Shown here: piece by piece, positions 1 through 64,000 of the stretch
Layout: every line of letters starts with the position of its first letter
Position numbering within the stretch: the first letter of the stretch is position 1
Assembly (NCBI GenBank): GCA_964016885.1
Contig: OZ024741.1
Location: 222,518,001-222,582,000 of the forward strand
DNA length: 64,000 nucleotides
Direction of reading: 5' to 3'
Source of the DNA: Eledone cirrhosa
Taxonomy: Eukaryota
Program-made: the position numbers and the translations under genes
Notes under the pieces: generated by a model
Databases searched by the model: none
What the model saw: only the letters and a program-made list of their open reading frames with translations
What the model was told of the DNA's origin: nothing

Positions 1-25984: not shown

Positions 25985-26845
25985 ACGAATAAGAAAAATG
26001 TTATATGTAGAATAAATCCTCAAATGAATTGTAAAAGTAGAAATGTAGTCTATAGCATAAGATGTACAGAGGGTACTTGCAGAAACATGACAACAACATA
26101 CTTAGGAGAGACAGCTCAGAGCATTGGAGAGAGAATAGACGAATACTGGGGTGAACTAAAAGGACAAAAAGACGGTTCGGTACTATATGAACACCCCAGA
26201 CAAAGGCATGATGGTAATATAGACAACATAGAAATTAAAATAATATCTAAATATAGAAATGACTCAACAGGTAGACAAATTAGGGAAGCAACTGAAATAG
26301 AATTAAGTAAACCAAAGTTGAACAGAAAAATGAATTCAAAAACAACAACAACCATACACAAACACACAATACTGACCCAAGGGAAATATAAATAAGTAAA
26401 TATACACAGGTACAATAAAAGCAACCACACATAAACACACACTAGTGAACAAAGATAGAATACAAACACACATAGACGCAGACACGAACACACACACCAA
26501 ACAGAAAACACACACGCAAACGTATGCGCAAAAGAGACAGAGACAATAATAAATAAATAAATAAAAATGGCGTAGACATTACAATACAACGGAAGGAAAC
26601 TTAATAGCGCCAATGATTATGTCACAGGTGTGTGCTGAAAGAACTTTGATAGACTATATATATATATGTTTGCATCTATATTTTTAACCGTTGGTCAATC
26701 AATGATAAACATTGATTGCCAGATAAATTAACTATGGAGATATAAAAGATACAGAAGCGAAAACCAATCCAAACCAAACAGTGAGTGTGTTTTATTATTA
26801 TTTCTGGCAATGTTATAACGATATGACCCTACACAAATATAACAA
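25985..26845 (+). mobile_element. 5'-truncated PLE GIY-YIG fragment with 3' UTR
   Basis: ORF 26024-26395 reads NCKSRNVVYSIRC..YLGETAQS..RQIREA..LNRK. It is a diverged relative of 9524-9841. Confidence 0.8.
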
Positions 26846-26861
26846 TATATATATATATAAA

Positions 26862-27183
26862 GGGGAGGGTCATATTTGTGTAATATTGCCAGAATTAATA
26901 ACAGAACACACTCACTGTTTGGTTGGTTTTCGCTTTTCGCTTCTGTGTCTTTTATATCGGTAATCTAATTTATTCGGTCCCCAATGTTGCCATTGACTGA
27001 CCAACGGTCAAAAATAATACAGATACAATATAGACACAAACACATATATATAGTTTATCAAAGTTCTTTTGTTGCACATCTGCAACATCGTCAGTGGTGC
27101 TATTGTTTCCTCCCGTTACATTGTATGTCTACGCCATCTTTATTTAGTCTGTTTATATATTTATTTATTTATTTGTTTGTTTG

Positions 27184-27214
<31 letters not shown>

Positions 27215-27568
27215 ATATATAAACAGACTAAATAAAGATAGCGTAGACATACAATGTAACGGGAGGAAACAATAGCACCACTGACGATGTTGCAGATGTG
27301 CAACGAAAGAACTTTGATAAACTATATATATGTGTTTGTGTCTATATTGTATCTGTATTATTTTTGATCGTTGGTCAGTCAATGGCAACATTGAGGACCG
27401 AATAAATTAGATTACCGATATAAAAGACACAGAAGCGAAAAGCGAAAACCAACTAAACAGTGAGTGTGTTCTGTTATTAATTCTGGCAATATTACACAAA
27501 TATGACCCTCCCCAAGTATAACAATATTTGTTTCGACACACGATTTCATATAAAAAACCTCGCAAAAC

Positions 27569-27570
<2 letters not shown>
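26862..27570. mobile_element. Palindromic (divergent) PLE 3'-UTR pair
   Basis: Arms of about 320 bp inverted around 27183, related to 26560-26845. Confidence 0.8.
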
Positions 27571-27600
<30 letters not shown>

Positions 27601-27630
27601 CATAAATTATATATACATAATGTATACATA

Positions 27631-27654
<24 letters not shown>

Positions 27655-27661
<7 letters not shown>

Positions 27662-29465
27662 CACCTAAATCAGTTAATCTAACTAAACCTAAATATAATA
27701 AATTCACTAATAGTAACTCTCTTAGTAAACATCCTGATAGATCGTATAAATATAAAAAACAATATCGAAACAGTAGTAGACGGGTTACTTGGTATAATGC
27801 TCCATTTAATCTACAAATTAAAGATACTATCCCTAACATTTTTTTTACTATCCTAGAGAAAAACTTACCGCCAAACGATAAATACCATCAAATTTTTAAT
27901 AGATCAACTGTCAAATTTTCCTACTCCACTACCAAAAATATACAACAAAATATAAGTGCGTACAACGCATACAAATGTAAAAGAAAACACAAATATACCA
28001 CCAACACATCAAACCAACCATAATACTAAAATAAACCGCAACAAACCACCATCTCCTTCACCTATAATAAGTCGAGTAAATTCCACACCAAATTTGACTA
28101 ACTCCCCTGATATAGTATTCACGAATGGTTGTAACTGTAGAATCAAAAGAAATTGCCCATTAAAGGGAAATTGTCTTATTAATAACATAGTCTATAAATG
28201 TAAAATTAGCACTAAGGACTCCACTTATTCATATATAGGAGCTACGTCTAACCAATTTAAAGTAAGATTTAATACCCACAAACATAGTTTTTAAAATGCC
28301 GCATTAGCTAATACAACATCCTTGGCTGAAACAATTAATAATTATAGAAAGAAGAATAGCGATTACAAACTGACCTGGAGTGTGCTCAAAAGGGCCACCA
28401 CACCTTATCAAAATAACAGATACAAGTGTAGGTTATGCTCCCAGGAACTTTTTTAAATCATGAAATCTAAGGATATCCTATTAAATAAGCGACAGGAATT
28501 AATTATATCTTGCAATCATAGAATTAGAAGAACCTTCAAATATTACAAACCTACTTAATATACACCTTACACTTATATTTGACATATTATTATAATTAGT
28601 TTTTTAATTTAGTTAACCTATAATTAGTACTTTACTACAGAGAACTTCATAATATTATTTCCCTCTTACAGCTCTCTTTTCCTAAAATTAATACCTAAAA
28701 GTATACCTATAAATTAATTTAATTTCCTGTTATGAATCTAGATTCCTTGTAGTTTATATAAGATTGGTATTTCTCACTACTACCCTTATCCCAAAATTTT
28801 ACTCTACTTTCCTTCGTTTTTTAACAACACTCTTTAATAACATCTAATTCTTATTTATCACATTCATATGAATTAATATAAATTTATCCTTATAAGTATA
28901 CTTATCAATTAATTTAATTTCTTGTTATAGATCTAGATTCCTTGTGGTTTAAATAAGATTGGTATTTCTCACTAATACCCTTACCCTAAAATTTTATTTT
29001 CCTTCGATTTTAACATTATTCTTTAATAACATCAAATTTTCGTGTACCCTTCACTGGCTTGACCTCTTTTTATCTCCAAAGTATTCTTTTCATTCAAAGT
29101 ATTCTTTTCATTCAAAACATAAGTCTGCACTCCTCTACCCCTAAATTAAATTTCTACTACCACTATTCTATCAACTTGACAACTAACTACTTTTCTATTG
29201 GTCAATTCAAAACCTGTTCCTAAACAGACCTTTTATATTAAATCTTTGTTGTTTTTTTTCAATAAACAAATCTCATCATTTCTGAAGACAGCATCTATAT
29301 GTGAAGGTATGTATATTTCCTCTGATAATTTGTAATATTTTTACATAGATCTATATGATATACATACCAACACACATATACATCCTAGAAACGATCGTAA
29401 AATGATGAATTTTTTAATATAAGGAACTTGTTCTTTGTTTTTATTTCATTGTTTTTATTAATTTA
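27655..29465 (+). mobile_element. 5'-truncated PLE (thumb/linker and GIY-YIG with CNC..CPL.G.CL; Nematis-like, tentative) with a 3' HHR
   Basis: WYNAPFN..IFNRSTVKFSYS, GCNCRIKRNCPLKGNCLINNIVYKC..YIGATSNQFKVRFNTH, CRLC..LNKRQE..CNH. Frameshifts and stops are present. Confidence 0.85.
29273..29408 (+). ncRNA. Type I HHR with about 100-nt stem II in a PLE 3' pLTR
   Basis: TCATCATTT-CTGAAGA-...-GAAA-CGATCG-TA-AAATGATGA, with a 9-bp stem I and palindromic ACGATCGT. Confidence 0.8.
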
Positions 29466-29466
29466 T

Positions 29467-29515
<49 letters not shown>

Positions 29516-29737
29516 CACACACACATATATATATACAAATGTAAGTACAGCATATTCGAAGCTCGAGCCGCAGCTAAGCCGACGAATACATTCAGCAGTG
29601 CAGCCAAGCACTCGACAAGGTATAGACCTCAGAGTAATAACATACAGTTTAAAGGGCTTTGCAAATTGAAGATAGCGACCGCTAATTCAGCTGCGGGGTC
29701 CGTAGCAACGAAAGGACTGACTCGCGAGAAAAAATAC

Positions 29738-29789
<52 letters not shown>

Positions 29790-29790
<1 letters not shown>

Positions 29791-30364
29791 TATGTATACG
29801 CACATATATGTATACTGACGTACAGTAGTATGTATATATATACATACATGCACACATATATATATGTACGTAACAGCCGTACTAAGAGTGAGAAATGAAA
29901 TTTCGTTTCATTTTTTTCCATTTATCGTTTTCGGTGCGCCCGACCGATTGACTCACTCGATATGCAAATTAGGCTGCTCAGCCGTTAATATGCATAAGGA
30001 AGGTATATACTTTCAGACGTTCAATCATCTAGCAGGAAGGTATACGATGCTGACGATAACTAATAAGCTTGAAACTAGTACATCGTTCCTTTGTCAGTGT
30101 TGAACAAATGGGCAACGATGGTTGCTAAACACTGTACGGCTTAATTCGGGATGTTTGTTTACAAACAAACCGAGCATTATAATAAATGCTCGGTAAATCC
30201 ATACGTACATATATATATATATGTGTGCATGTATGTATATATATATATATACATACTACTGTACGTCTGTATACATATATGTATGTGCGTATACATACTT
30301 ATATTTAAGTAACAGCCGTACTAAGAGTGAGAAATGAAATTTCGTTTCATTTTTTTCCATTTAT
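29790..30364 (+). mobile_element. Family C retrozyme-like 1.1-mer (period about 439 bp) with a short inverted 5' piece
   Basis: AACAGCCGTACTAAGAG at 29872 and 30311. The copy ends in (TA)n. Confidence 0.8.
30029..30097 (+). ncRNA. Type I HHR (family C)
   Basis: ACGATG-CTGACGA-TAACT-aata-AGCTT-GAAA-CTAG-TA-CATCGT, with one stem II mismatch. Confidence 0.75.
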
Positions 30365-31159
30365 ATATATATATTATATATATATATATATAACAAACCT
30401 GGACCATCACTTCGAAATTTTTTCAATATCCCAGTTAGGTTTCTGTAAATCCGAAATCAACAAAATCCGCTTGCAGTGTATGCAAGTTAAGTTTCTGGAA
30501 GATCGAACAGTGGATTTACTTTCTCAACAGGCTTTCGTTCTGACACCAGCCCGGTTGTGATGGCACATGTTACTCCAAAGGGAGCTAACCCCGATTTATG
30601 GCGGTCAAATTCAATATATATACACACACATTATATATATATATGTGCGTGTGTGTGTGTGTGTGTGTGTGCGTGCGTGCGTGCGTGAGTGCGTGAGTGC
30701 GTGTATTCGTGGGTGAATAATAATAATATTATAATAATATAATATTATTAATATTCGGTTTGTTTGCCAAATAAACAGCATGTGTTAGATGACTAACTGA
30801 GAGAAAACAATCGACAATTGTTTCGAAGTGTTTGCTACTTATGAAGATTGTGTATTCTCGTCTTTATGCATATAGATATATTCATCAGTGATGATTCCTA
30901 TTTCTTGAGCCAAAGCATGCACAAATCAAAATCGTATGATTGAAGAAGAGTGCCTCTAATACGTATGTAACCCTGCTCAAGCTGTCTCTCATAAAAATGG
31001 AAAACTTTTATTATAATCAGATACATTATTTGCATTCTGTATTATAAGGATAAAGGATAAAGATCCCATAACTCCTTGTGGAGTTGTAGAGGGACCGTCA
31101 TACGGCCTGTCTAGGGCACTTTTAAACCCAACCCTCTCCAGGTCTGAGCACAGCCAATT

Positions 31160-31312
31160 TTTTCTATGGAGGAAGAATCGACCCCAGTACTGGACTGGTA
31201 CTTTTTTTTATCGACCTCGAAAAGATGAACGGCAAAGTTGACCACGGCGGGATTTGAACTCAGAGCGCGCAATGAGGTGGGACAAATGCAGTAAAGCATT
31301 CTATCCGACGTC
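31160..31312 (-). mobile_element. tRNA-derived SINE with Meta-like domain
   Basis: Minus strand: B-box GAGTTCAAATCCC followed by CTTTGCCGTTCATC..GGTCGATAAA..AGTACCAG. Confidence 0.7.
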
Positions 31313-32496
31313 TTGTATTCAGTATTGTATCTTGGTGCATAATTACAGCATTTTGCATTACTTTGTGATGTTTTAATTCCAACTTAAATCGGAATAAAAT
31401 ATAAGTTTACATTTTTAAAAAAACTGCAAAATAATTTACTTGAAGTGTAACCTCTGCTTTATGAGATTTTTGGCAATATTGTTTCTTGACAAGGGTATAA
31501 AAACATTCTCTCATCTCCATTATTTTGTTACCCTTTCCTTACTTTGGGAATTGTATAGGTAAGGTTTTGGTCTTTGAAGCGCAGAAAAAATTCGCTCAAC
31601 AAGCGAATTTGAAATAACGTTACGACAAAATGTATTATCCTATGTATTCGTAGAAATGTTTATACATCATTTTATTAAAAAAATTTAAGTAGCTCTTCAA
31701 GTTTTGGTGAAACAATTTGTAAGAAAACAAAACGGTTAATTCAGACCTGAAACGAATAAGATTAAAAAGTGAACTATAGTTATTTATTACGTAAAGGTTT
31801 TATTATTTAAAAGCTGAAAAAATGCTACATACTTCATGGATTTAAATCACTCTTTCATCTGAACAACAATATTATGAAATATTTCAGAGAAAAGTTTTCA
31901 ATAATGTCCTTGAAGTGAAAGATTTATTCATTTTTTAGAGGATAGGAAGCAAAATTTGTCTTTCCACCAAACTCTAAATATCATCAAATTTCGCTTATCT
32001 CGTTTCTTGAATTTTGGTGAGAGTTCTTTCAATAATAAATACGGCAAAAAATGATATCCATAGATTTCGTTTGCAATACCTTAAAATTATGTTCAGTAAA
32101 TGAAAAATACTTTAAATAAATTCGAATGTTTCCTAAAAAAAAATCATCTTGCATCATCTTTCATCATATCATGGAAATGTTTGGGATTTTTTTAGAATAG
32201 CATGAAAATAATTATTTGTTCTTTTCTTCTTTGATAGTTTCAACAAATCGAGATGAACAGTTGTATCGCATTGAAGTAAGCTTTAGGAAGCGTTTTCCCA
32301 CAGCAGCATCGTGCAATGAAATTAGTTTCGTGGAGCTGATAAAAGAAAATGGCGATATACTAAAATGAAACTTATAAGGATATCAGTTCATAAAATCTCT
32401 GGTTCATAATCTCTCTCTCTCTTCCTCTTTCTCTCTCTCTCTCTCTCACTCTCTCTCTCTCTCTCTCTCTCTCACTCACTCTCTCTCTCTCACTCA

Positions 32497-32533
<37 letters not shown>

Positions 32534-32759
32534 ACTCTCATTTTTGCCTTAACATCATTAAGTTTGCTCGCCATGAAAGCAGCACTATAATATGTTTGAA
32601 CAACTATTAAAAAAGCAGCCTTGCTCCTCTATATTCTATATAGCTTAATCTGAAAGTTCAAGATGGCGTATTCATCATCTAACTTTTCTGACAGAGGCAC
32701 AACTAACACCGAAAGATGACGCATATGCTCTTGCCTCTCCAATACTCTTAAAAACCACA

Positions 32760-33310
32760 GGAGAGTGCATGAAGACCAAACACGCCAAACTGACGAAGAT
32801 GATGGAACGATTGCGCCTCGTTAAGGCCCACCTGGCGCTCTTACTTCTAAGGAACTGGTTCACCCTCCCCAAGCTCTTCTTCGCGCTGCGCGGTGTGCCT
32901 TGTCACCTTCACACAAATCCCCTTGTCGAACTCGAAACTACCATCCAACGCAGTCCTGAACACACCTGAAATGTTAGTTTCGACAGAGTCGGCTGGCAGC
33001 AGGCGAGACCTGCCGTGAAATTCGGTGGCTTCTATCTCCGAGCTGCTAGCCTACCTATCCTAAACACTACCTATCCTAAATCATCTCCAGTCGCACGCTC
33101 ATCAGCAAGGTCCTTCGCAAGCCAACAAAAGCAGATGTGAAGTCGGTTCTGATCGATTGGATTGATGAAGGCCTCGTCGTTCTCAAGTATGTACATGTCT
33201 ATCGTGACCAGACAGCATCAAGTGCAGGTCAACCTTCAGACTAACACCGTCTCATCTGCCCCCGTTCTGCTTTGCAGCAAAACAACGGAGCGTGGCTAAA
33301 TTCGGTACCC
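32760..33310 (+). mobile_element. Decayed CRE-clade non-LTR retrotransposon fragment (post-RT region)
   Basis: LLLRNWFTLPKLFFALR..P ... WQQARPAVKFGG ... GAWL. GC-richer than the flanks. Confidence 0.65.
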
Positions 33311-34170
33311 CCCTCATCAATTGTAGAATTGGTAGAGCGTCGGATAAAATGCCATTACGGTATTTGTTCTATCTTTTTAAATTCTGTGTTCAAATCCTGT
33401 TCCAGAGTAGAAAAAAAAAATATTATTCAAGTACTGAATTTGAATGAATAAACTTTACCTATAATCTATATATGCTAGCTTTGTGTTGTAAATAAAAATA
33501 AATTCTGTCCAGTAATCATCAGCCGATAGTTTGTGGTAATTAGTTGATGACAAACGTGTAAAAACATTTGCAGGCTTTTAAATGATTTTGCAAGTATTCA
33601 TCAAATTTAGTAGCACCGAAGTTTAATTTAGTATAGATACCCCACGTAAACGTCAATCTTTGCATTTTTCCATAAAGCTTGTTATTTCTAAACAGCCTTT
33701 TAAATATATATCTGTTTTTCAAAACCTTTTCATTTCATTAGCTAATATCAAGTGATTTCTGCTTGTCAAATTCACCATATTGAAGGAGTTTCTCCGATGA
33801 AAAACAATTTATGTATGTATGTATGTATGTATGTATGTATGTATGTATGTATGTATGTATGTATGTATGTATGTATGTATGTATGTATGTATGTATGTAT
33901 GTATGTATGCATGTATGTATGTATGTATGTATGCATGTTCTTCTGGTTTTATAATTTCACAAATGTTTTCCAATAGAGAGAGAGTTGGTTTCTAACATAG
34001 ATACAAGACTCTCTCATTGGAATTTACACCACATCAACTAGGTAGATATATATGCATGTCTGCATGCATATGTGTGCAGGTATGGATGTTATTGTATGTG
34101 TGGAGGTGTGTATTTTGAGTTACATCTTTGCATGTGCATATGCTTTGTATCTGTACATGTGTATATGCAG

Positions 34171-34398
34171 TTATTCGATGCAGAACCTTTGGAATGTTTT
34201 ACATATTTTTACTATTCCATTAATGGATTGTACTTGTAATTTCCTAACTAGTTGTGTTCTTTCTGTTCCTGTGAAGCCTATCTTCTCAAGATTTGTACTG
34301 AGGCAGTTACTAACATATCCCAGTGCCCCAATAATCACAGGCATAAATCTGAAGGTGTAATCAGGGTGGAGTATCTGCAGAGTTCTCATTAGTTCTGC
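34171..34398 (-). mobile_element. 3' end of an RLE-type (R4-like) LINE
   Basis: FRFMPVIIGALG..RKLQVQSINGIVKI, homologous to 61735-61980. Confidence 0.7.
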
Positions 34399-34429
<31 letters not shown>

Positions 34430-34464
34430 TGTATGTATGTATGTATGTATGTATGTATGTATGT

Positions 34465-35455
34465 ATGAAAGGGCGAAAGAACTCATAAGAGTCTACGGCC
34501 ATCCAAAAGTGTGTAAATATGTATATACACATGTACATATGTATGTATATGCGTGGGGACATAGAAATAGTCGGGCTGGACACCCGATCGCGAGGTTAAA
34601 CCACTGGGAGTGAAGGAGCCTAGCCTTTGTCAGGGCATTCTTCTAGGAGAAGGCAACTCAGGAAACTGGGATAACTCCGATATAAAACCTGCGGCTCGGT
34701 AGTTACCGATGATGTTGATCTTTTCTTCTTTTCGGGTTATAGCTACTGTCGCTCAGAGAGTGGGATTGGCTCAGTGCACAGTCTTTCCTCACTTTAAAAA
34801 ATATCTTCACGCACAGGGATTGCACGATGGAATTAATTAATAATTACTAATAATGGTATATCGTGCAATGGCCATACTCGATAACGAGGGGGCAGCCATC
34901 ATGTATGTATGTATTATGTATGTATGTATGTATGTATGTATGTATGTATGTATGTATGTATGTATGTATGTATGTATGTTTGTATGTATGTATGTATCAA
35001 AGGCCAAAGGAGCTCTTAAGAGTCAATGGCCATCCAAAATTACCAGGAGAGATGACCCCTTAGCTTTTGTCAAGGCAGAATTCTAGGAGAAGGAAAACTC
35101 TGATATAACACCTGCAACCCTGATGGTATCCAATGATGTTGACTTGTTCTTCTTTTTGGTAAATATCATCTTGGTTAAGAGAGTGGGACTGGCTTTGTGC
35201 AGTGCCTTTGCTCACTATAAAAGCTTCACGGCACAGGCATTGCTTTATATCTGGAGATCTCTCTACACTTGTCGTCATATGGTAACATGAGCCCAGCACT
35301 ATGTGTCAATAATTGTCACAAGTGTAGTGTTTGTACCAGAGTTTTCAAGTCGCTGGCTGGACTAAAACGTCACACTCGTTCAGCGTATCGGTAGGGGTTC
35401 TCTTACATGGATATAAAGTAGTGGCCGTACTCGAAAACGAGTTGGCAGCCACCAT
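34465..35455 (+). mobile_element. Two tandem non-autonomous RTE-related elements with (ATGT)n tails
   Basis: Both have AAGAGTC..GGCCATCCAAAA and CTAGGAGAAGG.AACTC, and end GGCAGCCA(T/C)C-(ATGT)n. A third copy is at 42148-42850 (minus). Confidence 0.65.
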
Positions 35456-35689
35456 GTATGTATGTATGTATGTATGTATGTATGTATGTATGTATGTATG
35501 TATGTATGTATGTATGTATGTATGTATGTATGTATGTGTGTATGTATGTATATAGGATTTTCGCTGATTCCTTGATGATGGCATCGTTGTATTAGAACTT
35601 CAGAAGAACACTATATGAAGTTGGCAGACCAGACACTTCGCGCTAAAGATCATAGAACAGCTCTGAGTCACTTGCATTGGAAACTCTTT

Positions 35690-36672
35690 GGACTTCTGAA
35701 GAGATATTTTATCTTAAAACCAGCCTGACGGAAACTAAAGTTATAAAATATATCAACGCCTTGCGAAAGCTTTTGTAGCTTTTGGAAAACTCGAAAAGAG
35801 AGTGGATCGTGGTATTACTAACAAAACCAAGATTTGTGTTTGCAAGGCTTGCTTACTAAGTGCTTTTTTGTGCTCTTTCGAAACGTGGATAGTACAACGA
35901 AGGTATCTGAGGTTGCTTGAAAGCTTTAATCAAAAGTGCTTATAGATGCTGGAGGCACAAGCATTGAATCTGTCATCATATCCTTTCAAATGCGTTGGGC
36001 AGGCTATGCTGTAGGCATGAAAGATGATGGAAACCCAAAGCAACTACTTTACAGTCAGTTGCACACCGGGAAATGCCCTCAGCACAAACCAAGAAAAAGA
36101 TACAAGGATTGCATACAAAGCAAACTTAAAGATCTACAGATTGATATTTAGCACTGGGAAGTTCTAGCTTTAGAGTCGGCTGAATGGCGGATGCATGTGA
36201 GGAAAGGCTGCACAATGTTTGAAGAGAGGCGTCTTGAAAATAAAAGGCTTAAGCGTCGGTTCCGTATGGGCCATAATATGAACCTCAATGAGAACATAGG
36301 GAACATGAGACGTGAAAGATGTGATCGTGTACTACCCTCTAAATCTGGTTGTCACTCATTTAAAATCACATAAAAGACCAACTGTAAGCAACATTTCCCC
36401 CCCCCCCCCCCCAGGTGAGACAACCTGTGTAGTGTGCAGAAAAATCTGCAAATCAATTTCTGGTACAAAAAGGCATATGAGAGTACATAAGGCTGGCATC
36501 CCACAAACTAACCCAATCACTCCAGTGGAGGGCACATCTTTTGTCTGTCATCTTTTGTGCAGGTCTGTAGCTGGATTGAACAACCATTTCAGAGGTCACG
36601 AACGGAAGGTTAGTAGAGGTGATGATGGTATGGGGGTATATAAGGCGACGGCCATCGAATGCAGTGGCGTTA
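35690..36672 (+). mobile_element. RTE-clade LINE 3' fragment with C2H2-like zinc fingers
   Basis: TKICVCKA..ETW, MRWAG..PKQLLYSQL..G..RKRYKD, CVVCRKICKSISGTKRHMRVH. Confidence 0.85.
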
Positions 36673-36771
36673 TATGTATGCATGTAAGTATGTATGTGTG
36701 CGTGTGTTTACAGAATTTTTTTATTTCAATCTCATATATAGTATACACACACACACACATGTATATATATT

Positions 36772-37330
36772 ATCCCAGTGCATTACTGGTACTTTATTTC
36801 ATCGACCCCGTAAGGATGAAAGGCAAAGTTAACCTCGGCGGGATTTGAACTCAGACCATAAAGGACTGTAATTCTTTGCTGCAAGGCATGGCGTCCGACC
36901 CTCTACCGATACTGCCAATCCACCATTGTTAATAATTGTTTCTACTTTAGGCAGAAGGCCAGCAATTACCCAGTGCATTACTGGTACTTTATTTTATCGA
37001 CCCCGTAAGGATGAAAGGCAAAGTCAACCTCGGCGGGATTTGAACTCAGATCGTAAAGGGACGTAACTATGCTGGAAAGCATGGCGTCTGACCCTCTACC
37101 GATACTGCCAATCCACCGCCCTTTGTTAATAATTGTTTCTACTTTAGGCACAAGGCCAGCAAATACCCAGTTCATTACTGGTACTTTATTTTATCGACCC
37201 CGTAAGGATGAAAGGCAAAGTCAACCTCGGCGGGATTTGAACTCAGATCGTAAAGGGACGTAACTATGCTGGAAAGCATGGCGTCTGACCCTCTACCGAT
37301 ACTGCCAATCCACCGCCCTTTGTTAATAAT
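36772..37330 (-). mobile_element. Three head-to-tail Meta-like tRNA SINEs (period about 195 bp)
   Basis: CCCAGT.CATTACTGGTAC recurs at about 36774, 36968 and 37167. B-box GAGTTCAAATCCC is on the minus strand. Confidence 0.8.
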
Positions 37331-37369
37331 GAAACAAAATTACACAGTTATCGAAACAAAATTACACAT

Positions 37370-37632
37370 TTATATTAGCTTCACGCTTGGGGGAAGTGCA
37401 GGAGGATTCGACGTTTCAGACAGACTTCAGAGCAACTGTCTCTGCCGAAAATTATAGAGCCTGGATTCTTATAGAATTCCAGTAATAATCAGGAACTGAT
37501 TATACAGAGCGGTTGCCTGTCCAGCAAAAATTAAAAGTTAGGATTGGTGCCCTGAAATAGCGATGTATAAATGAATGGCAATATACCGTATGTTTAATTA
37601 AAAACATTTTGAAGACCTTGCGCTATCATTTT
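37370..37632 (-). mobile_element. Diverged relative of the 310-bp unit with a decayed HHR; further pieces at 38040-38150 (plus) and 38183-38242 (minus)
   Basis: Shares CTTATAGAAT, CAGGAACTG, AGAGCGGTTGCC, CTGAAATAGCGAT and AACATTTTGAAGACCT with the 310-bp unit. Confidence 0.75.
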
Positions 37633-37679
37633 AATCCAGCCTCTATAATTTTAGGCAGAGACATTGCTCTCAGGAACAC

Positions 37680-37845
37680 CAAGACTTCTGGTGTCCTCGA
37701 CCCTAGGGCTACCTCCCTACTCACCACCAGAGGCGCTGAGCTGGCCAGCCGCAGGTGTGAACGCCGCGAGCTGGAGTGGCTTTTCCAGCGCGTCTCCCTT
37801 GTCATCCTCCGGGGAAACGCCTTCTCCATCCTGTCCGCCGGGGCT
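37680..37845 (+). mobile_element. CRE-clade LINE C-terminal RLE fragment
   Basis: WLFQRVSLVILRGNAFSIL. Confidence 0.75.
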
Positions 37846-38146
37846 GTGTGTGTGTGGTGCTGGTGGTGGGGGGGGAGCATCGCGTATCATTCCATATTTA
37901 AGTATGACCACTATCATATATTTTAGGTGGTATCTTCTGTAAGTTGCTGCTGTTGTTGCTTCTGCTGTTGTTGCTTCTGCTGTTGTTGCTTCTGCTGTTG
38001 TTGCTTCTGCTGTTGCTGTAATCAAAAGTCTCTACCATAAAATGATAGCGCAAGGTCTTCAAAATGTTTTTGAATTAAACATACGGTATATTACCAAATA
38101 TACTATACATACATTCATATATACATCGCTATTTCAGAGACCAAGC

Positions 38147-38186
<40 letters not shown>

Positions 38187-38239
38187 GCTTGGTCTCTGAA
38201 ATAGCGATGTATATATGAATGTATGTATAGTATATTTGG

Positions 38240-38309
<70 letters not shown>

Positions 38310-38629
38310 TATATAATATATATATATTAAAATAACAGATAAAAGTGTAAGCAAAGAATCGCTGCTTTCACCCTTAATGGGATCGTCTAAAGCTAAACAT
38401 TTTTTTTTAGTTTCAGAAGATCCCGTTAAGGGTGAAAGCAGCGATTCTTTGCTTAAACTTTAATCTGTTATTTTAATAAATATTTGATCTACGGTTTTTT
38501 TATATATTTTTATACATATTATCCTTATCGAGCCCTCTTCGGATTTTAGTCTTCAGATTTATTATTATTACTATATATGTCGCCTTAGCTGCAACTCAAG
38601 CTTCGAATATGCTGTACTTTCATTTGTAT

Positions 38630-39216
38630 ATATTTCGGTAAACCCATACGTACATATATATATGTGTGCATGTATGTATATACATACTACTGTACGTCTG
38701 TATACATATATGTATGTACGTATACATATTTACATTTAAGTATCAGCTGTACTAAGAGTGAGAAATGAAAATTCATTTTTACCATTTATCGTTTTTGGTA
38801 CGCCTGGCCGACTAACTCACTCGATATGTAAATTAGGCTGCTCAGCCGTTAATATGCATCAGGAATATATATACTTTCAAACGTTCAATCAACTGACAGG
38901 AAGGTATACGGTGCTGATGACAGCTAATAAGCTAGAAACTACTTCATCGTTCCTTTGTCAGTGTTGAACAAAATGGCAACGATGGTTGCCGAACACTGTA
39001 CGGCTAATAATTCGGGCTGTTTGTTTACAAACAAACCGAGCATTATAATAAATGTTCGGTAAACCCATACTTACATATATATATGTGTGCATGTATGTAT
39101 GGATATACATACTACTGTACGTCTGTATAGATATATGTATTACGTATACATACATTTATGTATCAGCCGTACTACGAGTGAGAAAGGAAATTTCACTTTT
39201 TCCATATTTTTTCCAT
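38630..39216 (+). mobile_element. Family C 1.4-mer (period about 421 bp) with a partly decayed HHR at 38893-38961
   Basis: TTCGGTAAACCCATAC at 38634 and 39055. HHR reads ACGGTG-CTGATGA-CAGCT-aata-AGCTA-GAAACTACTT-CATCGT. Confidence 0.8.
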
Positions 39217-39223
39217 ATATATA

Positions 39224-40869
39224 TATGGTATCCCTAAAGTACATAAAAGTGAATTAATAAGTAAGGCATGCAAAGAAGCCACAGACATAGTCATCAATGT
39301 CCCCTCACCCAATGATCTCAAATTAAGACCTATAATAGCAGGCCCCGCTTGCGAAACCCACCGCCTTAGCAACTTCATTGATACCCTTCTCAAACACATC
39401 AAAAGCTATATAAGGGACGACCTAGATATGCTCAATCACCTCCCTAATATGCCCCTTTCTGAACAAACCCTACTAGTGACGTTCGATGTAGTCAACCTAT
39501 ACTCCAACATCCCCCACAACCTACGAATAGAAGCTATCCAATTCTGGCTGGATAATTACCACAATGAACTCCCACAACGCATCAAAAAAGAATTCGTGAT
39601 AGAGGGACTCAAATTTATCTTGGAGAACAATTACTTCGTTTTCAATAACAAACCCTACAGGCAGAAATCTGGGACAGCTATTGGAACGAAAACAGCCCCC
39701 TCTTATGCCAACCTAGTCATGGGATACCTGGAAATCACCCTCTACACTAAATTCCTAAACAAATTTGGAAACACTCTCCACTTACACATAGAAAGGAACT
39801 GGAAGCGATATCTAGATGACTGCTTCATCCTTTGGCACGAAAACATCGAGAAACTTAAAGAATTCCACACCCTTATAAATGGGCTCAACACGAATATTAA
39901 CTTTACGATGGAATACAGCCATCAACAACTCCCCTTCCTCGACATCCTCATTAAGATTCATCACAAAAAAATAGAAACAGACATATACTACAAGCCCACA
40001 GACTCCAAGCAATATCTTCCTTTCAACTCTTGCCACCCTAGACACGTTAACATTAATATTCCCTACAACTTAGCCAAGAGAATCTGTACTATAGTCTCCA
40101 ATAAAAACACCTGCTACTTACGGCTACAAGAACTAAAGGACACACTCATAGGCAGGGACTACCCTGCATCACTAATTGACAATGGAATCCAACGTGCCCT
40201 AAAACTCAGTACCCAAGACCTTAGACACCCTAAAGTAAATCAACCGAAACTAAAAGCTCTTCCATACATCTCCACACACAACCCTCTCAACAATGAGGCC
40301 TTTGACACCATCCTCCAGAACATCCCTGTGTTGAAAAAGGACCATAGAATGAACCAAATCCTACGAACACACGATATCATAAAGAGCAAAAGACAATCTA
40401 AGTCAATGAAAAACATCCTAACACATGCCAAAGTACTGCAAACCACAACAACGAAACCCACAGTAAAAAAATGCGATAGACCCAACTGTGGCATATGCAT
40501 CAACCTAATAGAGGGTTCGGAATTCTATTTCAAAGAAGGACACGTTTTATAGTAAAACACAATTTCACATGCGCATCAGAAAATTTAATATATGTATTAA
40601 CTTGCTCAGGTTGTCGAGAACAATACATAGGCCAGACCAAAAACAGCCTCCGCCAACGCATGACTGTCCATAGATCCCAAATTAAAATATGGGAATACAG
40701 GAAAATACCACTGAGTGAACACATTGATACCTGTGCCGCCCAAAATCATCCCAACTTCAGAATCTTTCCCCTCTACAAATTTAAAGATAATGCCACCCAC
40801 ACCCAGCGCATCAGCAAGGAATCTTACTTAATTAACAAATACGGACCCCGTCTAAACACTTCTCCCTAA
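39224..40869 (+). pseudogene. PLE reverse transcriptase-GIY-YIG ORF with one frameshift near 40545
   Basis: YGIPKVHK, LRPIIAG, FDVVNLYSNIP, GTAIGTKTAPSYANL, RYLDDCF, LPFLD, YYKPT, SCHP, CDRPNCGIC, then LIYVLTC..YIGQT..R..H in the next frame. Confidence 0.92.
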
Positions 40870-41384
40870 GACGAACCCACAACATACGCACGTCAACATA
40901 CATACCTACATCAGCATACATCTCTATCCACATATAAACACAATGACATACGTAAACACACATGCTCTATGGTGCAACACAAATATACACAAATTTGCAT
41001 ACCTTTTGATGTCTATAGATATAAACGTGCCGACACACACACATACATAAACGCACACATGCATTGCACACTGATTGGCACATACATATTTGTACACAAG
41101 TATTCCAATACGGCAAGGCCTAATGGACTCCCCTTGCAGTACGTACAATCTGGACACTCACACACACCTTGGTATTATGTCAATACTATATACCATTTCA
41201 CACCTTTTATTATTAAGGTTTTTGATGTTCTATTGAGAGAATCGTTTTTACTGAAAATATCGAATAATGTACACCATTTTACCAGTATCACAAAAATACT
41301 GGTCTACCCACACACACACACACATTCTCATACACACACATATATACACACACACATACACACGCGTACATTAACATACAAAGA

Positions 41385-41447
<63 letters not shown>

Positions 41448-42102
41448 CTCCGTATAAGACAAGAGCTGAAAAATATCTTTTAACATGTTAAAATATCTCC
41501 CACACACTTACAGACACATTCCTACTGACCATCCCTCTACCACGAATTACTCTGCTACACACACACACACACACACACACTTGTCTTAATAGGCATTTGA
41601 ACTGTCAACAGGCTGCGGTTCGCACACACATCCCTGCTGACCATTATCACAACAACGAACCTCTTTGCTACTACTACTACTACACACACACACACATATT
41701 TGTTTTGAAAGACTTATTTTTCAGTGACTTCTCAATCAGCCGACACAAACCTACGTTTGGCGCAAAATCAATTTTTAACATTCACATGACCTCTACTGAC
41801 CAATCAAAATTGTTTTGACCACAAGAATTTTTGCAACACGAATTGGCGCGAAACTTATTTTAATACCTCTGGAGCCACTTTTTTCACATAAAAACAGGTA
41901 GAATTTCTAAAACTAATCAGATTAGAGCAAACATCACGGACGCTCTATCTCGAAATTATTTTTGAAAAGCATTAGAAATGCGCAACCGGTAAAACTTAAA
42001 ACCAAAACTGAATACTAACCAATACTATTACTAATTTTCACTTATTCCCAATTAAACTATTTTTCACTGTGAACAATTTGTCAGCATTTTCTTTTCCGTT
42101 TA

Positions 42103-42106
<4 letters not shown>
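39224..42106 (+). mobile_element. 5'-truncated PLE (Neptune-like, tentative): RT, GIY-YIG and long 3' UTR
   Basis: PLE RT and EN motifs. Both ends lie in (TA)n. Confidence 0.9.
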
Positions 42107-42138
<32 letters not shown>

Positions 42139-42147
42139 TACATACAT

Positions 42148-42850
42148 GATGATGGCTGCCACCTCGTTATCGAGTATGGCCATTGCACGATATACCGTTA
42201 TTAATAACTAGCAGTGGTACCCGGCGTTGCACGGGATAATGTATTTTGGAACGCGGGCCGCCAACAGACCTAATCGTGGAAACACTGCATGCCTGGACAA
42301 TATGTAAAGAAAATAAACTGAATACTCTGATGGCTGGATAATTTTAAAGATTTTCCTCGATGAGGCAGGAAAATGCAGGTTTTTCACCTAATGCGGGCCC
42401 TAGGGGATCAAATAGTTGAATTAAGTAATACACATGGAAAGTTTGAAAAAATCGGTTGGGTACTTCTCGAGTTTTAGGGATTCAAACTCACAGACACACA
42501 TTCACACAGACAGACATTCTCAGTTTTATATATAGAGATTAATTAATTCTATCGTGCAATGCCTGTGCGTGAAGATATTTTTTAAAGTGAGGAAAGACTA
42601 TGCACTGAGCCAATCCCACTCTCTGAGCGACAGTAGCTATAACCCGAAAAGAAGAAAAGATCAACATCATCGGTAACTACTGAGCCGCAGGTTTTATATC
42701 GGAGTTATCCCAGTTTCCAGAGTTGCCTTCTCCTAGAAGAATGCCCTGACAAAGGCTAGGGGTCCTTCACTCCCATTGGTTTAACCGCGCGGTATATGTG
42801 TATCTACACACTCTTGGATGGCCGTCGACTCTTACGAGTCCCTCCTCCCC
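42148..42850 (-). mobile_element. Non-autonomous RTE-related element interrupted by a Helitron
   Basis: Reverse complement of 34470-34900 apart from the 42208-42538 insert. Confidence 0.7.
42208..42538 (-). mobile_element. Non-autonomous Helitron
   Basis: Minus strand: 5' TCTCTATATATAAAA, then (GTCT) repeats, a 3' hairpin CCCGTGCAACGCCGGG and a CTAG end. Inserted between A and T without a TSD. Confidence 0.8.
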
Positions 42851-42853
42851 AAT

Positions 42854-42933
<80 letters not shown>

Positions 42934-43336
42934 TGAGGGTTTCAATGGCTTGAAACTGGACAGTTCAATCTAAAGATTGTAATAGTAATTAAATATTTAC
43001 TAGTTTACAGCCGTACGGGCTTAACTTTCTCTGCTAAAAGTACAAGAAATTATTGTCTGTTTTTATACATTCGTACATATATTGCATACATACATGCATT
43101 AATTCATTCATACATATATACTTTCACACACACACACATATATATATATGTGTGTATATATATATATGTGTGTGTGTGTGAGAATATGTGTATATATTTG
43201 TATGTATGTATATGTATACATGCATATATAATATGTATATATGTATATGTATATATATATATATGTATAAAACCTATCAAAGTTATATGTAAATATATAT
43301 ATATATATATATATATGTATACACACACACACACAG

Positions 43337-43426
<90 letters not shown>

Positions 43427-43786
43427 ATGTGTGTGTATGTGTGTGTATACGAGACAGATAGAGAATATGTAAACTTATCTAACACGTAGCTTCTATAATG
43501 GTAACTATTCCATGATTCACTTCAAACAAATGTTTTGAAAATTTCTTCTCTTAGGGTATATTCTGACTCGGCTTTTATGAAACTTAACAGATGTTATGTT
43601 CTGTAACGTATTTATCTATTTGTTTTACCTGTTTCTATTACACCCCCTCCTTTCCTTGTAGCCCACGTCACCCCACTTCCCAACAATAACAATATCTAAA
43701 ACAATAACAGCTAATCAATGGTACTATGTTTGCGACGGTATTTAAAAAACTTCTGAGGAAAAATGTTTTATATAGTGTTTGTGTGT

Positions 43787-43853
<67 letters not shown>

Positions 43854-43992
43854 GTTACACACACACACACACACACACACACGCATATATATATATATAT
43901 ATATTCAATTATGTTATACATAGGCCGTACATCTTCGAAATACGCATAATAAAATAAATGGGGATGGACTAAAGTAACTGTCTTTTTTTGTT

Positions 43993-44035
<43 letters not shown>

Positions 44036-44037
44036 TA

Positions 44038-45869
44038 TATCGTTTCTGAATTTGTTTAGCAAGATTCTTTATCTGAAATCGTGTGTTGAAACCGATATTG
44101 TTATACTTTGGGAGGGTCATGTTGCCAATAAGAAACACACGCACCAGTTACTTTCACTTCAATTTATTATAATAAATTTATAAATTCAGGAATTTATAAA
44201 TTTCTGGTTGGTTGGTTGGTTCCACAACCAGATAGTTGTTTATATATTGTCATAGTTCTTTCGTCACACACTCTGTGACCCCTTCAGTGACTGGGGATTC
44301 CTTTCTTTGTTTCTGTGCCTCTCCTTTGTTCTGTTCTACGCTATTTTGTTTCTGTGTGTGTGTTGTGTGCTCAGTCTGCGCATGCGCCACATCCGGGTGT
44401 CTGTGTGTGTTTATGTTCATTTATTTATTTGTTTATTTACATGTTACTGGTTGGTTGTTTGTTCTATGTGTGTGTGTGTTTTCATTTTGTCCTTAATTGT
44501 AAGTTGTGATGTTGCTGTTCCACTCATATTTTCTATTTAATTTTGGTTGTAATTCTTTTATGTTTATTGCCTCTGTAATTTGTCTAAACATTGCGTCTTT
44601 TCTGTGTGTAGATTCTATTTTTATTTCTATGTTCTCTAATTTACCCTTGTGTTCTATTGTAGCATGTTGGTAGAGTACAGATGATTCTTTACTATCTTGA
44701 AGGTCTCGCCAGTGTTCATTTATCCGTTCCCCTACACTACGAGCTGTCTCACCTATGTACACTATATTTTTGTCTCTACTTGTCCATCAGTACATCTTAT
44801 GCTATACACTACATTTCTAGTTTTACAGTTAATATGTGGGCTTATTTTACAGGTTATACATTTCTTATCTGTACATGAGGGTCTTTGAAAAGGGTATGTC
44901 TTGCTAATGAGTGTTTTTACGGAGGTACCTGGTCTTTCTACTATCTTAATATTGAGTTTATGTTTATTTAGAGGTGAATTAGCTTACAAATTTAGAAGGG
45001 CCCTAAATAAACATAAACTCAATATTAAGATAGTAGAAAGACCAGGTACCTCCGTAAAAACACTCATTAGCTAGACATACCCTTTTCAAAGACCCTCATG
45101 TATAGACAAGCAATGTATAACCTGTAAAATAAGCCCCCATATTAACTGTAAAACTAGAAATGTAGTGTATAGCATAAGATGTACCGAAGGACAATGTAGA
45201 GACAAAAATATAGTGTACATAGGTGAGACAGCTCGTAGTGTAGGGGAACGGATAAATAAACACTGGCGAGACCTTCAAGATAGTAAAGAATCATCCGTAC
45301 TCTACCAACATGCTAAAATAGAACACAAGGGTAAATTAGAGAACATAGAAATAAAAATAGAATCTACACACAGAAAAGACGCAATGTTTAGACAAATTAC
45401 AGAGGCAATAAACATAAAAGAATTACAACCAAAATTAAATAGAAAATATGAGTGGAACAGCAACATCACAACTTACAATTAAGGACAAAATGAAAACACA
45501 CACACACATAGAACAAACAACCAACCAGTAACATGTAAATAAACAAATAAATAAATGAACATAAACACACACAGACACCCGGATGTGGCGCATGCGCAGA
45601 CTGAGCACACAACACACACACACAGAAACAAAATGGCGTAGGACAGAACAAAGGAGAGGCACAGAAACAAAGAAAGGAATTCCCAGTCACTGAAGAGGTC
45701 ACAGAGTGTGTGACGAAAGAACTATGACAATATATAAACAACTATCTGGTTGTGGAACCAACCAACCAACCAGAAATTTATAAATTTATTATAAATTTAT
45801 TATAATAAATTGAAGTGAACGCAACTGGTGCGTGTGTTTCTTATTGGCAACATGACCCTCCCAAAGTAT

Positions 45870-45875
<6 letters not shown>
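44038..45875. mobile_element. Divergent inverted pair of 5'-truncated PLE GIY-YIG copies (about 0.9-kb arms)
   Basis: ORFs 44493-44762 (minus) and 45165-45482 (plus) are near-identical. Centre about 44985, with both 3' ends in (TA)n. Confidence 0.9.
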
Positions 45876-45955
<80 letters not shown>

Positions 45956-46084
45956 GTCAGAGTATAAGATTCGCAATCGTGAGGTTGTGAGTTTAATTAT
46001 AGGACCAGGTGACTTTATTTCAAATTGCTCTTGCTGCCAGGAGTTGCGTGGACCATAAGCTCAGTCGTCGGGGTCCTACTCGTT

Positions 46085-46127
<43 letters not shown>

Positions 46128-46228
46128 TAGGTAGTACGGTGAAATACTGGTGTTGGTAGGAAATAAAGCACTTTATGCACAGGCAGAGTGTATATAATAG
46201 AATAAAAGGGAAGTTTCGTTTACATATT

Positions 46229-46260
<32 letters not shown>

Positions 46261-46347
46261 GGAAAAATTTGAACAGGGACAAAACAAAGAGGCAGTACAA
46301 CGAATGTTTATTAATTTCACGCTCTGGAGAGTGGGGTGTTGGTGGGG

Positions 46348-46381
46348 GACGACGTTTCGGGCATAAGCCCTTCCTCAGGTG
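46348..46381 (-). ncRNA. Minimal type I HHR (weak stem I)
   Basis: Minus strand: AC-CTGAGGA-A-GGGC-ttat-GCCC-GAAACGTC-GT. Confidence 0.6.
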
Positions 46382-46546
46382 AGAAGTGTGTGGGAACAGA
46401 GTTCAAAGGGTGTGTAGGGGAGTGGTGGAGAGACATATAGCGAAATGAAACGGTGCGAATGAAAAAATAAAAAATAAAGATAAAAATAAAAATAAAGCAT
46501 GATATATATATACATATGTATATGTGTGTGTGTGTATATATCTATA

Positions 46547-46581
<35 letters not shown>

Positions 46582-46788
46582 CTGTATATATATATGTATG
46601 TACACGTACATACATATATGTATACAGACGTACAGTAGTATGTATATATATATATACATACATGCACACATATATATATGTACGTATGGATTCACCGAAT
46701 ATTTATTATAACGCTCGGTGTGTTTGTAAACAAACATCCCGTATTAAGCCGTAGTGTCCAGCAACCATCGTTGCTCGTTCGTTCAACA

Positions 46789-46857
46789 CTGACAAAGGAA
46801 CGCTGTACTAGTTTCAAGCTTATTAGCTATCGTCAGCAACGTATACCTTCCTGCCAG
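46789..46857 (-). ncRNA. Type I HHR (family C)
   Basis: Reverse complement of 47101-47169. Confidence 0.85.
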
Positions 46858-47100
46858 ATTGTTGAACGTATATACTTACCTTATGCATATTAACGGCTGA
46901 GTAGCCCAATTTGCATATCGAGTGGGTTAATCGGCCGGGTGCACCGAAAACGATAAACGGAAAAGATGAAACGAAATTTCATTTCCCACTCTTAGTACGG
47001 CTGTTACTTAAATATAAGTATGTACACGTACATACATATATGTATATAGACGTACAGTAGTATGTTAATATGCATAAGGTAAGTATATACGTTCAACAAT

Positions 47101-47169
47101 CTGGCAGGAAGGTATACGTTGCTGACGATAGCTAATAAGCTTGAAACTAGTACAGCGTTCCTTTGTCAG
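47101..47169 (+). ncRNA. Type I HHR (family C)
   Basis: CTGGCAGGAAGG..ACGTTG-CTGACGA-TAGCT-aata-AGCTT-GAAA-CTAG-TA-CAGCGT-TCCTTTGTCAG, with predicted cleavage after 47152. Confidence 0.85.
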
Positions 47170-47421
47170 TGTTGAACAAACGAGCAACGATGGTTGCTAG
47201 ACACTACGGCTTAATACGGGATGTTTGTTTACAAACACACCGAGCGTTATAATAAATATTCTGTGAATCCGTACGTACATATATATATATGTGCATGTAT
47301 GTATATATATATACATACTACTGCACGTCTGTTTACATATATGTGTGTACGTGTACATACTTATATTTAAGTAACAGCCGTACTAAGAGTGGGAAATGAA
47401 ATTTCGTTTCATTTTTCCGTT

Positions 47422-48236
<815 letters not shown>

Positions 48237-48899
48237 AAACGAATCTGTCCCAGTGTGCTAACAAAATGTATATTTGTGATGGAGCGGTCGCACTTGGTAG
48301 TCCGGGCTCCAGGATTTCTGCAAGTACAGACTGCCCTGACAAATGGGATATGCAGTTTGCCAATCACAGTGGTAGCACCGTGCATCTATGCATACTATTT
48401 CTGTATTGCGTCATCAGCGGGTGCAACAAAAAAAAGCGAAAGAGTGCGAAGTGGCCTGTCCATTTCGTACATATATTTCCCCTTCACGGGAAGAAATCGA
48501 TTGTGTTCAAACCTGGAGAGGTCGATAAATAAGTACCAGTCCAGTACTGGGGTTGATTCTTCCTCTATATCTTTTTCTCACTTCCCCTTTTTTTCTCCCT
48601 TTCTCGAGCAAAAATCGATAGGTTTTTAAAATGCGCAAACCGTATGTCACGATGATGCCCCTACAAGTGTTACGGGTCTATACAACGTATATAGATTGAA
48701 GTGTATCCGGTGTAAACTACAAATTTCCACCCACTTCCGGTCGCATGATGCTGTCTTCTTTCCTATTTAGTTAAACTTTGTTGAGGTGTTGACATTCTAC
48801 TTTTCTATATCTGGAATTTCTTCTCTAAACCTATTCCAATTTTAGTTATTAGAACTGGACCTCCAATACACAGCAGTTATCACGAAGTTTTGGTCTTAA

Positions 48900-49225
48900 A
48901 ACACCTCTGTCATGTTAAAGAGAAAAAGGATGAGGTCTGAGCCTTGGTGGAGCCCTACTTGCAAACTAAATTCATCGCTGTACTCATTGCTAATTTTCAT
49001 CTTGTTGACTGTATCTATGTACCTGGCCCTCACAAGCCATTCATCTCCCGATAGTTTCCTTAGTGCCCACCAGATTGCAGAACACTGTGCCCCCTCTTAA
49101 GACATTTCCAGGTTGACGAATAAGTATTTCTGAAGATGTCTCACTAGAAAGACGGCATCAGTAGTAAGTCATCCTGGTACAGAGCCAAACTACATACCAT
49201 CAAGGCTAATTCTGTTCTTAATCAG
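48900..49225 (-). mobile_element. Decayed RTE-like RT fragment
   Basis: Minus strand: FG..PG..TTDAVF ... SDEFSLQVGLHQGS. Confidence 0.6.
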
Positions 49226-49254
49226 TTGTATATCTACATCTATTTATCTATCGT

Positions 49255-49327
<73 letters not shown>

Positions 49328-49597
49328 ATGTATATATATGATATATGTATAAATATAGATATATGTGTATATGTATATATATATGATGATTCCTATATAT
49401 ATGTATATATATATGATGATGATTCCTATATATAATATATATAGGAATATGTGCCTGTGTGAGTGTGTATGTGTGAGTGTGTGTGTATGTGTTTGTGTGA
49501 GAGTGTGTGTATATAATGCATTTTATAGTTACTTATTATATAACACTTACAAATATTAGAACATGAAGATATATACATGTATATATGTATATGCATA

Positions 49598-49631
<34 letters not shown>

Positions 49632-50059
49632 TTAAAGATAGAAACTTGATGCCACCCTCCACATTACATTCCTTTGTGGTGTTAAGTGAGAGTTAATATC
49701 AATTAAGGCAATGAAAGAGGGAGATGGCTGAAGAGAGAGTAAGAGTATGATGTAGAACGAGAGTGTGGGGAAGAGATCTACAGAAAGGGAGAGAAACAGA
49801 GAGAGAAACAGGGGGAGAGAAACAGAGAACGAGAGAAACAGGGAGGAAGAAAGGGAGATAGAGAGAGGAAGAAAGTTGGAATTTTGACTCATAAGTATAA
49901 TTTTTTAAAGACCGACCCAGAAATTACTTTCGTCAAACATTTGTTATGGGTTGCTGGGGGAGTTTTGTTTCTTGTGTGTTGTAAGTTCGATCCAAAGTGG
50001 CTAGATACTTGATACGTTTTCTTATCACGGGACTTCACATAAAATAATGGTTTCTGATT

Positions 50060-51060
50060 TAGAAACAAGGCCAACAATTTTGATGGAGCGGAAACTCGAT
50101 TAAATCGGCTTTAGTCCGTGACTGGTACTTTATTTTATTGACCCTGTAAGAATGAAAGGCAAAGCTAACCTCGGCGGGATTTTGAACTCAGAACGTAGAA
50201 AGCTGTAATTAGATATAGCAAGACATTTTTTTCCGATACTCTACCGATTCTGCCAATTCAGTACTCTTTTTAGCAGTTATATTGATTTCTAATGTTGGCA
50301 CAATGGCGGCAATTCGATGGGAGGGGAAAGTCTATTATATTGACTCCAATACTTAACTGGTTCTTTATTTTATAGACCTCTGAAGAATGAAATGCAAAGA
50401 TTACTTTCATGAGATTTGACGCTCTACCGATTCTGACAATCTACTTCCTTTTGCAGCCTTAATAATTGTTTCTACTTTAGGCACAAGGTCAGCAATTCGA
50501 GAGGAGGGGAAAGTTGATTAAATCGACCCCCAGTGCGGTACTGGTACTTTATTTTATCGACCCCATAAGGATGAAAGGTAAAGATAACCTCGGCGTGATT
50601 TGAACCAGGCTGTAAAGGGCTGTCACACTATTCTGCAAAGCATGGTGTTCGACGCTCTACCGATACTGCCAATCCACCGCCGTTTTGCAGCATTAATAAT
50701 AAGGATAATAATAACAATGTTTAATTTCTTAGACATATCGCTAATTTATTTTAGTAAAAGAGTGAGAGGAGTAGAGTGTGTATTTATGGACCTTTAATTC
50801 CTGGTGGAGTCGAAGGGGCGCTATTGTGACATACGACCTGTCTTGGGTATTTTGAACCTGTCGAAGTCCATCCCTTTCTATGTCTGAACACAGCCGATTT
50901 CTTTCAGAAAAAGAAAGAGGACGGGAAAGATATATAAAAGAAGAATCGATCCCAGTACTGGACTGGTATTTTTTTTATCGACACCGAAAGGGCAAAAAGG
51001 GAAGGATGACCTCTGATCTTATGAAAGGTAAAGTTGACACCTGATTTGATAAAAAGATGA
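50060..51060 (-). mobile_element. Cluster of decayed Meta-like tRNA SINEs (others at 51650-51900, 57750-57920, 60270-60455)
   Basis: Repeated CTGGTACTTTATTTTATCGACCC..ATGAAAGG..AACCTCGGCG..TTTGAAC. Confidence 0.7.
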
Positions 51061-51082
51061 AAGGTAAAGTTAATATCTGTAG

Positions 51083-51419
51083 AAGGCGCGTGGCTTTGTG
51101 GTTAGGGTATTCAGCTCACAATCTAAGGTCGTGAGTTCGATTCCCGCCGGCGCGTTGTGTCCTTGAGCAAAACACTTTATTTCACGTAACCCTTTATTTC
51201 CCGTTGCTCAAGTCCACTCAGCTAGCAAAAATGAGTTGTACCTGTAATTCGAAGGACCAGCCTTGTCACATTCTGCGTCACGCTGAATCTCCCTGAGAAC
51301 TACGTTATGGATACGCGTACCTGTTGAATGCTCAGCCACTTGCACGTTAATTTCACGAGCAGGCTGTTCCGTTGATCGAATCAACTGGAACACACGTCGT
51401 GGTAACAGACGGAGTGCCA
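51083..51419 (+). mobile_element. tRNA-derived CORE-type SINE (resembles the octopus OK SINE); decayed copy at about 16953-17130
   Basis: A-box TGGCTTTGTGGTT, B-box GAGTTCGATTCCC, CORE-like TGTGTCCTTGAGCAA..CACTT. Confidence 0.75.
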
Positions 51420-52265
51420 TTCATTCCAAAGTTGATATCTGATTTGATGAAAAGGAAAGTTGACCTCTTATTTGAAATCAAAACACAGACGTCTACCACG
51501 AAGTACTTTATCTGACGTTCTAACGACTCCGTCAATTCGCCGCCTTTTAGGAATAGAGTACATTCTGTCAATCATACACCATCCCCTACCTCAAAAGATT
51601 AGTTCTTCTATATAATACTTATATTGGCAGGTATGTTGTTGAATCTGACAGAATATAATGCCAAAAAACCTCTGGTGGAATTCGAACTCAGGATGTAAAT
51701 TTGTGGAATCAAATACTGATATCTAATTTGTGCGCAAGGCCAGTACATTTGGGGATAAAACTAAAATTGACTGGTACATTATTTCACCGAACCTGAAAGG
51801 GTAGTGCAAAGTTGAATTCGGTGTGATTTGAACTGAGAATACCACAATAGCAGAACAAATACCACAATAGCATTTATCCGACGATCTACCAATTCTACCA
51901 ACCTTCTGTGGAACTAAATATTGGAAGTTATTTAGTCTGTCGCTTCACCCTTTCTCACAATTCACTGTTCTTCTTTCAAATGTATATAGAAATCCTCTCA
52001 CCCTGTCCTGAGTAAATTCTTCAAACAAGGAGGATGTTTTTCTCGATACATTTCATTTATACATTCGTTAGGTTATGCTGGCTCATGTATACACCCAACG
52101 TAGTATATCTTGTATACTTTGTATATACTCCACTGAAGTAAAATATGGTCATATTAATGAGAGGGATTTACTTAAAACCAAATTAATATCTAGGGAGATA
52201 ACAATGTCTAAATACTTTGTAATTAGAGATGATAACCAGATTTCCTACTTCCCATTTATTTTACG

Positions 52266-52659
52266 CAATTACATCGCGGAAGAGTAATTTTAGTCATTCA
52301 AAAACACACAAAAACTGTTAACTTCACTCTATATTTACAGACCAGCCAACCTCTAAAATCCCATACGAGGAGTACCATGAAAGAAAGTGCCCCAAAACGG
52401 GAAGAAATAAGATAAAATGGGGAGATTTTACATAATGAAAGCTATACCCATTTTCATAAGAGAAGACATCTCTCACCCACCCCAAAGCGGGTGGGAGATC
52501 TCCCCGTCGGACGGGGAGAGTTGCCAGGTCTGTGTTTATAATTTATTTCCTGGTGGACATGTTTCAAACAGGGCAACAATCATTCTAACGTTTGGAAATA
52601 AATGATAAATATAAAGTGTATTTTTGAATGGCTAAAATGTCTCTTCCACGATGTAATTG
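52266..52659. mobile_element. MITE-like element
   Basis: Imperfect inverted repeats of about 45 bp: CAATTACATCGCGGAAGAG..TTTTAGTCATTCAAAAACACAC and GTGTATTTTTGAATGGCTAAAA..CTCTTCCACGATGTAATTG. Confidence 0.55.
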
Positions 52660-53362
52660 TTTAAATTCAATACATTGTCTCAGATCAAGTACGACTCCGA
52701 AAGTTTATTTTTACATTATTTTTTTTCAATCTGTTTTAATCTTACTCTTTACATAATCTGTGTTGAGTTTGTTAAGTTGCGCTTTCAGCCACAAAATATG
52801 TTTAATTAAAGATGGAGCCTAAATGACATGCGACAGCAACTGAGTGATATATGTATCAGCTGATGTGTGCAGCGGAGTCGAATTTGTATGCTGTGTGTAT
52901 TAGCCCATGTAGGCAACGGAGTTAAATGTGCTGCAGTATGGAGTTTAATAGACATTAATATGGCGATGGTGGTGGTGAGGTACAAGCGTGTGCCTTCGGG
53001 TTCCATCACATTGCAGCTGCATGACACCTTGGGCAGGTGTCGTCAACTATAGCATCGGGTTCATCAATGCCTTATGAGTAGAATTTGGTTGACGGAAAGC
53101 TAACATAATTGAGAAATTAAAATTTTCGTAAAACTATATATATTTTGTTATATTTGGGGATGGTCATGTTGCCAATATTGGCAATAGAAATAAACACACG
53201 CACCATATAATCTTCACTTTATCTTTATCTTTATTGCTCGTTATTCATTCGTTTGTTAAAGTCACATTTTGTGACTTCCTCAATGACTATTTGTTTTGTG
53301 CCTCCACTTTTTTCTGGTCTTAAGCTTCTACTCCATCTTGTCTTTGTTTTATATACATAAAC

Positions 53363-53459
<97 letters not shown>

Positions 53460-53479
53460 ATATATATATATATATATAA

Positions 53480-56400
53480 ATAAATGTCTTAACATAAGAA
53501 AACAAAACTTCTGGAAAGCATTCAAATGCGAAATATATGTCGGAACACATTCGAAATGACTCTCTCTAACGGCACCCATACTCCCTCGTAAATACCTAAT
53601 TACAGAAATTGCAGGAGAACCAGATGAAGAAACAAAACTCCGATGGGAACTTACATTGACATAATTCAGGACCGGCATCTCCATTACTCAATGTAAGCAA
53701 TCCCGCTACAAAGCCAAATAGAAGCTATCGATGACCAAATTGAAGTCGAAATTTCAAAGCTAACGACTGGTAATATAGCTGAAAAACTACGAGAACTATG
53801 GATCAGAGATATCTCAAAAGAAGAAAGCAAATCAAGAAAGTTATGGCAGCAGAAACAATTATTTCTCGACGAATATGCTGCAAATTACGGTAAAGACTCT
53901 GGAATTCTGAGAAAAAGCATTAAAAGTGAACAATCTCGCCAACACAACATACGCCAGAACACGTGGCAACACAAACACTCACCTTACCTTGAATCAAAGA
54001 AGAACTACGGTAATAACTCTTCGCTTTTTCTACAAAAACACCCTAACGCACACAACATGAACAAAAAGCACAAACACGATAGATATTCCTTTGACCAGAT
54101 CAGGAGAAGTAGAAAAACCAGGAGATCTTTCTCAAGATCTCAACAGGAACGGAAGAAAAACGTAGAATAACCAGATCACTCTCAAGATCTCAACAGAGAT
54201 GACCCACAATAAAATGGGCGAAAAAAACGATTTAAACCTGAAAGCAAACCTAGGTCATTTTCCCAGATTGTTAAAAATAATGCTAACAAGAAATGGAAAA
54301 ATAATATACATAATACCAAAAATAGGACAAAAAACATAACGAAACCAAATATAATATCACGACCAAAAGTTCATCAAGCAAACACCAACAGGAATATAAA
54401 TCCGGAACATAGAAAAATCCATTTTTTAACGTCAGGACAACAAAAACCGGAAAAAGAAAGACTCCAGGAGGAAACATACCCAAACAACTGAACACGTAGA
54501 TCCTAAAATAATTAATTTATCCAAAAGAGATCTCGACAATGATGAAATGCAAATTCTGTCAAAAGGACTGAAATTCACACCGACTCCAACAGTCAACCAC
54601 CAAGAACCGAAGGAGGATACCCAAGAATTGTGTCGAAAATTACGATTTGTAGAATTCTTCGCTGATAAAAGTAATGAGAGTGATGAATCACTAGTAAAGA
54701 ATAAATCAAATTTCACTCCGCCAAAAGGAAGAAATATCTATCTCGACCAATACATTGACATCCTGTCTAAATTTCCTCTTAGACGTAATACAAATGTTAG
54801 GCCAAACATTAACAAATCAGAAATGTCTGCACTTAAACGTATAAAAAATGATAAAACAATAATAATTAAACAAGCAGATAAAGGGGGTGCAATTGTTATA
54901 ATGGATGCTGAATACTACAAAGACTTGGTTGAGGAACAACTGAAAGACACAACATTCTATCATGAAATACCGTCAAATATAGACCACAACATCATGAAGA
55001 AGATCAACAACCTGGCTTCAAAATAGTACAACTCACTTACTGATAAGGAAAGAGACTAATCACCAATTTTGAGCCAAAACCCAGCAACCTCTATGGCCTA
55101 CCGAAAGTTCATAAGTCAAAAGAAATCCAACTGGCAGTAAAAGAACAAAAAAGTGAGTACATTAAATTACTACACCCCAAAAACTTAAAACTTAGACCTG
55201 TTATAGCTGGTCCAACATGCCCTACCAACCGTCTAAGCAATTTTGTTGACATTATTTTGAAACCACTATGTATTCCCATATCAAGTTTCATCCGGGATGA
55301 TATCGACTTCCTGTCCCATCTTCCCAAAACCACGGAAACGAATTCACTTCTACTTAGTTTTGATGTGGTAAGCCTTTACACCAACATTACACATGATTTA
55401 GGAATAAAAGCGGTTAAACTGGGTGGAAAAACAGAGAAGCGATTCCCACCAGATTCACAGCGCCATTTATATTAGACGCACTCAAACTTATTCTGGAAAA
55501 CAACACTTTCTTCTTCAATGGAAAGAATTACATCCAAATTAGAGGCACAGCGATGGGAACGAAGTTTTCTCCCGTTTACGCGAACTCTGTAATGGGATAC
55601 TTAGAACAACAACTCTACCAAGAAATAGGGGAAAAATATAGTACTGACTGTAGAAAGTACATTGAAAAATCTTGGAAGAGATACCTTGACGACTGTTTCA
55701 TCATCTGGACAGAATCTCTAGATACTCTGGATGAATTCAATATCCTCCTGAATAACCTACACCCATATCTTCAATTCACAAAAGAGATGAGTAGTACCAA
55801 ATTACCATTCCTAGATATAATGTTAATCAAAAACGACACCACCATTACCACGGATATATATTATAAACACACAGACACCCATCATTATCTGAATTTTAAA
55901 TCGTGCCATCCACCTCATACAAAACGCAACATCCCATACTGCCTAGCCAGAAGAATTTGTACCATTGTAGAAGATACGAATACCAGGTACAAACGCCTAA
56001 CAGAACTGAGAGGATTTTTGCTCAAACAAAAATACCCATCTCTACTTATAGAAAATGGCATACAACGGGCTATAAAAATACCATACAACAACTTAGGACA
56101 ACCCAAGGAAGAAGAAATCAAGAACTGGCCATACCATTTATAATGACACACAACCCATGTCACCAGAATATCTTCAACACTGCCAAAGCAAACCTACCAA
56201 TCATTGCTCAAAGTAATGAATTAAAAGGTTTAATCACAGACCGATATTTGACTCTTAGTAAAAGACAGCCGAAAAGTTTGAAGCAATTACTAACAAAAGC
56301 AAAGTTTGACCTTAACAACAAAGACCAATCATTCACTGTATCTAAATGCAATGATAGTCGATGCGGCACATGTCAATCCATACACGCCGGTCAATATATG

Positions 56401-56535
56401 AAAACAAAAACTGGAAAAATATTCCCAAATGCAAATATGAACTGCAAAAGCAGAAATCTAATTTACTGCATTAAATGCCCGAATTGTGAAGAACTATATG
56501 TCGGTCAAACTGGAAATGCACTATCGGAACGTGCA
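53480..56535 (+). pseudogene. Near-full-length decayed PLE ORF (Neptune-like RT and GIY-YIG), 3'-truncated
   Basis: IINLS..LSKGLKFTPTP, IKQADKGGAIV, LYGLPKVHK, GTAMGTKFSPVYAN, RYLDDCF, SCHP, CNDSRCGTC, LIYCIKC..YVGQT. Several stops and frameshifts. Confidence 0.92.
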
Positions 56536-56674
56536 CGAGCCCGAAGACTCATCAGGCCGGTACTCATCCCGGTCTCCGTGATGCGAAGCAACTGAGAGTA
56601 CAGACTACCCTCTGGACAGGATGCCAGTCTATCGCAATATATATATATATATATTGCGATAGACTGGCATCCAT

Positions 56675-57113
56675 TATCAAGGGGAGATAAGCCGACAAGG
56701 TCTTGTTTCGCATTTATTGATGCTTATCAAGGCTAACTACTCCCTCCTGTCTACTGAGTTCACTGATGTTATATTCTTATAGAATTCTAGTAATTAACCA
56801 GGAACTGATTATACAGAATTGGAGCTCTGAAATAGCAATATATATATGAATGTATATATAATGTATTTTGCAGTGATCTCAGTGATCTTAGTAGACAGGA
56901 TGGAGTAGTTAGCCTTGATAAGCATCAATAAATGCGAAACAAGGCCTTGTCGGCTTATCTCCCCTTGTTTGCTGAGATTAAAGTAAGTGAGTTTGTCACT
57001 ACTCTAAAACAATAGCATACGGTCTTCAAAATGCTTTTAATTAAGCATAAAGTGTATTGCAAAATACATTATATATACATTCATATATATATATTGCTAT
57101 TTCAGAGCTCCAA

Positions 57114-57117
<4 letters not shown>
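56675..57117. mobile_element. Divergent insertion of a 310-family relative (minus arm 56678-56872, plus arm about 56881-57117)
   Basis: Shares GGTCTTCAAAATG, GCTATTTCAGAGC, TTCTATAAG and GTTCCTG boxes with the 310-bp unit. Each arm has an HHR. Confidence 0.85.
56887..56976 (+). ncRNA. Type I HHR with U3-A8 core (inverse copy at 56678-56758)
   Basis: AGCC-TTGATAA-GCAT-caataa-ATGC-GAAA-CAAGGCCTTG-TC-GGCT, with outer stem I CTTAGTAGACAGG/CTTGTTTGCTGAG. Confidence 0.85.
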
Positions 57118-57162
<45 letters not shown>

Positions 57163-58477
57163 ATATGTACACATAAATAAGACCGTTATTGCTCTAATCA
57201 CTGTGCGAACACCCTAAACCGAACGCCAGCCTGTACCCATGACTGATGCCAAACCAAACCGCACTCACTCTCCAAATTCGACAAATTAAACGCGGACCAC
57301 CCAACCTCCCAAACTTGGCTTATGCAGTAGCCACCTAATAAGGAAGACATACGTTATCAAGCTGCAGCTGTCATATTACGTAGTTTCTATAAAATAAAGC
57401 TAATATTATCTGCAGCGAGTACGACTCCATTACGTAATAAACCGTGCTCCACCTCCTCCCGTTGTCAAAATATCCACTTAGATCACGTGATGCCGTGCAT
57501 CGGAAGGTCTAGTTCTCACAACACAACATTATAACCAAAACAAAATAATAATAATCTAGAAAATAGCTAAGCCATAAACAAGCGAAATGAATACACGATA
57601 AAAACCACAAGAAGTCTAGTTTAAAACCATAAATACCCAAGCCATTAAAGAGATATGCGAAATGAATACAAGATGAAAAATACAAATACGGTATCAGAAA
57701 ATACGATACAATAACAAAAGGCGACGCAAAAGGTATAAACCTCAATGTCATTAGGGTCGGACGCTATGCTTTGCAGCATAGAGTTACGGCCCTTTATGAT
57801 CTGAGTTCAAATCCCGCCGAGGTTAATTTTGCCTTTCATCCTTACGAGGTCGATAAAATAAAGTACCAGTAATACACTGGGGTAATTGCTGGCTTTGTGC
57901 CAAAAGTAGAAACAATTATTTACATACCAATATATATAATATATACACACGAATATTAAGCATAATTAAGAGTAAATCATATATACACAAACCTACATGT
58001 ACAAATAGGATCAACCAGGCAATCAGAGATTTGCATAATTGATTAACGAAATCCTATCTTGACCGCCCCTAAGAATGTGACCATCCTTCAAAGCCAAAGC
58101 AGAGAAAGTAAAAGACAAAGACAGAAAGAATCACTAGCTATAGCACTTTGGTCAAGTATCGATCAATAAATGTATTACCTCTAAACAAAACTAAATTTCC
58201 CCAAGTGCAAATAGGTTAAATTTCTACAGCTCCAATGCAAAATTACACAACCTTTCTTTTTTAAAAATTACTACTTCAAGGCAAATATACTAAATTTTCT
58301 TAGATCTCAAAGCAAATAAATAAAATTAAGATTAAATTAAATTAAATTCTAAGCCATACGCTTTCTAAAACAAACTGAAACTAACCCCACCAAAATTTTC
58401 TTAGATTCATAGCCTTGCGTCGGACTATAGTTTGTGAGTGTGAAAGATTGTAGATTGAAATAGTTTTGCAGCCTGAT

Positions 58478-59105
58478 ATATATATAAATATATAAATGTA
58501 TATATAGTGTATTTTGCAATACACTGTATGCTTAATTAAAAGCATTTTGAAGACCTTACGCTATTGTTTTAAAGTAGTGGCAATGTCACTTACTTCTATT
58601 TTCAGCAAACAAGGGGAGATAAGCTGACAGAGCTCTGTTTCGTACTTGTTGGTATTTATCAAAGCTCAGCACTCCCCTGTCTGCTGAAAATTATGAATGT
58701 TGGATTCTTATAGAATACACTATATATACATTTATATATATATATATATCGTTATTTCAGAGCACCAATTTCAGAGCACCAATTCTTATTTTCAATTTTT
58801 GCTGGACCGGCAACCGCTCTGTATAATCAGTTCCTGATTATTACTGGAATTCTATAAGAATCCAAGATTCATAATTTTCAGCAGACAGAAGGAGCGCTGA
58901 GCTTTGATAAGTACCAACAAGTACGAAACAGAGCTCTGTCAGCTTATCTCCCCTTGTTTGCTGAAAATAGAAGTAAGTGACATTGTCACTACTTTAAAAC
59001 AATAGCGTAAGGTTTTCAAAATGCTTTTAATTAAGCATACAGTGTATTGCAAAATACACTATATATACATTTATATATATATCGCTATTTCAGAGCACCA
59101 ATTCT

Positions 59106-59108
<3 letters not shown>
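58478..59108. mobile_element. Divergent insertion of another 310-family relative (minus arm 58478-58716, plus arm 58715-59108, about 1.2 units)
   Basis: ATACACTATATATACATTT at 58715 and 59054. GGACCGGCAACCGCTCT and other boxes are shared with the 310-bp unit. Confidence 0.85.
58874..58968 (+). ncRNA. Type I HHR with U3-A8 core (inverse copy at 58598-58691)
   Basis: TGAGCT-TTGATAA-GTAC-caacaa-GTAC-GAAA-CAGAGCTCTG-TC-AGCTTA, with outer stem ATTTTCAGCAGACAG/TTGTTTGCTGAAAAT. Confidence 0.88.
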
Positions 59109-59164
<56 letters not shown>

Positions 59165-59271
59165 AAGAGTGTGTGGCAAGATATCAGGTGGACCATAACG
59201 CACCAGAGTACTCAATACTTAGGGTAGTAGAGTGGGTAATAGGATGATAGTCAGGACCCCGACTCTTTTCC

Positions 59272-59306
<35 letters not shown>

Positions 59307-59328
59307 ACACACGCATATATATATATAA

Positions 59329-60246
59329 TGTGGGGCTAGGGAGTCGGAAGTGAGGGGCCGATGACGTCACCCCTAAAATAAAGGAAGATAAGAACCGGTA
59401 GCTATGTAATTAAAGCCTTTAACGGTGAGGGAGACGTTATTTCCCGGATTAGGAAGATATAATTGGTCACTTTCAAACAAGGGATCGAAAATGTGGCAAG
59501 CCTCATGCCGTTCTATCTTGAGGGCAACGCACTGGCGTTGTACCTCAACAAGGACCAGGCAGATTAACTGAACGCGGAGAAGATCGAGCAGCGCCTCAAG
59601 GAGGCATTCACTGAGTGATCGTATGTTGCTTTCGCTAAACTAGGAACATTTAGATGGACAGGAGAGCAGATGGACGTGTTCGCGGCAGAAATCCGGAGGT
59701 TGGCTACACTAGCTTAATTCACAGGAGAAAACCTAGAAAAGACCGTGCTGCTGGCGTTCATGAATGATTTCCCCTACGAAATTTCGGTGAAACCCCAACA
59801 GCTGACGGGCAAGAAAATGACCATGAGAAAGCTGATCACACATGCCCGCGTGGTGACACGAGGCGTTGAGCTGAATATTGTGGCGTTAGCAGCGACGAAA
59901 GACCATAGCAGTCGACAGCGATCGACGAACGACGAAGGGAGAAGATCCCCAAAGATCGCGGACTTTGACATGTAGTGAGATGATGAAGTGATTGATCCTT
60001 GGGATCAATCATTCCATCATCTCAAATGAAGAGCCAGTGATGTCACATCGGAAGTGCGGGCCGGGTTTATCTCTTGTTCCATGTGCTTTGGCAGAGTGGA
60101 CGTTTTGTGATAACTGATGCGAATGAGTGTATAGGTGTTACTATGTTCTCTGGCCAGACGCGAAACAGGTGAGCATCACGCAGGGAGATTCAGTCGTCCG
60201 GACACGAGTAGAGATGCAAAGGTAGGTTCTTTCGTTTCTTACGACA
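59329..60246 (+). mobile_element. Gypsy-like LTR retrotransposon remnant (gag fragment and probable LTR 59971-60246)
   Basis: FYLEGNALALY..IEQRLKEAF..GEQMDVFAAEIRRLA..AFMN, with a TG...CA-bounded downstream segment. Confidence 0.6.
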
Positions 60247-60719
60247 TATAAATGGTTACTTATATAGGCACAAGACAAGCAATTTTGGGGGAGGGGGTTC
60301 GATTAAATCACCCCAGTACTTTATTTTATCGACCCCGTAAAGATGAAAGGCTAAGTTAACCTCGGCGTGATTTGAATTCAGATCATAAATGGCCGTAACT
60401 CTATGCTGCAAAGCATGGCGCCCGACCCTCTACCGATAATGCCAATCCACCGCCCTGTTACGACATATAAATACATATATGTAAGGGAAAACATATAAGC
60501 CCTGATTAACTAGGAAAGAATATCTTTTTAAAACTTGTCCGTTCTTTCCAAGCCTTTAACAGTCAATGCTAATTATTAAAACTAACAATCTAGAAAAACC
60601 TAAAGCTGGAACATACACAAAATATAAATAAATAAATCACAATGATTACACTGAACGTTTTTACTATTAGTTCGTTTAATAACATTAAATATACATTGAA
60701 AAACAATTTTTTTAAGCTA

Positions 60720-60805
60720 ACAACAACAACAAACGATTACAACACCAACACCAACAAAACAACTACTACAACAAAATCGATAACAACAATAACAACATCA
60801 ACACA

Positions 60806-60841
<36 letters not shown>

Positions 60842-61030
60842 ACCAGTAACATCAAACAAAAACAAAATCGATAACAACAGCGACAATAACAACTACACAA
60901 ACAGCAACAGAAAACAACAACAATCACAACATCAACAATAACAAGAACACCACAAACAGAAACAACAACATTAATAATGGCAACAACAACTACTACAAGA
61001 CCATCAACAACAACAACAACGACTACACAT
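60720..61030. repeat. Degenerate (AAC)n/(TAC)n microsatellite
   Basis: Directly visible. Confidence 0.85.
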
Positions 61031-61608
61031 TCCTTGTGAAAATATAAAGAGAAATACACTTAGTGAAGAACCTCACTCACACCTTCTATATCTGTTAATT
61101 ATTTGTTTATTAACCTAACTAACAGAAAAACCACCCTCGGATGGTTTTTCTGCTAGTATGTGTAGTGTGTATATTGATATGATATATCAAATAAAATCGT
61201 AATTGACAATATATAATACGTAGAAATTGAACGAAGACTGTGTTACACTCTCTTATGTAATCAGTAACGTAATCCATGATACATTAAAAAAAGGCGATAT
61301 TATATATAAACTGCATTAGGAGAAAATTAGTGACGGAAAATCAGTATGTTTAATTAAGCGATCGCCACCGGAAGTGTTGACATTTGGAAATTTTAAAGAA
61401 GTGAATCTTTAAATAAATAATAAAATATATTTAATGAACAGCCACGAAATTTAGTAGATAAATTATGTAATATTCATTCATTATTTATTCGAAGTAATCC
61501 AACTTATTTTACTAATGGGATTAAAAATTATAAACCGTACTCAGTCCCGCACTTCTCCCTTTATTATAGTTTAGATATGTAATTATACGAGTGTATAAGT
61601 GTATGCAT

Positions 61609-61690
<82 letters not shown>

Positions 61691-61749
61691 GCATGTTTTG
61701 AGTTACATGTGTACACATGCATATGCTTCTGTGTCTATACATGTGTATA

Positions 61750-63565
61750 TGCAGTTATTACATGGAAAGTTTTTATTGTTTTACTTATTTTTACAGTTCC
61801 ATTAATAGACTGTACTTGCAATTTCCTAAATAGTGGTGCTCTTTCTAGTTCTGTGAAGCCCAGCTTCTCAACATTTTTACTGAGGCAGTTAGTAACGAAT
61901 CCAAGAGTTCCAATGGTCACACGTATAATTCTAAAGGTATAGTTATGCTGGAGAACTGCAGATTCTTTATTAATTCAGCATAAATGGTCTCCTTTTCACT
62001 GACCTTTAATATTATTTTGACATCTGATGAGCAGCTGACTTCCACTACTGTGCATACCTTCTTTTCCCTGTCCCATATCACTATATCTGGTTTGTTGTGT
62101 TTGCATTTATTGGGTTATGACTGGAATATTCCACCAGTGCTCTTTCATATTATGTATGTATATGTCTTCTACATTGCTGTAACTTTTTATGTGTTTATTG
62201 TCGGGACTATCTTTTCTATGTATTGCATTGTATTGTGTTTTGACTAATACATCAGGCCTCATAGGTAGATGGTTCCGTAGTGACACCTATGGACAACTGT
62301 TCATGATATGGGTGACACATTCGATGTTAATTCCGCAGTCTTCATCTGTTGCCACATCTAGGTGTTTTGCCTACATCCCTATCCCTTTTGTGAATCAGAC
62401 ATTATTATAGTTATTTCCTGTTCTTAGATTGCAGAAGCATATCCTTCAAAGGGAGAGTCAAGATAGACTGCTTTGCTTATCTATATTACTCTCGCTCTGG
62501 AGTCTGGAGCCTCCTGGCAACATATACATGCTTGATTTTTTGCTGATATGCATGCTGTTTTTTATCCATGGGTTCATTACTGTATTCTCTGGGTGCGAAT
62601 TTTTGGTTATCACGCAGGGAATATTTCTCAAGGAGTTCCTTCTTAACTCTCATGATCTTATCTGTCTCGTGTAGAAAGACTTATTCAATAGATGGGCTCC
62701 TACGCTTTGTGATTCGTAGATATTATCGGAGGTATATGATGCGACACTCAAATGCTGTCTGGACTGATGTTAGGCTTCAGCCTCCCTGTTTATGTTTCGG
62801 GTAGAGGAGGTCTATGTCACTGTTGATGTGGAAATTTCCGGAGTTGGTTAGGATTTTTCGGTTTTTAACATTGATGTCAGAACATGCACAGCAAACACAT
62901 TGTGGGCCACTGATTTATTGTGCGCTCAGAGTTCAGAAGACCATATTTTTTTTATTCGGTTGTTATATTCCTCAGTGAAACAGGTCATTGATACAGACGT
63001 TGCTAGATTGGGTTGTAGTTTTTCCATGCTTTACAGTCATATATGAACATTTATCCTGGTTAAACTCCATTCCTATATCTTTCGAGAACGTTGTGACTTT
63101 GTTCTTGGCATAGAGTTTCAGGTCATCCACAAAGAAGTTATGGGTTAGGTTTGTATTCCAGGCTTCCTGTGAACCAATTATGTATCATATTTCTTGAGCA
63201 GACCTTTCTTTTGATGGGGTTTGATGACAGAATAAATAGTAACACAGAGAGACTGTTTCCTTGAAATATATCATTGCGATATTTTGTTTTATCAGTGAAA
63301 ATAGAGTCTTCCTTCTCTGTATTTAACTTTAAGAAGGTAGGTTCTCTATGGCCCTGATAATGGTGGCTTGTATTTTAGCAAGTCGAAAAGCCTCTATCAT
63401 CTAAGAGTGGGGACCAGAATCGAATGCTTTCCTATAGTCCGGCCAGACTATAACCATGTTCCTCCTATGTCACCGCGCCACTGACATCGCGGTTTTCTTG
63501 ATTAGAAATTGTTCACCAGAAACACTAAATTCCTTTCCTCCCAGCTGCTTGCTCATCCGTGATGA
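61750..63565 (-). mobile_element. Decayed R4-like RLE non-LTR retrotransposon (RT, CCHC remnant, PD-(D/E)xK)
   Basis: Minus strand: DYRKAFDS, IFQGNSLS, THNFFVDDLKLY, DIGMEFNQDKC, THIMNSCP, KPDIVIWD..VEVS. Confidence 0.8.
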
Positions 63566-63574
63566 TAGGGTCTG

Positions 63575-64000
63575 ACACCATGCTTTGCAGCAAAGAGTTA
63601 CGGCCCTTTATGGTCTGAGTTCAAATCCCGCCGAGGTTAACTTTGCCTTTCATCCTTACAGGGTCGATAAAATAAAGTACCAGTAATACACTGGGATAAT
63701 TGTTGGCCTTGTGCCAAAAGTAGAAACAATTACTATTGTGACAGAGATCTTAGAGAAATAAGTTCAGGCAGGCTGTATACATACATTAGGTCTGGCATGT
63801 GGTATTTTACCTGTTAACATCTCTATTATCACCAATATAATTGTTTCTACTTTTGGCACAAGGCCAACAATTATCCCAGTGTATTACTGGTACTTTATTT
63901 TATCGACCCTGTAAGGTAAAGTTAACCTCGGCGGGATTTGAACTCAGATAATAAAGGGCCGTAACTCTTTGCTGCAAAGCATGGCGTCCGGCCCTCTACC
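63575..64000. mobile_element. Two Meta-like tRNA SINEs in tail-to-tail orientation
   Basis: 63575-63732 (plus) and 63838-64000 (minus) are near reverse complements. Confidence 0.75.

Follow-up and report, generated by a model that had tools for sequence, protein, structure and literature searches.

The units of 310-320 bp that recur along a 64,000-nucleotide stretch of the Eledone cirrhosa genome (hereafter the window) are best explained as non-coding tandem repeats that bear a hammerhead ribozyme, have fixed insertion ends and covary at the level of lineages, and they very probably work as non-LTR retrozymes. As in that class, they are tandem units in the 150-450-bp range, with one type I hammerhead each and a low GC content, dispersed at high copy number. 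It is likely that they spread as circular RNAs copied by Penelope-type retrotransposon enzymes; from genomic DNA we infer their transcription, cleavage and circularisation, and the Penelope partner.

Hammerhead units in the window

The source genome comprises 3.0 Gb in 1,796 contigs, and the window is AT-rich with abundant (TA)n. A scan of both window strands with our own descriptor for type I hammerheads matched the core CUGAUGA at 1595 and in 16 other array units (17 units in total) and the core UUGAUAA at 56915 (plus strand), 56724-56730 (minus strand) and 58904 (plus strand). These motifs possess the core Y3-U-G-A-N-R8-A, GAAA, UH and three helices, open at stem I, as expected of type I hammerheads. 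The first-pass annotation had compared the copies at 1.6, 56.9 and 58.9 kb, and the descriptor scan and a position check located the quoted cores and arms of stems I and II exactly there, with stem I arms at 1589/1626, 56911/56952 and 58898/58941, stem II arms at 1602/1611, 56922/56932 and 58911/58921, and stem III at 1619, 56939 and 58928. Its claim of covariation in all stems holds for stems I and II; for stem III it holds only between the 56.9- and 58.9-kb copies, because stem III of the 310-bp unit is shorter and not alignable pair by pair. The hairpins reported outside the ribozyme are present at 1394/1405 versus 57031/57043 and 59021/59033 (first hairpin) and at 1413/1425 versus 59041/59053 (second hairpin), but the second hairpin in the 56.9-kb copy reads AGTGTATT/AATACATT. 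Likewise, the conserved boxes are present, except that box 1 is GGTTTTCAAAATG, at 59011, and that CCGGCAACCGCTCT is missing from the truncated 56.9-kb copy.

The ribozyme domain folded with z scores of -5.0 to -7.0 against shuffles in four of the five copies folded, and with a z score of -1.3 in the truncated 56.7-kb copy. An Rfam scan of the units gave no match at the gathering score, with Hammerhead_HH9 appearing below threshold at four sites (E 0.002-0.17). The base of stem II carries a U-U mismatch in many copies of lineage A and an A-A-type mismatch in lineages G and H.

The copies belong to lineages A to D. Lineage A forms an array of 310-bp units with an inverted arm (1..1297, minus strand), which reaches 10 full units including the part to the left of the window and stops right before the CGCTATTTCAGAG box, and a direct arm of 13.6 units (1295..5510, plus strand), which stops about 30 nt beyond the start of the box, leaving a tail; both arms stop at (TA)n. 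Its hammerhead (1589..1631, plus strand) has the core CUGAUGA (C3-G8), a short, palindromic stem III and a predicted cleavage site 3' of A1625. Lineage B is represented by a rearranged inverted piece (56678..56872, minus strand), in which a U3-A8 hammerhead has its core at 56724-56730, and by a 5'-truncated unit (56879..57120, plus strand) ending at the tail position in (TA)n; the hammerhead of the latter (56911..56955, plus strand) has the core UUGAUAA (U3-A8) and would be cleaved 3' of C56951. Lineage C comprises an inverted arm without tail (58473..58716, minus strand), with a hammerhead core at 58656-58662 and a G10.1-to-A mismatch at the base of stem II, and a direct arm of about 1.2 units (58717..59108, plus strand) that also ends at the tail position in (TA)n; here the core is again UUGAUAA (U3-A8; hammerhead at 58898..58946, plus strand), with predicted cleavage 3' of C58940. 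Lineage D is left with fragments lacking an intact ribozyme at 37436-37634 (minus), 38027-38151 (plus) and 38182-38246 (minus), together spanning 37436..38246. No open reading frame of 80 or more amino acids was found over the 56.7-59.1-kb units. The unit boundaries are truncations or fixed TA-flanked sites, and the units are hence not bounded by LTRs.

Other repeats share the window. A lineage J hammerhead repeat (core CUGAYGA, stem II AGC/GCU; a sister of lineage G) was found at 38900-38960 and 47119-47160 (both plus) and at about 17530-17570 (minus). One unrelated repeat follows a TA run behind both the 310-bp array (5575-5770, where it contains a long perfect hairpin) and the 58.9-kb copy (59160-59270), and is probably another TA-targeting element. 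Two minimal hammerhead-like motifs (CUGAUGA...GAAAC) at 16329 and 16726 (plus), about 400 bp apart, are likely terminal repeats of another Penelope family. The 56.7-kb copy is bordered on its left by a perfect hairpin whose loop is (TA)n (56609-56684); this hairpin draws spurious miRNA matches and is the inverted end of a different insertion. In addition, there is a 3.7-kb array of 60-bp units of TTG-type triplets at 10457-14155, and a short interspersed repeat at about 57.7-57.9 kb which we take to resemble one common in octopus genomes.

Family size and lineages

A hammerhead pattern consisting of core and loop II had 18,300 matches in the whole genome, against 12 for the reversed control. 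DNA searches of the same genome found dispersed relatives of each window copy. Lineage A accounted for 68 of the first 100 listed among the 18,300 pattern matches, and the figure of 35 lineage A candidates from the DNA searches is therefore an undercount. At least eight lineages were distinguished from 300 loci, with C3-G8 in lineages A (310 bp), D, E, F and J, and U3-A8 in lineages B, C, H and the distant G. Representatives of lineages A-E share 58-90% identity, and identity to the most central copy within a lineage falls from about 98% (A and B) to 93% (D and E), suggesting successive waves. The family had been described as old and diversified; it is diversified, and old as a whole, but the 310-bp lineage is young, all 13 plus-strand units of its array in the window being identical.

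Several loci elsewhere in the genome deserve mention. A further hammerhead repeat family has stem II GTTG/CAAC (L179:301 and L247:404, plus) and is additional to those on the tree. Locus L231 (G000:C1:6519000-6522500) is a lineage B array of six units that carries a compensated variant of stem III of its own. Another locus, L093 (G000:C2:273396618-273398004), is a four-unit lineage A array whose ribozyme has been destroyed, with an identical A-to-G series over stem II and GAAA in each of the four units, a pattern consistent with an edited RNA template having been copied round a circle. Lineages G and J both carry a ATGCAAAT octamer upstream; since newt satellite 2 uses an snRNA-type promoter, the boxes may include promoter elements.

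The 3-8 core pair

In one fixed flanking context, the whole genome contained 111 C3-G8 and 210 U3-A8 cores, compared with three U3-G8 and five C3-A8, and position 7 of the eight mismatched copies fits a single mutation from one or the other parent. When positions 3 and 8 were left free, 99 of the first 100 listed matches were paired (82 C-G and 17 U-A, with one U-G; hand count). The U-A pair was present in 98 of the first 100 among 828 matches of lineage B and in 95 of the first 100 among 142 of lineage G. Amplified lineages with a mismatched 3-8 pair were absent from four samples, in which mismatched cores occurred as scattered single copies. As all these counts reflect a few amplified templates rather than independent events, trees were built with the core removed.

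In the core-less tree, lineages B and C form one U3-A8 clade (support 97/90) with B nested within C. The 56.9-kb lineage thus lies inside the 58.9-kb lineage, and the window shows one core swap only; the C3-G8 to U3-A8 swap noted at first is real, but the three window copies represent a single event, and its repetition comes from lineages outside the window. A tree of 44 rows including H and G required two switches and rejected a single U3-A8 clade (AU p 1e-4), and a tree of 40 rows including lineage J required three (AU p 6e-8, with a long-branch warning), so that a single origin of all U3-A8 cores was discarded. Switches were counted without direction, and both trees leave out one U3-G8 copy of lineage G and L291, which is a solitary D-type copy bearing U3-A8. 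From these sequence comparisons, the 3-8 pair appears to have switched independently two or three times in the wider tree, two being the cautious figure because G and J are only loosely alignable to the rest and their long branches may meet. That U3-A8 is a natural and active variant, as had been asserted, agrees with the natural U3-A8 cores published in PMC3088659 and with the approximately 1,300 U3-A8 matches described for Schistosoma in PMC4209133.

Covariation of the RNA fold

Among 11 real copies from five lineages, both sides had changed in 10 of 13 ribozyme pairs and in 11 of 36 outside pairs, counts that exceeded all 500 shuffles and all slid controls, although the rows are related. 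Counted once per lineage edge, there were 34 double changes, 32 of which keep pairing, whereas 13.4 doubles would be expected if the two sides were independent; of the single changes on these edges, 17 leave the pair intact and 30 create or abolish a pair, some of them through shifts of alignment register. H enters this count with two copies, and L291 and the whole of lineage G lie outside it. Among the helices that covary are two 3' hairpins, a long continuation of stem I, and a long-range pairing of ATAGCG with the CGCTAT box, where a G-C pair has become A-U in 20 of 27 lineage B copies. Circular folds of the monomers listed gave z scores of -2.7 to -7.3, and both predictions and covariation indicate that the monomers are highly self-paired.

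Such covariation could be largely mutational, and need no selection on the fold, if reverse transcription or DNA repair switched templates between inverted repeats and one arm was thereby copied from its partner. In favour of this, on five of six edges the divergence of paired columns equals or exceeds that of unpaired ones, inversions are frequent in the insertions, and the sequence of lineages E and C would allow a 4-bp mini-hairpin that includes positions 3 and 8. Doubles are also in excess within lineages (13 seen, 11 of them pair-keeping, against 2.2 expected); templated mutation may contribute to this excess, and hidden sub-lineages could produce it as well. Within lineages, however, stem changes are mostly single (116, of which 67 break the pair), G-U intermediates exist between lineages C and B (L233 and L234), and the unpaired core remains intact between covarying arms that are 40-90 nt apart. 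Taken with the absence of amplified mismatched lineages from the four samples, these data make a largely mutational origin unlikely.

The inserted genomic copies decay neutrally. With lineage members picked by their flanking boxes rather than by their core, the 11 core positions accumulated 25 differences in 726 comparisons within lineages (3.4%), and positions elsewhere 670 in 18,464 (3.6%), which suggests that selection is likely to act on the templates that get copied. We infer, then, that constraint acts on templates founding new lineages. The proposal of selection on the whole RNA fold is borne out by covariation inside and outside the ribozyme, but does not extend to the genomic copies.

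Insertion anatomy and the link to Penelope elements

The 3' ends were counted at 110 of 112 non-redundant loci (from 172 loci), the duplicated cluster on contig C14 being left out. The 3' end was visible in 184 arms, of which 134 end at one of two fixed sites: 61 immediately ahead of the CGCTATTTCAGAG box and 73 a further 25-34 nt on. TA repeats follow 108 of these 134 arms, and the 5' ends are variable. There were 61 head-to-head inverted pairs; 31 have two canonical ends, combining one short and one long arm in 27 cases, an anatomy also visible in the window array and in the 58.5-59.1-kb insertion. Hallmarks of Penelope elements include an inverted 5' copy, a 30-40-bp tail on one end and a bias towards microsatellites (10.1101/2021.04.23.441226), and the units show the same footprint, with 5' truncation, an inverted 5' copy, a one-sided tail (about 26-33 nt) and microsatellite bias. 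The predicted cleavage site is about 140-170 nt upstream of the fixed ends. Among the 134 arms, two stop at that site and 75 are longer than one unit, the figure for arms crossing the site being inflated because loci were chosen with ribozyme-containing queries. Long arms and few ends at the cleavage site fit a circular or uncleaved multimeric template.

This anatomy bears on whether the units are an ordinary satellite amplified by DNA recombination, with the ribozyme as a relic. Homogeneous tandem arrays, the neutral decay of copies and segmental duplicates on C14 would suit a satellite, but fixed ends, 5' truncation, inversions, TA targeting and the repeated paired core swaps would not; the insertion ends and core-less trees already largely refute this explanation, to which we attach hardly any weight. 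Replication from RNA to RNA by viroid-like agents that are occasionally written into DNA is also very unlikely. The circles would be highly self-paired on both strands, variants are many, and PMC7229834 left this option open for mussel retrozymes, but an opposite-strand hammerhead was absent from the window's units (descriptor scan; other ribozyme types via Rfam only), and thousands of dispersed insertions carry a stereotyped retrotransposition footprint. The phrase "replicating RNAs" used of the family is therefore best read as retrotransposition through RNA: spread through RNA is likely, but copying of RNA from RNA is not supported, given the Penelope-type footprint and the lack of an opposite-strand hammerhead. 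No sequencing run on record was listed as RNA. Of four runs of unrecorded kind, three yielded one 340-nt cyclic contig and the fourth a very deep and varied coverage, results in which a DNA array and an RNA circle are indistinguishable.

The window also contains a broken Penelope-like element (53697..56540, plus strand) with a reverse transcriptase (RT) and GIY-YIG-like frame, cut short near 56540 and with the same insertion anatomy as the units. It belongs to a resident young Penelope family (L174-L202 and 53697-56540) with 21,935 candidates and several intact 775-aa frames. The terminal repeat of this family carries a type I hammerhead whose stem II arms match those of lineage F, and 23 of the 24 copies listed end at two TA-flanked sites about 40 nt apart (nine short, 14 with a tail); copies L183 and L184 form a short-plus-long inverted pair. 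Between the units and the terminal repeat of this one Penelope family no boxes were found in common, only the anatomy and a similar stem II; lacking the units' boxes, the family illustrates the mechanism rather than identifying the partner. As parent of the 56.7-kb copy, the 53.7-56.5-kb element was rejected, since it is cut short and has a different terminal repeat. A second, divergent Penelope-like element lies at about 39200-40870 (plus), its RT being about 51% identical to that of the first.

The units could instead be solo or tandem pseudo-LTRs of an autonomous Penelope element, in which case selection would have acted on that element's terminal repeat instead of on free circles. Pointing this way are the type I hammerhead and identical end anatomy of the resident Penelope terminal repeat, and the pLTR homology described for Xenopus retrozymes in 10.64898/2026.07.22.740005. 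However, neither coding sequence nor a Penelope frame runs into a unit at any of the 134 loci, and the arrays contain nothing but tandem 310-320-bp units, with up to 14 identical ones, which leaves this possibility quite improbable.

The mechanism we favour is that of a retrozyme. Tandem copies would be transcribed, the transcripts would self-cleave to monomers, the monomers would be ligated into circles, and the circles would be reverse-transcribed round by a Penelope-like RT and endonuclease into (TA)n sites. Such RNA templates would be filtered, in that new lineages would be founded only by variants whose core works and whose fold is intact; a filter of this kind would account for the amplification of both C3-G8 and U3-A8 and for the occurrence of mismatched cores only as scattered single copies. 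Counting against the expected activity, only one of nine predicted retrozyme dimers cleaved in vitro in the work described in 10.64898/2026.07.22.740005.

A possible self-blocking helix

The non-A lineages have a longer stem III, whose 5' strand is able to pair with core nucleotides 3-5 and with the end of stem I. The partner base tracks position 3, the pair being C-G in D, E and F, U-G in C and H, and U-A in B and G. In predictions from a model without tertiary contacts, the blocked fold was 2.5-6.4 kcal/mol more stable than the active fold in eight of nine non-A copies scored, a set that lacks two H copies, and it was also predicted to prevail in most circular ensembles. The helix is supported by one clear double change, and L231, the six-unit amplified array, breaks it. 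On these predictions the helix is a lead only; that it forms a built-in off switch, in which monomer circles would be self-blocked and palindromic stems III would activate tandem transcripts, is a tentative idea and more doubtful than not. What blocks the ribozyme in animal circles is described as unknown in PMC7229834. If true, such a switch, together with the fixed priming site 26-33 nt past the GCTATTTCAGAG box, would provide a worked example of how retrozyme circles escape re-cutting and pass to the Penelope RT.

Relation to known hammerhead repeats

The metazoan non-LTR retrozymes described in PMC7229834 resemble the present units in being non-coding 150-450-bp tandems with GC below 50%, one type I hammerhead per unit and thousands of copies, with self-paired monomers and co-resident Penelope elements. 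For example, helix III of the axolotl HHR_Amex2 in that paper is 2 bp long and its helix II has a U-U at the base, as in many lineage A copies. The two differ in sequence and host, the present family is known from genomic DNA, and U3-A8 and a stem III of 4 bp occur in several of its lineages. No double fixed 3' ends, TA targeting or inverted arms are reported in the main text of PMC7229834, where "inverted" has 0 occurrences. The hammerheads of Penelope-like element (PLE) pseudo-LTRs, including the U3-A8 variant of Schistosoma mansoni (PMC4209133), share natural U3-A8 cores, covarying families, a palindromic loop 3 and opposite-strand neighbours, whereas the present units have helices of canonical size, pure tandem arrays and no linked reading frame; in insertion anatomy, the units match the PLEs described in 10.1101/2021.04.23.441226. 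In the pDo500 satellite hammerhead of Dolichopoda (PMC2837043), compensatory stem changes around a conserved core were likewise taken as selection, but that comparison was made across species, whereas ours is among lineages within one genome and extends to the 3-8 pair and to helices outside the ribozyme. For vertebrate retrozymes, 10.64898/2026.07.22.740005 also proposes PLE origin and mobilisation, on the basis of co-occurrence and pLTR homology; here the basis is the insertion footprint, and a homologous pLTR was not found in the one Penelope family examined.

We found no description of this repeat family among the titles and passages searched; the supplement of PMC7229834 and one of PMC4209133, which lay outside their scope, may list related hosts. 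Retrozymes as a class, natural U3-A8 cores and covarying stems in such repeats have already been published, so that the finding as first framed is unsurprising. Its value is as a test bed, in which at least eight lineages of different ages coexist in one genome with two or three apparently independent swaps of the core pair, and constrained templates can be contrasted directly with neutrally decaying copies. The insertion footprint ties retrozymes to Penelope machinery, a connection for which earlier proposals, as set out in the sources above, rested on co-occurrence and homology. Two questions thereby become testable, namely which enzyme mobilises animal retrozymes and what silences the ribozyme in the circle.

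Follow-up and report, generated by a model that had tools for sequence, protein, structure and literature searches.

A fixed 3′ junction downstream of hammerhead motifs in a putative new non-LTR retrozyme family

In the window, that is, the whole 64-kb stretch of DNA analysed here, four insertions of a non-coding repeat family with a unit of about 310 nt all leave the element for a (TA)n tract at the same fixed position (hereafter J), downstream of a predicted hammerhead cut site. In the reading that we consider probable, the copies share this 3′ base because the (TA)n tract is nicked by a Penelope-like protein, which begins cDNA synthesis at J, an internal site on an uncleaved multimer or circle, where the flanking RNA fold would place it. 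The preliminary description of this DNA had proposed that reverse transcription starts at a defined internal site, and this part of it agrees with our favoured reading and has a direct precedent in the PAc element (PMC11167929). The mechanism is thus already known, and what is new is the 310 family with its internal-initiation footprint and candidate recognition fold. The result overturns nothing: a fixed retrozyme junction is what the PAc result predicts. In the literature that we searched no description of a fixed retrozyme 3′ junction was found; supplements and subscription journals may hold one.

The Fixed 3′ Junction

J was located relative to a conserved box, GCTATTTCAGAG, which occurs 25 times in the window with at most one mismatch, against 0.23 occurrences expected (18 copies in the 310-bp array and 7 dispersed). 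When the terminal copies are anchored on the box without gaps, the element is left at box+12 in three copies (5509, 57119, and 59107) and at box+11 in the fourth (~38150), which has a 1-nt deletion directly after the box. For the 57119 copy, the box lies at 57096..57107 (+), the junction at 57117..57120 (+; 1–3 nt are common to the TA tract), and the (TA)n tract to its right, the likely target, at 57119..57166. Depending on how the shared bases are assigned, the distance from predicted cut to end is 164–165 nt for the cut after 5345, 166–169 nt for the cut after 56951, and 167–169 nt for the cut after 58940. The preliminary description had put the four entries into (TA)n about 10–15 nt past the box and the cleavage-to-end distances at 165, 166, and about 167 nt; both hold on re-measurement, the former with a spread of 0–1 nt, as does its statement that the genomic 3′ end differs from the ribozyme-generated end, since the main arms stop 164–169 nt past the predicted cut.

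For these four junctions from one 64-kb window, simulation puts the chance that 4/4 ends fall within 1 nt at p = 2.5e-6 if ends are uniformly placed and at 1.5e-5 if they are confined to AT steps, of which each unit offers 37. The chance that four of seven arm ends coincide is p = 6e-4 (AT steps) to 1e-3 (AT or TA steps). These values bear on the idea that the ends reflect microhomology to a TA primer, or later rearrangement between TA tracts, and coincide through a strong local bias. Each of the four terminal copies does overlap the following (TA)n by 1–3 A/T nucleotides, one opposite arm and ten contigs of run X2 (see below) stop at an internal TA run, and in two copies of a second family a minor end falls on a TAT step, 17 nt past the cut. 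However, the internal TA run, which is a far better match, lies only about 25 nt upstream of J, yet 4/4 main arms use J, and with so many AT steps available in each unit the coincidence has a p of about 1e-3 or less, making microhomology or local bias quite unlikely as the source of J.

Across the cut-to-end segment the four copies are 68–91% similar. Their right flanks are unrelated in five of the six pairs, and in the sixth, 5510/59107, both copies are followed by a neighbouring repeat of another family (88%), as might be expected if the junctions were duplicates of one locus or if another TA-tailed element had inserted at J. We consider such non-independence highly improbable, given that the 5510 and 59107 element copies are only 70% alike against 88% for their neighbours and that the other flanks are unrelated. 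A second element inserted at J was discarded as a candidate because the rest of the unit is not found past the neighbouring repeats.

Internal units run on past J into a U-rich stretch. Over the 9–12 nt before J, internal and terminal units are identical within each insertion that has both, yet these bases differ between subfamilies, which suggests that J is set afresh from the unit and not inherited as a separate end. Under inheritance, run-off transcripts into (TA)n would acquire a (UA)n tail that anneals to nicked TA, and every daughter copy would carry the J of its founder, a scheme like that of SINEs whose tails are simple repeats, so that an internal start would be unnecessary. All four ends indeed abut (TA)n, where sequence cannot tell a tail from a target, and fixed TA ends are also seen in two other families of the window. 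Nevertheless, subfamily-specific bases are common to terminal and internal units right up to J (with 0 mismatches in the array), and a separate terminal unit would lose them without regeneration from one unit. Moreover, a (TA)9 remnant is also present on the left side, at 56637–56654, as expected of a split target. Together these observations leave an inherited end doubtful.

J might instead be a real RNA 3′ end that arises at the U-rich stretch, where transcripts would be processed or terminate leakily, and that serves for ordinary 3′-end priming. T4 or T5 does occur 1–12 nt past J in two subfamilies, but the 310 subfamily has only T3 there, T4–T5 runs upstream of J in 4/4 copies would stop Pol III earlier, and the 13.6-unit arm passes 13 such sites. 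ATTAAA is found in two of the four copies, 76–142 nt upstream, and poly(A) at no junction. We therefore judge a real RNA 3′ end unlikely and rejected a Pol III or poly(A) terminator as the main reading. The preliminary description had conceded that its proposal would fall if the site were simply a transcript terminator; in the plain Pol III or poly(A) form, such a terminator is disfavoured by this T-run and poly(A) evidence.

The Repeat Family and Its Insertions

The window is animal DNA with 35% GC and is rich in microsatellites. Its largest member of the family is an array with a 310-bp period (13.6 + 4.2 copies), in whose region (1–5510) no ORF of 120 aa or more was found. The repeat lies within the size range given for non-LTR retrozymes (non-coding tandem units of 150–450 bp), our motif scan places one type I hammerhead in each array unit, and the layout of tandem or inverted units ending on (TA)n points to the absence of LTR, PBS, and PPT. 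The fold of the 310-nt monomer is strongly self-paired (z = -5.7). A head-to-head inverted arm in three of the four insertions and an end on (TA)n in all four give the partial tandems and microsatellite target of a non-autonomous partner of a Penelope-like element. By its unit, hammerheads, and layout the 310-bp repeat is classed here as a putative new non-LTR retrozyme family.

Type I hammerheads were detected by a core-and-stems scan of the window in 17 array units, which have a C3-G8 core, and in 3 dispersed copies, which have a U3-A8 core, a variant known from Penelope-like elements (PMC4209133). Scanning the window against Rfam at gathering scores gave 0 matches, so the hammerhead assignment rests on the core-and-stems scan. 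Cuts are predicted after 5345, 56951, and 58940; the motif with the second of these, at 56907..56955 (+), has the U3-A8 core and a palindromic stem III. The predicted cut site is crossed by three of the four main arms and none begins there, the overrun being 21 nt plus 13 units in the array, ~70 nt in the arm starting at 56880, and ~225 nt in the arm starting at 58714. This argues against a cleaved linear monomer as the template.

The array consists of a main arm of 13.6 units at 1295..5509 (+), which has a hammerhead in each unit, 0 mismatches over 4216 bp, and an end at J, and an inverted arm at 1..1297 (−), which has 0 mismatches over 1297 bp and runs off the window; the two meet head-to-head at 1295–1297 with a 3-nt overlap. 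Such homogeneity is compatible with repeated copying of one molecule, and equally with a source array that was already uniform, with amplification at a later stage, or with smoothing during assembly. The second insertion has its main arm at 56880..57119 (+), starting upstream of the cut and so crossing it, and a head-to-head inverted 5′ arm at 56678..56872 (−) that ends at +16, holds a second hammerhead (cut at 56694), and has lost ~31 nt immediately past J. In the third, a copy of more than one unit at 58714..59107 (+) holds a box, an internal J that is read through, a hammerhead (cut after 58940), and a second box, and ends at J; its inverted 5′ arm at 58475..58716 (−) is 97% identical to it and stops at the internal TA run, immediately ahead of the box. 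The fourth insertion, at 38028..38150 (+), is 5′-truncated, has no hammerhead, and ends at J. Across its TA tract lies an exact 65-bp inverted duplicate of the copy's end (38184..38248, −), which was for this reason dropped as a fifth independent junction. A decayed copy at 37429..37670 (−) reads through J; half of its hairpin H2 (see below) is deleted and no hammerhead was detected in it.

The arm that meets the long TA tract is also the arm that ends at J; of the opposite arms, one stops at +16, one stops just before the box, and one runs off the window. Both complete opposite arms thus end away from J, as the preliminary description had cautioned, and this counts against a fixed start. Since the usual Penelope-like layout comprises partial tandems and an inverted 5′ copy (PMC8557442), we would interpret the opposite arms as the ordinary head-to-head 5′ inversions typical of these elements. 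The 5′-side arm ends at 56872, ~58714, and ~38245 lie within or next to hairpin H2, a pattern that would fit stalling or switching of the copying enzyme at this hairpin. In the flank at 58455–58475, 8 nt match the central part of the box exactly and lie 11 nt from where the inverted arm ends, a match due either to chance or to microhomology-guided joining.

Perfect inverted flanks of at least 12 bp surround only 2 of the 106 TA tracts in the window (56619–56672 and 38085–38248), both of which touch the 310 family. The former is a perfect palindrome of flank DNA (56619..56672) centred on (TA)9, lies 5 nt from where the inverted arm ends, and mirrors 19–20 bp of flank; the latter mirrors the last 65 bp of the element. 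These palindromes are compatible with fold-back priming at a cut TA tract or with extension of both strands from J.

Predicted RNA Fold Around the Junction

Folding predicts a conserved RNA domain upstream of J (57011..57101, +) that comprises a helix P1 (57011–57017 with 57095–57101) and two hairpins, H1 (57031–57048) and H2 (57052–57069). P1 is a long-range helix in which ATAGC near +60 pairs with GCTAT of the box, the 5′ half of the box thus being the 3′ strand of P1; it is predicted by single folds and by RNAalifold of five copies. Among these five, 4 of the 21 pairs in P1, H1, and H2 are changed on both sides, and pairing is held in 97.9% of 97 cells, against 30–51% when the partners are slid. 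Shuffled alignments reached the covariation score in 1/500 cases and the number of changed pairs in 24/500, counts that are not probabilities because the fold was derived from the same five related sequences. Local fold z-scores are -2.1, -3.8, -2.9, and -2.4 in the four terminal-type copies and -0.4 in the decayed copy. Overall, the fold evidence upstream of J is suggestive.

Downstream, the 3′ half of the box is predicted to pair with GCTCT ~40 nt further on, in the 310 unit and the decayed copy only. J itself falls in a predicted unpaired, pyrimidine-rich loop, which in the 310 unit is followed by a small GC hairpin. Several observations complicate this picture. First, when the whole 310-nt monomer is folded, ATAGC pairs within another helix, and P1 is thus not the sole option. 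Second, the downstream piece at 58775–58830 has a z of +0.3 and folds without the downstream helix. Finally, the inverted arm at 56678–56872 is without the downstream hairpin although its main arm ends at J, which counts against a need for it.

The preliminary description had suggested the box as a possible recognition signal for the reverse transcriptase. The predicted fold makes a stand-alone sequence signal less probable than a structural role, and two box-less families in the window also have fixed ends (see below). The box probably represents two helix strands of a larger conserved fold, and its conservation would be partly explained by pairing, although its sequence may be read as well. 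A text search of the literature for the box, GCTATTTCAGAG, returned unrelated papers only.

Proposed Mechanism and Comparison With Known Systems

We hypothesize that a Penelope-like reverse transcriptase/endonuclease, supplied in trans by a helper that would be a Neptune-type element, nicks a (TA)n tract and starts cDNA at one set position inside an RNA that is either an uncleaved multimer or a circle. The predicted three-helix domain upstream, together with the box-closed loop and GC hairpin downstream, may position the enzyme so that copying starts in the unpaired U-rich loop, where 1–3 nt of pairing with the TA primer would be enough. The 5′ ends would be finished by inversion and repair, leaving variable opposite arms. 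A bolder extension, which we put forward only tentatively, is that animal retrozymes carry their own RT loading module, a conserved multi-helix domain and template loop reminiscent of telomerase RNA. This module would set the start point on a circular monomer and promote rolling-circle copying that yields single-haplotype arrays of several kilobases, and the two strands of the cut (TA)n would both be extendable, leaving TA-centred palindromes. Were the loading-module reading true, the window would be the first genomic map of such a module.

The closest parallel to the proposed internal initiation at J is PAc, a Poseidon element of Anolis carolinensis (Frangieh et al., 2024; PMC11167929). According to the accessible text of that study, AT-rich DNA is nicked and copying starts 111–118 nt into the ORF, 85–92 nt past the hammerhead cut (at +26); genomic ends fall on the start sites, and in vitro both strands are extended and uncleaved RNA is the main substrate. 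PAc and the 310 family are alike in a fixed internal genomic 3′ end downstream of a hammerhead (4/4 main arms in the window), an AT-rich target, and little primer–template homology, and extension of both strands from the same sites in PAc can be listed as a further feature in common. PAc also needs RNA 3′ of the start (to +172), and in the 310 family conserved structure likewise extends past J. The differences are that PAc is autonomous and starts within its ORF, whereas the 310 family is non-coding and known here from sequence alone, and that the PAc start lies in an AC-rich stem loop 85–92 nt past the cut with two sites, whereas the 310 family has a predicted unpaired U-rich loop at 164–169 nt and one main site. 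An AC-rich stem loop with two adjacent sites (30–40 nt tail) has no match at J, which lies in its predicted pyrimidine-rich loop; a second end ~24 nt upstream of J, found a single time in the window and again among the X2 contigs, coincides with the internal TA run. The accessible text of PMC11167929 contains none of the words circular, Neptune, non-autonomous, or retrozyme.

Metazoan non-LTR retrozymes (Cervera and de la Pena, 2020, PMC7229834; Li et al., 2026, bioRxiv 10.64898/2026.07.22.740005) resemble the 310 family in their non-coding 150–450 bp tandem units with one type I hammerhead each, short or palindromic stem III, low GC, self-paired monomer, and co-occurring Penelope-like elements. 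As far as their text is accessible, these papers describe neither a fixed internal 3′ junction nor a structure at the start site, in contrast to the junction and predicted fold described here, and they state as open for animal retrozymes which enzyme acts, where it starts, and whether on a circle or a multimer. Neptune/Naiad-type Penelope-like elements and the non-autonomous Chlamys elements, for example MRC1 (Craig et al., 2021, PMC8557442), share with the 310 family partial tandems, an inverted 5′-truncated arm, microsatellite targets, no discernible target duplication, and non-autonomous head-to-tail derivatives, but Naiads are described there as lacking the hammerheads that the 310 family has. 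With the fixed junction and fold, internal initiation would no longer be limited to one autonomous element of a lizard but would include non-coding parasites of a probable cephalopod. The two also provide a ~150-nt candidate cis-element suited to the existing in vitro assay.

Public Sequencing Data and Pattern Scans

At least half of 27 words sampled from the 310 unit (1560–1869) were present in 20 of the 24 sequencing runs listed, and these 20 carry 18 organism codes and come from 17 studies; no RNA run carrying these words was among the runs listed. One run with the words is only 4 million letters long. In run X21, raw reads from one of these organisms, 0 of 12,836,656 reads matched the unit. 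This spread is most simply read as cross-contamination by a repeat of very high abundance, and related species or a mobile circle could also account for it. Runs X1 and X3 each yielded one unbranched closed contig of 310–340 nt, a form that arises equally from a circle or a DNA tandem array.

Run X2 gave 573 contigs with 33 loose ends, counts that are not copy numbers because copies entering (TA)n merge. Among the six of these 33 ends that were listed, the best supported (10 contigs) is the internal TA run at 1764, two sister-subfamily contigs leave the element at box+12 (loose end 1779), one contig enters TA at +170, and none lies at the array's own J. Ends other than J therefore exist. Summed depth in X2 falls from 635k to 439k across J, within the swings of 329k–635k seen elsewhere. 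The array has the letter less common in X2 at 1602 (other letter 267k/343k) and 1751 (346k/398k), and X2 is possibly another species. A pattern scan of metagenomes returned 14 loci, all chance matches by BLAST, and one of viral contigs returned 0 matches.

Penelope-like ORFs and Other Repeats in the Window

ORFs at 39182–40869 and 53483–56545 encode RT, a C-X4-C-X2-C linker, and GIY-YIG in Neptune/Nematis order, their clade being assigned here by domain order and linker motif alone. A C-X2-5-C-X2-C linker has been tied to microsatellite bias (PMC8557442). The second ORF (53483..56545, +) is broken, with a truncated GIY-YIG, and represents a candidate helper class. Among the 120 of 253 matches listed for its broken RT (55418–56140), the most identical named match comes from Octopus sinensis, at 71% identity across 67% of the query, and bivalves account for many others at ~50–63%, which makes a cephalopod source likely. 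No match to the box was found beside the Penelope-like ORFs of the 64-kb window, which thus holds no box-matching helper. A piece at 56546–56636 (−) with a CTGATGA core start and stem is cut off where it joins the truncated GIY-YIG region and is possibly the pLTR of another element.

Two further families end on TA at fixed positions. The second family, which has a hammerhead-like 3′ half, ends on (TA)n 22–25 nt past a conserved motif in 4/4 main arms (5576, ~17730, 23374, and 59161), and 96–101 nt past the apparent cut in the three main arms that hold it, a distance close to the 85–92 nt of PAc (PMC11167929). Minor ends at +17 are found in two opposite-type arms (5766 and 46086). In the third family, three copies (~30360, 39215, and 47420) stop on TA past the same motif, and a fourth (38780) reads through. 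In a window scan allowing at most one mismatch, GCTATTTCAGAG was absent from both families, which indicates that fixed TA ends are general among such repeats here and not specific to the box.

Insertions of the second family are palindromic and twice lie tail-to-tail with the 310 family on one TA tract. The third family forms partial tandems and lies immediately upstream of the Penelope-like ORF that starts at 39182. At 36774, a repeat of 197 bp resembles what we take to be a known octopus SINE tail. A 60-bp tandem of 61 copies at 10467–14127, with open frames rich in Thr/Asn or Val/Leu, is either a mucin-like exon or a satellite.
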